Part shown: piece by piece, positions 1 through 64,000 of the stretch
How the letters are laid out: each line of letters opens with the position of its first letter
Position numbering within the stretch: position 1 is the stretch's first letter
IMG/VR virus record: IMGVR_UViG_3300030524_000001
DNA from: a virus
Length of the DNA: 64,000 nucleotides
Reading direction: 5' to 3' (one strand)
Program-made: the position numbers and the translations under genes
Notes under the pieces: model-generated
The model's database searches: none
What the model was told of the DNA's origin: nothing
The model's input: the letters and a program-made list of their open reading frames with translations, nothing else

Positions 1-149
1 CGCGCACCCACTGCCCGCAGGGCCACCCCTATGCCGGACGGAACCTCATGGTTCGGCCGCGTGGCGGTCGTGACTGCCGGGAGTGTGCCTCCGCCAGAAG
101 CAAGCGCAACTATCTGCGCCGGAAGGCCGAGGTGGCGACTGCCGAGTAG
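1..149 (+). CDS. 3' end of an HNH endonuclease (partial; start lies outside window), antisense to the early operon
   Basis: Frame 3 reads RTHCPQGHPYAGRNLMVRPRGGRDCRECASARSKRNYLRRKAEVATAE* (TAG 147-149). This matches the C-terminal zinc module of the HNH at 47067-47633 (KDVCIRDHEFDEVNTYVNKAGHRVCRAC). Not in the ORF track. Confidence 0.7.
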   Translation, partial: RTHCPQGHPYAGRNLMVRPRGGRDCRECASARSKRNYLRRKAEVATAE

Positions 150-392
150 AACTGGCCTGCCCGCATGGTCGCGGGGGAGTCGGGCAATGCGCGGCGGCGG
201 GGCCGGAAGGGTGTTCACTGCTGCTCCTGTCGTTGCTGTATCTGCCTGGGTGTGAGTGGTTCGGGCTGGCCGGCGCGGTTCCATGGCGCGTGGAGCCGAC
301 ACCGGTGGCCCTCCTGGAACCTGCGGCCGGGTTCGCCGCACGGGCCGGCCGGAGTGCCCCAGGTGCAGGGCAGGAGCTCCGGCCGGTCATGA

Positions 393-932
393 TCAGAACG
401 GGGGTTCGTCACTGAACCCGGCACCCTGCTGCTGGGGTGCCCCACCCCATCCGCCGCCCTGCGCCGACTGCTGCGGCGGGTTGGACGCCCACGGGTCGGC
501 GTGGCCCTGCTGCGGGCGCTGCTGCCCGCCGAAGCCACCAGCGGACTGCTGCTGGGCGCCGGACTTCTGCGCCTTGGTGACCTTGGCGGTGGCGAACTTG
601 AGGCTCGGTGCGATGTCCTCGGCCTCGATCTCGAAGACGGTGCGCTTGGTGCCGTCCTTGGCGTCGTAGGTGCGGGACTTGAGGACACCGACGACGACCC
701 GCATGCCCTTGAGGATCGACTCCGCGACCTGTTCAGCCTGCTGCCGCCACACGTTGACGGTCAGGAACGTGGCCTCGCCATCGACCCAGGTGGAGGTGTC
801 CTTGTTGTACGTCCGGGGCGTGGATGCGACGCGGAACTTCGCTACTGCTGCGCCCGACGGCGTGAAACGCAACTCGGGATCTTCTACTGCATTTCCGACA
901 AAAGTGATCGGGGTCTCTCCGGCCATGGTCAT
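393..932 (-). CDS. ssb: single-stranded DNA-binding protein
   Basis: [40 protein letters not shown]-fold start, Gly/Gln-rich linker, acidic DEPPF tail typical of actinobacterial SSB. Confidence 0.97.
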
Positions 933-1435
933 GCGCTCCTGAGTTCGTTGGTGTCTTCGGTGGTCTTGGCCTGCCGGACTCCGGCGTCGCGGAGCCAGCT
1001 GCCGACGGTGTGCTCGTTCGCCCCGATGCGGCGGCCGATTTCGGCGCCGTCGATGCCGCGCCGGGCGAGTGCGACGGCGGTGATGTGGCGTTCGTGTTCG
1101 AGGAGCTGGTGGGTGCCGGACGGTGTCGCGGTCTTGGGCGGGATGAGGCTGCGGGGCGTGAGGCGCCCGTACCGGGGCTGTTCGGCGGCGTTGCCGTGTT
1201 CGTCCCAGGTGACGTGCCCGAGGAGGTTGGCGAGCGGGGCGTCGGGGTCGACCATCGCGGCGAGGCTGACGATGACGGCGACCAACTCGACGCGGTCGAG
1301 CGGGTCCAGGGCGTGGGCGACGTCGAGGGCGTCACCATCACCGTGCACGATGCAGGCCATGCGCCCGGCGACGGGCAGCATGCGGTCGGCGAGGTCACCG
1401 CGCTCGGAGGCGGTCAGGACGGTGTCGGTCATCAC
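929..1435 (-). CDS. hypothetical protein with C-terminal helix-turn-helix
   Basis: [28 protein letters not shown] is HTH-like; start trimmed to the GTG/ATG overlapping the RusA stop. Confidence 0.65.
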
Positions 1436-1941
1436 GCGGTCACCGCCTCGGCGAGCGGCCATACCCGGATGATCGCGCCGGGGGAGTCGAGGGCGTCGGG
1501 GTGCGGCGAGACCGAGAAGACCTTCGCCGCCGACAGCTTCACGACCTGTGCGTCGTCGTGCCACCACGACGCCGCCGAAATCGCATCGAGAGACGCCCTG
1601 GCATGGTGGTCGACGTCGGAGGAGTCGCGATTGTCGGGCCACAGGTCGCCGCGCTTCGCCGCAGCCTTGGTGCGTTCGACGGTGACGGTGACGCTCGCGA
1701 CCAGCGGCCCGCTGAGCAGGCCGTGCCGGTTCGTGCGGACACCGCAGACGATGCACACTGGCGGCTTCGCGGGGCCCTTGACGATGCGGTGCGTTCCGGT
1801 GGCCTTCATCGCCGCCGCGGTGACGGCCTCGCGCCACGGCTTGAGGACGGCCTGGTTGGAGTGGATCGCGGGCCGGCCCTTGCCGAGGAACGAGATCGCT
1901 CCCTGGCCGGCGGGTGTCCCGTGGACGGTGATGGTCAGCAT
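1432..1941 (-). CDS. rusA: RusA-like Holliday junction resolvase
   Basis: ITVHGTPAGQG N-terminus; DVDHHARASLDAI...WHDDAQVV acidic catalytic motifs. Confidence 0.85.
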   Translation of the reverse strand: MLTITVHGTPAGQGAISFLGKGRPAIHSNQAVLKPWREAVTAAAMKATGTHRIVKGPAKPPVCIVCGVRTNRHGLLSGPLVASVTVTVERTKAAAKRGDLWPDNRDSSDVDHHARASLDAISAASWWHDDAQVVKLSAAKVFSVSPHPDALDSPGAIIRVWPLAEAVTA

Positions 1942-2243
1942 GCCGCTGCCTCCGCTGCTGCCGTCGCCCGGCGGACCCTGGCCCGGTGGATGCCGAAGCG
2001 CTCGTCGGGCGTGAATCCGGCGTAGATGCCGTGTCGGTAGTGGGCGCTGCTGCCGCCTTCAGCGGCGAGGGCTTCTTCGAGGCAGGCGCGGCGGATGGGG
2101 CAGCGCTGGCAGATCGCGGCGGCGAACTCGGCCTGGATCTTGCCGTCGGTGGTGCCGTAGCTGACGGGGAACCAGAAGTCGGGGTCGTCGTGGCAGAGGG
2201 CGCGGCCGTGCTGCAGGGTGGCGCGGCGGAGGGTGGTGGTCAC
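1935..2243 (-). CDS. whiB: WhiB-family transcriptional regulator
   Basis: C(HDDPDFWFP)...CQRCPIRRAC...GIYAG: four-Cys plus G-[IV]-[WY]-x-G pattern. Confidence 0.9.
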   Translation of the reverse strand: MTTTLRRATLQHGRALCHDDPDFWFPVSYGTTDGKIQAEFAAAICQRCPIRRACLEEALAAEGGSSAHYRHGIYAGFTPDERFGIHRARVRRATAAAEAAAC

Positions 2244-2467
2244 GGCTGGTCCTTCCTTGCGTCGGGTTGCTGTAGTTGGTGTTCGAGTCCGGCGATCTGC
2301 ACGGCGGCTTCGGCCTCGCGGACGAGTTGTTCGGCGAGGGGCTGGAGTTTGGCGTCGGCGCGGGCTTGGGCGAGTTGCTGCTCGGTGCGCCGGACAGCGC
2401 AGGCGAGGAATCCGAGGACGGCCCACGCTGCGGCGGTGCACAGGGCGTTGGTGACGTCGGGGCTCAC
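2240..2467 (-). CDS. small membrane-anchored hypothetical protein
   Basis: N-terminal hydrophobic segment followed by coiled coil; overlaps neighbours at stop/start. Confidence 0.55.
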   Translation of the reverse strand: MSPDVTNALCTAAAWAVLGFLACAVRRTEQQLAQARADAKLQPLAEQLVREAEAAVQIAGLEHQLQQPDARKDQP

Positions 2468-2739
2468 CGGGTGGCTCCCTTCCGGCGGCTGCTGGCGGTG
2501 CGGCTGCCGTACTGGGCGTCCCGGCCGAGGGCTTCCGGGTCGTTCACGACGCCGAGTTCCCGCAGCAGGGTGAGGGTGTCGTTGCGTGCCGCGTCGGTGG
2601 GGTCGTGGACGTCGAGGCCGGGGTGGTGTCGGCGGATTTGGGCGGCGGCCCAGATCCCGGCGCGGCGGATCTCTGCGGCGGTGCTCTTGGTTGTCGACAG
2701 CCAGTTGGCTTCTTCGGCGGGTTCGGGACGGCTGCGCAT
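2464..2739 (-). CDS. hypothetical protein
   Basis: AGGAG RBS, ATG start, coupled to downstream gene. Confidence 0.55.
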   Translation of the reverse strand: MRSRPEPAEEANWLSTTKSTAAEIRRAGIWAAAQIRRHHPGLDVHDPTDAARNDTLTLLRELGVVNDPEALGRDAQYGSRTASSRRKGATR

Positions 2740-2777
2740 CGGTGGCTCCTTCCTGCGGTCTGGGATGGTGGGTGTGT

Positions 2778-2806
2778 CGGGCAGCCCGTTTGGGGCGGGC
2801 TGCCCG
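2778..2806. terminator. GC-rich hairpin, possible terminator or attenuator within the early operon
   Basis: CGGGCAGCCCG / CGGGCTGCCCG 11-bp stem in an intergenic gap. Confidence 0.5.
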
Positions 2807-2809
2807 GCG

Positions 2810-3094
2810 TCAGTTGGGTTCGTCGGTGCTGTCGAGGTCGTAGAGCTGTTCGCACAGGTCGGTGAGCTCGCCGGGGTGGTTGGCGGCCCAGGCGTGCATC
2901 TGGGCGATGTGCTGGCGGCGCGGGTCGAGGTTGCGGCAGAGGGCGGCGAAGTCGCGGGTGGCCTGGTCGGAGTTGCGGCGCATCTGTGCGGAGTCGGCCC
3001 GGATCGCGGTGAGGATCTTCGCGGCGTGGCGCAGCAGGAGCAGGACGCCGATCGTGACGATGGCGATGGCTGCCCCGAACTCGATGGTGATCAC
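2810..3094 (-). CDS. membrane-anchored hypothetical protein
   Basis: MITIEFGAAIAIVTIGVLLLL hydrophobic N-terminus; GTGA overlap with upstream gene. Confidence 0.55.
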   Translation of the reverse strand: MITIEFGAAIAIVTIGVLLLLRHAAKILTAIRADSAQMRRNSDQATRDFAALCRNLDPRRQHIAQMHAWAANHPGELTDLCEQLYDLDSTDEPN

Positions 3095-3405
3095 CGGTGC
3101 TCCTTCGCGGCCGGGAGGGCGTACAGGGCGTCGAGGCGCCGGATTTCGTCCTGGCGGGCCTGTTCGCGGGCGTCGTAGGCGTCGAGGACAGCGGCCATCG
3201 TGGGGACGGTGTCGTGGGCCCAGCCGGGCCGGTGCTCGCACGTGCACCAGGGCTCGGTGTCGACGGTGCAGGCGCCGTACACGTCGGGCTCGGCGGCAGC
3301 GACGGCGGTCACGGCGGCGGCGAGGTACGTCGCCAGGTCGAGGCGGATCGCGATACGGGCAGCCGTGTCACCGATCCACTGAGCGGCGGCCAGGAAGAGG
3401 TTCAC
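3091..3405 (-). CDS. hypothetical protein
   Basis: GTGA-coupled ORF with C-x-C-x-H motif. Confidence 0.5.
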   Translation of the reverse strand: MNLFLAAAQWIGDTAARIAIRLDLATYLAAAVTAVAAAEPDVYGACTVDTEPWCTCEHRPGWAHDTVPTMAAVLDAYDAREQARQDEIRRLDALYALPAAKEHR

Positions 3406-3581
3406 CGTCGCCCCTCCCGCCATGCGCGCTGCGCGTCCATGCGGGCCCGCCGGGCACGGGCGTCACGGCGGCGTTCGACCGCGTCGCGCCACGACACCCA
3501 GCACGCTGCGACGCCGAGCCCGAGGACGATGCAGGCGAGGAGCACGACGGGCAGCACCGCGTCGAAGTAGGGGTGGCTCAC
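3402..3581 (-). CDS. small single-pass membrane protein
   Basis: Translated by hand: MSHPYFDAVLPVVLLACIVLGLGVAACWVSWRDAVERRR...; GTGA overlaps at both ends; not in ORF track. Confidence 0.55.
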   Translation of the reverse strand: MSHPYFDAVLPVVLLACIVLGLGVAACWVSWRDAVERRRDARARRARMDAQRAWREGRR

Positions 3582-3706
3582 TTCTGGACCCCGTCCTTGT
3601 CGCCGTCGGGCCAGAACCCGTACGCGAGCAGGGCGGCGATGATGCTGACGGTGACGATGATCGATAGCCGCAGGTGGTGGGCAAGGAAGTTCAAAACGTC
3701 GAGCAC
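3578..3706 (-). CDS. small single-pass membrane protein
   Basis: MLDVLNFLAHHLRLSIIVTVSIIAALLAYGFWPDGDKDGVQK with AAAGGA RBS. Confidence 0.5.
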   Translation of the reverse strand: MLDVLNFLAHHLRLSIIVTVSIIAALLAYGFWPDGDKDGVQK

Positions 3707-3771
3707 GGAGGTTCCTTTCGAGGTGGCCGCCGCCGGGAGGGGGAGGCTCGGCGGCGGCCGGACGGGATGGC

Positions 3772-4527
3772 TTACGGGGTGGCGAGGATGCCCTTGGTGC
3801 GGGCGGCGGCGAGCCACTGCGGGAACTCGTGCATGAGGCCGTCGTAGAGTTCGGCGTCGGTGAGGTTCGCGGGGTGGTCGCCGACGGCGAAGAGGCTGGC
3901 GTTGTCGACGACGCGGCGGTCGAGGGTGTCGAGGTCCTGCAGGAACGCGAAGTGGCTGCCGAAGCCGAGGAAACTCCAGAAGATCGGCAGCGCGGACGCG
4001 GACCGGATCGCGGACCGCACGAGGTCTTCGGTGCCGGGGTTGGGTTCGCCGTCGGTCTGGAACACGACGAACGCCGGGTCGGTGGCCTTCGCGGCGGTGT
4101 AGTGCCGGATCACGGCGTTGATCGCGGCGTCGTAGCGGGTGCCGCCCATCGAGCCGAGGCGCTGGTGCTCGCGGGTGATGACGCCCCGGTAGTCGTCCAA
4201 CGACACCTCGACGGCGGGGTAGGCGACGTTGTCGAAGAAGATGACGGGGACGATGCCGTCGTCGTCCAAGTTCGCAGACAGGCCCAGCGTCTGCTCGGCG
4301 AGGCGCTGCACCGCCCCGGACTGGTAGTGGCCGGCCATGGACCCGGACCGGTCCGCGACCAGGTACACGGCGGCACGGGTGCCGAGCAGGCCCTTCTTCT
4401 CCAGGCTGATCGCGGCCTTCTTGACCAGGCTCGTCAACGCCGGGGCCTGCGACTGCGGGACCTGGTGCGTGGCCGGCGGCTCCTCGAACACGGTGGCGGG
4501 CTTGGCCTTGCGGGCGAAGAGGCTCAT
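3772..4527 (-). CDS. vWA domain protein (TerF-like vWA family)
   Basis: VKKAAISLEKKGL...AVYLVADRSGSM MIDAS DxSxS, FQTDGEP, PIFWSFLGFG, DNA; pattern of the Ter-associated vWA family. Confidence 0.85.
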   Translation of the reverse strand: MSLFARKAKPATVFEEPPATHQVPQSQAPALTSLVKKAAISLEKKGLLGTRAAVYLVADRSGSMAGHYQSGAVQRLAEQTLGLSANLDDDGIVPVIFFDNVAYPAVEVSLDDYRGVITREHQRLGSMGGTRYDAAINAVIRHYTAAKATDPAFVVFQTDGEPNPGTEDLVRSAIRSASALPIFWSFLGFGSHFAFLQDLDTLDRRVVDNASLFAVGDHPANLTDAELYDGLMHEFPQWLAAARTKGILATP

Positions 4528-4603
4528 CTTGATCTCCTTGCGAGGGTTGAGGGTTGGGGTGGCTCCGGCGGTCGGGGGCCCGCCGGAGCCGGACTGTGGG
4601 CGG

Positions 4604-5221
4604 TCAGCTGGCGTCGGTACGCTCGTCCTCGGTGAAGGCGTAGAGCCCGGACGAGGTGCCGCGGGCGACCATGCGCCCGGCTGAGGTCATCGAGTCGGTG
4701 GTGTTCGCGGAGGCGTAGGAGAGCGTCGTGCCGCGGGCGATGCCCATGCCTCCGGCGGCGGCGAACGCGTCCTGGTCGGCGCCGAGAAAAACGAAGCGCC
4801 AGGCGAACGACTCCTGCTGAGCGGTGATCATCTGCTTGACGGTGGCGAGACTGAACTCGCGGGACTGGTTCTCCTCGCCGTCGGTGAGGATCACGACGAT
4901 GACCTCGCCCGGCCGGTCGTCCTCGGCCTTCGCGGCCAGTTGCGCGCCCACGGTGGAGATGGTCCGGCCGACCGCGTCGAGCAGGGCGGTGCCGCCGCGC
5001 GGCAGGAGCTGGTAGTCGGGGACGTCGGCGAGCGGCAGATTCTCGTAGACGGGCTCGTACTCGGTGTCGAACTGGTACAGCGACACGGTCGTCTCGCCGG
5101 GTGCTGCCTGCTGCTCGGCGAGGAACGCCTTCAGGCCGCCCTCGGTGTCCGTCTTGACGCTGTACATGGAGCCGGAGCGGTCGAGGACGATGGCGATGTG
5201 CCGCAGGTCGGGATTGGTCAC
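4604..5221 (-). CDS. vWA domain protein
   Basis: IVLDRSGSM, PRGGTALLDA, VILTDGEENQSRE, FVFLGADQDA. Confidence 0.9.
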   Translation of the reverse strand: MTNPDLRHIAIVLDRSGSMYSVKTDTEGGLKAFLAEQQAAPGETTVSLYQFDTEYEPVYENLPLADVPDYQLLPRGGTALLDAVGRTISTVGAQLAAKAEDDRPGEVIVVILTDGEENQSREFSLATVKQMITAQQESFAWRFVFLGADQDAFAAAGGMGIARGTTLSYASANTTDSMTSAGRMVARGTSSGLYAFTEDERTDAS

Positions 5222-5281
5222 GGTGGTCTCCTTGTGGGTTGGGGTTGGCCGCCCGGGTCGCTGGACGGGCGGCCGGGATGG

Positions 5282-5887
5282 TCAGCGGGTGAGTTGGACG
5301 CTCTGCCAGCCGCCGGTACCGGGCACACCAGTCGCGGGGGCGACCGTCTTGAGGTCGTCCGAGGCGAGCGGGTCGCCGGGCAGCTTGGGCTTCCAGATGA
5401 CGAGCTGCTGCTCGACGAGGTGCGCGGGCGGCAGCGGCGGCTGCCTGGGCTTCGGCGGGACCGTGTCGGCGGCAGGCTGGAGGTGCACAGCCGCAGACGG
5501 GTCGTCGACGGCGGGCAGCATCGCCGTCCGGTCCTCGCCGATCGCAGCCCACAGCGAGGACACCGCCACGGCCTGCGTCTTCTCGTTGACCGACACGATC
5601 GGCTCCTGCCGTGCAAGCCCGTGCGGCGCGGCAACAGGCGCAGCCTCCAAGACCTTGATCTGCTCGCGCAGCTGGCCGATCTGGCACCACGGGCACTCAC
5701 CTGGCACGCCGTCCGTCCACCACACCGGATGCTCCGCCTCGGACGCGTGGCAGAACACCTGCACCAGGTGGCGGCGTGCGCCGAGAAGCCCCTCCAGTTC
5801 CCTGACGCGGTGCTGCGGCCAGTCCACCGAGTGCTTGCCCGGGGCCTTCTCAGGCTGCTCCGGCAGCCAGAACAGGAACCTCCTCAC
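5282..5887 (-). CDS. hypothetical Pro-rich protein
   Basis: GTGA-coupled ORF containing a CPWC motif. Confidence 0.5.
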   Translation of the reverse strand: MRRFLFWLPEQPEKAPGKHSVDWPQHRVRELEGLLGARRHLVQVFCHASEAEHPVWWTDGVPGECPWCQIGQLREQIKVLEAAPVAAPHGLARQEPIVSVNEKTQAVAVSSLWAAIGEDRTAMLPAVDDPSAAVHLQPAADTVPPKPRQPPLPPAHLVEQQLVIWKPKLPGDPLASDDLKTVAPATGVPGTGGWQSVQLTR

Positions 5888-6339
5888 GACGCCACCGCCT
5901 GTCCGGCCAGGTTCTCCAGCGCGTCGTCGGCGTGCCGCTCGATACGCCGGACCTGCTCCAGGACGTCCGCATAGTGGCCGTGACGCCCAGCGGCGTCCCG
6001 GGCGAAACCCTCGGCCAGGGCCGCGGCCTGCCCCTGGGTGAAGCGGTACACCGACCCGAGTGGCATGCCGGATTTCCAGTCGCGCCACTCGCGGCCGTCC
6101 CACCACGACACCGACCGGAACCCGGCGTTGTTGTCCTGCACCGACCAGGCGTCGCCGTAGCGTCGGGCGGCGATGAATGCGGCCACGCCGGCGAAGTGCC
6201 CGGAGATCAGGAACCGGCGCTCGTACACGGTGTCGTCGTCGGCACGGTCGCGGTCCGCGAGCTGCGCTTCGAGGCGGGCGATCTGCTGGCGCAGGAGTTG
6301 CGTCGGAGTGAGGCGGTGGTGTGGCTTCGAGGGGTTCAT
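5884..6339 (-). CDS. hypothetical protein
   Basis: GAGAGGA RBS, ATG at 6339 overlapping upstream stop (ATGA). Confidence 0.55.
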   Translation of the reverse strand: MNPSKPHHRLTPTQLLRQQIARLEAQLADRDRADDDTVYERRFLISGHFAGVAAFIAARRYGDAWSVQDNNAGFRSVSWWDGREWRDWKSGMPLGSVYRFTQGQAAALAEGFARDAAGRHGHYADVLEQVRRIERHADDALENLAGQAVAS

Positions 6340-6512
6340 CGGATGTTCCTCTCGGGTTCGGGGTTGACGTATTCGGACTGGCAGGTGAGGCAGCGGTAGC
6401 CGTGGCGGCCGATCGCGGCGGGGTGGCTGCCGCGGCAGTTGAAGCAGTCGCGGGGCTCGATCGGCTGGCGCAGGTCGACGGGGATGGTGCGCTCGGACAG
6501 GACGGCGGTCAT
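6336..6512 (-). CDS. small zinc-ribbon protein
   Basis: Translated by hand: ...RDCFNCRGSHPAAIGRHGYRCLTCQSEY...; two CxxC; ATGA overlaps at both ends. Confidence 0.55.
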   Translation of the reverse strand: MTAVLSERTIPVDLRQPIEPRDCFNCRGSHPAAIGRHGYRCLTCQSEYVNPEPERNIR

Positions 6513-6946
6513 CTGCGGTCACCCGCCTTCCAGTCGGCGAGCGCCGTCTCGAACTGCTCCTGGCCGTCCCAGGTGGGTGCGGGCCGGTCGGGGTCGTCGG
6601 GGAGCGGCAGGCTGTCGGTGGCGCCGGTGAGCAGCTGGTGCACGGCGGCGGCGACCAGGGCGGCCGGCGGGGTGAGCCCGGCGCAGAGTTCGCGGAAGCC
6701 GTCGGGGCCGTGGAGTGTCGTGTACTGCCAGCCGTCGACCTCGCCCCAGGCGATGGCCCAGCCGGTGCCGTCGTCGTCCTCGACTTCCAGTACGGCGTCC
6801 AGCTCGCCGTCGGAGGCGATGTCGCTGGCCTCCGCGTCGATGTCGAAACCGAGCTGCTCGATGCGGTCGGCTACCTCGTCGATGTAGTCCTGGTGGAGCG
6901 GTGGCCCGAGGGTGACGGTGATCGGGCCGAGGCGGTGCGTGCTCAT
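6509..6946 (-). CDS. acidic hypothetical protein
   Basis: AGGAG RBS, ATG at 6946, normal globular composition. Confidence 0.6.
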   Translation of the reverse strand: MSTHRLGPITVTLGPPLHQDYIDEVADRIEQLGFDIDAEASDIASDGELDAVLEVEDDDGTGWAIAWGEVDGWQYTTLHGPDGFRELCAGLTPPAALVAAAVHQLLTGATDSLPLPDDPDRPAPTWDGQEQFETALADWKAGDRR

Positions 6947-7035
6947 CGGGTGTCTCCTGAGGGTTGAGCGGGCTGGTGCTTCTGGTGTGACCTGGCGGGG
7001 AGCGGTCGTCCCCGCAGGTCGGGTGGGGCGGGTGG

Positions 7036-7467
7036 TCAGGTGCGCTGCCGGTTCGGCGGCAGGCCGAGCGATGTCCGGGTCTTCCACGCGGTCGAGCGGC
7101 TCACGTTCAGGCGCGCGGCGATGTCCTGGTCGATGAGGCCCTGCGCGTTCAGTACCGTCACCAGGTATCTGCGCTCCTCGACCGTGAGGACCCGCGACGG
7201 CAGACGGCCTTCCAGGACGCTGCGGATCACATCCGGGTCGTCGGCCTGCGCGGGAAGGACCCGCACCCGGCGCGGCTCGCGGCGGCAGGGCGGCGGCGGG
7301 GTGACCTTGTTCGCGCACGGCGCCGGACATGAGGCGCACAGGCTCGCGGCGACCTTGCGGGCGTCCCGGACCGCTTCGGCCTTCCCGTACGTGGTGTGCA
7401 GTGCCAGGTCGTAGATGCGGTGCTTGCCGCGGCATGGAGTCGGCGGGGCGTCGAGGGTGACGGTCAC
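7036..7467 (-). CDS. Cys-containing protein with C-terminal HTH (degenerate WhiB-like N-terminus)
   Basis: PC...LCASCPAPC then GLIDQDIAARLNVSRSTAWKTR. Confidence 0.6.
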   Translation of the reverse strand: MTVTLDAPPTPCRGKHRIYDLALHTTYGKAEAVRDARKVAASLCASCPAPCANKVTPPPPCRREPRRVRVLPAQADDPDVIRSVLEGRLPSRVLTVEERRYLVTVLNAQGLIDQDIAARLNVSRSTAWKTRTSLGLPPNRQRT

Positions 7468-7649
7468 GACAGGCCCCCGTTCCGGTCGGTGCAGGCGCAC
7501 GTCGGGTTGAGGACGGACTTGAGGTACTGCTGGCCGCAGCGCAGGCACACCGCGAAGTCCTGCCGCAGGAGCGGGGCACCGGGGCGCCAGCCCGCGCTGG
7601 GCGGGGCGGTCGGGCGCAGGAGCGCCGCAAGGGCGCGCAGCCCGGTCAC
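7464..7649 (-). CDS. small Cys-rich hypothetical protein
   Basis: CLRC...CAC; GTGA-coupled. Confidence 0.45.
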   Translation of the reverse strand: MTGLRALAALLRPTAPPSAGWRPGAPLLRQDFAVCLRCGQQYLKSVLNPTCACTDRNGGLS

Positions 7650-7909
7650 AGCGCACCGCCGTCCGTGCTGCTCATCCACGCGCGCAGGTCATCCGGCAGA
7701 CCGTCCGGCACCCACTGCAGAAGCAGCAGACCCGACTCGTCCAGCGGCGGGAACGCACCGCAGGCGTCGAACTCCGGGTACGGCAGGCACACCTGCCCGG
7801 CCGCGGCACGGCGGGCAAGGCGACGCTCCAGCGCATCCGAGGCCCGGTCGAGGACCTGGACCACAGCCAGGCCGACAGCGAAGACGAGACGGTTCGGGCG
7901 GGCGGTCAT
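7646..7909 (-). CDS. hypothetical protein
   Basis: ATGA-coupled to the exonuclease stop. Confidence 0.45.
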   Translation of the reverse strand: MTARPNRLVFAVGLAVVQVLDRASDALERRLARRAAAGQVCLPYPEFDACGAFPPLDESGLLLLQWVPDGLPDDLRAWMSSTDGGAL

Positions 7910-8736
7910 GACCCACCTCGCAGCGGCCACGAGCCGTCGATCACGGCGGTCGCGTCGTACTTCTCGCCGGCCTTCGCCGGATTCCGCAGCCACGCCTGAT
8001 ACGACCGGGCATCAGCCGCAGCCCAGCGGACCTGGCGGCGGTGCAGCTCGTCGACATCGACGCGCAGGTCGTCGAAGTGCTCGTACGGGCCGTACTGGCT
8101 CACCAGGGCCCGCACCCACGCCGGGCGCTCGGCGGCAGGCATTGCCGCGATGGCGCCCATCTTCCAGGCGGCCTGCGCCGACTTCATCGCGTCATACGTC
8201 GCACCGTGGGCCTGCTGCTCGTCCCAGCCGAGGCCGTACACCTCGGCGGTCGTCCGCATCTGGTACGGGCCCTGCGTCTCCGAGACCTTCTTGCGGAACG
8301 GGGCGCAGTGCCGGTCAAGGACGAGCGTGTCGATGACCGGTCCGACTGGCTGCCCGCAGAGGTCTGTGAGCGCGCCGAGGCCGTGTCGCCTGCACTCGAA
8401 GTCCAGCAGGTTCAGGTCGAACGAGCCCAGATTGTGCCCGACCAGCGGAATGCCGTCCTGCACGACCTTGCTCACGGCGGCAGCGATCTGCTGCACGCCC
8501 TCGGCGGCGGGCTGGCCGTGCTCGGCCAGATAGTCGTCCGTGAGGCCATGCACCTTGATCGCACCCGGCTCCTGCGCGATGCCCGGGTTGATCACCCACT
8601 CGAACGTCTCCGTCGGCTGGCCGCCCCCGACCAGGATCAGGGCGCACGACACGATCCGCGCCGACTCCACCAGCTTGTCCGAGGCCTCGAAGTCGAGGCC
8701 AGCCATGCGGGACAGGTACCACGGGGTGGCGTTCAT
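7906..8736 (-). CDS. DnaQ-like (DEDDh) 3'-5' exonuclease
   Basis: GLDFEAS (ExoI), VGHNLGSFDL (ExoII), AHGATYDA (ExoIII); VHGLTD. Confidence 0.9.
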   Translation of the reverse strand: MNATPWYLSRMAGLDFEASDKLVESARIVSCALILVGGGQPTETFEWVINPGIAQEPGAIKVHGLTDDYLAEHGQPAAEGVQQIAAAVSKVVQDGIPLVGHNLGSFDLNLLDFECRRHGLGALTDLCGQPVGPVIDTLVLDRHCAPFRKKVSETQGPYQMRTTAEVYGLGWDEQQAHGATYDAMKSAQAAWKMGAIAAMPAAERPAWVRALVSQYGPYEHFDDLRVDVDELHRRQVRWAAADARSYQAWLRNPAKAGEKYDATAVIDGSWPLRGGS

Positions 8737-9251
8737 GCGGTCGCCTCCGGTCGCTTGATCCACGGCTGGTCGTTGCGGTGCGCGTCCAGGGCCTCGCTCG
8801 CGCGCTGCAGGATCGCCAGCTGCTCCGTCAGTGCACGGCGGGCATCGCGCTCGTCACGCGCCAGCTGCAGCGGGTCCTTCTCCGCCTCCGGAGTCCACAC
8901 CGGGGCGTCCGACAGGCGGCTGATGGCGTCCACGGCGGCGTTGCGTTCCTCGGCGAGGCCCCGCAGCGTCTCGTCGCGCATCGCGATCTGACGCTGCAGC
9001 TCGGCGACCGTAGGGGCGTCCGCCAGCTGGCGTTCCAGCGTCTTGACCTGGTTCTTCAGGCCCGTCACCTGCGCTGAATCGATCATCCCGGCGGCGCGGG
9101 TCGCGAAGCCCAGAGTCTCCTTCGCCGCCCTGTTGGCTGCTTCCAGCTCGCCGACACGCCTCCGCAGCCGGACGCACTCCGCATGCTCGGTGTCGCGCTC
9201 CCCTTCAACCTCGCGCAGATGACGACTGGTCGTGACGGGCAGTAGCTGCAT
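8733..9251 (-). CDS. coiled-coil hypothetical protein
   Basis: Heptad-rich ORF, GAGAGG RBS, ATGA overlap with exonuclease start. Confidence 0.6.
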   Translation of the reverse strand: MQLLPVTTSRHLREVEGERDTEHAECVRLRRRVGELEAANRAAKETLGFATRAAGMIDSAQVTGLKNQVKTLERQLADAPTVAELQRQIAMRDETLRGLAEERNAAVDAISRLSDAPVWTPEAEKDPLQLARDERDARRALTEQLAILQRASEALDAHRNDQPWIKRPEATA

Positions 9252-9389
9252 GGCCCTCTCCTCTCTCGGGTGGTGGGGTGGTGCGGTTGATCGCGGCGTC
9301 GCACAGGTCGCGGTCGGCGAGGCGCTGCTGCAGTTGCTCCAGCAGCGTCGGCGGCTCCGCCTCGGCCGGGCTGAGGTTCACGGGCTGAC

Positions 9390-9619
9390 TCATCGCGGCA
9401 CCGCCGGGACCAGGCCGAACGCAAACCCCAGCAGCACAGCGGCCACGACTGCGAGCAGCAGGCAGGACAGGGCGCGCACGGCGGCGGCATAAATCTCGGA
9501 GGCGGTCACCGGTCACCCCGGTGCAACCACTTGTCCGCCAAGATCGCCAGACAGCCCAGCAGCGCGAACGCCGAGAACGCGGCCAGAACCAGATCCTCGA
9601 TAGCGCGGGCAACGGACAT
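9390..9619 (-). CDS. two tandem small hydrophobic proteins (9506-9619 and 9390-9509)
   Basis: Hand translation gives MSVARAIEDLVLAAFSAFALLGCLAILADKWLHRGDR and MTASEIYAAAVRALSCLLLAVVAAVLLGFAFGLVPAVPR; all junctions are stop/start overlaps. Confidence 0.45.
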
Positions 9620-10041
9620 CACGCACCGCCGTCCAGCAGCTCCGCGCGCCGGCGCAGTACCTCGACCTCGCTTGCGACGGCCTGCAGCGCAACGCCGTCG
9701 ACGCGCACCCGGCCGTCGTCGTCCAGGCCGAACGACAGTGCGTCGTGGACCTTCACCAGCGGCTCCGACTCGAAGCCGCCCAACTCCCGCGCCAGGGCCG
9801 TCAGCTTCGACGACTCCTGCTCCATCTGGTCCACGACCCAGTACGCGTAGAACAGCGACCGCAGCGCATCGTGGCGCTCACCGATCGGCAGCCGCGACCA
9901 CGCCGCAGCGCCGACGGCCCGCACGTCGAAGCCGTCCGGATGCTCCTTCACGAGCCGGTCGTGGGCCTGCTGGAACAGGACGCCGAAGTCCGAGCCGCTC
10001 TCCTCCGCCTCGCTTGCGAGGCGCTCGAAGTCACCCATCAC
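9619..10041 (-). CDS. hypothetical protein
   Basis: Coupled ORF, ordinary composition. Confidence 0.6.
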   Translation of the reverse strand: MMGDFERLASEAEESGSDFGVLFQQAHDRLVKEHPDGFDVRAVGAAAWSRLPIGERHDALRSLFYAYWVVDQMEQESSKLTALARELGGFESEPLVKVHDALSFGLDDDGRVRVDGVALQAVASEVEVLRRRAELLDGGA

Positions 10042-10757
10042 GCACCGCCGTCGAGCTGGCCACGCACGAGGCCCGTGATCGGGAACGGTAGGCTCATCTG
10101 CAAGTTGCGCTCAGCCAGGGCGAATTCGCGCCGGATCTGGATCGCGAAGTTGATGAGCTGCGGGAGCACGATCTCGTGGATCTCCCAGCGCGTCGCCAGC
10201 GGCCAGAACAGGTGCTCCCACTTGCGGTGCGGGCGAAGCTGGTTCGTGAGGATGCCGCCCTTGTTCAGCAGCTCCCGGAACTCGTTCGCGTCGACCATCA
10301 GGCCGTAGTGCTGTCGGGCGATCGCCGCGGCCTGGTCCCAGTTCACGGACGTCGCGTGGCCGCCGCTCTCCTGCTGCCGCTCCGCCGCGGCCTCGGCCTG
10401 CCGGGTGCGGGCCGCGAAGTAGATAAGCGCCGCCGCGATGGCGGCCTTGTTGGCGTCGCCGCGCATCGCCGTGAGGTAGCAGGCCATGCGGCTGAGCCGG
10501 TAGTCGGGGACGCTGCGGGTCGCTCCGGAGCCCGTGCGGACCATTTCGTTGAGCTCAACGAAATGGTTCTGAGCTGCGGTTTCTCCGAGTTCCACGACGC
10601 AGGCGGCGCGGGCGAGCTTGATGGTCTTCTGGAAGTTCCGCCAGTCGACGTAGTCGAGCGTCGTCATCAGGCGCCGCCCGCGCCAGTGCTCGCCGTCCTG
10701 GTCGATCTGACGGATCGCGTCGAACGGGGACTGGCCGGCGGATGAGATAGTGGACAT
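10038..10757 (-). CDS. BRO-N/DinD-like DNA-binding protein (antirepressor-like)
   Basis: SPFDAIRQ...EHWRGRRLM..LDY..WRNF...YRLSRMACYLTAMRGD..K..IAAAL.YFA..TR.AE. Confidence 0.8.
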   Translation of the reverse strand: MSTISSAGQSPFDAIRQIDQDGEHWRGRRLMTTLDYVDWRNFQKTIKLARAACVVELGETAAQNHFVELNEMVRTGSGATRSVPDYRLSRMACYLTAMRGDANKAAIAAALIYFAARTRQAEAAAERQQESGGHATSVNWDQAAAIARQHYGLMVDANEFRELLNKGGILTNQLRPHRKWEHLFWPLATRWEIHEIVLPQLINFAIQIRREFALAERNLQMSLPFPITGLVRGQLDGGA

Positions 10758-10833
10758 GAGGTCCCTTTCGGTGGTTCGGATGGATCTGCGTTCGGGTGGG
10801 CCGCTCCCGCGACTGGGAGCGGCCCCAGGCGCG

Positions 10834-11985
10834 TCAGACGCGAGAGCGGAGCTGCTCCAGGAAGCCGCGCAGCTCGGATGCCTCCGCCGAGCCCGGCATC
10901 GTTCCGCCATTGGCCGCAGCGAACTCGTCCTCGATCTGCTGCATCGACCAGCCGAAACGCGACGCGGCGGTCACGATCTGCACCCACAGGTCAGTCGGGT
11001 CGCCGCTGGGCTCGTCGTCGACCAGCTCCGCCTCTACGACGTCGTCCTCAAACTCGACAGGCTTCCCGTCGGATTCGGGCACGGCGTCCGCGACCGGTGC
11101 TACCTTCGCGCCGGGCTTCGACTTGCCAACCGCCGCGAGCTGCGCCAGGTAGTCCTTCGGAGCGCCGGCGGCCTGCGCTTCGTCGTAGATCTTGCGCACC
11201 GCTGCCGCGTCAGCAGCCGCATTCGCCGCGGCCAGGAAGTCCTTCGGTGGCGTGGCAGCAGCAGCCTTCGCGGCCTCGATGGCCACGACGCCAGGACTGG
11301 CCAACTCCACCTTCGGAGCCGCCCCGGTGACCTGGCCCGCCATCAGCTCGCCTGGCGTGACGTCCACGTCGATCGTCGGCACCATGAACCGGTTCGGCGG
11401 ACCGTCGTCCTTGAGGACGACCTTCTCTTCCATGCCGAGCCACCCGGGCACGTAGCCGCCGACCAGCGCCAGGATTTCGGCGGCCCCCGGCAGCGTCACC
11501 GCCGAGTTGTAGCCCTTCGACACCAGCAGCCACTGGCCGAGCGCGGGCACGTCGCGGAGCATCACGTTCACCCGCGTCGTCATCGAGCACTGCCGGTTCT
11601 CGGGGTTGCACATGCACGGCTTGTCGCTCTTCTGCTCGACCTCCCCGTCGCACCGGCGCAGGCACCGGGAACCGGCGTACAGCTCGTACCACTGGGACAC
11701 GGCGTCGCGCGGCGGGACGAGGATCGGCAGCCGGTCGAAGGTGGAGTACACCTCCCACTCCGGGGTGCCGCCGTTCGCCGGTGTCCACGGCTGCACCGTC
11801 CCGCCGTACTTCTCGGCGACCTTGTCGAGGATCACCTTCGACGGCGACGTGAACCGGAACTTGCTGAGCTTGGCGGGCCGCTTGACCGGCTTGCCGTTCT
11901 TGTCGTTCTTGCCGGTCGCAACGGTGTGGCCGATCCGGATCTCCCCGATCTGGCGGAGCCTCTGCTGCAGGTCTTTGATCGGCAT
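10834..11985 (-). CDS. Gp3-like recombination directionality factor family / probable ssDNA-annealing protein
   Basis: True start is MPIKDLQQRLRQIGEIRIG (TAATG overlap); RPAKLSKFRFTS and RRCDG...C.C...C...TRVNVML resemble the phiC31/phiBT1 gp3-like family as I recall it. Confidence 0.6.
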   Translation of the reverse strand: MPIKDLQQRLRQIGEIRIGHTVATGKNDKNGKPVKRPAKLSKFRFTSPSKVILDKVAEKYGGTVQPWTPANGGTPEWEVYSTFDRLPILVPPRDAVSQWYELYAGSRCLRRCDGEVEQKSDKPCMCNPENRQCSMTTRVNVMLRDVPALGQWLLVSKGYNSAVTLPGAAEILALVGGYVPGWLGMEEKVVLKDDGPPNRFMVPTIDVDVTPGELMAGQVTGAAPKVELASPGVVAIEAAKAAAATPPKDFLAAANAAADAAAVRKIYDEAQAAGAPKDYLAQLAAVGKSKPGAKVAPVADAVPESDGKPVEFEDDVVEAELVDDEPSGDPTDLWVQIVTAASRFGWSMQQIEDEFAAANGGTMPGSAEASELRGFLEQLRSRV

Positions 11986-12890
11986 TACGCCGCCTCCCCC
12001 TCGGAAGTGGCAGTCGGCAGCACCAGCGGCGCACCGACCACGGTCTTGGATAGAACTCGCTCGAACTCGGCGACCTTGTAGACGTCGAGGAACGCCTCGA
12101 ACATGTCGTCGCCGCAGTTCAGCGGCATCACCCGAACGCCCTCGGGGCGCAGGTGCAGCACGATCCCCGTGCTGTGGGTCATGGGCATCGGGACCTTGGA
12201 GCCGTCCCGCATCCAGCACATCTCGGCCCGGCGGTAGCCGGCCATCTGCAGCCCGGCCTCCGGGTAGACGCCCTTCTCGTCGAGCTCCCCGCCGGTCTTC
12301 GTGTCGCCCATGAAGAGCGTGACCGGCGGAACCTTCAACAAGGCTGCGATCGGCGGAGAGTAGAACATGTAGTCCAGGCGGCCCGCGTAGCCGTGCGTGT
12401 AGTTCGCGACGACCATCTCGGAGGCCTCGAACGTCACCTCCCAGTCCTTCACGAACTGCAGGAAGTTCTCCAGGTACGGCGCCATGTCCGGGTCCGCGAG
12501 CACCGACTCGGGTAGCGGCGAATCCAGGACGAGAGCTTCGACGATGTCGTGTACTGCGGTGCCAAGGTCGCCGCGTTCCTCCTTCTTGCGGACGTGCCCC
12601 TTGCGGAGCCAGTCGTAGGCGGCCTCGCGCTGGTCGGGGTGCAGCGAGGCGCCGATGAGGTAGGGCAGGTTGTCCATGGCGTCCTGCGCCGTGATGTTCG
12701 CGGCCCAGAACATCAGGCCGGGCTTCGGGCAGCCCTGGCCGAGCAGGGTGGTGACGGACCGGAGCTTCTCGCCGGTCTCCTTGTCGCGGTACCAGCCCTG
12801 CGAGCGGTTGGGGATGCGGGCCTCGCCGGTCGGCGTCTCGACCTTCTTCGCGGCGCGCTTCCGGGGCGTCTTCGTTGTCGGCGCGTTCAC
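11985..12890 (-). CDS. PD-(D/E)XK exonuclease (phage recombination nuclease)
   Basis: SVTTLL, GTAVH, GYAGRLD, GDTKTG, LQMAGY motifs. Confidence 0.85.
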   Translation of the reverse strand: MNAPTTKTPRKRAAKKVETPTGEARIPNRSQGWYRDKETGEKLRSVTTLLGQGCPKPGLMFWAANITAQDAMDNLPYLIGASLHPDQREAAYDWLRKGHVRKKEERGDLGTAVHDIVEALVLDSPLPESVLADPDMAPYLENFLQFVKDWEVTFEASEMVVANYTHGYAGRLDYMFYSPPIAALLKVPPVTLFMGDTKTGGELDEKGVYPEAGLQMAGYRRAEMCWMRDGSKVPMPMTHSTGIVLHLRPEGVRVMPLNCGDDMFEAFLDVYKVAEFERVLSKTVVGAPLVLPTATSEGEAA

Positions 12891-13234
12891 TCGCCTTCAC
12901 CTTTCGTCGTGTCAGCAGGCACCGCGTGCTTGGCGCGCAGCTGGTCGACCCACTGGTCGGCGGCTTCCTTGCTCGGGAAGTTGCGGGGCCGCCGGGATTT
13001 GCCGTAGAGGCGGTGGCGGACCTGCCAGCCGTGGCCGGTGTCCTTGACGCTGACGCCGGTCAGCGGGGACTTCGGGGCGGGCGTCAGCCGCTCGACCTCG
13101 GCGACCAGTTCCGCCGTGAAGTCCGCGGCACCGTGCGCCGAGCAGCACGCGAACCCCAGCTCCGGGTGCGCGGCGTAGGCATCGACGGCGGCACGGGCCC
13201 CGGCGAGACGGGCGGCGGGGAGCGGGGCGGTCAT
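12887..13234 (-). CDS. hypothetical protein, C-terminus AP2/Arm-like
   Basis: GWQVRHRLYGKSRRPRNFPSKEAADQW resembles three-stranded DNA-binding arms. Confidence 0.45.
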   Translation of the reverse strand: MTAPLPAARLAGARAAVDAYAAHPELGFACCSAHGAADFTAELVAEVERLTPAPKSPLTGVSVKDTGHGWQVRHRLYGKSRRPRNFPSKEAADQWVDQLRAKHAVPADTTKGEGE

Positions 13235-13569
13235 GCCTCGATCTCCTCGGGCTCGCGGGTGTCCTCGGCGGTGTCGACGGTGCGGCACCGCGTCGAGCAG
13301 TAGCCGCCGAACAAACCCGGCGGGCACGGGACCCGGCAGTCGATGCACCGCCAGCCGACCGCCAGACGCGCGGCCTCCGCGTCCGCATCCGACCAGCGCA
13401 CCAAACCCAGGCCGTGCATGGGCTCGCCCGTCTCGACGTGATCAATCAGGCACACCAACACCCCACCCGGGGCAGCCAGCGGGTGACCCGGCAGACGCGA
13501 ATTGCACACCACCGGGTCGGGCCCCAGGGCAAAGTCCCAGACAGAGGGATCGGGGTAGACGGCGCTCAT
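13231..13569 (-). CDS. Cys-rich hypothetical protein
   Basis: CIDC...YCSTRC zinc-finger-like; ATGA-coupled. Confidence 0.55.
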   Translation of the reverse strand: MSAVYPDPSVWDFALGPDPVVCNSRLPGHPLAAPGGVLVCLIDHVETGEPMHGLGLVRWSDADAEAARLAVGWRCIDCRVPCPPGLFGGYCSTRCRTVDTAEDTREPEEIEA

Positions 13570-13793
13570 CGGGACACCTCACGGTTCGCTGCATCGCACG
13601 GCTCCAGGCGCACCAGCAGCGCGCGAGCCAGATCGTTGTTGCCGCGCAGAACCGCGGCATCCAGTTCGTGCCGCACCGCAGACTTCACGGCATCGGTCGT
13701 CGCGTGGTTGTGGAAGCAACCGCAGTCCGGCGCAACCCGCACAAACGGCGGAGCCGGCGGAACCGGACGGCGGCGAGTCAGTGGGAGCTTCAT
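13566..13793 (-). CDS. hypothetical protein
   Basis: ATGA-coupled small ORF. Confidence 0.45.
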   Translation of the reverse strand: MKLPLTRRRPVPPAPPFVRVAPDCGCFHNHATTDAVKSAVRHELDAAVLRGNNDLARALLVRLEPCDAANREVSR

Positions 13794-14167
13794 GCCGTCA
13801 CCTGCCCGGCCAGGTCCAGCAGCGTCTGGACGACCGCGCTGTCCGGGACAAGGTCCTCCCACGCGTCGAGCTGAGTCAGCGCATCGAACTCGTCGTCCGG
13901 GTGCACGGTGACCTCAGCGACGTGATCGGCGAGCAGCCAAAGCGCCCACCGGGACAGTGCACACGACCGCAGCGGGTCACCGGTTGCCGCGAGCTGGATT
14001 GCGGCGGCGACGCACAACTCGCGCTCCGCGAGCGGCAGCTGCGCAGCTGGCACCGCCAGCGCGGAGGGCTTCACGAAGTCGCCGACGTAGTGGCCGTTCA
14101 GGGTCAGGCGGTCAGCAGCAGCTGCGAACACCGCGGCCACGGTCGAAGGCATCGTCATTGTGGTCAC
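13790..14167 (-). CDS. hypothetical protein
   Basis: GTGA-coupled; LTLNGHYVGDF...LCVAAAI motif recurrent in actinophage early genes. Confidence 0.55.
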   Translation of the reverse strand: MTTMTMPSTVAAVFAAAADRLTLNGHYVGDFVKPSALAVPAAQLPLAERELCVAAAIQLAATGDPLRSCALSRWALWLLADHVAEVTVHPDDEFDALTQLDAWEDLVPDSAVVQTLLDLAGQVTA

Positions 14168-14493
14168 GCCGCCACCGCCTGCGGGACGTCGCGCAGATCC
14201 CCGCGCAACACCTCGACCGGGAAACGCTCCACCAGCAGGTACGCCTCCAGGCGCGCCCTCGACTCCGGGTCCTCGCTCAAGTGCTGCGCGACCATTTCGG
14301 CGTGACGCAGCTGCAGGTGCAGCGTCCAGTCCTCCCACGCGTCGATGCTCGGTACCAGCACCAGCAGCGCGTTCGGGCGCTCCACCAGCAGCACGCCGCT
14401 GTCCGGCAACTGGTCCTGCACGGCGAGGAGGATCGCAAGCGCACGGCTCGCAGGGCGGTCGGCTGGTTGCGGTTCGATAGAGTCAACGGGCAT
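14164..14493 (-). CDS. hypothetical protein
   Basis: AAAGGAG RBS before ATG 14493. Confidence 0.55.
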   Translation of the reverse strand: MPVDSIEPQPADRPASRALAILLAVQDQLPDSGVLLVERPNALLVLVPSIDAWEDWTLHLQLRHAEMVAQHLSEDPESRARLEAYLLVERFPVEVLRGDLRDVPQAVAA

Positions 14494-14590
14494 GGCCCGC
14501 TCCTTTGCAGTTCGGTGTGGTGGGCTGTGCTTGGGCCATCGGCGCCGCGGGGTCAGCTCCCGCAGGTATGTCGGTGGCCCGCTCTCGTTC

Positions 14591-14833
14591 TCAGGCGGCG
14601 GTGCGGGTGGCCCGTTTGCCGGTGGCGTCCATGGCCGAGATGAGCACCGCGTCTTCCTTGCGGCGCTGGATGATCGCTGCCTCGATCGCTTCGACGGTTC
14701 CGAGCGGGTGCCCGGGATGCCATGCGGCCTTGGCTGCCTCGCGCGGAGTACGTGCCGCCTGGACTGCGACGTCGTGGATGAGGACTTGGGCGGCATCGGC
14801 GATGGCCTGCTCGCGGGTCACGGGGATGTTCAC
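14591..14833 (-). CDS. hypothetical protein
   Basis: GTGA overlap with Cro stop. Confidence 0.55.
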   Translation of the reverse strand: MNIPVTREQAIADAAQVLIHDVAVQAARTPREAAKAAWHPGHPLGTVEAIEAAIIQRRKEDAVLISAMDATGKRATRTAA

Positions 14834-15081
14834 GCGATGGCCTCGGATTGGCCCCCTGGGGCCTCGACCTCTTCGTAGAGCTCTTCGATCGGCACCGTGT
14901 AGTGGTGCGAGAACAGTTCGAGGTAGCGAACCTTGGGCTCGACGTGGTGGTGGACGAGGCGCGAGAAAGTGCCTGGGGTAATGCCCGTGCGGTCGCGGAT
15001 GGCGAGGTCGGTCGTGTCGCCGAGGAGTTCAGCGGCGGCGTAGAGCCGCTGGGTCTTGAGTCGGATGGGCACGTGGGCCAC
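14830..15081 (-). CDS. Cro-like HTH regulator
   Basis: 83 aa, AIRDRTGITPGTFSRLV HTH, AGGAGG RBS, divergent from repressor. Confidence 0.75.
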   Translation of the reverse strand: MAHVPIRLKTQRLYAAAELLGDTTDLAIRDRTGITPGTFSRLVHHHVEPKVRYLELFSHHYTVPIEELYEEVEAPGGQSEAIA

Positions 15082-15089
15082 CTCCTAAG

Positions 15090-15276
15090 TTCCACAAGTG
15101 GGCTTGTTTCCGCTTGTGGAATCAACGTAGCCCGACCGGCGCACCCTTGCCACTGTTTCCACTTGTGGAATTAGTAACGGTTTCGTAACGCACATGGCGC
15201 GTACATGTCCCATGACGTGGGTGGTAACGGTGAAGACCTGAGGCTCTGGGGAGTCGACTAATTTCCAGATGTGGAA
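15090..15276. promoter_or_regulatory. four 14-bp palindromic operators of the lysis/lysogeny switch
   Basis: TTCCACAAGTGGGC 15090, TTCCGCTTGTGGAA 15108, TTCCACTTGTGGAA 15157, TTCCAGATGTGGAA 15263; consensus TTCCAC-NN-GTGGAA. Confidence 0.8.
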
Positions 15277-15317
15277 CTATGTGCATAAGCGGCAGTAGCG
15301 AGAGCTACCGTGCACCC

Positions 15318-15803
15318 ATGGGGAGCGTTGGGACGGACATGACCATGACGACAGCGCAGAGGTTCGCAGCCTGGCTCGCGCCGGCCATGCGACGCAAAGG
15401 CCTCAACATCGACAGCCTCAGAGGCGGGGGGCGCATCACCTTCGCAGAAGCCGTCGGCGTCTCCCCAAGCACCGTCAACCGCTGGCTGGCCGGGAAAAAC
15501 ACCCCCGACCCGGACAAATTCGAGCTGATCGCGGCCACCCTGGACACCGAAGGCCGCGACCCGGCAGACGCCGCGATCGAGATGCTCGTCGAAATCGGCA
15601 TCATTTCTTCACAACAGGCCACCGAAGGGCGCAATCCAGCCGTACGCTTGCCACCCCTGTCCCCGTCAGAGGCGGCGGACCGGCTCGGGTTCCGCGACCC
15701 AGTCGATCGCGAAATGTTCTTCGGCGTGATCGACCGGCTCACCCGTCAGCCGCGTACGGCCTCCGACCAGGACAGCACTGGGGGAGCGGCGGCCGAGGGA
15801 TAG
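15318..15803 (+). CDS. immunity repressor (XRE HTH), probably leaderless
   Basis: FAEAVGVSPSTVNRWLAGKNTP HTH; TACCGT (15306-15311) 6 nt before ATG 15318. Confidence 0.8.
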   Translation: MGSVGTDMTMTTAQRFAAWLAPAMRRKGLNIDSLRGGGRITFAEAVGVSPSTVNRWLAGKNTPDPDKFELIAATLDTEGRDPADAAIEMLVEIGIISSQQATEGRNPAVRLPPLSPSEAADRLGFRDPVDREMFFGVIDRLTRQPRTASDQDSTGGAAAEG

Positions 15804-15809
15804 GCGGGG

Positions 15810-16346
15810 ATGACCATGCAGTCCGGTACCTGGGGGTCCATCTACAGTCTGCTGACCGTGGGGGTGATCGTCACGATCGCTCTGCTGGTGGGCAGCTTCA
15901 CCACCGGCAGCAGGTCCCTCGGGTTCGCGGGAATCGTTCTGTGCATCATCACTTTCGGGATCGCCCACATCATCCTCGAATCCCGATGGCTGAAAATCGG
16001 CCGCACCAAGAACGAGGAAGACCGGGAACGCATTCACCGCGAAGAGATCGACGTCTGCGCCAAGCGCGCCATCCTCGACAACGAGACCCACCGCGCGACC
16101 CGCGCCATCGAGGAACAGCAGAACGCCCTACGCGCCCAAATCACCGCCGAGCGCGAAGAGATGCTCGCCGAGGTCGAAGAGCGCCGCCAGCAGTACAAGC
16201 GCGAAGGCTTCCAGGTCGGGTTCGAAATGGCGAAGCGCGGAGTCGCCGCCGAAACGCTCACCGAAGGCGCAACAGTGATCCACCTGCCCGTCGGCACGTA
16301 CCAGCCCACCACACTGGGCGAAGGGGCGCTCTACCACCGCAACTGA
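15810..16346 (+). CDS. membrane protein with two TM segments and cytoplasmic coiled coil
   Basis: Two hydrophobic stretches in the first 55 aa; lies between repressor and integrase. Confidence 0.65.
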   Translation: MTMQSGTWGSIYSLLTVGVIVTIALLVGSFTTGSRSLGFAGIVLCIITFGIAHIILESRWLKIGRTKNEEDRERIHREEIDVCAKRAILDNETHRATRAIEEQQNALRAQITAEREEMLAEVEERRQQYKREGFQVGFEMAKRGVAAETLTEGATVIHLPVGTYQPTTLGEGALYHRN

Positions 16347-16359
16347 TCGGGGGACAGTC

Positions 16360-17910
16360 ATGCCCAGGCAACCTCCAGCAGGCGACCTCATCCCTGCCAT
16401 CGGCTACGTGCGCGTGTCGACGTGGAACGAAGAAAAGATCTCCGACGAGATCCAGAAATCCGTCATCGAAGACGCCGCCCGCAGAGCCGGCCGCCGCATC
16501 GTCGGCTGGATCCCCGACCTCGACGCCACCGGACGCAACTTCAAACGCCGCATCATGGAAGCCATTGAGGCCGTCGAGAACCGCTCCATGCACGGCGCGC
16601 GGGAGATCTGGGTATGGAAGTTCAGCAGGTTCGGCCGCTCCCGCCACGGCGTCATCATCAACCTCGCCCGCGTCGAGCACGTTGGCGGCCAACTCATCTC
16701 CGCGACCGAGCAGATCGACGCCACCACCGCCACAGGCCGTTTCACCCGCGGCATGCTCTTCGAGATCGCCGCATTCGAATCCGAGCGCGCCGGCGAACTC
16801 TGGTGCGAGACGCACGAGTGGCGCCGCAAGAACGGACTCCCCGCCACGGGAGGCCACCGGTTCGGTTACCTCTGGACACCGCGCCTGGACCCTTTCGGCA
16901 AGCCCCAGGAAGAGTCCTACGATCCTGTCGAGGAGCCGGGCGATGCCCTGGACGAAGCCTACGTGCGCTACGTCGAGGGAGAGGGCTACTACCCGCTGGC
17001 CGTGGACCTCAACGGGATTGGCCTGTTCAACCCGCACAAGCGCTGCAAGGGCCCGTGGTCGGCCCAGTCGCTGCAGCAGTACATGGACTCCGGGTTCGGG
17101 GCGGGGATGCTCCACGTCCACCAGCGCGATATCGCGTGCGGGAACCGGCAGCAGTGCCCGGAGAAGAAGGAGCACTACCACTACATCCCCGGAGCGCATC
17201 CTCCCGTGGTCAAGGACGAGGAGACTTGGCTTGCCTACCTGGAGCGTCGTGCACAGCGCAAGAAGCTTCCGCCTCGGTCGCGGATCCCCACATACCCGCT
17301 GAGCAACAGGATGCGGTGCGATCTGTGCAGCGGGTCGTCCATCGCCACGATGGCCAACGGGGTTCTGGGTGGCGCATGGCGGTGTGCGCGGCATGTGAGT
17401 GCGGCGAAGTCGTGCCCGGGGTGCTACGTCACGACGAAACGGGTCATGGCCGACCTGTGGATCTGGCTCGACGGCGTCGAGGCGCAGGTCGATGCGATTG
17501 CGTGCGGCGAGTGGGCAGAACGTGCGCCGGTGAAGCGGCCTGATAAGTCGGCGGCGCGGGCGCGGTTCTCGCAGCAGGTCCAGGCGGCGGCGATGGCACT
17601 GGACAGGGCGTCGGATTCACTGGCGCGCGGCGTGATGCCGGAGGAGAGCTACCTGCGGCTGAAGGACAAGCTGACGTCAGAGCAGTTGCAGGCCGAGCAG
17701 AAGCTGTTGGCCCTGAACACGGGTGACGTGGAGGAACCGGGGCGGCCGACGGAGGCTCACGCTGCGGTTGTTCGCCAGCTCCGCAGGGAGTGGGATGTGA
17801 TGTCGGTGCAGGGGAAGCACGACCTACTGGGGAAGGTGATCCGGGAGGTCAGGATCAGTCCGGCAGGTGTCGAGCCGAGGTGTAACTTCGTTCCCGTCTG
17901 GGCTAACTGA
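16360..17910 (+). CDS. int: large serine recombinase (integrase)
   Basis: GYVRVST catalytic motif, VWKFSRFGR, recombinase domain GGHRFGY, zinc ribbon CDLC...WRC...C, coiled coil. Confidence 0.95.
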   Translation: MPRQPPAGDLIPAIGYVRVSTWNEEKISDEIQKSVIEDAARRAGRRIVGWIPDLDATGRNFKRRIMEAIEAVENRSMHGAREIWVWKFSRFGRSRHGVIINLARVEHVGGQLISATEQIDATTATGRFTRGMLFEIAAFESERAGELWCETHEWRRKNGLPATGGHRFGYLWTPRLDPFGKPQEESYDPVEEPGDALDEAYVRYVEGEGYYPLAVDLNGIGLFNPHKRCKGPWSAQSLQQYMDSGFGAGMLHVHQRDIACGNRQQCPEKKEHYHYIPGAHPPVVKDEETWLAYLERRAQRKKLPPRSRIPTYPLSNRMRCDLCSGSSIATMANGVLGGAWRCARHVSAAKSCPGCYVTTKRVMADLWIWLDGVEAQVDAIACGEWAERAPVKRPDKSAARARFSQQVQAAAMALDRASDSLARGVMPEESYLRLKDKLTSEQLQAEQKLLALNTGDVEEPGRPTEAHAAVVRQLRREWDVMSVQGKHDLLGKVIREVRISPAGVEPRCNFVPVWAN

Positions 17911-17954
17911 CGTCTTTTACGCGTAACGTCGTTGGTTATTACGTGTAAAAGACG
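17911..17954. other. intact attP-like site for the serine integrase
   Basis: CGTCTTTTACGCGTAA-N12-TTACGTGTAAAAGACG; arms match 15/16; centred on TT 17932-17933; AT-rich and starts at the base after the int stop. Confidence 0.75.
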
Positions 17955-17988
17955 CTAGAAATCCCGTTCGATCCGACACGGGCGCCGG

Positions 17989-18189
17989 TCACTGACCGTC
18001 CTGGAAGTGCTCGTCGAAGATCCGCAGGAGATCGCCGAGGCGGTCGCGGAGGCGGTCGGCGGTCAGGCGCGCTTCTGCGGCAGTGAGGCTGTCGATGTCG
18101 GTGCCGGCGACTTCGCGGTAGTAGGTCTTGGCGATCTGCCAGGTGAAGCGTTGGAGGGGTGTGACGGGGTCCAATTCGTTCTCGGACAC
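17989..18189 (-). CDS. hypothetical protein
   Basis: Short ORF convergent with int; start uncertain. Confidence 0.4.
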   Translation of the reverse strand: MSENELDPVTPLQRFTWQIAKTYYREVAGTDIDSLTAAEARLTADRLRDRLGDLLRIFDEHFQDGQ

Positions 18190-18573
18190 GGTGCTCCGGT
18201 GTTGGACGGTGAGGGTGGTCTGGCGCGGCGAGCGCCGGTGTTGCATCCCGGGCCTGAGGGATGGGTCAGGCCCGTGGCGGGCGGTCCGTCAATCGCGCGT
18301 CGGATTTTGGCATATGCCCCGACGATAGGCGCGTGACTGGTTGATCGTTGGACGATTCCCGGGGGTTGTGGCGGGCGTGACGGGAGGGCGCCGCGGGGCG
18401 CGCCTGCGGTCGGATGCTCGACATCAGGGCGGCTCGGGGGTGTCGGCCGGTCATAACTCGCTCATAGGTTCGAACATATCGGTGGCAGAGCCACGTAATC
18501 AACCCCGCGCCCGCCCTGAACTGGGAAGTTAACTGTACAGACATTTGATCTTGCTCCTACCAGCGTTGCAGGG

Positions 18574-18927
18574 GTGCCCTATCGAACCAGCCAGCCGATG
18601 ACGATCCGGCGACGTGAGCAGGTGGGGGATAGGCTCCGAAGTCTCCGCCGCGGACTCGGACTCTCGCAAGAGGCCCTCGGCGCCCTCATCGGCCTGGACC
18701 GCCGCTCTATCGGCACCATGGAGAACGGTGTCGGCTCCGTCACCGTCGACGCGGTCCTCGATCTCGCAGAGGCCATGAGAGTGCCCGTGACGTGGTTCTT
18801 CACAGACGACTGGACGCAACCGCCCGGCCTGGCTGAGAGCCTCGGCCTCGGGGGTGGCGTGCGGGGTGGTACTGCGCCAAGGGTGCGCCAGGTGTGCGCT
18901 ACGGACGATCCGTTGCGCGGGGCGTGA
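18574..18927 (+). CDS. XRE-family HTH protein
   Basis: GDRLRSLRRGLGLSQEALGALIGLDRRSIGTMENG. Confidence 0.85.
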   Translation: MPYRTSQPMTIRRREQVGDRLRSLRRGLGLSQEALGALIGLDRRSIGTMENGVGSVTVDAVLDLAEAMRVPVTWFFTDDWTQPPGLAESLGLGGGVRGGTAPRVRQVCATDDPLRGA

Positions 18928-18973
18928 CCGCGCGTCGCGCACGCCCCCGCCCAACGCCGGGTATACATATCAC

Positions 18974-19365
18974 TCACCCGTTCCCGCGCCGGAACTTGGC
19001 AAGCTGCGCCTCCACCCGGCTGCGTGTCGCCGCGGGCGTCGGCTTGGCCTTGTCGCAGGTGTCGCACACCACCGCGGTGCACCCGGCGGCGTTGCCCTGT
19101 TCGACCTCACCGACGAGCCGCCCGGGACCGGTCCGGCCGCATTCGGTGCACCGGCCCACGCCCTCCGGGGCGTTCACCGGGCACGCGCCGTCGGGAATGC
19201 GGCTTCCTCGGCTTCGGCGAGGAACCGGTCGTAGCAGTCGGTGTGCGACACGTCGACGAGTGGCGTGGTCGTGTCGCCGGGTGTGAGGCGGGCGGTGCGC
19301 CCGGTCGGGGGCTGGCCGCAGTAGTCGCAGTGTCGGTCGTCCGGTGGTGGTGCGGGCGTGGTCAT
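18974..19365 (-). CDS. two small Cys-rich proteins (19174-19365 and 18974-19177)
   Basis: HCDYC...H.DC and CTEC...CDTC; overlapping stop/start. Confidence 0.5.
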
Positions 19366-19808
19366 GGTGTCCCCAGGGTTGGGTCGGTGGCGGCGAGCTG
19401 CTCGGCGAGGGCCTTGGCGAGCCACGGTGGTGCGGTGATGATCGGGGTGGCGGGCGTGTGCAGCCAGTGCAGCTTCGAGTGCGGGTTGGCGGGGTTCGGG
19501 ATGGCGAGCCACGCGCCTTTGCCGCGCAGGACGCAGCGGTCGGGCCAGGTGGCGGTGTGGCCAGGGGAGATGAGCCAGTGGACGGTGCTGGAGCGCTCGT
19601 CCTGGAGGACCGGGCCGACGAGCAGCCGGTCGTCCTCGTCCGTCAGGAGCCGGTGCAGGACAGGCAGCGCGAGGGCCTCCGGCGTCCGCAGGGCATCCCA
19701 GGTGACACCGCACTCCAGCAGCCGCACGCGGGCGTCCAGGCTCGGCGGGCGGGTGTGGTCGTCGGGGATGAGCCAGCCGGACGGCGACCGGGTGACAGCG
19801 TCGATCAT
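19362..19808 (-). CDS. hypothetical protein, degenerate Prim-Pol-like family common in Streptomyces
   Basis: GVTWDALRTP...GPVLQD...VHWLISPG...LRGKGAWLAIP...WL pattern. Confidence 0.5.
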   Translation of the reverse strand: MIDAVTRSPSGWLIPDDHTRPPSLDARVRLLECGVTWDALRTPEALALPVLHRLLTDEDDRLLVGPVLQDERSSTVHWLISPGHTATWPDRCVLRGKGAWLAIPNPANPHSKLHWLHTPATPIITAPPWLAKALAEQLAATDPTLGTP

Positions 19809-20005
19809 GCCGCGTCCCGGCAGTGTGCGCAGGTGACGACGGGCCAGGACAGCGGGCCGCCTTCGCTGTCGAGGGTCCCGACGTGCCCGGCCGGGAACAG
19901 TGGTCCTTTGGCGCTGCCGCAGCCGATACAGGCCTCGCCGTGGAGGCGGACGATGCTTATGGCATCGACGGGCAGTTCGAGTTCGACGACGGGTAAGGCG
20001 GCCAT
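19805..20005 (-). CDS. small zinc-binding protein
   Basis: LHGEACIGC...VVTCAHC. Confidence 0.5.
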   Translation of the reverse strand: MAALPVVELELPVDAISIVRLHGEACIGCGSAKGPLFPAGHVGTLDSEGGPLSWPVVTCAHCRDAA

Positions 20006-20090
20006 GGCACGTCCCTCGCACTTGCGGGTGCTGACGTGACCATGGTCCCGAGCTGCAGCAGCGGCTAGGTGTACAGCTTGTACACCTTCG

Positions 20091-21275
20091 TCAGATCGCT
20101 CCGGCCCACTCTGCGAACCCCAGCAGCGTTTCCCGGTCCGAGCGCTGCGAGCGCACCAGCGAACGGAGCGTCTCCCGGACCTGGGGATGCTCGTGGACGT
20201 GCTGGGGTGCGATCCGGCGCGCGACCCGCAGCGACTCGAACGCGTCGTCGCCGAGGTTCTGCCACAGCTGGGCGCGCGCGACGTCGATGTAGTAGTGGCT
20301 GCGGCGCTCCGCCGGAAGCTCCAGCGGCGGCTTCCACTTCCGGGCTGCAGTGAGCACCGCAGCACCGTCGTTCAGTTCGACGGCAACGGAGACCTGGTGG
20401 ACGCGGAACGACGACGGCCCGAACGCGGTACCGAGGTAGACGCCCTCGCGGACCGTGGCGGCGAGGGCTTTGGCGTCGGCGAGGTGAGTCTCCGCCGCGG
20501 CCCCGTCCCGCATGCGGCCGGCGACTACGGCGGCCCGCATGTGCAGGGCGCCGACGGCTGCCCGGGTCGCGGTGTCGTCCGGCGCGGGAGCGCGGTCGAT
20601 GGCGCCCTGCAGCATTCTCAGACCGGTGCCCAGTGCCTCGACCTGGCGGGAGGAGAAAAACGTCTCCATGCGCACGTAGCTCGCGGTGGCGTCGAGGATC
20701 GGGTCTTCGGCCTGCGCGGCAGCCCAGCGCATCAGCTCGACGGTCCGGGCGGACAGGTCCCGGTAGGTGTACTTGTAGACCACCGCGTCGGCCGACCGGT
20801 ATACGGAGGCGAGCAAGCGCGCGGCCTCGATGCGGTCAGCGCCGGCGAACTGCTCGACGGCCCGCGTCAGCTCCGCGAGCCGGTTGGGCAGAACTTTCGC
20901 GAGCGAGGTGTAGCGGGACGCGAGCCGCCAGCCTTCGAGCTCGGCAGTGGAACGGCGTAACGCGGACAGGTCCCGAACGGGGCCGTCAGGCGGCAGGTCA
21001 TAGGCGTCGACGGCTGCGCGCAGGGCCGGGATGGCCGCGTGAATGCGGCTGTCGCTATGGCGGGTGCTGCCGCGCAGCCGGGCGGCGTCGACGTCGAGGG
21101 CTTCGGCGACGGCATCGAGGACATCATCGCTAGGTTCGCGTCGGCCGAGCTCGATCGATTTGATGGCGTCGATGGATACGCAGGCGAGCGCGGCGAGTTC
21201 GGTCTGCTTCATGCGCCGGGCTTTGCGGGCGGCGGCGATGCGGGAACCTAGGCTGTTCGGGTCGCGGGGTGGCAT
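20091..21275 (-). CDS. XRE HTH regulator with helical (TPR-like) C-terminal domain
   Basis: LGSRIAAARKARRMKQTELAALACVSIDAIKSIELGRREP; GAGGAG RBS before ATG 21275. Confidence 0.85.
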   Translation of the reverse strand: MPPRDPNSLGSRIAAARKARRMKQTELAALACVSIDAIKSIELGRREPSDDVLDAVAEALDVDAARLRGSTRHSDSRIHAAIPALRAAVDAYDLPPDGPVRDLSALRRSTAELEGWRLASRYTSLAKVLPNRLAELTRAVEQFAGADRIEAARLLASVYRSADAVVYKYTYRDLSARTVELMRWAAAQAEDPILDATASYVRMETFFSSRQVEALGTGLRMLQGAIDRAPAPDDTATRAAVGALHMRAAVVAGRMRDGAAAETHLADAKALAATVREGVYLGTAFGPSSFRVHQVSVAVELNDGAAVLTAARKWKPPLELPAERRSHYYIDVARAQLWQNLGDDAFESLRVARRIAPQHVHEHPQVRETLRSLVRSQRSDRETLLGFAEWAGAI

Positions 21276-21382
21276 GCTGGACTCCTCGTTCAAGACTCGT
21301 CATCTCGAACGGTAGCGGGGCGGCGACGCTCTGTGCAGTCATACCGCCCTGCCTGCATAGTCCAGGCGGGGCGGTGTCGCGT

Positions 21383-22024
21383 TCAGGTGCCCGCGAGCAG
21401 CGCCGGTAGCTCGCTGATCGAGTCGACGTGCCAGTCGGCCTGCTGCGCCTCGGGACTGTCGGCGTACAGGTAGCCCCACGGCCCGCGCCGCAGGTGCACC
21501 GCCCGCAGCCTGGCGGCCTTCGCCGGGACGACGTCGTTGTGCGGATGGTCGCCCACGTAGGCGATCTCCCCAGGCTCGAACCCGGACCAGGTTGCGACCC
21601 GTTCGAAGAACCCGGCCGACGGCTTCGCGACGCCCCACTCCCCGGACGTTGCCAGCGCGTCCACGGGCAGGTCCAGGGACCGCAGCAGGGCCGCCATGCG
21701 CGCGGTCTGGTTGCCGACGACCCCGACCCACAGTCCGGCGTCCCGCAGCGCCTGCAGGCCCGTCCGGACGTCCGGGTACAGGTCGTCCTCGCCGAGGCGC
21801 TCACCTCGGCCGGCTGCCTCGCGGACCTCGTACTCGGCCCACAGGTCCAGGCCGGGCCGGATCAGGCGGAGCGCGTCGGCGTTGTCGCGGCCTTGGGCGA
21901 CGACGGCGCCGACGAGCGCGGACAGGGTGTGGTGGGGGACGTCGAGCCAGTCTGCCCAGTCGGCCCAGAAGCGGCGGTCGGAGGTGAGGGTTTCGCCGAC
22001 GTCGAACACGACTGCACGGATCAT
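21383..22024 (-). CDS. HAD-superfamily hydrolase
   Basis: VVFDVGETL motif I, GNQ, AKP, YVGDHPHND; TAGGCT 6 nt before ATG (leaderless). Confidence 0.9.
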   Translation of the reverse strand: MIRAVVFDVGETLTSDRRFWADWADWLDVPHHTLSALVGAVVAQGRDNADALRLIRPGLDLWAEYEVREAAGRGERLGEDDLYPDVRTGLQALRDAGLWVGVVGNQTARMAALLRSLDLPVDALATSGEWGVAKPSAGFFERVATWSGFEPGEIAYVGDHPHNDVVPAKAARLRAVHLRRGPWGYLYADSPEAQQADWHVDSISELPALLAGT

Positions 22025-22188
22025 GGCGGGAGCCTACCGGGCCGGTGCGGGCGGGACGGTCCTCCCTGCGACAATTGGATCGATGCCTCTTCCCAGCACG
22101 TCTCTCGCTGCCGCCCAGTCCGCGCTACCTGGCGGCCCGTTCCTCGAGTAGCAGCGGGGAACGGGCCTGAGAACTGCGCTGCCTCGGG

Positions 22189-23226
22189 TCAGATGACGCT
22201 GGCCAGGTAGGCCAGTTCCTTCTGGTAGCGGGTGACCGAGCCGTTCACCTGCAGGCGCTTGCCCTCCACCGTGTGGAACGACCCGACCTTGAGTTGGCTG
22301 ATCGGGATGCTCTTCGCGCCGCTGATCCGGCCCGATGATACGAAGTCATCCGTCACGATGAACGCATCGGTCGGGTCTTCCACGTCGAACAGGCCGGGGT
22401 ACCGAAGCGCGATTTCGATGGCCCGCTCGATGTACATGCGGGACGCCCGGTCCGGAGTGGACTGCATCTGGCTTCTGGAGCCCACCATGGTCATGACGAT
22501 GGCGGCCACGCGAGGAGCGCTCCGACCCCCCGCGCGCTCATTCCAGACCTGGAAGTCCTTGGCCGGATTGGAGAGCAGTTCGAGCGTCAGCTGCAGTGAC
22601 GCCAGTGAGTGCTCGTCGACGCGGACCGGGATGATGACCGCGTCTGCCGCGCACCATGCCAGGTGCGTACCGCCGGCGTAGAAGGGACTGGTGTCCATGA
22701 GGATGCCGTCGATGTTGTTCTCGGCTGCCTCCTTCTCCAGTACCACCCTCAGAGAGTCGAGGAGGGCGCTGACAGCCTTCGGGCGACCCTGGGCGTTGGC
22801 GATCTGCAGCTGCTGGTAGAGAGTGGAGGGGAAGGCGAACATCTCGGGTGAGCCGGGGATGAGGTAGGCGGGGCGGTTGACCCGGAAGGCGTCGCAGTAC
22901 TTCGAGATGCGGTAGCTCGCGTCGGTCGGCGCTTCTCCGAAGGCGGGTCCCAGCATGACGGGCTGGAGGGCGTGGACGATGTTCACGGCGGGCGTTTCCT
23001 CCGGCATGAGCGCCTCGGTCATGTTGCACTGGGCGCACAGGTCGGCGACGAGAAGGGACCGGTGTCGCGCCAGCTCGTAGGCGAGGTTGAACGAGAGCGT
23101 GGATTTGCCGACGCCGCCGCGAAGGGTTGAGACGGCGTAGCTGCGGTACCGGGGGGACCCGGTCCTGACGTAGCCCTCTTCGACGACTCGCTTGTGGGTT
23201 TCTAGCACCTTGTCCAGTTCGGTCAT
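22189..23226 (-). CDS. ParA/MinD-like ATPase, no ParB partner seen
   Basis: TLRGGVGKST deviant Walker A, ADLCAQCNMT, ILMDTSP Walker B, IIPV. Confidence 0.85.
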   Translation of the reverse strand: MTELDKVLETHKRVVEEGYVRTGSPRYRSYAVSTLRGGVGKSTLSFNLAYELARHRSLLVADLCAQCNMTEALMPEETPAVNIVHALQPVMLGPAFGEAPTDASYRISKYCDAFRVNRPAYLIPGSPEMFAFPSTLYQQLQIANAQGRPKAVSALLDSLRVVLEKEAAENNIDGILMDTSPFYAGGTHLAWCAADAVIIPVRVDEHSLASLQLTLELLSNPAKDFQVWNERAGGRSAPRVAAIVMTMVGSRSQMQSTPDRASRMYIERAIEIALRYPGLFDVEDPTDAFIVTDDFVSSGRISGAKSIPISQLKVGSFHTVEGKRLQVNGSVTRYQKELAYLASVI

Positions 23227-23437
23227 GGTCGTCTCTCCTGTGCACCTGGTCAGCGGGGTGCTGGCGCGGGGCCATCCCGCAGGCGGTGCTGGAGGCAGCG
23301 TAACACGCAGGAGATGCAGGTATTTCGAAAACCAGCAGGAGACCATGCAATGCGCAGGTGATGCTGGAGGCGGTGCGGCGGAGTCGCGCTCCGACCGCCG
23401 GCACTGAGGTGACGGTGCGGCCTGCGATCATGAGGTG

Positions 23438-23659
23438 ATGCCTCAATCTCAGAACGTCCCGGCCGCCCAGTCTGCTGTCGACCGGGCGAACCTGGAGATA
23501 CGTGCGTGGGTGCTCGGCCTGCCGCCGTACGCGCAGTGGACGCCCGCCGAGAAGGCCCGCTACGACCAGCTGCTGGACGCGTTCAACGGCGCGCGGGACC
23601 GGCTGCGGGAGGCGGCGGCGCGGGAGGGCGACGACGAACCGGCGGCTGTGGCGGCGTGA
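23438..23659 (+). CDS. small hypothetical protein
   Basis: GATCAT 6 nt before ATG 23438; helical 73-aa product. Confidence 0.5.
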   Translation: MPQSQNVPAAQSAVDRANLEIRAWVLGLPPYAQWTPAEKARYDQLLDAFNGARDRLREAAAREGDDEPAAVAA

Positions 23660-23683
23660 CTGACGGGCCGAGCGCGTTTTTAT

Positions 23684-23724
23684 TGGGTACCCGATTGACA
23701 TGCATGCTGGGTACCCAGTAGCGT
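23684..23724 (+). promoter_or_regulatory. housekeeping-type promoter with two GGGTACCC operators
   Basis: TTGACA 23695-23700, 18-nt spacer, TAGCGT 23719-23724; TGGGTACCC at 23684 and perfect CTGGGTACCCAG at 23707-23718. Confidence 0.7.
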
Positions 23725-23765
23725 TAGTGATGTCAGCAAGTCCCCCTCGCAAAACGGAGGCCGAC

Positions 23766-24668
23766 ATGAGCCTGAACATCAACACCGACCTGCTCAGCGA
23801 ACTCATCAAAGCCGGTGAGCGCAGCAAGCGCGCCAGCGAGACCTACATCGTCCTCGAAGACGACGGCTGGCAGGTACGAACCTTGATCGACCCGCCCGAC
23901 TCCGGGCTCATCGCGATGGACGCAGAGTCCGTCCTGCTCTACCTCGACGGCGAAGGCCTGGACGAGGAGAGCGCGCAGGCCCTCGCCACCCCGCCCGCAT
24001 CCGTCGCGGCCACCTTCGAGATCGCCACCCCCACCGGCGGTACCTCAGCCCCCGCCGCCGACTGGCAGGTCGTCACAGCCGCCCTCAACGAGGACGGCGC
24101 CCCCGTCCGCGACTGGACCCAGGCCTGGGCCTTCGACCACGCCGCGGCCACCGAGGCCGTCACCGCACAACGCGGGCGCGACGACGGCATCGAGGAAAGC
24201 CTGTGGCTCACCGACGAGGGCCGCTACCTGATCCGCCGCTACTCCAGCCGTCAGGGCCAGCCCGCCTCCGAATGGATCGAGGCCAGCCCCGAGCAGGCCG
24301 CCGAATACGCTTACAACGCCGACGAAGACCAGATCCCCGACGAGGACGCGCTGCCGCTGCTGCTGAGCGCCACCCGCCTTGTCGCCCGCCTCGCAAACCA
24401 GTTCCAGGCACCCGAGATCGGATCCGGCAGCGACCCGGACGTCCGGCGCGGCTACGCCCGCAAAGTCCTCCCCGAAGCCGTCGAGCAGGTCAAGGCCGCG
24501 AAGGTCGTCAGCGACCTGATCCGCAGCAAGCTGCTGTCCAGCATCCGTGCGGAGCGCGTCGACTCTGCCCGGCTGGTCGTCCTCGCCTGCCACGGCGACC
24601 GGAGCGAGGCCGCCGGTCGCCTCGACATGGCCTACAGCACGCTGAGCAACCTCATCAAGGACGCCTGA
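23766..24668 (+). CDS. acidic hypothetical protein with C-terminal Fis-like HTH
   Basis: GGAGG RBS before ATG 23766; ends GDRSEAAGRLDMAYSTLSNLIKDA. Confidence 0.65.
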   Translation: MSLNINTDLLSELIKAGERSKRASETYIVLEDDGWQVRTLIDPPDSGLIAMDAESVLLYLDGEGLDEESAQALATPPASVAATFEIATPTGGTSAPAADWQVVTAALNEDGAPVRDWTQAWAFDHAAATEAVTAQRGRDDGIEESLWLTDEGRYLIRRYSSRQGQPASEWIEASPEQAAEYAYNADEDQIPDEDALPLLLSATRLVARLANQFQAPEIGSGSDPDVRRGYARKVLPEAVEQVKAAKVVSDLIRSKLLSSIRAERVDSARLVVLACHGDRSEAAGRLDMAYSTLSNLIKDA

Positions 24669-24682
24669 CGCTGCCTGTAACG

Positions 24683-24712
24683 CGGCCCGCGCCACCACCA
24701 TGGCGCGGGCCG
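24683..24712. terminator. hairpin after the HTH-tailed gene
   Basis: CGGCCCGCGCCA / TGGCGCGGGCCG 12-bp stem. Confidence 0.5.
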
Positions 24713-24762
24713 GCCGAGTGTCTGCGCCGGCCCTGTCGTACTCGCCCTCTACACTCCCGTCC

Positions 24763-25086
24763 GTGCCCGATGACCTGATCGCCCTCCCGCCCGAGCTTCA
24801 CCCGTACCGCCGTGCTTTCGATGAGGCCACGGCCGCCCTCGACGCCTATGTCGCGCAGGTGGAAGCTGCCTGCCGCGCCGAGTACCCGGACCCTGGTGGC
24901 CGCTGGGACGAGGTCCAGGCTGCACTGCGTACTGCCGCGTGGACGCCCGAGCAGCACGCTGAGGTCCAGCGGCTGCGGGATGGGCGGGAGGCTGCACGGA
25001 AGGCCCTGTGGGAGCGGCCCGCGCACGAGGCCGGGCGGAAGTCGGGGGACTGGAAGAGGTGGAAGCCGCTCGACGCGGCGGAGTAG
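24763..25086 (+). CDS. hypothetical helical protein, probably leaderless
   Basis: TACACT (24750-24755) 7 nt before GTG 24763. Confidence 0.5.
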   Translation: MPDDLIALPPELHPYRRAFDEATAALDAYVAQVEAACRAEYPDPGGRWDEVQAALRTAAWTPEQHAEVQRLRDGREAARKALWERPAHEAGRKSGDWKRWKPLDAAE

Positions 25087-25123
25087 CCCGCGCGCCGGGG
25101 TGGAGCGCGGGCCGCTGGCGAAC

Positions 25124-25972
25124 CTACGCCGCGAGTCGCTGCCGGCTCATCGCCAACTCGGCGACCACCAGCTGCTCCCACTGCCCCAACGTCAGGTGCA
25201 CATCGTCCTCGGCGAGCTCCTCGGCCGCCAGGCACAGCCGCGCGACCATCCGGTTGAGCTTCGACAGCTCCAAGCTGGTGAGGTAGTTCTTCGCAACGCT
25301 CCGGCACGCCGCCTTCTGCGACGGCTCCGACTTGCCCTGCTCCCGGCCGGGCCACGTCTCCAGCTCCCGCACTCCCCGGATGTCAGACGCCGTCATGCCG
25401 GTGATGTGCAGGTACAGCTTGTTCTGGAGGATCGCGAACGCGAGCTGGGTCCGGCGGGTCGACGGCTCGTAGTCGGTGGCGTTCTCCGCCATCATGTCGC
25501 GGAACGTCCGGTAGTCGATCATCTCGCGGGCGCGCGCCAGGGCGGTCCGCTGGATGTCGGCAACGTCTAGGGAGAGCAGTTCGGCTTCGCGGGCCCTGAC
25601 GGCGAAGTAGACCAGGGCGGCAGCGATCTCGGGCTTGCGGGAGTCGCCGCGCATGGCCGTCAGGTAGGCGGCATGGCGGGAGAGAGCAACGTCGGCGATG
25701 CCTCGGCTGTGGCCGCGCGCGTTCTTCGTGATCTTCGTGCTGTCACGAAACTGATCTTGGCTGGAGCGTTCGCCCTGCTCGGCGGCCACCACCGCGCGCG
25801 CCTGATCCAGCGCCTCGGTGAAGTTCTCCCACCTGCTGTAGCCGAGGAGTGGCATCAGCTCGCGGGCGGACCAGTATTCCCGCCCGTAGGCGTCGACACG
25901 CCGGATCGTCTCAAATGGCGTACCTCCCTTGCTCTGGGCAGGGAGGTCCGGGGTACAGTCGGTGCTGTTCAA
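25124..25972 (-). CDS. BRO-N/DinD-like N-terminal domain with RhuM-like C-terminal domain
   Basis: TPFETIRR...EYWSARELMPLLGY..WENF...; C-terminal FAILQNKLYLHITGMTASDI...VAKNYLTSLEL..LNRMV; AGGAG RBS before TTG 25972. Confidence 0.75.
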   Translation of the reverse strand: MNSTDCTPDLPAQSKGGTPFETIRRVDAYGREYWSARELMPLLGYSRWENFTEALDQARAVVAAEQGERSSQDQFRDSTKITKNARGHSRGIADVALSRHAAYLTAMRGDSRKPEIAAALVYFAVRAREAELLSLDVADIQRTALARAREMIDYRTFRDMMAENATDYEPSTRRTQLAFAILQNKLYLHITGMTASDIRGVRELETWPGREQGKSEPSQKAACRSVAKNYLTSLELSKLNRMVARLCLAAEELAEDDVHLTLGQWEQLVVAELAMSRQRLAA

Positions 25973-26242
25973 GGAGGTCTTTCTCCTAACGAGCCACAGC
26001 CCTCGGCGGTGTCGTGACCGCGCGGGGGCTCTTTGCTGTCCGGCCATCGAACTGGTGGCCACAGAAGATGCTACGCCTACCAAGAGTCACTTCGGCAAGG
26101 ACCTTCGCACCATCACCACCCGTTTGGTGCAGGCAGATTGTCATACAAGCCACCACCTGTTGGGGTGTCACTCTTTCGAGTGGCCCACAGAGAGTTAGCT
26201 CCTCCGGGTGGACGCTGAGGACCGCGAGCACGGCGGGGCGAT

Positions 26243-27391
26243 TCACAGGCTCGGCCGCCGCATCTGCTCCCGCGCCGCCCGGAACTCCTCCAGCGCCGCC
26301 GACTTCACCTCGACCACCGGCTGCTCCGGCGTGAGGCAGCGAGCACATGGCCCGGTCGGCTGCTCGGTGACGGGTGCGCGACACTCGGGGCACTCGAACT
26401 GCGGCAACTGGACGGGTGGCGGTGAGGTCTTGCGGCGAAGATCCGCGAGCCGGGCGGCGAAGTCGAGCTTGCCGTTGCTGCTCATCGCCCACGCCGTCTC
26501 GTTGGTGATGCGGCCTTCACGCTTCACCTGAGCGAGGACCGCCCCGACCTCGTCGCCGGTCGCGGCGTGCGTGCCCGCGAGCTTTTGGATCAGCGGAGCC
26601 TCTTCTCTCTCGCTGTTGGCCGGAGCGGCGGGAGGTTGCGGCGGGTCAGTCGAGGCAGGCGCGGAGAGAGAAGCTTCGTCTCGTTGCACTTCGTCTAGTT
26701 CCACCCCGCTCGAGCGGGGTACCGGCCCCCGCTCGAGAGCGGTACGTACCCCGCTGGAGAGCGGTACCAGAATTGAGCCTCCGTCACGCCTTTCCGCAGG
26801 TCGCTACGTACCCCGCTGCAGCGGGGTACGTACCCCGCCAGGGCGGGATCCCAAGATGCCCGACTTGTTGGCTTTCCGACGCGCGGCGTCCTCCTTCCGC
26901 TTGGTGCACATCTGCTTCACTCCGGCCGCGATCCACGCCCGCCGCTCGGCCTGCCATGCCGCGAGCTCGTCCGGCCGGGTGCGGCGCAGCTCGTAGTACT
27001 GCGCGGCCGACACCGGGCCGACGTAGCCGTGCGGCGGCGTCTGGTGGATCTCGTACCGGTTGCGGGCCCGCAGGCCGTTCGCGTACCGGACCGTCTCGAC
27101 GGAGACCGCGCCGATCACGACCAGCTCGTCGGTGTACGGCGTCACCGACTCGGGCTTGCCGAGCCCCGCCATCTCGGCGAGCACGTCCTGGCCCGGCCAG
27201 ACCTCGGTGTCGCCGCGTTGGATGTTGATGTGCATCGACAGGCGCGAGTACAGCGTGACGGCGCGGTCGGAAGCGCAGGACATCAGCACCCAGTCACCCA
27301 CCTGGGTGAAGGGAGCGCGACGGCCGAGCTGCACTTCGATCTGCTGGTCAAGCTGCGCAGGGTCGGGCATGTCTGTGGGAGAGATCGTCAT
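26243..27391 (-). pseudogene. replication initiator (winged HTH, lambda O-like organisation) interrupted by one in-frame TAG
   Basis: FTQVGDWVL...AVTLYSRL...VWPGQDVLAEMAG...ELVVIGAV...N.Y; track ORFs 26804-27478 and 26243-26704 are in the same frame and separated only by TAG 26804-26806. Confidence 0.65.
26703..26846. repeat. cluster of five palindromic iteron-like repeats (putative origin)
   Basis: ACCCCGCTCGAGCGGGGT (perfect 18 bp), CCGCTCGAGAGCGG, CCGCTGGAGAGCGG, TACGTACCCCGCTGCAGCGGGGTACGTA (perfect 28 bp), CCCGCCAGGGCGGG. Confidence 0.7.
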
Positions 27392-27499
27392 CGGGCGACC
27401 TCGCTTCGACCTTCCCCGGGGTCGGCCGTCCTGCATGTATGGATCTTGGGTACGCTCAAGGTGAGCGCCTTTCGTCAAGGTTGGGCTGCTCGAAGGTCC

Positions 27500-27556
27500 G
27501 CGAGTTAGAGCTCGCTGGGCCGTGCGGCCGGACGGAGTTAGAGCTCCGTCCGGCCG
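27500..27556. repeat. two adjacent hairpins with identical TTAGAG loops
   Basis: GCGAG-TTAGAG-CTCGC 27500-27515 and CGGCCGGACGGAG-TTAGAG-CTCCGTCCGGCCG 27525-27556. Confidence 0.7.
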
Positions 27557-27694
27557 TTCTGCGTCCGTGCTGGGTACATGGACGAGTGGGCCGACCTCAA
27601 CTAGATTATACAGCGTTGGTACATTTTCTGGCGGGGGTCGCCGATGCTTGATCAGCTATCCTTATTCACACCGATGGGACAAGGAGGCGACGCC

Positions 27695-27994
27695 ATGGCA
27701 AACGACGAGAAGCTCCTCGACTATGCAGGCGTGGCCAAGCTGACGGGCCTCGAAGTCGGCACGATCCGCGTCTACCGGAAGCGCACGCGCCTCCGCGAGA
27801 CCAAGAAACTGCCCATCCGCGACGAGGACTTTCCGGTGCCCGACAAGACCTTCGGCCAGTCGCCCACCTGGAAGCCGTCGACCATCGAACGCTGGCTGGC
27901 CAACCGCCCCGGCCGTGGTCGACGCAGTGCCACCAATGCCCGTGCCATCCCCGGCCGTGTCGTCATCGGCGACGACCAGCAGGACAGCGAGTAG
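27695..27994 (+). CDS. AlpA/excisionase-like HTH protein
   Basis: LLDYAGVAKLTGLEVGTIRVY...FPVPDKTFGQSPTWKPSTIERWL; AAGGAGG RBS. Confidence 0.75.
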   Translation: MANDEKLLDYAGVAKLTGLEVGTIRVYRKRTRLRETKKLPIRDEDFPVPDKTFGQSPTWKPSTIERWLANRPGRGRRSATNARAIPGRVVIGDDQQDSE

Positions 27995-28019
27995 CCGACC
28001 TCCGGCATTCATCCTCCGA

Positions 28020-28042
28020 AGCAAGACATAGCTTGCTAGAGT
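28020..28042 (+). promoter_or_regulatory. palindromic operator abutting a leaderless -10 box
   Basis: AGCAAG-acatag-CTTGCT 28020-28037; TAGAGT 28037-28042, 6 nt before ATG 28049. Confidence 0.6.
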
Positions 28043-28048
28043 GGATGC

Positions 28049-28447
28049 ATGAGCCCCGACAGTGACGACCTTGCCGCGCGATTCGGCACCCACATCCGCG
28101 ACGCCGCAAAGCACGCCGGATACGACCTCGAAGGCCCCCGCACCGGCGGCATGACCCAACTCGCCAAAGACGCAGGCATGTCCCAGGCCACAGCCAGCCG
28201 CATGCTCGCCGGACAGGTCATCCCCGACGCCAAGAGCCTCGAAGCACTGGCCGCAGCCCTCGGCATCCCCGTCCTCGATCTGCTCGCCCGCGCCGGAGTC
28301 ATCTCGGACGAAGCCGCCGCAGCCAACCCGAGGCCGCAGCCGCTCACCGACAAGCGGGCCCTCACACACCTCGGCGTGACCGACCCGGCCGACCAGACCG
28401 CCATCCTCGCGATCATCAGCCGACTCAAGGGCCGCGCGGCCAAGTAG
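28049..28447 (+). CDS. second XRE repressor, paralogous to the immunity repressor
   Basis: GGMTQLAKDAGMSQATASRMLAGQVIPD aligns with GGRITFAEAVGVSPSTVNRWLAGKNTPD; both end in PL(T/S)...LG..DP.D. Confidence 0.8.
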   Translation: MSPDSDDLAARFGTHIRDAAKHAGYDLEGPRTGGMTQLAKDAGMSQATASRMLAGQVIPDAKSLEALAAALGIPVLDLLARAGVISDEAAAANPRPQPLTDKRALTHLGVTDPADQTAILAIISRLKGRAAK

Positions 28448-28467
28448 CTCCCGGGAACGTAGAAATG

Positions 28468-28505
28468 GCCCCGCCCGCCCGGTCCGAAGACCAGACGGGC
28501 GGGGC
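28468..28505 (+). terminator. hairpin after second repressor
   Basis: GCCCCGCCCG / CGGGCGGGGC 10-bp stem. Confidence 0.5.
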
Positions 28506-28732
28506 AACCGCCGGAGTGACCCGGCTTCGTGGGCGGAGTGTCAGGGTCCAGCCTCCAGGCCACTGGCGCCCGCCGATCAACCGCCCGTGAGCGGGGACCG
28601 GACAACCCATCCCTGTGCGACACCCCTATGCGGGAGCACTGGTGGCCATGGGCGGCGGCCGTCACCGCCAGGTGTCTGCGGAGCCTCCGCAGGATCGATG
28701 CCGCCCCGGACCACGCCCAGGATACTGGGCCC

Positions 28733-28924
28733 ATGGCCACCATCCGCAGCTACATCCTCAACCCGGTCAAGCGCGTCACCGACCACCGCACCGGCCGCGA
28801 AGAACACGACCCGCAAGCCGTCCTCGACGGGGACATCGACGGGTTCATCGGGGACGCGATCAAGGTGCGGGCCGAGAAGCGGCGACAAGGCGAAGGCGGA
28901 CGCGGCGGCGCACTCAAGGGCTGA
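28733..28924 (+). CDS. 63-aa protein resembling only the C-terminal tail of class I peptide release factors (no GGQ)
   Basis: MATIRSYILNPVKRVTDHRTGREEHDPQAVLDGDIDGFIGDAIK versus the RF2 tail consensus IRSYVLxPYxxVKDxRTG...NxxAVLDGxIDxFI; GATACT 6 nt before ATG. Confidence 0.7.
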   Translation: MATIRSYILNPVKRVTDHRTGREEHDPQAVLDGDIDGFIGDAIKVRAEKRRQGEGGRGGALKG

Positions 28925-28937
28925 CCAGACAGCAGAA

Positions 28938-28961
28938 CGGCCCCCGCCGAAGCGGGGGCCG
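28938..28961. terminator. hairpin between convergent genes, possibly bidirectional
   Basis: CGGCCCCCGC-CGAA-GCGGGGGCCG. Confidence 0.65.
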
Positions 28962-29005
28962 AGCACTGCCAGGTGGAACCGATGCGTTGCTACCGCGCGA
29001 CCAGA

Positions 29006-29797
29006 CTACGCCGCCACATGCCCGGCCGCAGCCAGCGCCGCCGCAACCGCAGCCTGCACCTCCGCCGCAGTCAGCTCGCCCTTCTCCACCGCCGCCAGAG
29101 CAGCCTCCGCCGCCACCAACCGCGCCGACAAGGCAGCGAGCTGCGCCGACGGGCCAGCAACCAGCGCCGCATGCAACTCGGCGATCGAATGCAGATCCAC
29201 CGGAGCCACACCACCCGCAGGCGGCTGACCAGTCACACCAGCCGCCAGCCAGTACAGCGTGTCCGCGACCGCGATCGGACGGTTCGCGGTGATCGCAGCA
29301 GTCACGATCGACCTGATCGCAGCCTCATCAGCAGCATTCAGCGGCATGTCATCCTCCGGGAGCGGGTCAACGCCCGGCCAGTAGTCGGCACAGACGGAAA
29401 GGTCGTACGGGCCGGCGTCCTCGTACTGAGCAGCCACCGCGCCGGTGGGGATCGTTGAGGCGTCGCCGTTGTAGTCGGCGATCCAGAACGGCGGCAGCGG
29501 ACGGCCGCCGAACGCAGCCTTCACCGCAGGCCATGTCGAGGAGTCGCAGTAGATCGAGCCGCCCGGGTGTGTGGCGATCCACCCCGGCGCCTCGGCCGGC
29601 GACGCGTCGCCGTTTTCGACGTCAAGAACGTCCGCCGCCGCGCTGGTGTTCACGGTCACCGTGACGTGCACCGCGTGCGGGAACCGAGCCCAGTCCTCGG
29701 ACGACCAGGCGTACGCGCCGTTGAGGTAGCCGGCCACCATCGTGGCGTCGGCGGGGATCGAAGCCGCGGACACGCTGTCGTACATGGTGCGCGTCAT
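29006..29797 (-). CDS. putative endolysin, GH25-like glycoside hydrolase
   Basis: MYDSV...VAGYLNG...LDVENGD...IYC...WIADY...AAQY...YDLS barrel pattern; last gene of lysis block. Confidence 0.65.
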   Translation of the reverse strand: MTRTMYDSVSAASIPADATMVAGYLNGAYAWSSEDWARFPHAVHVTVTVNTSAAADVLDVENGDASPAEAPGWIATHPGGSIYCDSSTWPAVKAAFGGRPLPPFWIADYNGDASTIPTGAVAAQYEDAGPYDLSVCADYWPGVDPLPEDDMPLNAADEAAIRSIVTAAITANRPIAVADTLYWLAAGVTGQPPAGGVAPVDLHSIAELHAALVAGPSAQLAALSARLVAAEAALAAVEKGELTAAEVQAAVAAALAAAGHVAA

Positions 29798-30072
29798 GCT
29801 GCTGCTCCTCTCGCCGCGATCGTCCGCGTCAGGTTGTCCAGGCGCGCATACTTCTGCTCCGTGGTGTGGCCGTCCCAGTCGGCGTCACCGCGCGGAACAT
29901 GCGCGAACAGCGGCAGGTCAGCAGTCGACAGATGCCAACTCAACTGGCCCGCGCCGGTGTCGACGTACACCACCGGCCAGTCGGGCTCGGCCGGGTCGAC
30001 GCCGATATGCGACGGATACAGGGCTGCGAGGTGCGCGACCAGGTGAGCGCGCTCGCGGTAGAGGTCATCCAT
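29794..30072 (-). CDS. small conserved phage protein ending in WDGH motif
   Basis: LYRERAHLVAHL...GQLSWH...WDGHTTEQKYARL. Confidence 0.65.
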   Translation of the reverse strand: MDDLYRERAHLVAHLAALYPSHIGVDPAEPDWPVVYVDTGAGQLSWHLSTADLPLFAHVPRGDADWDGHTTEQKYARLDNLTRTIAARGAAA

Positions 30073-30622
30073 GGGCGCGGGCCGCCTTCTTCGCGGCCGC
30101 GGCGAGGATGTGCTGATGGATCGCGTCGACCCGGGACCGGGCCTCCGCAGCCACGTACGGGTCGTGGATGACCTCGCACACGTTGTCCTGCAGGCCCTCA
30201 CCGGACGCCGACCAGTTCGTCGAGCCGGTGACCACGATCTCGCCGTCCACGATCACGAGCTTGAGGTGGACTATGGCATTTTCCTCGGACCGGCCGATCG
30301 CCACCGACGACGCCGGATACGCCTCCCGCGCCAGCAGCGTGCGCTCGTGCACGCCACCGGCCTGCGAGGAGTCGAACGTCAACTGCACGACGATGGACGG
30401 GTCCGCGAGCTTCGCCTTGATGATGTCCGCCAGCTCGTCATCATCGAACCCGAACATGCTGATGATCAGCGAATGCCGCGCAGAGGCGACGACATCCCGC
30501 AGAACAGAATGAACATCATCGACAGGGCTGTAGAACGCGCGGTAGCCCGGCAGGTAGCGGGCCGGGAAGCCGCCCGTCTTGTAGCCGTCGAGCAGGGACA
30601 GGTCAGCGAGAGCCACGGTCAC
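30065..30622 (-). CDS. single-HKD phospholipase D superfamily protein (Nuc/PLD6-like)
   Basis: HLKLVIVDGEIVVTGSTNWS = HxK(x4)D(x6)GSxN; QDN; GTGA-coupled to the protease. Confidence 0.88.
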   Translation of the reverse strand: MTVALADLSLLDGYKTGGFPARYLPGYRAFYSPVDDVHSVLRDVVASARHSLIISMFGFDDDELADIIKAKLADPSIVVQLTFDSSQAGGVHERTLLAREAYPASSVAIGRSEENAIVHLKLVIVDGEIVVTGSTNWSASGEGLQDNVCEVIHDPYVAAEARSRVDAIHQHILAAAAKKAARAHG

Positions 30623-31440
30623 GCCCCCTTGAGCTGGATCAGGTCGATGTGGGACCGCAACTGCGCGTACAGGGCCAGCGAGAACCTGCCGAACCCGCCG
30701 TCGCACCACTGCGCCGTCCACGAGTTCTGGAACTTCACGACCGTCTTCTCCGGCACAACCCGGCCCAGCCAGTCCTGCTCCACCGTCTCCAGCGCCACCA
30801 CGCAAATCTCGTGACCACCCGCCAGCCCCGATGTCTCCCAGCCCGCCACCTCGTCCAGGAGCTGCCCCGGCTGCGTATCGAACCAGGCCTGGAACCAGGG
30901 GATCCCGGCCATCACGGTGCCGGACTGCAGCAGGCTCGCGAACCCGGTGGCATTCGTCGCATGCACATAGCCCGTGATCAGACCCCGGTCCTTCAACGCC
31001 CGCGCAACCCCAAGCCCCGACGAGCCCGCATCCGTCGGCGGCCACTGCCCCGGATTGTCGTCGTCCTTCGTGGCCTGCGAGTACAACTCGATCGCCCACT
31101 CCTCCGCCGCCCACGACGACGTCACATTCAGCCCCGCCGCAGCGCACTGATCCGCAGTCAGCAGGGCCGAGACCGCGGCCGTCCCGGCGTTGCCCGTGCA
31201 GCTGCCGAGCGCATCCACGTCCGTCGCACCCGGCACCAGCTCGGCGACGTGGATGTTCTGCTCCAGGAGGTCCTCCTGGTCCAGCACGGGGACCTTCGGC
31301 ATGTGCTCCGCCGGCTTCAGTTCCGAGCCGTCGTGATGGTGCAGCCAGCGCAGCGAACGCGAGTCGACCAGGTGATGGCGGCCCAGGCGCGTCGAGGTGG
31401 TGGGGTAGCGGTGCAGGCGCGAGCCGAAGTCGACAAGCAC
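30619..31440 (-). CDS. papain-like (C1A) cysteine protease
   Basis: LDQ...GSCTGNA (Cys), GGHEI (His), QNSW...W...GFG (Asn); GGAGG RBS before GTG 31440. Confidence 0.85.
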   Translation of the reverse strand: MLVDFGSRLHRYPTTSTRLGRHHLVDSRSLRWLHHHDGSELKPAEHMPKVPVLDQEDLLEQNIHVAELVPGATDVDALGSCTGNAGTAAVSALLTADQCAAAGLNVTSSWAAEEWAIELYSQATKDDDNPGQWPPTDAGSSGLGVARALKDRGLITGYVHATNATGFASLLQSGTVMAGIPWFQAWFDTQPGQLLDEVAGWETSGLAGGHEICVVALETVEQDWLGRVVPEKTVVKFQNSWTAQWCDGGFGRFSLALYAQLRSHIDLIQLKGA

Positions 31441-31540
31441 GAGGGCCTCCGAGGGTGAGGGTGGGCATGCAGAAACCCCCGGCCGTGGGCACGGGGGCGG
31501 AGTTCGGGGGAGCTTGATGTTGGGGCGGCAGGGCTTGAGT

Positions 31541-31852
31541 TCAGTCGTCGCGGACGATGCGTTTCTGGAGCCGCGCCGGGCGGCCCTCGACGTGAAGGGC
31601 GTGCAGCTCGTGCACTTTGCGGTGAGTCTCCGCCATCGCCTCGTCCTGCGCGTCGAGGCGCGCGCGCACCTCGGCCCTGTCGCGGCGTGCGCGACGCACA
31701 TCCGACCAGTGCTTCAGCAGGAACATCGGCGTCACGATGATGAACTGCGCCTCAACATTTCCCTGCACCTCGTCCAGCCGCCAGCCGAACAGGTACACGT
31801 CGTACGCCACCAGCAGCACCGCGACAGCCAGCCACACGCCAAGACGCCTCAC
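31541..31852 (-). CDS. membrane protein with C-terminal coiled coil (holin/chaperone-like)
   Basis: Two hydrophobic segments and a basic tail; GTGA-coupled. Confidence 0.55.
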   Translation of the reverse strand: MRRLGVWLAVAVLLVAYDVYLFGWRLDEVQGNVEAQFIIVTPMFLLKHWSDVRRARRDRAEVRARLDAQDEAMAETHRKVHELHALHVEGRPARLQKRIVRDD

Positions 31853-32112
31853 GACCCGGCCGCCTTCCGGTGCGCGGCATGCGCGGCCTCCACCGTCAGC
31901 GGCCCGTCGGGGTGGTGCTTCCGACACAGCAGGTGCCCCGCCGCGGACGTGCGCCGCCCCAGACGGGGACAGCCCTGAATTTCACAGTTCCGGTGCCGGT
32001 ACAGGCCCCCGACGATCGCGAGATAGCCCAGGTCGGCGCCGATGCCGGACCAAAACAAGTAGATCGCCCCGGATGCGTTGTCCAGACCCAGCCAGTGGGA
32101 GAGCCAGTGCAC
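31849..32112 (-). CDS. small membrane protein with C-terminal Cys/His motif
   Basis: IYLFWSGIGADLGYLAIVGG then HRNC...C...C.KHH. Confidence 0.6.
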   Translation of the reverse strand: MHWLSHWLGLDNASGAIYLFWSGIGADLGYLAIVGGLYRHRNCEIQGCPRLGRRTSAAGHLLCRKHHPDGPLTVEAAHAAHRKAAGS

Positions 32113-32122
32113 GACGGTCCCC

Positions 32123-32506
32123 TCACTCCTGGTCGGCCGGGACGGGAGGCTCGGCCGGTGCGAGCACGTCGGCTGGACGGTCGCCGCCCGTCGCCCCGAA
32201 CTGGATGCGGCACAAGATCCACGCCCGCCATGCGATCACCAGCGGCACCGCGCCGAACGCCAACACCGTGAACCAGGCGAAATACGGGTCCAGCGCCGTA
32301 CTGACACCGAAGAAGTGATGCACCACACCCGGCAGCAGCGTCAACGAGATCGACGCATCCAACGCCACCACATTGCGGCCCAGCGGCGACCGCCACCACG
32401 GCGCGATCACCGAGTACAGGACAATGAACGCGACCGCCGCACAGAACGCGACGATCGTCTCCACCGTCGTGGCCCGGACCAGGGCCTGCAGGACCGACGG
32501 ACTCAC
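32123..32506 (-). CDS. holin-like membrane protein (three TM segments)
   Basis: Three hydrophobic stretches; PWWRSPLGR motif; position in lysis block. Confidence 0.6.
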   Translation of the reverse strand: MSPSVLQALVRATTVETIVAFCAAVAFIVLYSVIAPWWRSPLGRNVVALDASISLTLLPGVVHHFFGVSTALDPYFAWFTVLAFGAVPLVIAWRAWILCRIQFGATGGDRPADVLAPAEPPVPADQE

Positions 32507-32721
32507 GGCGAACCCCCCCTCCGCGTCAGCGCGATGTACAAGGCGTCCGCGAGACCGTTGTGGGCGCGGATGGACTTCAGCCGGTCGATGACCTCGTGCT
32601 CCTCGCGGAGCTTCGCGGACTGGTCGGCGACGTCGCGCTTCGCCCGGTTCAGCGACCGGTCCGCGTCCGAATCCACAGCCCCGCCGCAGTGCTTGCCGCT
32701 ACGACCCCAGGGAAGCCGCAT
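32503..32721 (-). CDS. small hypothetical protein
   Basis: LREEHEVIDRLKSIRAHNGLADAL; recurrent in actinophage lysis regions. Confidence 0.5.
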   Translation of the reverse strand: MRLPWGRSGKHCGGAVDSDADRSLNRAKRDVADQSAKLREEHEVIDRLKSIRAHNGLADALYIALTRRGGSP

Positions 32722-32986
32722 GGGGGTCACCCCCTTGCCTGTGCGCTCCTTCCAGCGCGCGGGCCACAATCTCCGCCGCCAACGCACCAGATTCGCCACG
32801 GGCGTTGGCGATGCGCAGGGCTTCGCGGGTGTGCTCATGCGCGGTGCGCTCCGTCTCCAGGTCCCGCAGCAGCTGCTCGTACTCGGTCTGGGAATGGAGC
32901 TTCCCGGAGACGAACAGGAAGAACACGATGCCGAGGACGCCGAAATTCAGCACTCCGGCCAGTTCCGCGAGGAAATCGGGGGTCAA
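32699..32986 (-). CDS. single-pass membrane protein with coiled coil (holin-like)
   Basis: LNFGVLGIVFFLFVSGKL then heptads; AGGAGG RBS. Confidence 0.6.
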   Translation of the reverse strand: MTPDFLAELAGVLNFGVLGIVFFLFVSGKLHSQTEYEQLLRDLETERTAHEHTREALRIANARGESGALAAEIVARALEGAHRQGGDPHAASLGS

Positions 32987-33017
32987 GTGGCGGCCTCCTA
33001 GCAGCGCGGTCGACAGG

Positions 33018-33548
33018 TCAGTTGTGGAGCCAGTACACGGTCAAGCTGCTCGCCTGTCCGGCGCTCGTGTTGGTGTTGAAGGTGCCGCCTTCGGTTTGGT
33101 AGGTCCACGCTTCGACGTAGTCCGTCGTGCCGTTGAGATACGGGACGGCGATGGCGGTGGCGCTGCTGTAGGTGCTTCCGGGGCTGGCCCCGAAAGCGCC
33201 GTCGATGAGGGCGCCGTTCTTGTAGACGTAGGCGATGCGCACGCCGACGGTGGAGCTGCCGTACAGGACGGTGGCGATGGTGAGGTAGTAGCCGGGGACC
33301 TGCCCGACATAGCGCGAGGTGTTGGTGACGACGGAATGCCCGCCGTAGGTGTCGCTGTTCTCGCCGTCCATGTTGACGGCGGTCGCAGAGGCGTTCGGGA
33401 TGCCCTGGACGGTGATCTGGTACAGCGATGCGACGGGCACGGCCAGCGAGAACCCGAGGCCGTTGGGTCCGACGGCGTTCCACACCGAGGACGCGATGAG
33501 GTTTCCGGGGATCTCGGTGGCCAGTGTGGGGACGGGCAGGTTCGTCAA
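33018..33548 (-). CDS. minor tail protein, C1q/TNF-like beta sandwich
   Basis: GGHSVVTNTSRYVGQVPGYYL...YLNGTTDYVE; follows tail-tip gene. Confidence 0.7.
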   Translation of the reverse strand: MTNLPVPTLATEIPGNLIASSVWNAVGPNGLGFSLAVPVASLYQITVQGIPNASATAVNMDGENSDTYGGHSVVTNTSRYVGQVPGYYLTIATVLYGSSTVGVRIAYVYKNGALIDGAFGASPGSTYSSATAIAVPYLNGTTDYVEAWTYQTEGGTFNTNTSAGQASSLTVYWLHN

Positions 33549-33572
33549 GGAAGCCCTCCTTCGGGCGTGGCG

Positions 33573-33601
33573 AAGGCCCCGCGCGGATCACGCGGGGCCT
33601 T
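33573..33601. terminator. intergenic hairpin
   Basis: AAGGCCCCGCG / CGCGGGGCCTT 11-bp stem. Confidence 0.5.
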
Positions 33602-33613
33602 ACGGGAGGGCTG

Positions 33614-36600
33614 CTAGTAGGAGAAGCAGGCGTTGTCGAACTGTCCGACGGCGTCGTACTGCGCGGGGTTGGTGACCCCGGCCGGTAGCGGCTCGCACAC
33701 GATGTCGCCCGCCGTGTGGGCGTTGAGCGTGTTGCTGGCCAGGGTGATGACGCACGTCGTCCAGCCCGGTGACGTCGCAGCCACCGCCTTGATCGTCACC
33801 GTTTCCTGCGTCGAGAGGTTCTGCGACAGCACGAGCTGCTGCCCGGTGGAGAGCTGCGCCGCAGCCAGATTGGTGTTGTCGGCCCCGGCGTTGATCGTGA
33901 TGCTGCTCGCGTTCGCGGCGATGGTGGAGTGCAGCGTCGTGTGGAAACTCGTGAAGATCCCGTAGGCGGTCAGGTCCACGGGCGAGCACTGCAGCGTCCA
34001 GGTGGCGTCGCCCTGATCGTCCCAGACGATATTGATGGCCTCAACGAAGCACGGAATGCTGGACGCGGGTGCGGCCGGGGGCCTGCGGTTGACGGTGATC
34101 CGCATCCCGAGTTCGAGACTGAGGCAGACGGGCCACATCGCCGGGTTCGCCGACGGGTGCAGCACCATGCTGGCGATCCGCGTCGCGGGCTGCTTGTACC
34201 TGCTGACCAGGTACTGCGCAGCGGCCTGGCATTCCAGGGTGCTGACGACGTTGATGGTCCGTTGCAGGGTTCGCGGGAAGTAGTCGGTCTGACTGGTGGC
34301 GTCCTGCGCGGTGAAAACCTGCGACGACGAATTCTGGGTGACCTGAACGATGTTCGAGATCTGCGTCGGGTCCAGCGACGGCTGCACATCCTCGTACGGC
34401 CACTCACCAGCAGCGACATCCTCACCGAAGACGTACACCGGCGTCGTCGCGTTGTAGCGGGCACCGCGCGACTGGAACGTGATCGTGCCGCTCGTGTCGA
34501 CGAAATGCTGGCCGTTCTCCGCATCGACGCACGCCTGCAGGCAGCTCAGCGCATCCGAACCGGAAATGTCCGTCGCCGGACCCATGTCCGTCGTCACACC
34601 CGCCTGCAAGCTGGTGTTGCCCGTGTATCCGGCGTACCGCAGGATGCGGGCGTACCGCGCATCGCTCGACTCGCCCGCGCACGCCGACTTCCACGCCGAG
34701 TACAGGGCGGTGATCGTCGCGGTGGTGGTGTCGAAGGCCGGCCACTCCGCCACGTACGACAGGTCGCCCGCGTAGTTGTAGGCCGTGCCGTTGCCAACCG
34801 TTGCGTCGACCCAGCCGCCCACATTGTCGGCGATCAGGCCGGTCGGCTGCACGGCCGCGCTGACACTGCCGTAGTACGCGCCGATTGCCCCGTCCTGCGA
34901 GGCCATGATCTGAGCCGTTGCGGCGTTATAACCGAAAATCAGCAGATGCCAGTTGCTGTCGACGCAGTTCGTCGCGCCACCGAAGTAGACGTTCTCGTTC
35001 GCCCCAGTGGGCCCCTGAATGACCACGGCCGGTTCCCCGGTCGAATCCAGGTATACGGAGATCTGCGACCCGGACGGATTGCCGCCCGAGCGCTGACTGT
35101 CCATGCCGGACCACAGGTACGCCCGGTACGTGGGCATCGGACCCGTGTACCGGAATGCGATCATGCGGGTCCACAGGGCCGGGTTCGTGGGTCCGGTGAT
35201 GGCCGCCTTGTTCAGGCTCAGGAATGTGGCGCCCGCAATGTCGGTGGTGCCGGGGTCGAGGTTGGCGAGCGTCATGACGCTGCCGGTGCTGCCGAGATAC
35301 TCCCCTGTCACAGTGTTCGCGGCCGTGATCGACGTCCCGAACACCAGCGACCCTGGCCCGTATTTGCCGTTCTCCACGACTGCGGCGGCGTTGTTGCCGG
35401 TGGCGTCGGTGGCCGATACAGATCCCGAGGGGTCGTTCAGCTCGTACAGGAACCGGGGGCCACGCGAGGTGATCTCCTGCGTGAGCGGGTCCGTCAGTGT
35501 GACCTGCGACAGGGCGCCCATGATGTCGACGCCGCTCGCCGACACCAGGCCGTAGACGCCGCCCATGTCCCACGACGCCGGCCAGTTCTCGGTGCCGCCC
35601 GCCCACACGCCGTACCAGACACCCGGACACGCCCACGACGACGGTGTCGCGGCTTCCTCGAGCTGCATGCCGTCGACGTGGATAGTGCACGTCGCCGCCG
35701 CCGTGGTCTGCACCGCGACGCCGTACGCCATGCCCGCGGCCGTCGACGGCGGTGTCGCGGTCACGGTGACCTGCGACCATGCTGCGGTGGTGCTGCCCGT
35801 CAGGGTCACTGCCGGGCCGTAGGTGTAGCTCGTCGGTGACGTCGTACCGGGCGTGTACCAGCCCAGAAACGCCTGTACGTGCAGCGTTGTGGAGGCGGTG
35901 AGGTTGCGGACCTGCGCCTGGAACGCGTACTGCGCCGTGAGGTCGACGCCGACCTGCGGGGAGTACACGATGCGCGTCGGCGCCACGGTGCCCGACGGGA
36001 CCGCGAACTGGAACACGCTGGAGCCCTGCCACGCCGACGCCGTGGTGACGATACTGCCGCCCGTGGAGTCCGTGGCACTGAAGACGTCGATGCCGCCCTG
36101 GCCCTGCGGGATCAGGCCCGCACCGAAGCCGCCGCTGTCGCCGCCCGTCGCCATGACCTGCGACAGCAGGTTCCGGCACGGCGGCCACATCATCCGCCGC
36201 CGCCACGGCTGGTACGGCATGATGTGGCCGAAGTACGGGCCCGCCGCGTTCAGCGGGTCAAGGGTGCCGTCGGTGTTGGCGAGCACCGCCGCGGCCTCGC
36301 CACTTCTGCATTCGTCGAGCTCGTACTGCTTGCCGCGGGTGACGGAGCTCTGCCCCTCGATGCGCGACGCCAGGCTGACGTACCTGTCGAGCGGCGCGTC
36401 GCCGCCGTTGCTGTTCCAGTACGGTGCCCAGTCATCCGCCAGCGTCGGCCAGTTGATGTTGATGGGGCCGCCGACCATCGTGTTGACGTGCGAGAGCGCC
36501 GCCGTGTTGCCCGCGACCTCCGTCGCCGACGCCGACGCCTGGAACGCGACCGTCACCCCGGCCGCCGACCACGAATACGTCGTCGACGCCAGGATCGCCC

Positions 36601-37048
36601 AGTTGTAGCCGTCCGCCGAGGCATCCGCGTAGAACGTGCCCGCCGCCTCGCGCAGCCGCCACCAGCCGTGCGCCGACGGGTCGTAGGCCGCCAGCGTTGT
36701 CGTCACGCCTGTCCCGGCCGTCGTCAGGACGAGCTGGAAGGCACCTGAGGACAGCCGCATCGCAACCGAGTTGCCCGTGTTCAGCGCCAGCACCATCGCG
36801 GTCTGGGTGTGGCCGCTGCCGTTCGCGACGGGCGTCACCTCGGCGTAGATGCTGCTGGACGTGGCGTCGAACAGCGTGTTGCTGCCGAACGTGTTCACGG
36901 TGCCGTTGACCGTCGGCTGCGCGAGGACCACCAAGTCGTTGACGCCGTCCAAGGTGGCCGCGCCGCCCGTGACATTCGACCAAACGGTGGCGTTGATCGC
37001 GCCCTCGTTGAACGCGTCCGACAAGGTGGACAACTTCGGATTGCTCAC
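33614..37048 (-). CDS. multidomain tail-tip/baseplate protein with carbohydrate-binding and LamG-like domains
   Basis: Directly after tape measure; Dit/hub-like segments (RGKQYELD, ENGQHFVDTSGTITF, ISNIVQVT) plus CBM-like IHVDGMQLE and WHLLIFGY. Confidence 0.75.
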   Translation of the reverse strand: MSNPKLSTLSDAFNEGAINATVWSNVTGGAATLDGVNDLVVLAQPTVNGTVNTFGSNTLFDATSSSIYAEVTPVANGSGHTQTAMVLALNTGNSVAMRLSSGAFQLVLTTAGTGVTTTLAAYDPSAHGWWRLREAAGTFYADASADGYNWAILASTTYSWSAAGVTVAFQASASATEVAGNTAALSHVNTMVGGPININWPTLADDWAPYWNSNGGDAPLDRYVSLASRIEGQSSVTRGKQYELDECRSGEAAAVLANTDGTLDPLNAAGPYFGHIMPYQPWRRRMMWPPCRNLLSQVMATGGDSGGFGAGLIPQGQGGIDVFSATDSTGGSIVTTASAWQGSSVFQFAVPSGTVAPTRIVYSPQVGVDLTAQYAFQAQVRNLTASTTLHVQAFLGWYTPGTTSPTSYTYGPAVTLTGSTTAAWSQVTVTATPPSTAAGMAYGVAVQTTAAATCTIHVDGMQLEEAATPSSWACPGVWYGVWAGGTENWPASWDMGGVYGLVSASGVDIMGALSQVTLTDPLTQEITSRGPRFLYELNDPSGSVSATDATGNNAAAVVENGKYGPGSLVFGTSITAANTVTGEYLGSTGSVMTLANLDPGTTDIAGATFLSLNKAAITGPTNPALWTRMIAFRYTGPMPTYRAYLWSGMDSQRSGGNPSGSQISVYLDSTGEPAVVIQGPTGANENVYFGGATNCVDSNWHLLIFGYNAATAQIMASQDGAIGAYYGSVSAAVQPTGLIADNVGGWVDATVGNGTAYNYAGDLSYVAEWPAFDTTTATITALYSAWKSACAGESSDARYARILRYAGYTGNTSLQAGVTTDMGPATDISGSDALSCLQACVDAENGQHFVDTSGTITFQSRGARYNATTPVYVFGEDVAAGEWPYEDVQPSLDPTQISNIVQVTQNSSSQVFTAQDATSQTDYFPRTLQRTINVVSTLECQAAAQYLVSRYKQPATRIASMVLHPSANPAMWPVCLSLELGMRITVNRRPPAAPASSIPCFVEAINIVWDDQGDATWTLQCSPVDLTAYGIFTSFHTTLHSTIAANASSITINAGADNTNLAAAQLSTGQQLVLSQNLSTQETVTIKAVAATSPGWTTCVITLASNTLNAHTAGDIVCEPLPAGVTNPAQYDAVGQFDNACFSY

Positions 37049-37116
37049 CGGGCACCACCGATCCAGTGCCCGGCGGCACCCGTTGCGTCTTCAGTTGACG
37101 GACAGTCCGGGGCAGG

Positions 37117-40100
37117 TCAGCGCCGGTACGGCTGGTACGTCTGAGAGTTGCGCATACCCAGCTGCAAGAACTGCCTCTGGATCTGATCCCGCAAGTTTTT
37201 CTCCGACGTCACCGTGCCCGCGACGTTGACCGTCACGTTGTAGACCGTGCCGCTGCCACCGCCGGCGGTGCTGCCACCGCCGGCCATGGCCAGGGCCCGG
37301 GATCCGGCCATGGCCCGCGACCCGGCGGCGATGACGCCCTTCGCCATCTGTGTGGAGGCGGCTGCCGTGCTCGGGCCGCCCGCGATCAGGCCGTTGACGA
37401 GGCCCTCGGTCACGCCGAGGCCGATCTCGTGGAACACCTTCGACGGCGAGTTGATCCCCAGGATCTTCAGGACCGGACCCGGGACCACGTCCTTGATCAG
37501 CCCCATGATCGCCCCGGCGATCCACGAGCCCATCGACTGGATGCCGTTCCACAGGCCCTCGATGATCGAAACGCCTGCGTTGTAGAGCCACGACCCGGCG
37601 TCGTTGAACCAGCCGAGGATCCGGCCCGGCAGCCCGGCCAGCCACGACGCGGCTTTCTCGCCCGCGCTGACGATGTCGGACCAGGCCTGCGACGCCCCGT
37701 GGACTAGCGACGTGAACGCGTTTTCGATGCCGTGGACCGCTGGCATGATCGCGTTGTTCCAGAGCCACTCCGCTGCCTTCGCGATCCCGTTGAAGGCGTC
37801 CTGGATCAACTTCCAGGCTTCCTTCGCCGCGTCCTGGATCAGGCCCCAGGCGGCGATCCAGAAATCACGGAAGCCCTTGAAATGGTCCCAGCAATACAGG
37901 AAAGCGATCACCAGCAAACCGATCGCGATGACGATCAGCCCGATGGGGTTGGCGTCCATCGCGACGTCGAGTTCGCCCGTCGCAACTGCTTCGCCCTCGG
38001 TCGCGCCCTCGGCGAGTTCCTCGGCGTCCTTCAGGCCGGTGATGGCGTTCTTCATGTTCAAGATGCCCTGCCACGCGGTCTTCGCGCCGCCCGAAAGCGT
38101 CGACCAGCCGGTCTTGAAGGTGCCGCCCAGCTTCGAGAACAGGCCCTCGACCGCCGGGACCGCGTTGCCTTCCTCGTCCTCCATCGCCTCCGCGCCGAAG
38201 ATCGCAGCCCACCCCGACTGGGCCCCCTGGACGAGCGAATCCCAGCCCGTCTGCATCTTGTCGAGGATCTTCGGGAAGAAGCCCTTGACCGCGGGGATGA
38301 CGTTGCCTTCTTCGTCGGTGGCCTCCTCCGCGCCGAAGACCTTTCCCCAGCCGGACTTCACAGCGCCGACCAGGGACGTAAAGCCAGACTTGAACAGCTT
38401 CCCGATCTTCGGGAAGAAGCCCTGGATCTGGCCGATGACGTTGCCCTCTTCATCGGTGACGTCCTGGGTGGCGAAGACCTTCATCCACCCGGTCTTCGCG
38501 GCGCCGGCGAGCGACGTCCACCCGGACTTGAACTTCTTGAGCAGCTTGGGGAAGAAGCCCTGCACTACGCCGGTGACGTTGCCTTCGTCGTCCTTGATTT
38601 CCTGCGTGCCGAAGAGCTTCGCCCAGCCGGACTTGATGCTCGCGAAACCGCTCTTGAAGATCCGCTGCAGCTTGGGGAAGAACCCTTCGATCGCGGGGAT
38701 GGCCTTGCCCTCGGCGTCCTTGGTCGCCTCCGCGCCGAAGAGGTTCGCCCACATGCTCTTCACGGACGTCACGATCTGCTTGCTCTGGTTGATCGGGAAC
38801 GTGATGATGCTCTTCGCGAGCCCCGCGATCGCCATGATCGGCTTGATGACCGCGAGCGCTGCGAGCCGCAGCGCCAGTGGCGCGAGGAACGCGCCGACGA
38901 TCCAATCCATGATCGTCTTGTGCTTCTCGGCGAAATCCGCCAGACCCTTCAACGCCGGAGTCACCGCCGTCGACAGGATCGACCCCAAAATCGACAGCGC
39001 ACCCAGAACCGCGCCACCCACCAGCGTCGCCAGCGCCGGGCCCACCGTCTTCACCAGCACCGCCCCGAGACGGGCCGCGGCCTCCACAAACTTGCCGACA
39101 TCGTCCGCGACGGTCTTCAACGTCTGCCCGACCTGCTGCCACGCCGTCAACGGCGGCGGCGCAGGCAGTGCACCGCCCCCCTCCTGCATCCGCGCATTGA
39201 GGCCCTGCGCCGGTGCCGGTGCCTTGCCCGCCGCACCCGAGAACCCCGACGCGATACCCGACAGGGCCGTTCCCAGAGTGTGGAGCGCCGGGATCCCGTG
39301 GGACATGACGTAGCCGATGAACTCCGAGAACACCGGGATGAGCCCGTCGCCGATGCGGATCAGCAGCGCATCGAAACCGGCCTTCAAGTCCTTGAGCTGC
39401 TGGCCCAGGTTTTTCTGCACCAGTGCGAAGCCGCGCACGTTGCCCTGCGCATCGGCTGACGCCTTGTTGACCGCGATGATGCCGTTGGCGGTGGCCTGGA
39501 AGTTTTCGCCCGTCGTCGCCAGCGCCGCGTTCGCGCCGGGCGCGGTACCCATCAGCTGCTTGAGGATGCTCGCGAACTCGGGCGTGCCCTCCTTCGCGGA
39601 CTTCGAGGCGATCTGCGACACGTACTCCATGCCGTCCGTCAACCCGTTCGGCCCGGCCAGCTTCTCCTTCAGGACGTCACTGGACAGCCCGTACTTCGTG
39701 AACGCGCCCTGCATGACCGCCGTCGGAGTCAGCAGCGAACGCAGCGCCTGGGCCAGGTTCTGGGAGGCCCGGGCGGCAGGGAAGCCGTGGTTGGTCATCT
39801 CCGCCAGCGCAGCCGCCACGTCCGCGAAGGAGATCCCCGCCGCCGACGCCGCAGGCACGATGCTCGCGAACGCCCCCGAGAAGTCCTGCAGGTTCGTCTT
39901 GCCGCCCGCAACAGCCGCGATCATCTCCGACGTCACGGTCGCGGCGTCCTGCGCGGGCTTGTGGTAGTCGACGAGGACGTCCGTCAGCGCCTGCGCAACG
40001 GTCGTGGTGTCCGCGCCCTCCGCCGCCGCGCCCTGCGCAGCCGCTTTGAGGACCGTCAGGCCGTCCGCGGCGTGGAAACCGGCGGCCTCGACGTAGTACA

Positions 40101-40896
40101 TGGCCTGCGACAGGTCGTCCGCAGACACGCCGACCTGCCCGGCCATGCTCAGCATCCCCGAGCGGACCACCCCCAGGTTCGAGGAGATCTCCCCGGCGGA
40201 GGTGACCAGCCGCGTCGTGCTCGACTGGAACGTCGTCGCGGCCTTGACCGACTCGTAGCCGATCGCCGCGATCGACAGCGGCACCGCAGCCTTGAGCAGG
40301 CCCGACATCTCACCCAGGCCCAGGAACTTGGACCCGAGCCCTTCGGTCGCCTCACCCGCCTCCGCGGACGAAGCCTCGACGGACTCGCCCATCTCCACCG
40401 CAGCGGCCTTGATCTCACCGGCGGCCTCGGCGATCGCAGCAGCGGCCTCGCGCATCGACGCGACGATGTCCTCGCCCATGGCGCCCATGGACAGGCCTGC
40501 AGCCTTGGCTTCCTCACCCATCGCGGACAGGCCCTCGGACGCCTCGACGGAGGCAGCCTTGACGGCCTCCGCCATCGACGCCGACGCCTCGGCCATCGCA
40601 GCGAAACCCGTGTCGATCGCCTCAGCGGCATCATCGGCGGCAGCGGAGACAGAGGCCGTGGACTTGGCCATCGACCGCATGGAGGTGCTTGCGGACTTCG
40701 CCGCAGTCTTGATGGCCGTGAAGCTTTCGACGCCCGCGTCGAGGGACGCGAAGACCTCGTCGACGGCATCGCCCATCGCCGCAGCGGCCTCGGTGAGGTC
40801 CTCGAACGCTGCGACGGTGCTGGCGATGGCCTTGATGGCGTCGGCCGCCGTGCCGCCCAGCTCGATCATGATCGGGGGGATCAGGGAATCGCCCAC
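37117..40896 (-). CDS. tape measure protein
   Basis: 1259 aa, Ala/Gly-rich helical, minor-tail core (MYYVEAAGF...GKTNLQDF), aromatic repeats, position after chaperones. Confidence 0.95.
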   Translation of the reverse strand: MGDSLIPPIMIELGGTAADAIKAIASTVAAFEDLTEAAAAMGDAVDEVFASLDAGVESFTAIKTAAKSASTSMRSMAKSTASVSAAADDAAEAIDTGFAAMAEASASMAEAVKAASVEASEGLSAMGEEAKAAGLSMGAMGEDIVASMREAAAAIAEAAGEIKAAAVEMGESVEASSAEAGEATEGLGSKFLGLGEMSGLLKAAVPLSIAAIGYESVKAATTFQSSTTRLVTSAGEISSNLGVVRSGMLSMAGQVGVSADDLSQAMYYVEAAGFHAADGLTVLKAAAQGAAAEGADTTTVAQALTDVLVDYHKPAQDAATVTSEMIAAVAGGKTNLQDFSGAFASIVPAASAAGISFADVAAALAEMTNHGFPAARASQNLAQALRSLLTPTAVMQGAFTKYGLSSDVLKEKLAGPNGLTDGMEYVSQIASKSAKEGTPEFASILKQLMGTAPGANAALATTGENFQATANGIIAVNKASADAQGNVRGFALVQKNLGQQLKDLKAGFDALLIRIGDGLIPVFSEFIGYVMSHGIPALHTLGTALSGIASGFSGAAGKAPAPAQGLNARMQEGGGALPAPPPLTAWQQVGQTLKTVADDVGKFVEAAARLGAVLVKTVGPALATLVGGAVLGALSILGSILSTAVTPALKGLADFAEKHKTIMDWIVGAFLAPLALRLAALAVIKPIMAIAGLAKSIITFPINQSKQIVTSVKSMWANLFGAEATKDAEGKAIPAIEGFFPKLQRIFKSGFASIKSGWAKLFGTQEIKDDEGNVTGVVQGFFPKLLKKFKSGWTSLAGAAKTGWMKVFATQDVTDEEGNVIGQIQGFFPKIGKLFKSGFTSLVGAVKSGWGKVFGAEEATDEEGNVIPAVKGFFPKILDKMQTGWDSLVQGAQSGWAAIFGAEAMEDEEGNAVPAVEGLFSKLGGTFKTGWSTLSGGAKTAWQGILNMKNAITGLKDAEELAEGATEGEAVATGELDVAMDANPIGLIVIAIGLLVIAFLYCWDHFKGFRDFWIAAWGLIQDAAKEAWKLIQDAFNGIAKAAEWLWNNAIMPAVHGIENAFTSLVHGASQAWSDIVSAGEKAASWLAGLPGRILGWFNDAGSWLYNAGVSIIEGLWNGIQSMGSWIAGAIMGLIKDVVPGPVLKILGINSPSKVFHEIGLGVTEGLVNGLIAGGPSTAAASTQMAKGVIAAGSRAMAGSRALAMAGGGSTAGGGSGTVYNVTVNVAGTVTSEKNLRDQIQRQFLQLGMRNSQTYQPYRR

Positions 40897-40938
40897 CGCG
40901 CACCCCCGCCCGGTCGGTTCAAGCAGGAGGCGGGCGGG

Positions 40939-41394
40939 TCAGGCTGAGATGGCCTCGGCCCAGAAGCGGGCGAACGTGTCCCTCAGGTCACCGGAGGCCA
41001 CGGTGTCCATGGCGGCCGGTTTGAGGTACGGGCGCGGCGGCAGGTGCGAGCGGTGGCCGCGCCCCGCCCAGCCGCCCAGCTCCTGGATGCGGGAGTAGAC
41101 CAGGCCGCTGGACAGGGTGCACACCCAGCCGCCGATGCCGTCGGGGGTGGGCATGGTGTGCGTCCAGGAGTTCTGCAGCGTGCCGTCGATCTTCGCGGGC
41201 GGCTGGCCGCGCGGCGACGGCGTCCTGGTGCCGCGCGTGTGCGAGTAGCGCTCCAAGCTGGAGCGGGCACGCTTCTCGACCAGGTCCCGGGATGCTTCGG
41301 CGGCCTGCGCGGTCGCCGTGTCCAGGCGCGCAGCCATCGCCCGCAGCGCGGCGACCGCGTCGCTGATCCCGCTGACCGCAACGGTGAGGGGCAT
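40939..41394 (-). CDS. HK97 gp10-like tail-completion/neck protein
   Basis: GQPPAKIDGTLQNSW...YSRIQELGG...LPPRPYLKPA. Confidence 0.75.
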   Translation of the reverse strand: MPLTVAVSGISDAVAALRAMAARLDTATAQAAEASRDLVEKRARSSLERYSHTRGTRTPSPRGQPPAKIDGTLQNSWTHTMPTPDGIGGWVCTLSSGLVYSRIQELGGWAGRGHRSHLPPRPYLKPAAMDTVASGDLRDTFARFWAEAISA

Positions 41395-41404
41395 CGCACA
41401 CCCC

Positions 41405-41667
41405 CTACTTCCGCGACTTCTTCTCGGTCTTCTTGCGCTCCCTCTCCTCGGCCTCCGCGATCAGGCCGAGGAAGTCCATGCTGTAGCGGCGCACATAGTA
41501 GGGAGTGGCCTCCAACTGCTGCCACGACCAGCGCATGCGCTTCATGAGCACGAAGTCGCGCCACTCCGCGGGCGCAGGTTCGGAGTGGCCCCAGGTCCCG
41601 CCGAGGATGCTCTCCACCGGGAGCAGCACGTCCTCGAAATAGGGATCACCGGGGCCTACGTGGGGTT
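41405..41667 (-). CDS. tail assembly chaperone, -1 frameshift extension (G-T type)
   Basis: The -1 frame reads KPHVGPGDPYFEDVLL...FVLMKRMRWSWQQLEATP and has no start codon of its own near the junction. Confidence 0.75.
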
Positions 41668-42087
41668 TGCCCCGCCGGCCTTGAACTCCTCCGCCAAGCG
41701 GTTCGTGATCGCGAGCGGCAGCTGTGCGACGGTCTCCAGTGACGGCTTGCCGAGGGGGGCCTGCTCGCGGGATTCCAGGCGCGCCATGAGTGCTTCGAGG
41801 TCGCTGTCGTCGTCGAGGTCGATGTCGGCGAGGTCTTCGGTGGCGGGGTAGATGTTGCGCCACGCGACGATGACTTCGACCAGCACTTCGGTCATGGCGG
41901 CGCGCTGTACCGCGCGGTCGGGGGATTCGCTGGCGGCGACGACGGCTTCGATCTTCTCGGGGGGCAGGAGCTTGGGGTTGCGGATCAGGATGGATCCGCC
42001 TGCGGAGAGGTGGGAGAAGTCGACGAGCTTGAAGCGCTCGGTGTAGCCGGTGCCCCGGGGTGTTTCGGGGGTCTTCTTGGCGGTCAT
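41656..42087 (-). CDS. tail assembly chaperone
   Basis: Between major tail and tape measure genes; AGGAG RBS before ATG 42087. Confidence 0.8.
   Translation of the reverse strand: MTAKKTPETPRGTGYTERFKLVDFSHLSAGGSILIRNPKLLPPEKIEAVVAASESPDRAVQRAAMTEVLVEVIVAWRNIYPATEDLADIDLDDDSDLEALMARLESREQAPLGKPSLETVAQLPLAITNRLAEEFKAGGANPT
41662..41668 (-). other. -1 ribosomal slippery heptamer A AAC CCC
   Basis: X XXY YYZ in correct phase, two codons before the TAG; the -1 frame is open to 41405. Confidence 0.75.
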
Positions 42088-42201
42088 GGGGGTCTCCTGG
42101 TCGGGGCGTTGCGGGCGTGGGTGTTGGGCCCCGGTTGCGGCGACGCCCGACGCGCGCAACCGGGGAGTTGGAGGGGCTGCCACCGGGGCAGCCCTTGATC
42201 G

Positions 42202-43362
42202 TCAGTAGGCGGCGGTCGTGAAGTTCTTCAAGATCGCCTGGACGCTGCCGCCGTCGGTGGTGTTGTAGATCCCGTTGATCGCGAAGTCGGCCTTCGCGTA
42301 CGTCCCGGAGATGTCGGGCTTGCCCTTGGACCAGCCGGGCTGGCTCGTCGTCAGTGTCAGCGAACCGCCCGCCGCGTCGACGCCTGCGCCGACGGGCTGC
42401 GCCATGGTCATCGTCGTCGGGTTGTTCTGCAGCGCGCTCAAGTACAGGTTGTAGTCGGTGTCGTTCTCGTAGATCGCGGAGTAGGTGACGTCCGCGTCCA
42501 GGACGCCCGAGAAGACCTCGCGCGGCTGCTGGGAGCCATTCGAGGCGTGGATCGCCTCCGTGGGCCGCTTCAGGTCCATGGTGTAGGTCAGGCCGCGCGT
42601 CGAGGTCGCCCCCGCGTTGGTCATCGCGAACTGCCAGCCCAGCAGCGGTGCGGGCTCGCTGAATGTCGCGGTGATGCCGGTCTGCACGGCCGGGATCCAG
42701 CCGGTGAACTTGGCGTCGATCGTGCAGATCGCCTTCGGATCGACCTTGATCGACACGTCGGAGAGCATGCAGCCCGGGTAGCCCCAGTCCTCGAAGGAGT
42801 TGAACTCGGTGAGGCTGTACGTGGGCTTCAGGGTGGATGCGGACTGCTTGAACGTGTGCGTCGTCTGTGTCGCCACTGCCACGGAGGAGTTGTGGGCGTA
42901 CGTCAGCCCGGCGGCCGGGGCGGTGATCGGGATGGTGTAGGGCCCGGAGCCGGTCGGGACGCCGGTGGTGGCGTACTCGACCTTCAACCCGGTGTCGATC
43001 ATGATGGTGGAGCCGGTCGGGATCGTGACCGCCGTCGAGATCGACGTCGCGCCCGCGATCGTCGAGGACGACAGGGTGGTGGAGACCCCGGCCGTGACCG
43101 TGTCCGGACCGATGATCCGCAGCGCGTACCCGATCGAATCCGGATAGGCAGGGAACTCCAGGTCGACAGTGCTGCTGCCCGGACCCTGGTACAGGCCCTG
43201 CAGGTTCGAGTCGTTGCCCCGGTAGCTGAGGTCCTGGAGCTGGTCGAACACCGGCTCGAAGTCGATCTTCGTGCAGGGCAGGAAGTACGAGGGCGTCACC
43301 CACGTCCCCTGCGTAACTTCCTTCGCCAGGCCCACATAACCGGACCGCCCGAGCAGAGTCAT
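42202..43362 (-). CDS. major tail (tube) protein
   Basis: MTLLGRSGYVGLAKEVTQGT...YSLT...YPGCMLSDVSI; size and position. Confidence 0.85.
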   Translation of the reverse strand: MTLLGRSGYVGLAKEVTQGTWVTPSYFLPCTKIDFEPVFDQLQDLSYRGNDSNLQGLYQGPGSSTVDLEFPAYPDSIGYALRIIGPDTVTAGVSTTLSSSTIAGATSISTAVTIPTGSTIMIDTGLKVEYATTGVPTGSGPYTIPITAPAAGLTYAHNSSVAVATQTTHTFKQSASTLKPTYSLTEFNSFEDWGYPGCMLSDVSIKVDPKAICTIDAKFTGWIPAVQTGITATFSEPAPLLGWQFAMTNAGATSTRGLTYTMDLKRPTEAIHASNGSQQPREVFSGVLDADVTYSAIYENDTDYNLYLSALQNNPTTMTMAQPVGAGVDAAGGSLTLTTSQPGWSKGKPDISGTYAKADFAINGIYNTTDGGSVQAILKNFTTAAY

Positions 43363-43598
43363 CGCGGCCCACCTCCCTCGGGGGTGTCCGCAGCGGCAGG
43401 CCGCTTGCTCTTGATGGCGGTCTTCACGACCTCGGAATCAGGTGCCGATGCCTCGTCCCCGACCGGCGTCCAGCCAGCCAGGAGCACCGGATAGTCGGCC
43501 GTCTCACCGGGCAGCACCGCGTACGGCGCATCCCCGGCCCAGGTCCACGGATAGGCGGTGGTATTGCGCTGCAGCACGGCATCTCCCGGGGCAGTCAC
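43359..43598 (-). CDS. small virion-region hypothetical protein
   Basis: ATGA-coupled to major tail gene. Confidence 0.55.
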   Translation of the reverse strand: MTAPGDAVLQRNTTAYPWTWAGDAPYAVLPGETADYPVLLAGWTPVGDEASAPDSEVVKTAIKSKRPAAADTPEGGGPR

Positions 43599-43604
43599 GG
43601 CATG

Positions 43605-43635
43605 GAAAAAACCCCCGGCGGGACCCGCAGGGGGC
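43605..43635 (-). terminator. intrinsic-terminator-like hairpin with T6 tail
   Basis: Minus strand CCCCC-tgcgggtcccgcc-GGGGG-TTTTTT. Confidence 0.55.
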
Positions 43636-43660
43636 TGAAGAGAAAGGCAGGCGGGAGCAG

Positions 43661-44164
43661 TTAGGAGAGGTAGTCCCGGTCGTCGGCCGTGTAGGTGACC
43701 GTCGCCCGGAACTGGCCCTGACCGATGGCCTGCTCGGGATCACCGAAGTCGACGCCGATCACGCACGGGTCCTCGGCGACGGACATGAACCGTGCGCCGT
43801 GGGTCTTGTTGATCGGCACCACCAGAGGCCCGTTGACGCGCTGCAGCACCAGCTCGACGGCGTTGTCCATGGCCTGCTGCACGTCCTCGGCCGACCCGGA
43901 CTGCGACGACAGCGGCCAGATGATCCGCAGGACGAACGGATAGTGGATGATCTTCCGGCTGAAGCCGAACCGCTCCACCGAGATCGCCCGCCGCGTCACA
44001 TACAGCTGAATCTGACGCGTCGCCGCAGTGCGCGGCCAGTACGCCTGCACCACATCGAACGGACCACCCTGCGACGACAACAGCGCAGGCAAACCGTCGG
44101 CCGGGCTGTACGACGTCAACCAGTTGGTCTCACGGACAACCGCATCAGCAGTACCCACCGCCAC
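43661..44164 (-). CDS. tail terminator-like protein
   Basis: Position and size before major tail gene. Confidence 0.6.
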   Translation of the reverse strand: MAVGTADAVVRETNWLTSYSPADGLPALLSSQGGPFDVVQAYWPRTAATRQIQLYVTRRAISVERFGFSRKIIHYPFVLRIIWPLSSQSGSAEDVQQAMDNAVELVLQRVNGPLVVPINKTHGARFMSVAEDPCVIGVDFGDPEQAIGQGQFRATVTYTADDRDYLS

Positions 44165-44167
44165 CCC

Positions 44168-44593
44168 CTACCTCACGTGGTGATGAATCCGCCGGATCCG
44201 GCGAGACCGAGGCGAGGAGTTGCCGACCCGCGAACCCACGCGGCGCTTCGGCCGGTAGCCCATCTCGGACCGGTTCTGCCGCTGGGCAGCGGTGAGCGGT
44301 GAGCGCTGGCCGGCCCGCAGCACACGGTGACGCGACTTCCGGGCGGTCTTCCGCGCGGCCTTGCGGGCGGCGGTCTTCGCAGCCCTGGCCTTCGCGCGCG
44401 CGGCCTTCGCCGCGGCGAGCCGCGCCAGCCGTGCCTTCTTGCGCTCCGCATAGCGGGCCTTGAGCTTCGCAGCGATCTTCGCGCGAGTTGCTGCGGACTC
44501 CCTGTGCCCGTGGTGCTTGTGGTGCTTGCCCTTCAAGGCCTTCGAAATCTTGGCCTTCGTCGCCGCCGACATCGCCTTGCGCTTCGCCGCCAC
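44168..44593 (-). CDS. very basic Lys/Arg/Ala/His-rich protein with two NUMOD3-like motifs
   Basis: MSAATKAKISKALKGK and HRESAATRAKIAAKLK; GAGGGG RBS before GTG 44593. Confidence 0.65.
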   Translation of the reverse strand: MAAKRKAMSAATKAKISKALKGKHHKHHGHRESAATRAKIAAKLKARYAERKKARLARLAAAKAARAKARAAKTAARKAARKTARKSRHRVLRAGQRSPLTAAQRQNRSEMGYRPKRRVGSRVGNSSPRSRRIRRIHHHVR

Positions 44594-44595
44594 GG

Positions 44596-45249
44596 TCAGC
44601 CCCTCGCGTACGAGCCGACAATCTGCGTGGCCCGCGACCACAGGTCATCCGGATCATGCGACTGCACCGCCGGATCGAGCTCAGCGACCGCCAGGCTCGC
44701 CGTCGCGAACTTGCACGCCCGCACCAGCGACGACGGGACCGTCGAGTAGCCGCCCGAGTACGTGGACACGATCGTCGTCCCCGGCGGCACGAACGTCCCC
44801 AGCTGGAAACGCACATGCCCGGTGTCCGGCTCGTACTGCAACTGCGTCACATCCACGTCCTGGACGCCCGAGAACGAACGCAGCAACTGCACGCTCGTCA
44901 ACGACCCGGCCCAGTACTCGGGGGTGCGCGGCGGGAACTCCCGCAACCAGAAGTGCCGCACCAGCAGCGTCGAACCCAGCGACTGCGCCCGCGAGAACCC
45001 CAACTGCGACGTCGGATCCAACGGCACATACGCGTCGAGGGCATCCTCGATGTCCAAGGCGTCCGCGCGCTGCGTCTCAACCATGTCGGTGAACGGCGCC
45101 AGCCTGCGGTCGGCGTAGTCCTCCAGCATGCGGGTCGCTTCCATCAGCAGGTCCATCAGCGCATCGGTGGAGTAGTCCCGCACCAGGTCCGCCAAGGGCC
45201 CTTCCGAGAACTGGGCGGGCGTGGCCAGCGGCGCTACGGTGTCGGCCAC
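44596..45249 (-). CDS. head-to-tail adaptor
   Basis: LLMEATRMLEDYADRRL...TYSGGYSTVPSSLVRAC. Confidence 0.8.
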   Translation of the reverse strand: MADTVAPLATPAQFSEGPLADLVRDYSTDALMDLLMEATRMLEDYADRRLAPFTDMVETQRADALDIEDALDAYVPLDPTSQLGFSRAQSLGSTLLVRHFWLREFPPRTPEYWAGSLTSVQLLRSFSGVQDVDVTQLQYEPDTGHVRFQLGTFVPPGTTIVSTYSGGYSTVPSSLVRACKFATASLAVAELDPAVQSHDPDDLWSRATQIVGSYARG

Positions 45250-45258
45250 GACCGCCCC

Positions 45259-45531
45259 CTACTCTGCGACGGGCGTCTTGCGCGGACGTCCGACGCGCCT
45301 GGCCGGCGCCGGAGTGTCGGACTGCTCGCCGTTGTCGCTGTTGTCGTCATCGGCCGGGTCTGGCTCGGGCTCCGGAGCGACCTCGGGCGGTGCGATCTCG
45401 GAGAAGCCCGCGTCGCGGATACCGAGGAGCTGCAGACCGAGATCGTAGGGGACCTCGACCGCATCCTCGGCGGTCGTCCAGCTATAGCCGCCCGGCGCCG
45501 ACCCGGGCGCACGGCTCTTGCGCAGCCACAT
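45259..45531 (-). CDS. small head-region protein
   Basis: AAGGAGG RBS; acidic linker and RRVGRPRK tail. Confidence 0.6.
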   Translation of the reverse strand: MWLRKSRAPGSAPGGYSWTTAEDAVEVPYDLGLQLLGIRDAGFSEIAPPEVAPEPEPDPADDDNSDNGEQSDTPAPARRVGRPRKTPVAE

Positions 45532-45611
45532 GGACTGTCGCCTCCTTCAAGGAGTTGCAGGGGATGAGCTGGCCCCGGCCGAGGACTGGTCGGCCGGGGC
45601 CTGGCGCGGGA

Positions 45612-46970
45612 TCAGACAGCACTGACCAGGCGCGAGTACCGCCCGGCATATTTCGGCGCGCGCAACGCAGCCACGGTGTCGGTGACCACGGCGAACGGGA
45701 GGACGTCCGGGCTGGTCGTGGTCGGTGCCAGCGGGATGACCTGCATGTCGCGGGTGTACGGGCGCAGGAAGAAGTTGGGGTCCTTCGGCACGAGGTAGAT
45801 GTCCTCGTGGCCCGCGCCGCGCGCCTTCGCCCCACTGTTGCCGCCCTGGTACAGGGTCGGGCCGGTGTTGCCGGAGCTGTTGGTCTGCAGGTTGGTGCCG
45901 GTGTCGATGATGCTGGTCACGGCAGTGCCGGTGGTGTCGAACGCGTCGACGACGCCGACGAGGGACTCGGTGCCGGTGGTGGTGGACCGGTAGACCTTGT
46001 ACAGGATCGGGGAGGCGCCGTCCGGCATGTTGGTCGGGGTGGAGAAGCTCAACGTCACCGTGGACGTGGAGCCAGTGGTGGTCTGGGAGACCTCGGTGGA
46101 GCACTGGATCTCGCCGAAGCGGGCGATCACCGCACTGACCTGGTAGTAGTACGTGGTCGCCGCGAGGGTGCCGCCGGTGGTGGCGGTCGCGGTGGAGACC
46201 GCGCCCATCTGGTTGGAGCGGGGCGCGAGGAACGAGGACTCGACCAGCGGGACGCCGCGGTAGGTCGGGACGATCAGACCGGCGGCGACCTCGATCTCGC
46301 CCATGAACCGCTGCTGCGTGCTGAGCAGCTGCGAGATGGATCCGAGGATCGCGGGCGACATGATGAACATGTAGCTGCCGCCGTTGACGGGCAGACCCGC
46401 GTTGCTGGAGACCTGTGCCATCAGCGAGTCGAGGATCTTGGTGCTGAAGGTCGCGCCCGCGCCGTCGGTCGCGTTGGTGTAGGCGTTGGAGCCGGTCCCG
46501 TTGGTGAAGTTCGAGACCAGGTAGTCCAGGCCGGAGCAGATCGGGTACAGGCCGTTGGCGGTCGCCGGGTCGTTGCCCCAGATGAAGGAGTTCTCGACGG
46601 ACCACAGCATCGACTGGACGGTGCCGTCGATTTCCAGCTGCCGCAGGTCACCAACGAGGTCGCGGGTGACGGTCTGCGCGAAGCCCGTCACAGCGCCGAC
46701 GGCCTGGAACAGCTTGATGTTGAAGACGGCCTGCTCGTAGGTCGAGTTGCCGAGCGGGCGGGCGCCGCCGTCGACGACGCCACCGGCGTCCGGGCGCTGG
46801 GTGCGCCGGTTGAAGAAGTACTGCGTGGAGCCCCACTGGCGGGCCGGGATCGCCGCGAGGAGCGGCGCGAACCGGCGCTGGTACTCAAGGAGCAGCGGGT
46901 CGATCTGCTTTTGCACGAGGCCCGGGACGGAAGTTGCAGCCGTCAGGGCTTCCTCAAGTTCGGTCGGCAT
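45612..46970 (-). CDS. major capsid protein (HK97 fold) with Ig/FN3-like insertion
   Basis: Start MPTELEEAL; LVQKQIDPLLLEY...YRGVPLVES; Thr-rich insertion with YYYQVSAV...YKVYRS...IIDTG. Confidence 0.88.
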   Translation of the reverse strand: MPTELEEALTAATSVPGLVQKQIDPLLLEYQRRFAPLLAAIPARQWGSTQYFFNRRTQRPDAGGVVDGGARPLGNSTYEQAVFNIKLFQAVGAVTGFAQTVTRDLVGDLRQLEIDGTVQSMLWSVENSFIWGNDPATANGLYPICSGLDYLVSNFTNGTGSNAYTNATDGAGATFSTKILDSLMAQVSSNAGLPVNGGSYMFIMSPAILGSISQLLSTQQRFMGEIEVAAGLIVPTYRGVPLVESSFLAPRSNQMGAVSTATATTGGTLAATTYYYQVSAVIARFGEIQCSTEVSQTTTGSTSTVTLSFSTPTNMPDGASPILYKVYRSTTTGTESLVGVVDAFDTTGTAVTSIIDTGTNLQTNSSGNTGPTLYQGGNSGAKARGAGHEDIYLVPKDPNFFLRPYTRDMQVIPLAPTTTSPDVLPFAVVTDTVAALRAPKYAGRYSRLVSAV

Positions 46971-46998
46971 GAGTGCCTCGTCTTTCGTGGGCATGCGA

Positions 46999-47028
46999 AA
47001 GCCCCGCCGGGGTGTCCGGGCGGGGCTT
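46999..47028. terminator. hairpin between capsid start and HNH promoter
   Basis: AAGCCCCGCC / GGCGGGGCTT. Confidence 0.5.
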
Positions 47029-47066
47029 CGGAAGTGATGGAGAGCCGGAAGCGATATGCTTCTGAC

Positions 47067-47633
47067 ATGAGTTCTGATGCGTGCCTGAACGGCTGCTACC
47101 GCGCCTTATACGCCCGAGGTCTCTGCAATCCCTGTTATCAGCGCTGGCGTCGCAGGTATGCGGGTGAGGCCCTCAGTGGGCTGCCCGAAGAGCAGCGGTT
47201 CTGGGCGAAGGTAGAGAAGACGGACGACTGCTGGATCTGGGGCGGGGGCGTCAACGCGCACGGCTATGGCGGATTCGGAAGACCATCGAAGGTCGCGCAC
47301 CGTGTTGCCTACGAGTTGGCCGTCGGGCTGATTCCTGAAGGTCTCGAACTCGACCACCTGTGCCACGGCAGAGACCGGTCGTGCCCTGGCGGCGACTTGT
47401 GCCCACATCGCAGATGTGTCCGACCAGACCACCTGGAGCCGGTGACCACGAAGATCAATGCTCACCGGTCTGGCAGTGTGTCTGGGCTGAACGCCGCCAA
47501 GGACGTCTGCATCCGCGACCACGAATTCGACGAGGTCAACACCTACGTCAACAAGGCAGGGCATCGTGTTTGTCGCGCATGCGCACGCGAGAAGACCCGC
47601 AAGCGCCGGGCTGCACGAGCTGCGGCGGACTGA
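47067..47633 (+). CDS. free-standing HNH endonuclease, antisense to head operon
   Basis: RFWAKVEKTDDCWIW...AHRVAYE...IPEGLELDHLC...CVRPDHLEPVT...N; TATGCT 6 nt before ATG 47067. Confidence 0.92.
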   Translation: MSSDACLNGCYRALYARGLCNPCYQRWRRRYAGEALSGLPEEQRFWAKVEKTDDCWIWGGGVNAHGYGGFGRPSKVAHRVAYELAVGLIPEGLELDHLCHGRDRSCPGGDLCPHRRCVRPDHLEPVTTKINAHRSGSVSGLNAAKDVCIRDHEFDEVNTYVNKAGHRVCRACAREKTRKRRAARAAAD

Positions 47634-47636
47634 CTG

Positions 47637-49448
47637 TCAGACGCCGATCTTCCCGAAGTCGCCGAGAAGGTGGTCGGCGCGGTCGTCCCACATCTCGGCG
47701 CCGGTCTTGGGCTTGGCGTCGGGGCTGTCGGTCTCGGTGGTGCGGTGCCCGGCGCGCGGCGGCAGACCGTAGGCCTTGAGGAGCTGCGGAATGGCGTCCT
47801 TCATCGCCGCATTGATGGCCTCGTCGACCTGCGCCTTGGTGTAGGTCTCCTCGGTCGGGGCCGGTGCGGTGACCGGAGCCGCGGCCTCCTGCGCCACGAC
47901 AGCGGGGGCGACCGGCGCGACAGGGGTGGCCGGCGCTGCGACCGGTGCAGCCTCGGCGACCGGTGCGGCCGGTGCGACGTGCTGCAGGAGCTGCGCGAAC
48001 TGCTCCTGAGTGAGGCCGACCATCAGCGGCGCGACGGACTGGGCGGTGGTGGGTGCCGGGGTGGCGGGAGCCGCCGTCTCGGCGGCCGGGGTGACGACGT
48101 CGGTCACGGCGGACTCCTTCACTGTGGGGACGGGTTCGACAACCGGGTCCGGCGTCGAAAGCTGGGGGGCGACTGCGGGTGCGGTCTCGTCCGCGGACGC
48201 CTGCGTCGAGTTGCAGGTGCCGCAGTCGTTGCACGGGCACGGGCAGCCGGGGCCGCCTGCCATCTGGTGCGGGACGGAGCAGCCGCAGCCGCACGGGCAG
48301 CCGGAGCCGGGCTGGGGTTCGTCAGCCATGTCGGGGTCCTCCTCGTCTTCGGGTTCGTCGGCGTCGCCGAGGCCCCGGTCGATGTCTTCGGCCGGTGCGC
48401 CTTCGACGTCGATGTCGTCGTCGAGGTCCGGGTCCAGGGCGGTTAGTGCGTCGCAGGCGCCGGCCATGGCGGCGGCGCCGACCGCCTGGAGGTCGTGGGC
48501 GTCGATGAGGCGCGAGGTGACGCTGACGGTCGTCGGCCCGTTCGTCAGCGAGATGTAGATGTCGCCGCCGGACTGGTCCATGGCCCAGCATTCGGCGAGG
48601 GATTCGGAGACTGGAGCGACGGTTTCGATGAGCCAGTTCTCGGCAGACACCATCACGCCGAAGCCCTGGAGGGCCTTTCGAATCTTGGCCTTGATGTTCT
48701 TGAGCTGCTTCGACGTGTACAGGCGCGCATTGTCGGCCTGGTGGATGTAGCTCCACGCCGCCTTGGCCTTGATCTTCGTCGAGAGGTCGTACCGCTTCTG
48801 CTTGTCCTTCTGGTAGCCCGGGTCGGCGAACGGCCCGCTGGACTGCGGTGCGGCCTCGGGGACCGGCGTGGCCGCCTCTTCGGTGATGACGGTGGCCACG
48901 GGGACCTCCCAGGTTTCGGCGATAGGGGTACGCCCGGCGGTGGCCGGCGCGGATTCGGTCGGCGGCGATCCGCCGGGGGAGTCGATGAGCGCCTGGACGA
49001 CTCCGGGCGTTGCCGTCATGTCGACGGCGTCGACTTCCAAGTCGTCGGCGGTGGTGGCCATCTGGCCGTTGACTTCGACGCTCTTGGTCTCGCCGAGGAA
49101 GTAGCCGTGGATGCTGACGCTCTTGAGGCCGGGCGGCCCGCCGTCGGCTGGCTGCACGAGCGCCGCGATGTCCCGGGCTGGCGCGGTGTCGTACCAGCGG
49201 GCTTCGAAGCGGGCGGAGCCATCGGGTGCTTGCTGGACTCTGACGACCCGACCCACGATGAGCTGGGAATTATCACCGGCGCTGTGATGTGTACGCATCA
49301 CAATCGGTAGGGCGTCGGGATCTGCGATGCGCTCCTGCATCCGAGCGACGGCCTTACCGATCAGCTCCTTGGTGTACAGACACCGGTTGAGGCTGACGCC
49401 TGGGTACAGGAATGTGCCGGTGAATGGCTTGAGCGCAGCGGCGGCCAT
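47637..49448 (-). CDS. prohead protease-scaffold fusion
   Basis: N-terminal protease-like region (PGVSLN..LY, MRTHH, SVSIHG, VDMTATPGV), GPFADPGY...KRY...AAWSYI domain, long acidic Ala/Pro-rich scaffold tail; precedes capsid. Confidence 0.75.
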   Translation of the reverse strand: MAAAALKPFTGTFLYPGVSLNRCLYTKELIGKAVARMQERIADPDALPIVMRTHHSAGDNSQLIVGRVVRVQQAPDGSARFEARWYDTAPARDIAALVQPADGGPPGLKSVSIHGYFLGETKSVEVNGQMATTADDLEVDAVDMTATPGVVQALIDSPGGSPPTESAPATAGRTPIAETWEVPVATVITEEAATPVPEAAPQSSGPFADPGYQKDKQKRYDLSTKIKAKAAWSYIHQADNARLYTSKQLKNIKAKIRKALQGFGVMVSAENWLIETVAPVSESLAECWAMDQSGGDIYISLTNGPTTVSVTSRLIDAHDLQAVGAAAMAGACDALTALDPDLDDDIDVEGAPAEDIDRGLGDADEPEDEEDPDMADEPQPGSGCPCGCGCSVPHQMAGGPGCPCPCNDCGTCNSTQASADETAPAVAPQLSTPDPVVEPVPTVKESAVTDVVTPAAETAAPATPAPTTAQSVAPLMVGLTQEQFAQLLQHVAPAAPVAEAAPVAAPATPVAPVAPAVVAQEAAAPVTAPAPTEETYTKAQVDEAINAAMKDAIPQLLKAYGLPPRAGHRTTETDSPDAKPKTGAEMWDDRADHLLGDFGKIGV

Positions 49449-49669
49449 CAGCTACCTCCTCGGCGGGTCCGGGCGGCGCGCGCCGTGGCTGCAGGGGGAG
49501 GTGCGGGCTTCTTGCGGGCCCGGTCGGCGGCGAACAGCCGCAGGATCGCCTCGCGGACACGCGAATCCTCGTCGATGGCGGTGATCAGCCAGTCGCGGAA
49601 CTCGACCTCAGCGGTGGCTTCGTCGTGGTGCCGTCCCGGCGCCCTGGCCGGTCGCATGTACACGGTCAC
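49448..49669 (-). CDS. small hypothetical protein
   Basis: GTGA overlap upstream and TGATG overlap downstream. Confidence 0.5.
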   Translation of the reverse strand: MTVYMRPARAPGRHHDEATAEVEFRDWLITAIDEDSRVREAILRLFAADRARKKPAPPPAATARAARTRRGGS

Positions 49670-50037
49670 CTGCCGTACAGGCTGAGCGTCACACCAGTGA
49701 ACGCGGGGGTGGTGCCGCCGAGCGTCCACGTGACCTGGCACAGCATCGGCAGGACCAGGTTCGAGGTGTGCAGGCCGCAGGACCCGGACTGATGGCCAGC
49801 TGCCGTGAGCGCGGTCAGTGCCAGGGCGGCAGGGTAGACGTTGGCGTCCTGGTCGAGGAGGTCGACCTGGACGGTGAGTGTCGGGGTCGTGCCGCTGGGG
49901 GCGTTCGCGACGAAGGCGGCGAGCCACAGGTCGGTGACGTCGTGGATGTCCAGAACCACGGAGGAGGTGCTGGACGCCCCAATGAGGGAGGCGCCGTCCA
50001 GGGACCAGACCTTGCGGCCGTACGGATAGATCGCCAC
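49666..50037 (-). CDS. small beta-rich virion-region protein
   Basis: AGGAG RBS; SGTTPTLTVQV...VTWTLGGTTPAFT. Confidence 0.6.
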   Translation of the reverse strand: MAIYPYGRKVWSLDGASLIGASSTSSVVLDIHDVTDLWLAAFVANAPSGTTPTLTVQVDLLDQDANVYPAALALTALTAAGHQSGSCGLHTSNLVLPMLCQVTWTLGGTTPAFTGVTLSLYGR

Positions 50038-50039
50038 AG

Positions 50040-51503
50040 CTACTCCTCGCCTTCGTCGGGGATCGCGGTTGACGGCGGGGGAGCGCCGGGGACATCGGCA
50101 TCCGCCGGCGAAAGCACACAGCGACAGTTCGGGTGAAGCGGCGGCACGGGCGCGTCGGCGATGGCGTACGGGCTGCCGCTCTCGGCGTCCTGGCAGGCCG
50201 CGCAGACGTTGTTGCCGCCGGCGGTCCAGTAGTTGAGCATGGTGACGCCGCCGTCAGTGAATGTGCCGACCGCGCCGCTGCTCCATGCCTGGCCCATGGC
50301 CATGTCGAGGGGGGCGGTGACCGGGGTGGCGCCGTCGCCGGTGAGTGCGGCGCGGACGGCGGCGAGGAGCGCTGCGAGGGTCAGCTTCGCGGCGAAGCCC
50401 TTGGCGAGGAGTCGCGCGAGTGTCGAAGCCGCGCCGGACATGATTTTCGCTGCGACGGGTGGTGCCTGCCCCCAGGTCGTGAGGTCGCTGATGTCGTCGC
50501 GGGCTGAGTCGTAGGCGGCGGCCATGTCGTGCTTGCTGCCGCTGATGGCACGCCCTGCCGCTGCACCTTCAGCCTGGGCATCACCCAGCGCAGTGGTGAT
50601 GCTGTCGAGGAACTTCTGGTAGGCGGGGTCGGCCATGTTGGCGCCAATGAATGCTTGGCGTGCGATGGCGAGGGCCTGCATCCTGATGGCCTGCGGCGAC
50701 TGGTCGGGCAGATTGGGTGCTTGGGCGTGGAAGCTTCCGACGAGTTCGTCGAGGGAGATGAGTTGCAGGCACTTGGCCCAGGCGGCGAGGACTGCGGCCT
50801 GGTGCTGCTTCTCGCGCTTCTCGCGGCGCTGGTAGATCAGCGCCCAGGTCCCTTCAAGCTGCCCGATCTTGATGGTGGCTTCGAGGACGGCCGGGGCATC
50901 GGGATGCCCGCACGCCCATTCGACTGCGGCGATCGAGGCTGCGCGGACCTCGTCGGTCATCGGGGCGTCGCGGACGCTGGCCCAGCCCGTGGCGAATGCG
51001 GTCCGGGCGTCCTCGCGCAGACTGCTGGCGGTCTCACTGGCGAGGGTGTAGCCGGTGCGGTCGCCTGCGTGGACGGCGTTGACCGTGGTGAACAGGACGG
51101 GCGTGCACGGGATGCGGTCGATGGGCGACTCGGCGTCCGGGTCGATGAATGCGATCGAGATGTGCGCGGTGTGGCCGTGCTCGCGCGGGACGTCTATGCC
51201 GTGCGCGGCGAGTACATCAAGGGTGTCGCGGCGCAGGTCCTCGATTCCGGGCCCGTCGACGAGGGCAACGATGACATCCAGTTCGCCGCCGGTGAACCGG
51301 GCATGGCCGGAGATGCTTGCCTGGATCGGTGGCCGGTCGGCGAGGCTCGCCGCGACCTTGCGCAGCGTGTCCCGGTCGACGCCGACCGCCGGGCCCGTGT
51401 AGGCAATCGTGCAATGCATGGACTCGGGCAAGATGCCGCCAGGGACGGCAAGCTGCTCGGCGAGGTCAAGCGGCGGATACAGGGCGATCATGCTGCCGTT
51501 CAC
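50040..51503 (-). CDS. 2H-phosphoesterase (Acb1/LigT-like) domain fused to MuF minor head protein
   Basis: N-terminal MHCTIAY and HTAHISIAF (HxT/HxS pair); C-terminal W...VCAAC...PPLHPNCRCVL MuF signature. Confidence 0.8.
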   Translation of the reverse strand: MNGSMIALYPPLDLAEQLAVPGGILPESMHCTIAYTGPAVGVDRDTLRKVAASLADRPPIQASISGHARFTGGELDVIVALVDGPGIEDLRRDTLDVLAAHGIDVPREHGHTAHISIAFIDPDAESPIDRIPCTPVLFTTVNAVHAGDRTGYTLASETASSLREDARTAFATGWASVRDAPMTDEVRAASIAAVEWACGHPDAPAVLEATIKIGQLEGTWALIYQRREKREKQHQAAVLAAWAKCLQLISLDELVGSFHAQAPNLPDQSPQAIRMQALAIARQAFIGANMADPAYQKFLDSITTALGDAQAEGAAAGRAISGSKHDMAAAYDSARDDISDLTTWGQAPPVAAKIMSGAASTLARLLAKGFAAKLTLAALLAAVRAALTGDGATPVTAPLDMAMGQAWSSGAVGTFTDGGVTMLNYWTAGGNNVCAACQDAESGSPYAIADAPVPPLHPNCRCVLSPADADVPGAPPPSTAIPDEGEE

Positions 51504-51572
51504 CCATCGCCCCCCGCCGTGCGTTGAGCGAGACCTGCGGAGTTGAAGTCGCCATCTGCCCCGCAGGTGGCC

Positions 51573-52316
51573 CTAGCTGATCGCTGCCCAGATCGTCGCG
51601 GCGAGGTTGCCCGACGCCGAGCCCAGCGTCACCGACTGCGGCATCGCCGTCTGCGACGTACCCGAGGACAGGAACCGGCCCGTCGCCGTGGCCAGGCCGG
51701 CGTTGCCGATCGAGACGCCGCCGGGCTTGAGCGCCGACCCTGAGGCCAGGGTGATCGCGGTGCCGCCGTTGCACAGCACCCCAACGTAGTAGGCACCCGG
51801 GGCGGCGCTCACTACGGGGCTCGCCCAGGCAGCGGTGATCAGGCCAGCGCTGGCGAAGGCCGTGCTCTGGTCAGCCGAGATCGCGATCTGCGTGCCGGTC
51901 GAGTTGAACAGCGCCAGGTAGTTCTCGGACGCGGTCAGTGTGCCACCTGCCGTAGATACCTCGACGAGTCCGTTGGTGAGGGTCTGCTGCTGCGTCACGA
52001 TGACCTTCGAGAGGTACACGACCCCCGCGGTGGTCAGGAACGTCGATGCCGCTGCGGCCGGGTCGAAGGACCAGGCGATCAGACCGGAGTCCGCGGCCGT
52101 CGGGTCCGGGTTCTTCAGCGAGGTGACATTGCCGGAGGTGTCCATGAACACGGCGACGCCGTACTGGGAGTAGACGACAGCACCACCGGACGGGGTCGCG
52201 GGGGCAGTGGTCTGATTGGTCAGGTTCGCGCCCCGGTTGACGGTCAGGTGGTCAACGGTGATGTCGGTGTTGACGCGTCCGGTGACGACGGGTTCCTGCT
52301 CGCCTGCCTGGGCCAT
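51573..52316 (-). CDS. virion accessory (fibre/decoration-like) protein
   Basis: Ser/Thr/Ala/Gly-rich; C-terminal domain is paralogous to that of 58522-61014. Confidence 0.65.
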   Translation of the reverse strand: MAQAGEQEPVVTGRVNTDITVDHLTVNRGANLTNQTTAPATPSGGAVVYSQYGVAVFMDTSGNVTSLKNPDPTAADSGLIAWSFDPAAAASTFLTTAGVVYLSKVIVTQQQTLTNGLVEVSTAGGTLTASENYLALFNSTGTQIAISADQSTAFASAGLITAAWASPVVSAAPGAYYVGVLCNGGTAITLASGSALKPGGVSIGNAGLATATGRFLSSGTSQTAMPQSVTLGSASGNLAATIWAAIS

Positions 52317-52478
52317 GATGCTCCGCTCGTGGGATTTGCCGGGTGGCCGGTCGTGAAGGGCGCCGCCGTCCATCGGCGCGCGCGGATATCGAACCGTGCG
52401 TCACCGTTGCGTAACGTGCTGACGGTGGATCATGTGGCGCTGCGAAGCTGGCCGCCCACCGAACCCCAGGGGGACACC

Positions 52479-53069
52479 ATGGGACTGTTCAAGAGCAGCA
52501 AGCCGACGCCGGTCGACGGGGCGCCGGTGCCGATCGCCGAGTACAAGGTCAGCTACCGGGGCGGCCTCGCCGCGCTACCGAAGGCGAAGGTCGGCGAGAT
52601 TATCCTGCGGACCTGGGACGACCGCTTCGGCCTCAGCCCCACCATCGGCAGCAAGAAGTTCTGGCCGCCGCTCAGGATCCCCTACGCCGCGATCAGCGAC
52701 GTGCAGATCGTCCGCCGGCAGGTCACCGGCGCCGAGGCACTCCTGTCGGCGGGCTCCCGCAACGGGACACGCGGCCTGGAACAGAACAACAACATCCACA
52801 TCCACTACACCGACGACACCGGTGCCGCGATCGTGCTCCGCCTGGAGATGCTCACCGGCTTCAACATCACCACCCAGGCCAAGCGTGCCGCCGAGTTCAA
52901 CGACCTGCTACAAGCCCGCGGCATCCGGGCGCGGTTCCAGCAGCCAGTTGCTCAGCCTGGTGTCGGCTCTGTCGCGGATGAGCTCGGAAAGCTGCAGCAG
53001 CTGGCCGCGTCGGGCGTACTGTCGCCCGAGGAGTTCGCTGCGGCGAAGGCCCGGCTGCTCGGCCTGTAG
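52479..53069 (+). CDS. SHOCT-domain protein (PH-like N-terminus), antisense moron
   Basis: C-terminal VADELGKLQQLAASGVLSPEEFAAAKARLL; AGGGGG RBS before ATG 52479. Confidence 0.85.
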   Translation: MGLFKSSKPTPVDGAPVPIAEYKVSYRGGLAALPKAKVGEIILRTWDDRFGLSPTIGSKKFWPPLRIPYAAISDVQIVRRQVTGAEALLSAGSRNGTRGLEQNNNIHIHYTDDTGAAIVLRLEMLTGFNITTQAKRAAEFNDLLQARGIRARFQQPVAQPGVGSVADELGKLQQLAASGVLSPEEFAAAKARLLGL

Positions 53070-53145
53070 GGGCCCGGTCAGCCGATCTCCTTCTGGATCA
53101 GGGGAAGCACGTCCTGCGCCCTGGTGGGATGTCCGGTAGGCATGG

Positions 53146-54753
53146 TCACCTCCCTGCTCCTACGAGTTCGCGGGCAGGCGGGAGTTCGGCGAGGGCCTGG
53201 GTGCGGCGCGCCCGGTAGGTGCGCCGCCATTCCTCGTCGAGGCTCTCGCGGGGCCCCGTGCCTTGCGGCAGGTCGCCGGCCAGGCCGGGGCCGTCCTCGG
53301 GGCCGAGCGGCGACGCGTCGAACGGGACGGGCTGGACAACGGGCGGCTCAACGGGATCCGGCTTGCTGAGCGTCACCGGGGTGCCGGGTGTCGGGGCGTC
53401 GGGCTCCAGGGAGGTGCCCTTGAGCTTCATGGCAATGCCGGCCTTGGACATGGCGTCCATGTCGGACCACTTGACGAGGTTCTGGCGGTCGACCAGGACC
53501 GGGTCGTCGCCGCCGTCGACGGGGGGTTCGCCGATCTCGTCGCGGACGCGGTTCAGGGTGTAGGAGCCGTTGCGCAGGCGGGTGTCGCGGATGTTCTCAA
53601 CGGTCGTCGAGTCGCGGTAGTCGATCTCGGGGAATTCGAGGTGCCAGTCCTCGATGCCGAAGCCCTGCTGCAGCAGATGAAAGTTGATCTTCTCCAGGAC
53701 GAGGGACTGCACCGGGATGATGGTGTTGATTCGCAGCGTTTTGTCCTGAGACTCCCCAGTGCCGCCGCCCAGGTTGCCGGACTCGATGATCCCCAGCTTG
53801 CCCGGCGGGACACCAAACGTGGCGATGATCTCGTCGCGCAGTTGCTTGCTGGCGGCCAGGTAGTCGGTGACCTTGCGCGGGTCCAGGACCTCGACCTTGC
53901 CGTCGCCGGTCGTGATCGTGGGGTTGCCGACCGCCTTCGGCCCCAGATTGAAGACCATGTACTGCTCGCGCCACCGCTGCACCTCAGTGTCGGACAGGTG
54001 CCCGAGGTCGACGTGGATCCGCGGCGGGTCGCCCCGGCGGAAACACTCCTTGATCGTCGCTTCGGTGAACAGCCACGCCGTCACCGGCAGCAGTGCCTTC
54101 TGCGTCGGACCCACCCCGTAGGAGCCACCCCGCGGCGCGTCCAGCGAGATGTGGATGACCTGCTCCGGAGTGAACTCGGCCGTCCGCGTGCCGCCCAGGC
54201 CGTCCACAACCTGGATGTACCCGGTGACCTCGCCGTGCGCGTCCGCGACGACCGTCATCGTCGTCGAGTCCAGGGTGTACAGCGCGACCGGCTCGCCCAG
54301 CAGCGTCACGATCTCGATGTACGCGTCCCCGAACAAGTTCAGGTCGATCACAGCGGACCGCAGGAGCTGCACCATGTCCTGGCGCGGGTTCACATACCGC
54401 ATCAGGCGGCGCAGCCGTGTCACCTCGGGCGTGTCCGGCGGCACTGTCCCGTCGTCCGACAGCGCATCCGACACCACCTGCAGGCCGCCCGCAGTGACCG
54501 TGCGTGCGATCAGATCGATCGGCGCGGCCACCCACGGGCACGTCAGGTACGCCTGGTACAGCTGCGTCATGACCTGCTGGCGTTCCTGGCTGTACGCTGC
54601 CGCGGTGCGCGACGTCGTCGGCATGAGCGCCGTGCCGTACTCGTAGCCGATACGCTGCGCGCCCGCCGCAGCCGAAGCCGACGGACCGGCCGGGGCGGCC
54701 TCGGCTACCGGGGTCCGGCGGAAGGCATCGCGGATACGTGCTCCTAGCCCCAC
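53146..54753 (-). CDS. portal protein
   Basis: YLTCPWVAAPIDLIA...NLFGDAYIEI...IIATFGVPPGKLG...TLNRVRDEIGEPPVDGGD; follows terminase. Confidence 0.93.
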   Translation of the reverse strand: MGLGARIRDAFRRTPVAEAAPAGPSASAAAGAQRIGYEYGTALMPTTSRTAAAYSQERQQVMTQLYQAYLTCPWVAAPIDLIARTVTAGGLQVVSDALSDDGTVPPDTPEVTRLRRLMRYVNPRQDMVQLLRSAVIDLNLFGDAYIEIVTLLGEPVALYTLDSTTMTVVADAHGEVTGYIQVVDGLGGTRTAEFTPEQVIHISLDAPRGGSYGVGPTQKALLPVTAWLFTEATIKECFRRGDPPRIHVDLGHLSDTEVQRWREQYMVFNLGPKAVGNPTITTGDGKVEVLDPRKVTDYLAASKQLRDEIIATFGVPPGKLGIIESGNLGGGTGESQDKTLRINTIIPVQSLVLEKINFHLLQQGFGIEDWHLEFPEIDYRDSTTVENIRDTRLRNGSYTLNRVRDEIGEPPVDGGDDPVLVDRQNLVKWSDMDAMSKAGIAMKLKGTSLEPDAPTPGTPVTLSKPDPVEPPVVQPVPFDASPLGPEDGPGLAGDLPQGTGPRESLDEEWRRTYRARRTQALAELPPARELVGAGR

Positions 54754-57281
54754 GGTCCACCGCCCCCCGTCGCGACGGGGAAACCGCCGAAGCTCGTCGG
54801 CAGCTGCGCCGGAGGGAGAGGAACGGTGACCGCGGGTTGGGCCTGCGGGTCGACGTGGGTTGTCTCAGGCTCTTCGCCAGGGAAGTGCCAGCGGGACTCA
54901 CCACCGATCGACATGATCAGGTAGCGGCAGTTGTGCACCAGGACGCCGTTGGCGAAGTACTCCTCGACGTCTTCGACGGAAAGGTTGTATACGTCAGCCC
55001 GTCCGGCGTCGGACAGTCCAAGAACATGCGCGGGAGCAATTTCGGGTCGAGGCGTAGCGATTGATGCGGAACGTCTCGCCGCAGCCCTCGCACGTGCGGT
55101 CCACGTCGTCGATTCCGCTCGCCTTTCGGGCATAGGCGCGGCACTTCCCAGAACAAAACCGCGTCGATTCGTTGCGGTCGGTAGTTTCGAACACCTCGCC
55201 GCAATGCGCGCACGCCAGCGTGCGCGGCTCGCGCCCGATCCAAGCTCGCCTTCCGTTCTCGGAGTGCCAGGCACGCCCCTCGTCGCTGCGGTGCCATTCT
55301 GCGGCCAGCTGCTGGTTAGCCGCCCATGCCGTGCGCTGAGCATCGCTCCGCGGCTGATCCCCGTGATGAGAGCGGTGGACCTCGTTGGGCACACAGACGA
55401 GATTGTCGATCGAGTTGTTGTCTGGATCGTGGTCCCGATGATGGGTATCGAAGCCCTCGGGTATCGGGCCGTGTGCAGCCTTCCAGATTTCCTGATGGAG
55501 GCGGCCGACGCCGCGCGCGCGATGACTCCCGCCTGGCGTGAAGTAGACCTGTTCAGTTCTGCGCTTGGCGTCCGGATAGCGGCGGAAAGTGATGCCGTTG
55601 AAGACGACAGATTCAACCCTTGGGCGCTTGCGTGGCATGTCTGAATTCTATCAAGGTATCTCAGGGAATCGAGCCGAACGAAGCCTTCCCCCTGCACGAA
55701 GACGGGATGATTCCCGGTTCCAATCAGCTCGCGTCCGTTGCTCATTGAGACCTTGAGTACGGGCTGCGCAATGCCAGTGCGAGCTGAGTCGCGCACCCGT
55801 CGCCACCCCTGTCGGGTCATCACTTCGTCGCCGACGCGGACGTCCTCGATGGGGACGTCGCCGCGGCTCGTGGAGATCAGCGTCCCGGCAACGAAGCAGG
55901 CGTCGTACCAATGGTCTGGGCCATCGGTGTCGACGTCCTCCGGCCGGTGCGGATCGCGCGGCAGCTCGCCCATGGTCTTCGTGAACTGCGGGCAGGCGCC
56001 GTCGAGGATATGCAGCAGCGGGCAGGTCGCCCAACCGAGTTCGCGGTGGTAGGCGCACGCTGGCGCTTCGGCGAGGTAGGTGTGCATGCGGGCCTTGCCG
56101 CCGAGCCGGTCGGTGTCGGCCTTCGTCAGGTGCAGGCCCTCGGTCGCCATCTGATCGGCCGGCGGGAGCGAGGACCCCGTCTTGCCCCACATGGCGGGGT
56201 CGGCCGCGATCGCCAGCACATGATGGCCGGCGTTGGCGTCGAGGATCTGCCGGGCCTGCTCGCGCTCCGGTGTCTGGACCATCGTCAGCTCGCGGTAGAA
56301 CCACAGCCGCCCGTCGCCGTCCTTCGCCGCGGCCAGGTACACCGACGGCGCTGCCCAGCCGTAGTCCATGCCGCCGCGCCGCTGCCACGATGCGGGCAGC
56401 TCGCACGGCGGGACGACGATCCGGTCGCGCTTCCAGTCCGGGAACGCGGCGTCAGGCATCGCGGACCAGTCCCCGTCCTTGATGCGTGCACGCAGGTCCG
56501 GGTCAGCGATGCCTTCGAGGCTCTTCTCGTAGTCGCCGACGTACGGATTGTCGGACGCCTTCGCGGGGATGAAGATCCGGCGCCGCCCGGCCCTGTCGAC
56601 GATCTCCTTGGTGCCGTAGTCGGTGGCGTCGACGTAGTCGTCCTTGACGACGCCGTGCCCGATGTGGCCGGGGTTGCTGGCGGAGCGTGCGCCGAGGCAG
56701 GGCACGCCTTCGACGCCGGAGCGGATGCGCGTGTAGAGGAAGTCCACGACTTCAGGCGGCATCGTGGTGCGCTCATCGATGACGAGCATGTTGATCTCCG
56801 CGCTACTGAGCGCGGCGGCCTCTTCCATGTTCTTCGCGTGCGCGAACGTCAGGATCGAGTTGCCGGGGAACCGCAGCTCGTACTTCGAGCCGTTCCAGAT
56901 TCCGCCGACCGCCTTGGCGTAGTTGTATCGCGCCAGGTTCCGCAGCACCGACTGGTTCAGCTGCGGGAACGTCTTGCGGAACCAGAAGATCTGGATGCCG
57001 GGGAAGCGGACGCAGGTGCGGATGACCAGGGCCAGCAAGCTCTGGGACTTGCCGCCGCCGCCAGCCCCGCCGTAGAGCACGTCGAGGTCTTCGTCGGGCA
57101 GGGCAAGGAACCGCTCCTGCGGGCAAGTCCCGCACATCGGCGGCAAGTCGGCCTCGGGGGTCCCGGCCAGTCGGGCGAGGACCCGCGGCTTGCAGACCGG
57201 TTCGAAGCCCAGCACCGTCAGCGTGTCGGGCTTCTCGAACTCCCGGGCCGCGTACTCGGCCCAGTCCATGGTGGCGGTCAT
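54744..57281 (-). CDS. terminase large subunit containing an intein
   Basis: YGGAGGGGKS Walker A, LVIDE Walker B, ASNPG, GMDYG nuclease, DHWYDA|CRY split by intein; spliced length 522 aa. Confidence 0.95.
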   Translation of the reverse strand: MTATMDWAEYAAREFEKPDTLTVLGFEPVCKPRVLARLAGTPEADLPPMCGTCPQERFLALPDEDLDVLYGGAGGGGKSQSLLALVIRTCVRFPGIQIFWFRKTFPQLNQSVLRNLARYNYAKAVGGIWNGSKYELRFPGNSILTFAHAKNMEEAAALSSAEINMLVIDERTTMPPEVVDFLYTRIRSGVEGVPCLGARSASNPGHIGHGVVKDDYVDATDYGTKEIVDRAGRRRIFIPAKASDNPYVGDYEKSLEGIADPDLRARIKDGDWSAMPDAAFPDWKRDRIVVPPCELPASWQRRGGMDYGWAAPSVYLAAAKDGDGRLWFYRELTMVQTPEREQARQILDANAGHHVLAIAADPAMWGKTGSSLPPADQMATEGLHLTKADTDRLGGKARMHTYLAEAPACAYHRELGWATCPLLHILDGACPQFTKTMGELPRDPHRPEDVDTDGPDHWYDACFVAGTLISTSRGDVPIEDVRVGDEVMTRQGWRRVRDSARTGIAQPVLKVSMSNGRELIGTGNHPVFVQGEGFVRLDSLRYLDRIQTCHASAQGLNLSSSTASLSAAIRTPSAELNRSTSRQAGVIARAASAASIRKSGRLHTARYPRASIPIIGTTIQTTTRSTISSVCPTRSTALITGISRGAMLSARHGRLTSSWPQNGTAATRGVPGTPRTEGELGSGASRARWRARIAARCSKLPTATNRRGFVLGSAAPMPERRAESTTWTARARAAARRSASIATPRPEIAPAHVLGLSDAGRADVYNLSVEDVEEYFANGVLVHNCRYLIMSIGGESRWHFPGEEPETTHVDPQAQPAVTVPLPPAQLPTSFGGFPVATGGGGPWG
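54994..55638 (-). CDS. HNH endonuclease overprinted in an alternative frame inside the intein
   Basis: LHQEIWKAAHGPIPEGFDTHHRDHDPDNNSIDNL...H; two CxxC...FCSxxC zinc repeats; start offset 1643 nt from TerL start, so not in the TerL frame. Confidence 0.9.
   Translation of the reverse strand: MPRKRPRVESVVFNGITFRRYPDAKRRTEQVYFTPGGSHRARGVGRLHQEIWKAAHGPIPEGFDTHHRDHDPDNNSIDNLVCVPNEVHRSHHGDQPRSDAQRTAWAANQQLAAEWHRSDEGRAWHSENGRRAWIGREPRTLACAHCGEVFETTDRNESTRFCSGKCRAYARKASGIDDVDRTCEGCGETFRINRYASTRNCSRACSWTVRRRTG
55645..55653 (-). promoter_or_regulatory. extended -10 promoter inside the intein coding sequence
   Basis: TG-A-TAGAAT, then TCAGAC, then ATG 55638 (leaderless geometry). Confidence 0.65.
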
Positions 57282-57296
57282 TGCCGCCCCCTCGGC

Positions 57297-58064
57297 TCAG
57301 CTGATCAGAGCCCGCAGGTGACGCGGCACGATGTCGGGGACTCGGGCGAGCTGCTCCGGCGTCAGGTTCAGGTCGTTGAGAATTCCCCTGATTGCCTGAG
57401 CAACCTGCTCGCCCTGGCTCTCCGCCAACTTGACGCGGCGCTCCTCGATGCCCGCCTTGATGGCCTCGGCACAGACGCGCACCAGGTGGGTGCGCTCCTG
57501 CTGATAGAGGCGCAGCCAGATACTGGCGACGGCCTCATGGGTCTCACCCCAGTCCTCGCCGCCCTCCTTACGCCTCGTGCGACCCCAGATGAGCGGGTTC
57601 TCACCGTCGCCGTCGGGCGCTTCCGCCTCGATTTCCTGGACGCGACCGCGAAGCCACGCGACATGCCCGGCCGTCCACTGGACTTCGTCGAGGAGCGCCT
57701 CGACGGCGGTCGTCTCGATCTTCAGGCCGTAGGTGGCCACGAGTTTCCTCGCTCTCTCCTCGGCGACCCGAGTCTTCGCGACCTTGAGGGCCTGCGGCGT
57801 CTTGCCGCCGTGGAACCCGCAGACCCGCTGCCCAGGAAGCGCCGGGCACGGACACCGGCCCCCGGGGTCCTTCGGATGGTTCTTCGACAGGTGCGCGGTG
57901 CAGCGTTTCTCGTCCGGGATGGGGCGGTGCCGCGAGCAGAACTCCTCGCCGGGTAGTGCGGGCTGCCGGCAGGGCTGGCCGACCAGATCCGGGCGCCGCT
58001 TGTACTTGTCGCTGTACGTCCCGGCGCAAGGATGGTCGCCCGGCCGCGGCCGGCGCCTCGTCAT
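57297..58064 (-). CDS. terminase small subunit (putative)
   Basis: Immediately upstream of TerL; Cys/His fingers including CGFHGGKTPQ; helical C-terminus. Confidence 0.7.
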   Translation of the reverse strand: MTRRRPRPGDHPCAGTYSDKYKRRPDLVGQPCRQPALPGEEFCSRHRPIPDEKRCTAHLSKNHPKDPGGRCPCPALPGQRVCGFHGGKTPQALKVAKTRVAEERARKLVATYGLKIETTAVEALLDEVQWTAGHVAWLRGRVQEIEAEAPDGDGENPLIWGRTRRKEGGEDWGETHEAVASIWLRLYQQERTHLVRVCAEAIKAGIEERRVKLAESQGEQVAQAIRGILNDLNLTPEQLARVPDIVPRHLRALIS

Positions 58065-58510
58065 CAGCTGCTCCCTACCGGGGCGGCGGTCCAGTGCGCT
58101 GGCAGTTCCTGCACGGGCAGCACTGTCGGCACCGCGGGTTCGGGTGTGCACCCGCAGTCGGGGAGTGTCGCCGAGTTGGGTCCGGCGCAGTCTGCGGCGT
58201 GGACGAGCGCGGCGGCGTCCATGGCGATGGCGTGGCCGCCGCAGGCGTACACGGCGTGCGTGTAGTCGCTGGTGTCGGGCATGGGGCCTTCGACGGGCGG
58301 CGGCTTCTGCACGTCGCGGAGCAGGTACCGCTCGGCCCGGCGGCCGGTCTCCGCGGCCTGCTCGGTGTCGAGTTCGGCCGCGGTGAGGCGGCGTCGCCAC
58401 TGCACGAGCGGCACCGTGGTGCAGCCGGTGCCGTGGCAGCCCGGGCGCGGCGCGGGCGGCTTCGCGGTCCGGACCGGGGCAGGTGGCGGGGTGGGCTTGG
58501 CGAGGTCCAT
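58064..58510 (-). CDS. Cys/Pro-rich hypothetical protein
   Basis: AAAGGAG RBS; TGATG-coupled to TerS. Confidence 0.6.
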   Translation of the reverse strand: MDLAKPTPPPAPVRTAKPPAPRPGCHGTGCTTVPLVQWRRRLTAAELDTEQAAETGRRAERYLLRDVQKPPPVEGPMPDTSDYTHAVYACGGHAIAMDAAALVHAADCAGPNSATLPDCGCTPEPAVPTVLPVQELPAHWTAAPVGSS

Positions 58511-58521
58511 GGCCGCTCCTT

Positions 58522-61014
58522 TCAGCTGAAGCCGAGCCACTGGCTGTTGAACGGCGACGGTGTGGCCATGCTGGACAGGGTGATGCTGCTCGGCAGGGAG
58601 GTGGCGGTTCCGGTGATGACGCCGTAGCGCAGGTTCGCGCCAGTCTGACCGGCGTTGGCGGTGGTGCCCGCGCCGGACGCCTTGAAATTGAGGGCGGCAC
58701 CGGTCATGACCCCGTTGTAGAGGAAGCCCACGTAGTACTTGCCTGCCGCGAGGTTCGTCTGCTGGGTCGTCCAGGGGACGGTGTTGACCTTCTGGTCGGC
58801 CGTGGTGGACCAGATGGTGGTCTGGTCGGCGGTCTGCGTCAGCAGGGTGCCGCTGCTGTTGTAGAGGCCGATCAGGTTCTCGCCGCTGGTCAGGCCGCTC
58901 GTCTGGGCCCCGGACAGGCCGTAGACGATGTTCGTCAGCGTGGCGGACTGCCGCAGGATCATCGCGGTCAGGAACAGGTAGCCGTTGGTCGTCGACGTCG
59001 GTACCCACGTGGTCCCGGCACTGGACGGGTCGTAGTTCCAGGCGATGAGGCCCTGATCGGAGGGCATCCACTCGTAGGCCGGGTGCACGTGCCCGGCATC
59101 GGCCGCCTTACCCGTTGAGCCTGCGGCCTGCACGCCGAGGAAGTTGATGTCCGTGGCGGTGCCATCGAACTGCATGCCGCCGACCGCCGAGGTCGTCGCT
59201 GCGGGCAGGTCACCGGCCGCGATGGTGCCCCAGGCGGGCGCGGCCGAGGCGGACCCGTTGCCGGTCTGCTGCAGGTACTGCTTGGTCGCCGACGTGGATC
59301 CCGGGAGGCGGGTGTTGGTGCCCGTCCCGTTGGCGTAGGCGATGTCGCCGAGCGTGGTGGTCGGCGCGAGAGCGTTGTAGGCGGCGCTCGTGCTGGCCTG
59401 CCCGGTGCCGCCCTGCGCGACGGGCAGCGCGGAGGCGAGGTGGGTGGAGACGACGGTCGGGGATGTCGCGGTGCCGCCGATGTCGCCCGCGAGCTGGATG
59501 GTCCCCTCGGCACCGCTGGTGGCGGCGGCGGGGAGTTGCTGGACGAGCGCGAAGTCGGTCCCGGAGACGCCATTGGCACCGCCGGTGATCTTCTGCCCGC
59601 CGTTGGACCAGGCCGCTGCTGCGGGGTGTTGGGTGGCGATGACGTCGAGCGTCGCGGTCCGGACGGTCGGCGCTCCGCTGGTGCCGCCGACCACGATGGA
59701 CGTGTCGGCCGCGGTCACGCCCAGCACCAGGCCAGTGGTGGGGTGGACGTGCTTCGCGTCGGCCGCGAGGCCGGACGACCCAGCGGCCTGCGCACCCAGG
59801 GCCTGGATGTCGCTCGCGGTTCCGTCGAGCTGCACGACCCCGGCGACCGATGTTGACGCGGTGGGGAGCGTCGGCGTGCCGTGGGTGTGGTCGGAATGCG
59901 GGACGGTGGAGGCACTCCCCGTCGCGGAGGACGCACCGAAGCTCGTCTGCGCGGTGGGCGCGCCCCAGCCCTCGCGCGCGTGGACGTGATCGGACGCCGC
60001 GAACGTACTGGCCACGCCAGTGGTCTGGGTACTAGTCACCGCCGAGGCCGCGGGTGCGCCAGCCGCTGCGAGCGGGTGGACGTGGTCCGCGCGGGCCGGC
60101 AGTGTCGCCGAGCCGAGCGCGGCCGCCTGGCCGACGCCCTCGGTAGTGGCCGGTGCGCTGCCGGCCAGTGACAGGGTGCCGTGGCTGTGGTCCTCGCGGG
60201 CGTAGGTGAGGTCGGTACCCACGACCGACATCTGGCCATAGCTGCTCTCGGCAACGACGGTGGTCGCGGCTGCGGCCGTGGCACCGGAGGCCAATCCGAG
60301 GTTGGCGCGGGCGGTGCTCTCGGACGGCAGGTCCGAGAGGTTGTTGGCCAGAGCCGGGTATGCGGCGTTGGCGCGGGACACCTCGGCGGCGATCTCGCTG
60401 GTGGTGTAGGCCTCGGCGTTGCTCTGTGCGGTCGCGGCGGTGCCTGCTGCATCGAAGGCGCTGCTGGCCTGAGTGGCTGCGCTGCCGAGCCCCAGGTTGG
60501 TGCGGGCTGCGCTCGCTGAGTCGATATCGGAGAGGTTGTTCGCCGCGAGCAGGTCACCGCTGCCGCCGCCCGACGGTGTCTGCCAGTCCGCCGTGTTCGG
60601 CCCGGTCGCGGTCGGGACCTGGCCCGTGGTCGGGGTACCCGAGATCGTGACGCCGACGGGGGTCAGGGGCTGCGTCGGAGTAATCGCGGACAGATCGACC
60701 GTCGGCGCGAGGCTGCCGGGCAGCGAAATCGAGTAGGTGCGCGGTTGCGCGCCGGCCAGCTTCTCCAGGACCCGGTAGGTGAACGGCTCCGGGTACAGGT
60801 GCGTGTCGTCCGTCGCCGGGAGCTCGATCGAGAAGTGCCCGTTGGTGTCGAGGGTCGCGACGGTCGCCGACGGATAGAGGATGACCGAGCCGGTGGCATC
60901 GGCGATCACGTAGTCGAGGCTGAACGTCACCGTGCCCGCGCAGGGCGTGCCGACAGCGGTGACGTACGTGCCGGTGAGCGTGACTCCCGTGAGGTTGCCG
61001 GGCAGCGGCATCAT
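58522..61014 (-). CDS. fibre-like virion protein with repeated D-H-x-H motifs
   Basis: Actinophage minor-tail-type N-terminal domain (GTVTFS...ATLDTNGHFSIELPATDD); EDHSH, ADHVH, SDHVH, SDHTH, AKHVH, AGHVH. Confidence 0.75.
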   Translation of the reverse strand: MMPLPGNLTGVTLTGTYVTAVGTPCAGTVTFSLDYVIADATGSVILYPSATVATLDTNGHFSIELPATDDTHLYPEPFTYRVLEKLAGAQPRTYSISLPGSLAPTVDLSAITPTQPLTPVGVTISGTPTTGQVPTATGPNTADWQTPSGGGSGDLLAANNLSDIDSASAARTNLGLGSAATQASSAFDAAGTAATAQSNAEAYTTSEIAAEVSRANAAYPALANNLSDLPSESTARANLGLASGATAAAATTVVAESSYGQMSVVGTDLTYAREDHSHGTLSLAGSAPATTEGVGQAAALGSATLPARADHVHPLAAAGAPAASAVTSTQTTGVASTFAASDHVHAREGWGAPTAQTSFGASSATGSASTVPHSDHTHGTPTLPTASTSVAGVVQLDGTASDIQALGAQAAGSSGLAADAKHVHPTTGLVLGVTAADTSIVVGGTSGAPTVRTATLDVIATQHPAAAAWSNGGQKITGGANGVSGTDFALVQQLPAAATSGAEGTIQLAGDIGGTATSPTVVSTHLASALPVAQGGTGQASTSAAYNALAPTTTLGDIAYANGTGTNTRLPGSTSATKQYLQQTGNGSASAAPAWGTIAAGDLPAATTSAVGGMQFDGTATDINFLGVQAAGSTGKAADAGHVHPAYEWMPSDQGLIAWNYDPSSAGTTWVPTSTTNGYLFLTAMILRQSATLTNIVYGLSGAQTSGLTSGENLIGLYNSSGTLLTQTADQTTIWSTTADQKVNTVPWTTQQTNLAAGKYYVGFLYNGVMTGAALNFKASGAGTTANAGQTGANLRYGVITGTATSLPSSITLSSMATPSPFNSQWLGFS

Positions 61015-61023
61015 CGCCCCCCG

Positions 61024-61341
61024 TCAGCAGGTGATCGTCAGCAGATAGGCGGGAAGGACGGGGATCTCGGGGTTGTCCGTGACCTGCACCCATACCTGGT
61101 AGGAGCCGGGTGCGAGTTGCGTGGTGCCGCCCGGCCCGACCAGGCACTGCGCGAGGTAGCCGCCTGCGCCGGTGCTTTCGCTGCTGACCCACGACCCGGT
61201 CCACCACTGCGCCCCGAGCACTGATGTGCCGGGCTCCGTGAACGCGAATTGGACGACGTCAGCCGTGGGGTTGTACGGGGCCGTCGGCGTGACGACGGCC
61301 CGCACGTACTGCCTGGACGCCTGGGACTGGGAATGCGCCAC
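61024..61341 (-). CDS. small Ig/BppU-like virion protein
   Basis: VQFAF...AQCLVGPGG...GSYQVWVQVTDNPEIPV. Confidence 0.65.
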   Translation of the reverse strand: MAHSQSQASRQYVRAVVTPTAPYNPTADVVQFAFTEPGTSVLGAQWWTGSWVSSESTGAGGYLAQCLVGPGGTTQLAPGSYQVWVQVTDNPEIPVLPAYLLTITC

Positions 61342-61349
61342 TGGTCCCC

Positions 61350-63527
61350 CTATCCGCCTGCGTCGCGTGCACTCCAGCCGGCCGGGATCTCTGCTGCCCG
61401 CCAGGCGGGTTCGTCACCCCGGGCCGTCCAGGTCGAGCCGCAGTCGGCGGCCGACCAGTCGGCGTACTCCGGGTCGGAGGCGCTCCAGCTCGGCCCAGCG
61501 GCGGCGACGGCGAACACCGGGTAGAGCGGGGCTGCGACGTCGACGCTGCCGGGCGGTGCGGTGACACTCACGCGGGCGACGACACCGGCAACGATCTGCC
61601 CGACGACGACGGTTCCGCCGGGTGCACCGACGGTGATCGTGACGGCGACGCCGATGAGGTTGCGGCCGATGCGGACCGTACCGGCGACGGCTGTGACGGT
61701 GAGCGCGGGAACAGTGCCTTCGGCGGTGACGACGGACTCGCCGCGCGGCGCGGTGACCGCAACGACTACAGGCGCTCCGGTGGCAGAGACCGACGCCGTG
61801 CCAGGCGTAGCCCTAGCGGTGACGGTTGCCGTGCTGCCCGTGATGACTGCACCGGCGTGGATGCTGCCCGCGCGGGCCGTAACGGTGGTGGTGGCAGCGG
61901 CTCCGGCAATGAGAGCGCCGGCGTGGACCTGGCCGGGCGGCGCGACCACGGCGATCGTGGCCGGTGCGCCGGTGACGTTGACCGACATGCCAGCTTGGAC
62001 AGTGCCGGGCGGCGCGCTGACCTGGGCCACTGGTGCGGCACCGGCAACCGTGCAACCCGCGTGGACTGTTCCAGCCGGGGCCGCGACCGAGACTTGGGCG
62101 ACCACGCCCGGCACGGTGGCGCCGATACCGACGCTGCCCGGGACAGCCGTGACCGCAGCGAGGGCGGACGCGCCTGCCACGGTGCAGCCGGCGCGGATGG
62201 AGCCCGCGGGTGCGATGACGGCGACGGTGGCTGCTGCGCCGATGACTCCGGCGCCCGTGAGCACGTTGCCAGCCGGGGCGGTCACTGAGATGCGGGCCGC
62301 TGTACCGGTGACATCGGTCCCGGCCTGGAAGCTGCCAGTGGGTGCGGCGACTACGACATGGGCAGATGCGCCCGGCGCGGAGACCTCGACGGCCCCCGGG
62401 ACTGCGGTGACGCTGATCTGGGTGGCCTGCCCGGCGGCGGTGACGCCTGCATGGCCGGCCGAGGCCGCAGTTGCGACGGTCGCCACTGTGCCGGTGACGG
62501 TTGCTCCGCCGTGGGCAGTACCTGCGGGCGAGGTGACCTCGACGAGAGCGGGGGCGCCCGCGATGACGGTCCCAGCGTGGACGGTACCTGCTGCGGCCGT
62601 GACCTTGACGGCGGCGCTGCTGCCGGGGACGCTGACGTGCACGGTCCCGGCGGGTGCGTGGACCGTGACTGTCCCGGTGGCACCGGTCGTGGCGACGACC
62701 GGAACACCGGGGCAGCCGGTGACTGCGAGACTGGGAACGGCTCCGGTAATCGTGCAGCCAGCGTGGACCGAGCCCGCGGGCGCGAGTACCTGGACCGCGG
62801 CAGCCGCCCCGGTGACCGCCGCCGCGAGGTGGACGCTACCGGCCGGGGCCAAAACCTTGGCGCTGCCCGCTGCTCCGCTGGTCGCGATCCCGACCGTGCC
62901 CGCTACGGCAGCGGTGGCGACGTGCCCGGCCTGACCGGCGATCACGGCACCGGCGTGAACGGCCCCAGCCGGGGCCGTCGTCTTCACGGTGGCCGTTGCG
63001 CCGGTGAGCACGCATCCGGCGTGGACCGTGCCAGCTAGGGCGGTCACCGTGACGTGCGCGGCGGCACCCGGGACCGTGACCTGAGCGGTACCGCCAGGCG
63101 CTGCTGTCTTGATGCTGGCCGCAGCACCCGGACTGCGCACGGCCGGCGTACCGGTCGGAGCCTTCACCGCGACCGTGGCGACCGCGCCGGCGATCGTGCA
63201 ACCTGCGTGAACAGTCCCCGGCACTGCAGTGACCTTGACGGCCGCGACACTTCCCGCAGCTGTGCAACCCGCATGCACGATGCCCGCAGCAGCCTTGACC
63301 GCGACCGTCGCGACGGTGCCGCCGACGGTGACCTTGACCGTGCCTGCAGGCGCAGTGACCTTGATGGTTGCCGCGGCGCCGGGGACCGTGACCGACGTCG
63401 AGCCCGCAGCAGCCTTGACGGCAACGGTGGCGGCGACGCCGTTGACGGTGACCGGGACTGCGGCGGAGGGGAGGTCCCGGCTCAGCCGTACCTGGTCCGG
63501 GATTGACCGGCCGAGACGCGCCATCAC
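61350..63527 (-). CDS. Ala/Val/Gly/Thr tandem-repeat protein (about 19-20-aa period)
   Basis: Roughly 30 repeats of G-x-x-A-x-V-x-V-x-A-x-x-G-T/S-V; Trp-periodic C-terminus. Confidence 0.75.
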   Translation of the reverse strand: MMARLGRSIPDQVRLSRDLPSAAVPVTVNGVAATVAVKAAAGSTSVTVPGAAATIKVTAPAGTVKVTVGGTVATVAVKAAAGIVHAGCTAAGSVAAVKVTAVPGTVHAGCTIAGAVATVAVKAPTGTPAVRSPGAAASIKTAAPGGTAQVTVPGAAAHVTVTALAGTVHAGCVLTGATATVKTTAPAGAVHAGAVIAGQAGHVATAAVAGTVGIATSGAAGSAKVLAPAGSVHLAAAVTGAAAAVQVLAPAGSVHAGCTITGAVPSLAVTGCPGVPVVATTGATGTVTVHAPAGTVHVSVPGSSAAVKVTAAAGTVHAGTVIAGAPALVEVTSPAGTAHGGATVTGTVATVATAASAGHAGVTAAGQATQISVTAVPGAVEVSAPGASAHVVVAAPTGSFQAGTDVTGTAARISVTAPAGNVLTGAGVIGAAATVAVIAPAGSIRAGCTVAGASALAAVTAVPGSVGIGATVPGVVAQVSVAAPAGTVHAGCTVAGAAPVAQVSAPPGTVQAGMSVNVTGAPATIAVVAPPGQVHAGALIAGAAATTTVTARAGSIHAGAVITGSTATVTARATPGTASVSATGAPVVVAVTAPRGESVVTAEGTVPALTVTAVAGTVRIGRNLIGVAVTITVGAPGGTVVVGQIVAGVVARVSVTAPPGSVDVAAPLYPVFAVAAAGPSWSASDPEYADWSAADCGSTWTARGDEPAWRAAEIPAGWSARDAGG

Positions 63528-63537
63528 TGACCCCCGG

Positions 63538-64000
63538 TCAGATCATCTCGATCCAGCGGGCGTAGATCAGGGCGGAGGTGATGGTCGCCTGGGGCTGGAT
63601 CCGGAACTGGAGGTATTGGGCCGCGCTGGCGTTTCCGACCTGCGGATAGTCCTCCAGCGGCCAGATCTTGGAGTAGGCGCTGAAGACTTCCTGCCGGTCG
63701 ACGGGTCGTAGCGTCGTGTTGCTGGTGATCGCGACCGCGCCGTAGGCCGTCGCACCGGTGCCCAGGGTCAGCCTGGTGGTGGCGCCGTTGAGGACGTTGA
63801 TCGCCGGGAACACCGTGGTGGTGGTGTGCGCCGTCAATCCGGTCGTGGCCGTCGCGGTCGTCGCGACCTCCACGATCGCGGCGGTGGCCTGCACCGTATT
63901 GAAGGAGACACCCCACTCGACGAGTTGGATCAGGCCGCCGGACGGCACGGCGAGCTGCAGAGCCAAGAGGGCGGCGGCGGTGTACTGAGTACCGGCGTTG
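63538..64000 (-). CDS. beta-rich hypothetical virion-region protein (5' end outside window)
   Basis: Frame is open from the window edge (NAGTQYTAAALLALQLAVPSGG...) to TGA 63538. Confidence 0.6.
   Translation of the reverse strand, partial: NAGTQYTAAALLALQLAVPSGGLIQLVEWGVSFNTVQATAAIVEVATTATATTGLTAHTTTTVFPAINVLNGATTRLTLGTGATAYGAVAITSNTTLRPVDRQEVFSAYSKIWPLEDYPQVGNASAAQYLQFRIQPQATITSALIYARWIEMI

What the first reader, a model, noticed from the sequence alone, without database searches (positions are those of the whole stretch)
28721..28961. Stand-alone mini-gene matching only the C-terminal tail of peptide release factors
Seen: a 63-aa ORF with its own putative leaderless promoter (GATACT-N6-ATG) and a downstream hairpin. 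It reads IRSYILNPVKRVTDHRTG...DPQAVLDGDIDGFI. Established: RF1/RF2 end in IR(S/T)Y...(V/I)xDHR...VLDGxLDxxI, downstream of the catalytic GGQ loop, which is absent here. The mixed RF1-like (RVTDHR) and RF2-like (IRSY.L.P, AVLDGDIDGFI) residues and dedicated expression signals argue against a recent passive fragment. Inference: a release-factor mimic or decoy, for example against a defence protein or ribosome-rescue factor that recognises RF, or a modulator of termination. The in-frame amber 2 kb away is a speculative link.
Basis: partly seen in the sequence, partly recalled or inferred. Interest (0 to 1): 0.72.

Follow-up and report, generated by a model that had tools for sequence, protein, structure and literature searches.

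The report
Phage mini-gene copying release factor tail
A group of temperate phages of soil actinobacteria keeps, under clear purifying selection, a 63-residue gene that copies only the last domain of bacterial release factor 2 plus a glycine/arginine tail. It cannot release peptides, so it probably works by binding something in the translation-termination machinery, but its target is unknown.

Summary
Window 28733-28924 (+) encodes 63 aa whose residues 3-43 match the last 41 positions of the RF2 model (TIGR00020, E 2.9e-12; RF1 models only about 5e-4). No GGQ or codon-reading part lies anywhere in the 64 kb.

It is not a passive fragment:
- At least 17 further short homologues (61-93 aa, 69-79% identical) exist in peat/soil metagenomes and in one isolate, Streptacidiphilus sp. 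EB129.
- All lie in related temperate siphophage genomes, at the same place: convergent with the end of the lysis/tail operon.
- dN/dS is 0.25 in this frame and at least 0.47 in every other frame.
- The lysogen has an intact prfB on another contig, whose tail is about 50% identical to the mini-protein.
- A -10-like hexamer sits 6-7 nt before the ATG in seven lineages, which suggests a leaderless mRNA.

A second 62-74-aa subfamily sits inside early-gene arrays of other phage-like contigs.

The function is inferred, not shown. The best reading is a non-catalytic mimic of RF2 domain 4 that binds the ribosome, RF2 or an RF2 partner. The proposed amber link and RF1/RF2 hybrid origin are not supported. 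This scan has noted other phage single-domain release-factor minis (GGQ domain) on other DNA; those notes are unchecked.

The parts
28721..28726 (+). -10-like hexamer GATACT, six bases before the ATG (candidate promoter of a leaderless mRNA)
   Evidence: Sequence. Homologous loci carry CACAAT or CACCAT (A at position 2, T at position 6) at the same distance in five further lineages, and one base further in a seventh. The sigma-70 consensus scan finds no full -35/-10 pair. Promoter activity is inferred, not shown.
28733..28924 (+). Coding sequence of the 63-aa mini-protein (P0002), stop codon included
   Evidence: 18 aligned short proteins. GC at codon positions 1/2/3 is 0.73/0.46/0.87. dN/dS is 0.25 in this frame and 0.47-2.65 in the five others.
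28739..28861 (+). Segment homologous to RF2 domain 4 (residues 3-43: IRSY strand, VTDHRTG hairpin, DPQAVLDG-IDGFI start of the C-terminal helix)
   Evidence: TIGR00020 positions 312-352 of 353, E 2.9e-12. PDB RF2 chains. Host RF2 residues 320-365 at 50% identity. dN/dS is 0.21 for codons 1-45.
28862..28921 (+). Basic helix continuation and Gly/Arg tail (residues 44-63: KVRAEKRRQGEGGRGGALKG), family-specific
   Evidence: R46, A47, R50 and A60 are invariant and G56, G58, G59 and L61 nearly invariant in A1/A2. dN/dS is 0.34 for codons 46-63. AF2 puts a helix at residues 35-51.
28938..28961 (.). G+C-rich hairpin between the convergent mini-gene and the 263-aa gene; candidate two-way terminator without a T run
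   Evidence: 10-bp stem, GAAG loop, z = -4.5. Not conserved in relatives, where the convergent gene abuts or overlaps the stop codon.
28049..28447 (+). Upstream neighbour: 132-aa Xre/CI-type repressor-like HTH protein (context, not part of the gene)
   Evidence: Pfam HTH_3. PHROG 3949 transcriptional repressor, E 6.6e-16.
29006..29797 (-). Convergent neighbour: 263-aa last gene of the minus-strand lysis/tail operon (context)
   Evidence: Gene calls. No family hit. Homologous position in relatives.

Best explanation
The ORF is a true accessory gene of a lineage of temperate siphophages of acid-soil actinobacteria (Streptacidiphilus-like hosts). It descends from the C-terminal domain 4 of bacterial release factor 2. 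It starts exactly where domain 4 starts, right after the switch loop, and has gained a conserved basic helix extension and a GGRGGAL(K/R) tail.

It lacks domain 1, the codon-reading domain 2 (SPF) and the GGQ domain 3. It therefore cannot recognise stop codons or hydrolyse peptidyl-tRNA.

Inferred mechanism: it acts purely by binding, as a mimic of domain 4. In RF2 this domain completes the beta-sheet of the domain 2/4 unit that sits in the ribosomal decoding site. The free copy, whose N-terminal strand has no partner, would bind a surface that normally meets domain 4. Candidates are the ribosome near the A site, RF2 itself (for example while it folds) or an RF2 partner. That would tune RF2-dependent termination or ribosome rescue.

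Its own -10-like element, its place beside a repressor gene and its position at the module junction suggest moron-type expression, possibly from the prophage, as a leaderless mRNA.

Shown: homology, stand-alone state, conservation, purifying selection, phage context. Inferred: the promoter, the timing of expression, the binding target and the effect on termination.

The confidence given (0.4) is for the whole statement, mechanism included. The descriptive part alone (a real, selected phage gene derived from RF2 domain 4) I put at about 0.95.
For: Homology limited to RF2 domain 4.

No other RF2 piece in the window, and no RF-1 or PCRF Pfam hit.

17 short homologues, nearly all starting M-x-(T/N)-(V/I)-RSY. 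In a profile search of 1.84 billion representatives the family is a single cluster at 124.6 bits, and the next hit scores 78.8 bits.

Purifying selection in this frame only: dN/dS 0.10-0.35 pairwise and 0.25 pooled, against at least 0.47 in the other frames; Fisher p = 5e-8 for one pair. Both the domain-4 part (0.21) and the tail (0.34) are constrained.

The residues most conserved in RF2 domain 4 (R-S-Y, D-x-R-T, V-L-D-G, D-x-F) are invariant in the family. This fits a retained domain-4-type contact.

Conserved position next to the lysis module in related phages that carry either tyrosine or serine integrases.

The prophage in Streptacidiphilus EB129 carries the gene internally, while the host prfB, prfA and an ArfB-like gene are intact elsewhere.

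The family is monophyletic (SH-aLRT 95) and lies outside the host-type actinobacterial RF2 clade.

A -10-like hexamer is conserved 6-7 nt before the ATG.

A second stand-alone subfamily (P0019, P0023, P0173-P0175; 62-74 aa) and P0144 (domain 4 plus a Cys-rich tail) occur in other phage-like contigs. Phages have therefore kept this module more than once, or in more than one setting.

The AF2 monomer model gives the expected hairpin and helix but leaves the first strand unpaired, at low confidence (pLDDT 61). This fits a domain that needs a partner.
Against: No binding, ribosome association or effect on termination has been tested.

The phage itself ends 70% of its genes in TGA and 5% in TAA. 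A blunt RF2 inhibitor would hurt the phage too, so any effect must be mild, timed or specific.

The family is rare: 1 of 401 Streptomycetaceae genomes sampled, 1 of 185,579 species genomes by pattern scan, and none in 50,697 phage records or in IMG/VR. It is not a general phage strategy.

The hairpin region differs from RF2 at positions RF2 keeps (P-Y-x-x-V-K-D became P-V-K-R-V-T-D). The original contact may therefore have changed.

The promoter and leaderless start rest on a weak motif. The RNA evidence is one short metatranscriptome contig, which could be DNA carry-over.
Confidence: 0.4

Rival explanations
1. An exapted small fold with a job unrelated to termination. Examples are a prophage-expressed exclusion or defence accessory, a decoy for a host protein, or a small nucleic-acid binder that uses the basic helix and the RGG-like GGRGGAL tail. 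The RF2 ancestry would then be history only.
For: The place is typical of morons and lysogenic-conversion genes: between the immunity-type genes (repressor-like HTH at 28049-28447, Xis/MerR-like protein at 27644-27994) and the end of the late operon, with its own start signals. Upstream neighbours vary from phage to phage, as they do at accessory-gene hot spots. The tail is family-specific and conserved. Nearby genes match candidate defence families (RhuM/Bro protein against PDC-S13/S05).
Against: The residues kept invariant are those that RF2s themselves keep in domain 4. This is easier to explain if the old contact is still in use. There is no hit in PADLOC and no fixed partner gene.
Confidence: 0.35
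2. A functionless relic: a captured piece of a host prfB 3' end that happens to stay open.
For: It is short, covers only the end of a host gene and has no Pfam family.
Against: dN/dS is 0.25 and frame-specific. In the seven lineages with DNA in hand the length is exactly 63 codons counted from the family's shared ATG, at 77-86% nucleotide identity between the six lineages compared pairwise. It is 50% identical to the lysogen's own RF2 tail. It forms a monophyletic clade apart from host RF2 tails. The upstream motif is conserved.
Confidence: 0.03
3. An integration-site feature: the phage integrates into the 3' end of host prfB and carries a replacement 3' end, or the ORF is the displaced host end.
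For: Phages that integrate into gene ends carry such duplicates. The window has a serine integrase (16360-17910) and relatives have tyrosine integrases.
Against: The gene lies 4-11 kb from the integrase genes. In the integrated prophage of EB129 it is internal, flanked by phage genes on both sides. The host prfB is intact on another contig. The gene has its own conserved ATG, and nothing RF-like lies upstream in frame.
Confidence: 0.02
4. Part of a stop-codon recoding or amber read-through system of the phage.
For: Some large phages carry release factors together with suppressor tRNAs (own knowledge; Lak phage RF hits).
Against: There are no tRNA genes in the window. No TAG has a coding signal on both sides within 24-34 kb. 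Stop usage is ordinary for a high-G+C actinobacterial phage: TGA 44, TAG 16, TAA 3. RF2 reads UGA and UAA, not UAG.
Confidence: 0.03

Closest known systems
Domain 4 (C-terminal about 45 residues) of bacterial class I release factor RF2 (prfB, TIGR00020)
   Same: Sequence homology over the whole domain: IRSY strand, hairpin, VLDGxLDxF helix (E 2.9e-12; about 50% identity to actinobacterial RF2 tails). The predicted hairpin plus helix matches.
   Different: It stands alone at 63 aa with no domains 1-3, no SPF and no GGQ. It scores 46 bits against a family cut-off of 370. It is phage-borne, has a family-specific basic/Gly-rich tail, and its hairpin is changed (PVKRVTDHRTG in place of PYxxVKDLRT).
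ArfA / BrfA / ArfT: small (about 55-75 aa) bacterial rescue factors that bind RF2 and the empty mRNA channel (own knowledge)
   Same: Similar size, a basic C-terminal tail and a possible link to RF2. ArfA binds RF2 by adding a strand to the domain 2/4 sheet, which is the kind of contact a free domain-4 strand could make.
   Different: There is no sequence relationship (no Pfam hit at E <= 1). The origin is from RF2 itself. It is phage-encoded. No evidence of RF2 binding was obtained.
ArfB / ICT1 and other stand-alone GGQ-domain proteins, including the phage mini GGQ-domain families noted earlier in this scan (unchecked AI notes)
   Same: They are single-domain derivatives of class I release factors living as small independent proteins, several of them in phages and apparently non-catalytic.
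   Different: Those are domain 3 (PF00472). This is domain 4 and has no overlap with them.
Full-length release factors encoded by large or recoded phages (for example Lak megaphages, cluster M-like mycobacterial prophages; PMC8092301)
   Same: Phage-borne release-factor sequence, presumed to reprogram translation.
   Different: Those are complete or catalytic factors, often found with tRNA arrays. Here only the non-catalytic tail domain is kept and no tRNAs are present.

Membership tests
Class I release factor RF2 (prfB, TIGR00020) | Full-length four-domain protein scoring above the curated cut-off (370 bits) | tested here: not met
   46.3 bits, model positions 312-352 only; 63 aa.
Class I release factor RF2 (prfB, TIGR00020) | GGQ peptidyl-hydrolase domain (Pfam RF-1, PF00472) | tested here: not met
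   No Pfam hit at E <= 1. There is no GGQ in the sequence. No RF2 residues 1-319 are found anywhere in the window.
Class I release factor RF2 (prfB, TIGR00020) | Codon-recognition domain 2 with the SPF motif (Pfam PCRF, PF03462) | tested here: not met
Class I release factor RF2 (prfB, TIGR00020) | C-terminal domain 4 sequence (IRSY...DxRT...VLDGxLDxFI) | tested here: met
   RF2 models score far above the RF1 models (46 against 19-20 bits).
ArfA-type RF2-recruiting rescue factors | Sequence membership (Pfam ArfA family) | tested here: not met
   The Pfam scan at E <= 1 gives only a chance Adcy_cons_dom hit.
ArfA-type RF2-recruiting rescue factors | Binds RF2 and the ribosome | tested here: inconclusive
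   The complex prediction with the lysogen's RF2 gave no verdict. It needs biochemistry.
Duplicated target-gene end at a phage attachment site | Lies at the att junction or next to the integrase, and is near-identical to the host gene end | tested here: not met
   Internal to the EB129 prophage. 4-11 kb from the integrases. 50% identity to the host RF2 tail, with host prfB intact.
Phage moron / accessory gene | Independent expression signals, position at a module junction, patchy presence among related phages | tested here: inconclusive
   The junction position and the conserved -10-like motif are seen, and a hairpin is present in this phage. Transcription was not measured beyond one RNA-library contig. 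Related phages lacking the gene were not surveyed.

The most novel reading that the evidence does not exclude
Phages of actinobacteria encode a free copy of RF2 domain 4 that docks on the ribosome, or on RF2 or its partners, and tunes RF2-dependent termination or ribosome rescue. This could serve to favour read-through or stalling at chosen sites, to disable a host RF2-dependent rescue or quality-control route during infection, or to protect the lysogen. Together with the phage GGQ-domain minis noted elsewhere in this scan, it would point to a general phage habit of using single release-factor domains as non-catalytic modulators of termination.
Probability: 0.3. Interest if true: 0.8.

Novelty: new variant of a known kind. 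Interest (0 to 1): 0.58.

Why it matters
Release factors are known as whole four-domain enzymes. I found no description of a stand-alone domain 4 in the literature held here or in Pfam, PHROGs or NCBIfam.

If the protein binds the termination machinery, it would be a natural, genetically simple tool for probing and perturbing RF2 function in high-G+C bacteria, where about 75% of genes end in RF2-read codons. It would also be a new way for phages to interfere with host translation.

It is directly testable. One carrier, Streptacidiphilus sp. EB129, is a cultured isolate, and the protein has only 63 residues.

If it has been exapted for another role, it is still a clean example of a phage domesticating a fragment of an essential host gene.

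Tried and rejected
- Complex prediction of the mini-protein (alignment A2) with the full-length RF2 of the same lysogen gave a score of 0.00, below the mark, so there is no verdict either way.
- The AF2 monomer model has low confidence (pLDDT 61). A Foldseek search of PDB with it gave no match at E <= 0.001; the weak top rows are release factors picked by sequence.
- No match was found in the 50,697 phage records by DNA or by protein at E <= 0.01. At E <= 10 only full-length release factors of unrelated phages appear. There was nothing in IMG/VR by pattern scan and only chromid prfB genes in PLSDB.
- No whole genome is held for the window.
- ESM Atlas feature search returned only unnamed small clusters at 0.94 and an RF-1 cluster at 0.85. 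These are leads only.
- PADLOC gave no hit for the mini-protein.
- Amber link: no TAG in 24-34 kb has a coding signal on both sides, and the 273-aa/PLD gene junction is TGA and out of frame.
- Metatranscriptome: one run held 5% of the words. One 166-nt contig covers 28833-28995, and a few others cover tail genes. This shows that a near relative is present in an RNA library, not that the gene is transcribed.
- Literature searches found nothing on stand-alone RF2 C-terminal domains in phages.
- The pattern scan of species genomes put Saccharibacteria RF2 tails next best (up to 66% over 38 residues). This is biased by the patterns used. The tree does not resolve the donor, so no donor is claimed.

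Full report
**What is there**

The window is 66-72% G+C and comes from soil/peat metagenome assemblies. The same protein is found on 22 contigs of up to 100 kb, and no whole genome is held for it.

The ORF runs from the ATG at 28733 to the TGA at 28922-28924 on the + strand and encodes 63 residues. Its G+C at codon positions 1/2/3 is 0.73/0.46/0.87, the pattern expected of a real gene in such DNA.

GATACT lies at 28721-28726, six bases before the ATG. A perfect 10-bp G+C stem with a GAAG loop lies at 28938-28961 (z = -4.5). It sits between this gene and the convergent 263-aa gene at 29006-29797.

**Is the release-factor likeness real?**

Yes.
- Residues 3-43 align to positions 312-352 of the 353-position RF2 model TIGR00020 (E 2.9e-12). 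The two RF1 models reach only E 4-6e-4.
- Solved RF2 chains match at E 5e-7 to 1e-4, always at their last 40-50 residues.
- A phage RF-like PHROG matches at positions 304-347 of 355.
- Pfam's RF-1 (GGQ) and PCRF models do not match at all.
- A tblastn of a complete actinobacterial RF2 against the window finds only residues 320-365, at 50% identity.
- The in-frame stretch upstream of the ATG is not RF-like.

The protein therefore corresponds to RF2 domain 4. It begins right after the switch loop (host ...SWGNQMRSYVL...; mini MATIRSYIL...). The remark about mixed RF1/RF2 residues is true for the RVTDHR hairpin, but the scores say the gene is RF2-derived.

**Is it a real gene or a relic?**

A search restricted to proteins of 34-111 aa found 17 further short proteins, 69-79% identical. 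Most are exactly 63 aa, and nearly all start M-x-(T/N)-(V/I)-RSY. Invariant residues include R5, Y7, P11, D17, R19, T20, G21, DPQAVL, G33, D36, F38, R46, A47, R50 and A60.

In a profile search of 1.84 billion cluster representatives the family is a single cluster (124.6 bits). The next hit scores 78.8 bits, and most of the rest are pieces of ordinary RF2 genes.

For seven lineages with DNA in hand:
- Nucleotide identity is 77-86% between the six distinct lineages compared pairwise, and the length is 63 codons from the shared ATG.
- Pairwise dN/dS among those six is 0.10-0.35.
- Pooled dN/dS over all seven is 0.25 in this frame, against 0.47-2.65 in the other five frames. It is 0.21 for the domain-4 part and 0.34 for the tail. 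Fisher p = 5e-8 for one pair.

The protein itself is under purifying selection.

**Where does it sit?**

Every locus with enough flank is a related temperate siphophage. The gene lies on the strand opposite to a long operon that holds:
- the tape-measure protein;
- an 1135-1144-aa tail protein, or in some relatives a Kelch-like tail protein of about 750-780 aa;
- a holin;
- a peptidase- or GH25-type lysin;
- PLD-like and WDGH proteins.

The mini-gene is convergent with that operon's last gene.

In this window the element also carries:
- a serine integrase (16360-17910);
- ParA;
- a portal protein (53146-54753);
- an intein-bearing 845-aa protein next to the portal;
- a major capsid protein.

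The same-strand upstream neighbours here are an Xis/MerR-like DNA-binding protein (27644-27994) and a repressor-like HTH protein (28049-28447). In relatives the upstream neighbour differs: an antirepressor or unknown small proteins.

Integrases are of the tyrosine or the serine type and lie 4-11 kb away.

One carrier is an isolate genome, Streptacidiphilus sp. EB129. There the gene is internal to an integrated prophage beside secA. The host's prfB (373-aa open frame, 489 bits), prfA and an ArfB-like gene are intact on other contigs. This rules out an att-site duplicate or a displaced gene end.

**Origin**

The mini-protein is about 50% identical to host-type RF2 tails. The best full-length matches in the big protein collection are 46-52% identical.

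A quick maximum-likelihood tree was built from 146 domain-4 segments. It has only 48 columns, so it is weak. It makes the family monophyletic (SH-aLRT 95), sister to P0019, and places it outside the clade of actinobacterial RF2 tails that carry GIRWR. The capture is therefore old, and the donor is unresolved.

**A second subfamily**

P0019, P0023 and P0173-P0175 (62-74 aa) begin a little earlier and keep the W of the switch loop (GSWAQHRRTYVLAPY...). They lack the Gly-rich tail.

P0023 and P0175 lie inside long same-strand arrays of small overlapping genes, typical of phage early regions. The P0023 gene has a GGAGG Shine-Dalgarno sequence, and its stop codon overlaps the start of the next gene.

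P0144 (102 aa) joins a divergent domain 4 to a Cys-rich tail on a contig that holds a GH25 lysin and a large tail gene.

Stand-alone domain-4 genes are thus a recurrent feature of actinophage-like genomes, in two different genomic settings.

**Expression signals**

In the seven lineages of the main subfamily a hexamer with A at position 2 and T at position 6 (GATACT, CACAAT, CACCAT) ends six bases before the ATG, or seven in one case. Sequence further upstream is not conserved between the deeper lineages. In three lineages a terminator-like hairpin of the upstream gene ends just before the hexamer.

The G-rich bases between hexamer and ATG are too close to the start codon to serve as a Shine-Dalgarno sequence. 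This fits the leaderless mRNAs common in actinobacteria (own knowledge), but it is inference. The consensus scan finds no full promoter.

One soil metatranscriptome holds a 166-nt contig over 28833-28995, with two differences, and pieces of the tail genes. That shows a near relative in an RNA library, not proven transcription.

**How it most likely works**

The protein cannot read stop codons or release peptides. What it keeps, under selection, are the residues that RF2s themselves conserve in domain 4.

In RF2, domain 4 completes the beta-sheet of the domain 2/4 unit that occupies the decoding site, and it follows the switch loop that couples stop recognition to GGQ docking (established structural knowledge; the switch-loop role is summarised in PMC12646239).

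The AF2 model of the free protein shows the hairpin (residues 14-25) and the helix (residues 35-51). It leaves the first strand unpaired, at low confidence, as expected of a module that needs a partner.

My best reading is a non-catalytic domain-4 mimic that binds a surface normally met by domain 4: the ribosome, RF2 or an RF2 partner. The conserved basic/Gly-rich tail would add an RNA or protein contact.

I put about 0.95 on 'real, selected, RF2-domain-4-derived phage gene' and about 0.35-0.4 on the termination-machinery mechanism.

The main rival, at about 0.35, is exaptation for an unrelated role, such as a prophage-expressed accessory or exclusion function. The moron-like position and the changed hairpin sequence allow this.

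A caution applies to any simple 'RF2 inhibitor' idea: the phage itself ends 44 of 63 called genes in TGA and 3 in TAA.

**What is not supported**
- The amber link.
- An RF1/RF2 hybrid origin.
- The passive-fragment reading and the attachment-site reading.

**Distribution and novelty**

The gene was found in:
- 1 of 401 sampled Streptomycetaceae genomes;
- 1 species genome by pattern scan of 185,579;
- no phage record, no IMG/VR contig and no plasmid.

It is otherwise seen only in peat/soil metagenomes. No library names it, and the paper searches found no description.

Earlier unchecked notes of this scan describe phage stand-alone GGQ-domain minis and an actinobacterial Clp ATPase fused to a GGQ-less RF2 module on other DNA. 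They suggest a wider theme, but they were not tested here. The one check made was that a TIGR00020 search of the EB129 genome shows no extra RF2-like module.

I class the finding as a new variant of a known kind: a single-domain derivative of class I release factors.

Noticed in passing
L036/L037 (contig OVEP011218260.1) and L006 (contig k119_388698): The 147,483-bp contig carrying homologue P0005 repeats itself after 123,320 bp, at 100% identity over the 6.7 kb compared. An independent assembly gives 123,439 bp, which equals 123,320 plus k = 119. The related element is therefore a complete circular or terminally redundant genome of about 123.3 kb, large for a temperate siphophage. It has a serine integrase, and the window's own phage has a ParA gene.
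   Followed up: partly
window 54744-57281 (-): The 845-aa protein just upstream of the portal gene carries Hint and intein-splicing domains (residues 462-784). It is probably an intein-interrupted large terminase. No terminase family was matched.
   Followed up: no
L102 261-455; proteins P0019, P0023, P0173-P0175, P0144, P0114: There is a second subfamily of stand-alone RF2 domain-4 proteins (62-74 aa) that keeps the switch-loop Trp and has no Gly tail. P0023 and P0175 sit inside arrays of small overlapping early-type phage genes, and the P0023 gene overlaps the start of the next gene. P0144 (102 aa) is a form with a Cys-rich, zinc-ribbon-like tail.
   Followed up: partly
window 25124-26083 (-): A RhuM/Bro-N family protein matches the PADLOC candidate defence families PDC-S13 (E 4e-38) and PDC-S05. 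It lies in the accessory region 3 kb upstream of the mini-gene.
   Followed up: no
window 50040-51503 (-): A 487-aa protein in the head-morphogenesis region has a weak N-terminal match to the 2'-5' RNA ligase / 2H phosphoesterase superfamily (E 3e-5, below the Pfam cut-off).
   Followed up: no
window 3772-5221 (-): Two adjacent vWA proteins are present. One is a strong TerF-C-terminal-like vWA (E 1.5e-56), an unusual cargo for a phage genome.
   Followed up: no
window 29794-30616 (-): The lysis cassette includes a PLD-like (PLDc_2) protein and a WDGH-domain protein between the peptidase-type lysin and the last 263-aa gene. This set is conserved across the related phages.
   Followed up: no
L105 (G258:C9:76190-76369): One Streptomycetaceae genome gives an RF2-tail match in an open frame of only 211 aa with a TGA inside the match (64 bits). 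It could be a broken or unusual prfB copy.
   Followed up: no

Follow-up and report, generated by a model that had tools for sequence, protein, structure and literature searches.

The gene described here raises the question of why a phage would join a predicted 2H phosphoesterase to a minor head protein, and where and on what such an enzyme would act. It lies in a 64,000-nt stretch of viral DNA (the window), a metagenome contig of ~69% G+C in which no tRNA genes were found. Pfam matches of the early and accessory genes (positions 1–22000 of the window) include those to a serine integrase (Resolvase and Recombinase), a Gp3-like directionality factor, a vWA-TerF-like protein (E 1.5e-56), an HAD hydrolase, an RNase_T exonuclease, and SSB. 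The closest protein relatives are found in Streptomyces, Kitasatospora, and Streptacidiphilus genomes, and we read the source as an uncultivated temperate soil siphovirus of the Streptomycetaceae type. An identical protein is present on metagenome contigs of 10–100 kb from JGI, ENA, and Logan. A megablast search of the phage collection with the 12 kb around the gene gave no match.

As the preliminary description had claimed, a single reading frame fills the interval of the gene (Table 1), but its strand had to be corrected to minus, the plus-strand translation of the same interval being riddled with stops. The motifs quoted in that description (MHCTIAY, HTAHISIAF, and CAAC...PPLHPNCRC) were all found in the minus-strand frame and mapped to nucleotides, the last (C434–C462) at nt 50118–50204. 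Two features support the GTG start: a G-rich Shine–Dalgarno-like run 8–15 nt upstream, and the N-termini of homologues, which start MNGSMIALYPP. Given the short gap between the stop codon and the GTG of the following 123-aa gene, which has a ribosome-binding-like site of its own, the two genes are translationally coupled.

Table 1. Coordinates of the fusion gene, its parts, and the neighbouring head genes in the window.
Feature	Position	Strand	Basis or remark
Large terminase with intein	54744..57281	minus	phrog_2 E 1e-29; Hint_2 and Intein_splicing on the identical gene in contig L004
Portal	53146..54753	minus	PF04860 E 3e-27, phrog_12 E 1e-40; expected docking partner of MuF
Whole 2H-MuF fusion gene	50040..51503	minus	487 aa; GTG start, TAG stop at 50040-50042
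2H phosphoesterase domain (predicted), residues 1-156	51036..51503	minus	AF2 model, fold matches, PF13563, phrog_2659
First catalytic motif, H30-C-T32	51408..51416	minus	H30 and T32 invariant in 70 domain relatives
Second catalytic motif, H114-I-S116	51156..51164	minus	H114 invariant; preceded by near-invariant H109-G110
All-helical middle, residues 157-417, putative divergent N-terminal body of the MuF-like protein	50253..51035	minus	Full-length AF2 model, family alignment
MuF core, residues 418-470, C434-x2-C437 ... H457-P-N-C460-R-C462	50094..50252	minus	Invariant columns, profile matches
Disordered Pro/acidic C-terminal tail, residues 471-487	50043..50093	minus	pLDDT <50 for residues 473-487
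123-aa gene	49666..50037	minus	GTG 2 nt past the fusion-gene stop, preceded by GGCGAGGAG; kept in relatives
603-aa DUF6582 protein, scaffold/protease position	47637..49448	minus	PF20223 E 2e-8, synteny in relatives
Major capsid protein	45612..46994	minus	phrog_752 E 6e-25; SU10_MCP on the identical gene

The N-terminal 2H domain, claimed earlier for residues 1–155, was borne out with high confidence for residues 1–156 by the fold and both motifs. In the AF2 model, residues 1–165 take up a 2H fold (mean pLDDT 95.7) that matched LigT/ThpR, Usb1, VP3 PDE, and Acb1 in structure comparison. The family matches were to PF13563 (E 3e-5) and phrog_2659 (E 6e-13), and the features of the 2H superfamily, two H-x-T/S motifs and the 2H fold, are present. 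A phmmer search of PDB sequences with the full protein returned nothing but one meaningless weak match. Conservation was assessed over 70 domain relatives that are 29–76% identical. The invariance of H30, T32, and H114 in this set argues that the motifs are not due to chance; near-invariance extends to H109, G110, F70, and R91, and at position 116, where the window protein has S, at least 90% of the relatives have T. The catalytic residues are clearly under purifying selection, and the domain is apparently active, a predicted metal-independent phosphoesterase.

The C-terminus had been assigned to MuF by its C..C...PPLHPNCRC signature. This assignment stands on an invariant core, on PHROG matches, and on synteny, although the protein is divergent and its Pfam and TIGR scores fall below the cut-offs. 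The full-length AF2 model (pLDDT 87) has helices over residues 157–417 and a small beta unit at residues 422–466. In the family alignment a conserved AFAxGWA..GPMT segment directly follows the 2H domain, and all 30 full-length relatives keep C437, H457, C460, R461, and C462. The window protein scored 15.9 bits against PF04233 (E 0.023; cut-off 29.6) and 21.2 bits against TIGR01641 (E 2.8e-4; cut-off 39.65), and six MuF-type PHROGs (head morphogenesis/minor head protein) were matched at 2e-7 to 2e-4. PF04233 was matched by 10 of the 30 relatives (best 8e-7). In hhalign, the family profile aligned with a bona fide MuF protein, gp17 of Arthrobacter phage Laroye (E 1.7e-5); with SPP1 gp7, which is too distant from the family for a significant alignment, only the CRC tripeptide was aligned. 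The 2H-MuF gene lies directly 3′ of the portal gene in a 45%-identical Streptomyces goshikiensis prophage and one small gene past the portal gene in a second relative contig. The invariant core, the weak profile matches, the relatives' own matches, and this synteny together indicate that residues 157–470 constitute a predicted divergent MuF/gp7-type minor head protein. In four 2H-MuF relatives of ~820–885 aa (P0111, P0114, P0122, and P0133), the C-terminal MuF part carries a Hint/intein insertion, so that inteins occur in the minor head protein as well as in terminases.

The MuF polymorphic toxins and effector fusions of the SPP1 gp7 family (PMC6316719) likewise use the MuF/gp7 module as a carrier to the capsid interior via the portal. 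Their toxin cargo is C-terminal, whereas the phosphoesterase cargo of the window protein is N-terminal; in relatives of the window protein, the 2H cargo is found between portal and MuF.

On the minus strand the head module runs from the intein-containing large terminase (TerL) and the portal through a 266-aa gene, the 2H-MuF gene, the 123-aa gene, the DUF6582 gene, and the major capsid gene (MCP) to the tape measure gene, and the order TerL–portal–2H/MuF–small gene–DUF6582–MCP is kept in relatives. Portal and 2H-MuF are set apart in the window by two lineage-specific ORFs, 52248–53069 (plus) and 51573–52373 (minus), which look like inserted morons since the two genes are directly adjacent in the S. 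goshikiensis relative. The antisense ORF between them encodes a C-terminal SHOCT domain (E 5.6e-7), and the 266-aa gene matches only the C-terminus of phrog_4013. The TerL intein is bounded by CFVAGT and VLVHNC; in mid-intein the terminase frame is Ser/Thr/Arg/Ala-rich low complexity, and a 214-aa ORF in another frame within the intein (54994–55638, minus) contains an HNH motif, HHRDHDPDNN...HRSHH. Between the DUF6582 and major capsid genes, a 152-aa gene (47106–47564, minus) is called in L004 and absent from the calls of L005, L008, and L009, three contigs that otherwise match; as call lists were compared, this difference may reflect gene calling alone. A plus-strand ORF that overlaps it (45390–47633) has an HNH-like motif in its C-terminal part. 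In the metagenome contig L007 (6740–8346) the portal is called as pieces of 441 and 104 aa, not as 535 aa, probably through a frameshift variant or faulty assembly.

The 2H-MuF fusion is real and conserved. It was found in more than 100 sequence clusters, down to 34% identity, from Streptomyces, Kitasatospora, and Streptacidiphilus prophages and soil metagenomes, and the 2H domain alone was found in 2,456 representative clusters at E ≤ 1e-3. Close relatives have the architectures portal-2H, portal-2H-MuF, portal-2H-GNAT, intein-split 2H-MuF, and 2H...zeta-toxin. Among 76 more distant relatives there were 11 with an XkdF-type protease (S78_2), three with S78, five with Portal_Mu, four with an HK97-type Phage_portal, and three with MuF. 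Stand-alone 2H genes annotated 'RNA ligase' directly follow the portal-MuF fusion gene in Gordonia phage DalanDe and lie one small gene past it in Brevibacterium phage Cantare; in Laroye, the 2H domain comes after the MuF gene, as part of a fusion with an XkdF-type prohead protease. The independent fusions to three capsid-interior proteins (portal, MuF, and prohead protease) point to selection to place the 2H enzyme inside the head.

Virion proteomics of a relative bears on the same step. Orf10 of Gordonia phage GMA2 (883 aa; L010 4529–7180) has a 2H domain of the same clade in its C-terminal 150 aa (hhalign 98.7%, E 4e-16). This protein was identified by mass spectrometry in purified virions, with 18 peptides across residues 142–846 (PMC4524720 Table S5), one of which, SEVGDYDAYTPHITAVTGQQAR, covers the second HxT motif; the 2H domain went unremarked by the authors of that study. 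Orf10 is labelled 'putative structural protein' in GenBank and 'head maturation protease' in RefSeq, and the 2H domain is annotated in neither. In SPP1, the portal directs gp7 to the inside of the procapsid, and a virion contains ~3 copies (PMC6316719, PMC4493119). With the clade's fusions to portal, MuF, and prohead protease and the detection in GMA2 virions, capsid loading is well supported, and the enzyme of the window is probably loaded into the capsid.

We therefore propose the following for this late head-module gene of a temperate actinophage, which encodes a predicted 2H phosphoesterase on the N-terminus of a MuF/gp7-type protein. The MuF part would dock on the portal's inner face as the procapsid assembles, and each virion would thereby carry a few copies of the enzyme. 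At infection, the enzyme would most likely enter the cell together with the DNA or immediately behind it and would hydrolyse 2′-OH-dependent phosphodiester targets before phage gene expression. The likeliest targets would be defence second messengers, either the cyclic oligonucleotides of CBASS or type III CRISPR or molecules with 2′-5′ or 2′,3′-cyclic linkages. To the whole chain, a capsid-loaded and injected enzyme with an anti-signalling substrate, we give a probability of roughly 0.4. The precedent is Acb1 of phage T4, a phage 2H enzyme that destroys CBASS signals by cutting 3′-5′ cyclic oligonucleotides via a 2′,3′-cyclic intermediate (PMC9117128). Neither an RNA ligase nor RtcB, KptA/Tpt1, or a polynucleotide kinase turned up when 56 other ORFs of the window were scanned. 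This absence of RNA-repair partners and the Acb1 precedent favour a counter-defence role on nucleotide signals. An RNA-repair module as the main reading was considered and rejected, as no ligase, RtcB, KptA, or kinase partner was found among the 56 ORFs scanned.

The preliminary description had called the domain Acb1-like. The structure prediction and comparison with Acb1 and LigT that it proposed confirmed the 2H fold, but the closest neighbour was not Acb1. With the profile of the 70 domain relatives, archaeal LigT was matched at 3e-11, drCPDase at 1e-8, the Acb1 of Burkholderia phage BCSR5 at 6e-4, and that of Erwinia phage FBB1 only at 0.25; a likeness to LigT/ThpR (PF02834, PF13563) is present in profile and structure alike. 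The nearest solved and profile neighbours of the clade are thus RNA 2′,3′-cyclic phosphodiesterases. With hhalign, E. coli ThpR (87.8%, E 3.3e-6) is about level with T4 Acb1 (92%, E 6.6e-7). The LigT/ThpR enzymes (ThpR 5LDI, TT0787 1IUH, Deinococcus radiodurans CPDase 5H7E, and Pyrococcus horikoshii PH0099 1VDX) are cellular and stand-alone, whereas the window domain is fused to a virion protein, and they are only about 15% identical to it, identity between 2H clades being ~15%. The rotavirus VP3 C-terminal 2′,5′-phosphodiesterase (PDB 5AF2, 4RPT), from a eukaryotic RNA virus, is 11–13% identical, and no direct relationship beyond the superfamily is evident. No paper was found on the BCSR5 enzyme (PDB 9Q2G/9Q2Y). 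The clade appears, by these comparisons, to be a distinct, phage-associated one, with Acb1 and cellular LigT/ThpR at roughly equal distances from it.

The nearness to RNA phosphodiesterases raises the possibility of a capsid-loaded, injected enzyme whose targets are RNA, not signalling nucleotides. It might open 2′,3′-cyclic phosphate ends where metal-independent host RNases, such as toxins or anticodon nucleases, have cut, or work like Usb1, trimming or cleaving host RNAs. Two observations make this rather unlikely. One is the lack of RNA-repair partners in the rest of the window; moreover, the 2′-phosphate product would block RtcB-type repair. The other concerns the Arg of the LigT/ThpR motif HxTxxR: the second motif reads HITLGR in PH0099 and HITLLR in ThpR, whereas position +5 from the second-motif His is Tyr or Phe in the clade, as in T4 Acb1 (F119 in the window protein, Tyr in at least 90% of relatives). 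According to Iyer et al., no association with RNA ligases is ever seen for the 2H versions found in MuF or portal fusions (PMC5512222).

Of the steps in the proposal, delivery into the cell is the weakest. The small number of copies in a virion may have no effect, and the enzyme might not be delivered at all. As an abundant late protein it might act in the producing cell on signals or RNA ends when abortive-infection systems fire, or it might stay portal-bound in the capsid; the fusion would then serve only co-expression or stoichiometry. Vinga et al. are said to have found in 2006 that SPP1 gp7 is not detectably co-ejected with the DNA in vitro, so cargo tethered to MuF may stay in the capsid. 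In keeping with this alternative, SPP1 gp7 has been proposed to hold the DNA and control its exit (PMC4493119), and the fusion gene shares its expression with the late head genes and its translation is coupled to that of the gene which follows. On the other side, three different capsid-interior fusion partners would be hard to account for if physical packaging were not selected for, and GMA2 virions contain a domain of the same clade. We consider an undelivered enzyme unlikely, and the proposal of a packaged and injected one is retained.

A further alternative is that the domain is a true Acb1 orthologue with the substrate range of Acb1, adenosine-containing cyclic di- and trinucleotides and not cA4. 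The anti-CBASS nuclease Acb1 of T4 (gene 57B) and of FBB1 (PDB 7T26, 7T27) is also a phage-encoded 2H fold with an HxT/HxT tetrad, and besides the hhalign score the flavour of both motifs matches T4 Acb1: HCTIAY in the clade corresponds to HSTICY, and (F)TPHxTLxY to YTPHITLSY. This motif flavour is the part of the Acb1-like claim that stood. The window protein did not match the Pfam Acb1 family PF23474 at E ≤ 0.1, while 18 of the 30 family members matched it weakly (best 7e-6); separately, one portal-fused relative reached 31.1 bits against a cut-off of 27. Acb1 holds its nucleobases with the stackers Y12, W74, F107, and W147, the adenine contact E141, and a C-terminal lid (PMC9117128). In a sequence-level comparison, only W74 of these residues has a counterpart, the near-invariant aromatic F70; F107 aligns with E108 of the window protein, and the lid, W147, and E141 have no aligned counterpart, the alignment stopping at the second motif. 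We consider Acb1 orthology quite improbable. In T4, acb1 directly adjoins ipI, the gene for an internal virion protein (L011 1592–2411). The RefSeq name of 57B is still 'RNA ligase', and SEA-PHAGES gives actinophage 2H genes the same misleading label.

Finally, that the domain is an inactive structural or nucleotide-binding module can be set aside, as no evidence for it was found and the invariant and near-invariant residues described above are kept over 29–76% identity. A tentative suggestion, which we would not call probable, is that the clade (MIALYPP...HxTxAY...HGFTPHxTLxY) is a distinct lineage sister to Acb1, whose members would be pre-made and co-injected with the DNA to erase cyclic-oligonucleotide or 2′-5′ alarms from the first seconds of infection. 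Were this so, they would provide the first demonstrated virion-delivered enzyme against defence signalling, one widespread in actinophages, and the GMA2 virion proteomics would be as yet unrecognised evidence for the packaging step.

Both the fusion design and the anti-defence role proposed for it are already published. Iyer, Burroughs, Anand, de Souza, and Aravind described in 2017 2H domains fused to MuF or portal and proposed a Usb1-like RNase or the degradation of defence nucleotides (PMC5512222), and Iyer et al. suggested in 2022 that such fusions are probably packaged and injected against SMODS, cyclic mononucleotide, and CRISPR signalling (PMC9503650). The window gene is a further member of this predicted class. 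It shares with the class the domain pair, the late/virion gene context, and the proposed roles, and its relatives reproduce the portal-2H-MuF and portal-2H architectures, whereas the family described here is a two-domain 2H-MuF protein of Streptomycetaceae phages, separate from the portal gene. The class was defined by sequence analysis alone, and a literature search found no experimental test of it. Searches for MuF together with Acb1 or CBASS found no relevant paper, and a jumbo-phage review was all that came up on phosphodiesterases packaged in virions to counter defence.

Although the idea has been in print since 2017, it merits a test at the bench because cultivable relatives exist, namely the Gordonia phages DalanDe and GMA2, Arthrobacter phage Laroye, and Brevibacterium phage Cantare. 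For GMA2, the published virion mass spectrometry already includes a 2H active-site peptide. The signal-cleaving activity of T4 Acb1 was followed in lysates of infected cells (PMC9117128); an enzyme already in the virion would act ahead of phage transcription. If true, the proposal would revise the view of when CBASS, type III CRISPR, and other abortive-infection systems of this sort come into play, and it would also explain why small enzymes sit on the portal, MuF, and prohead-protease proteins of so many phages.
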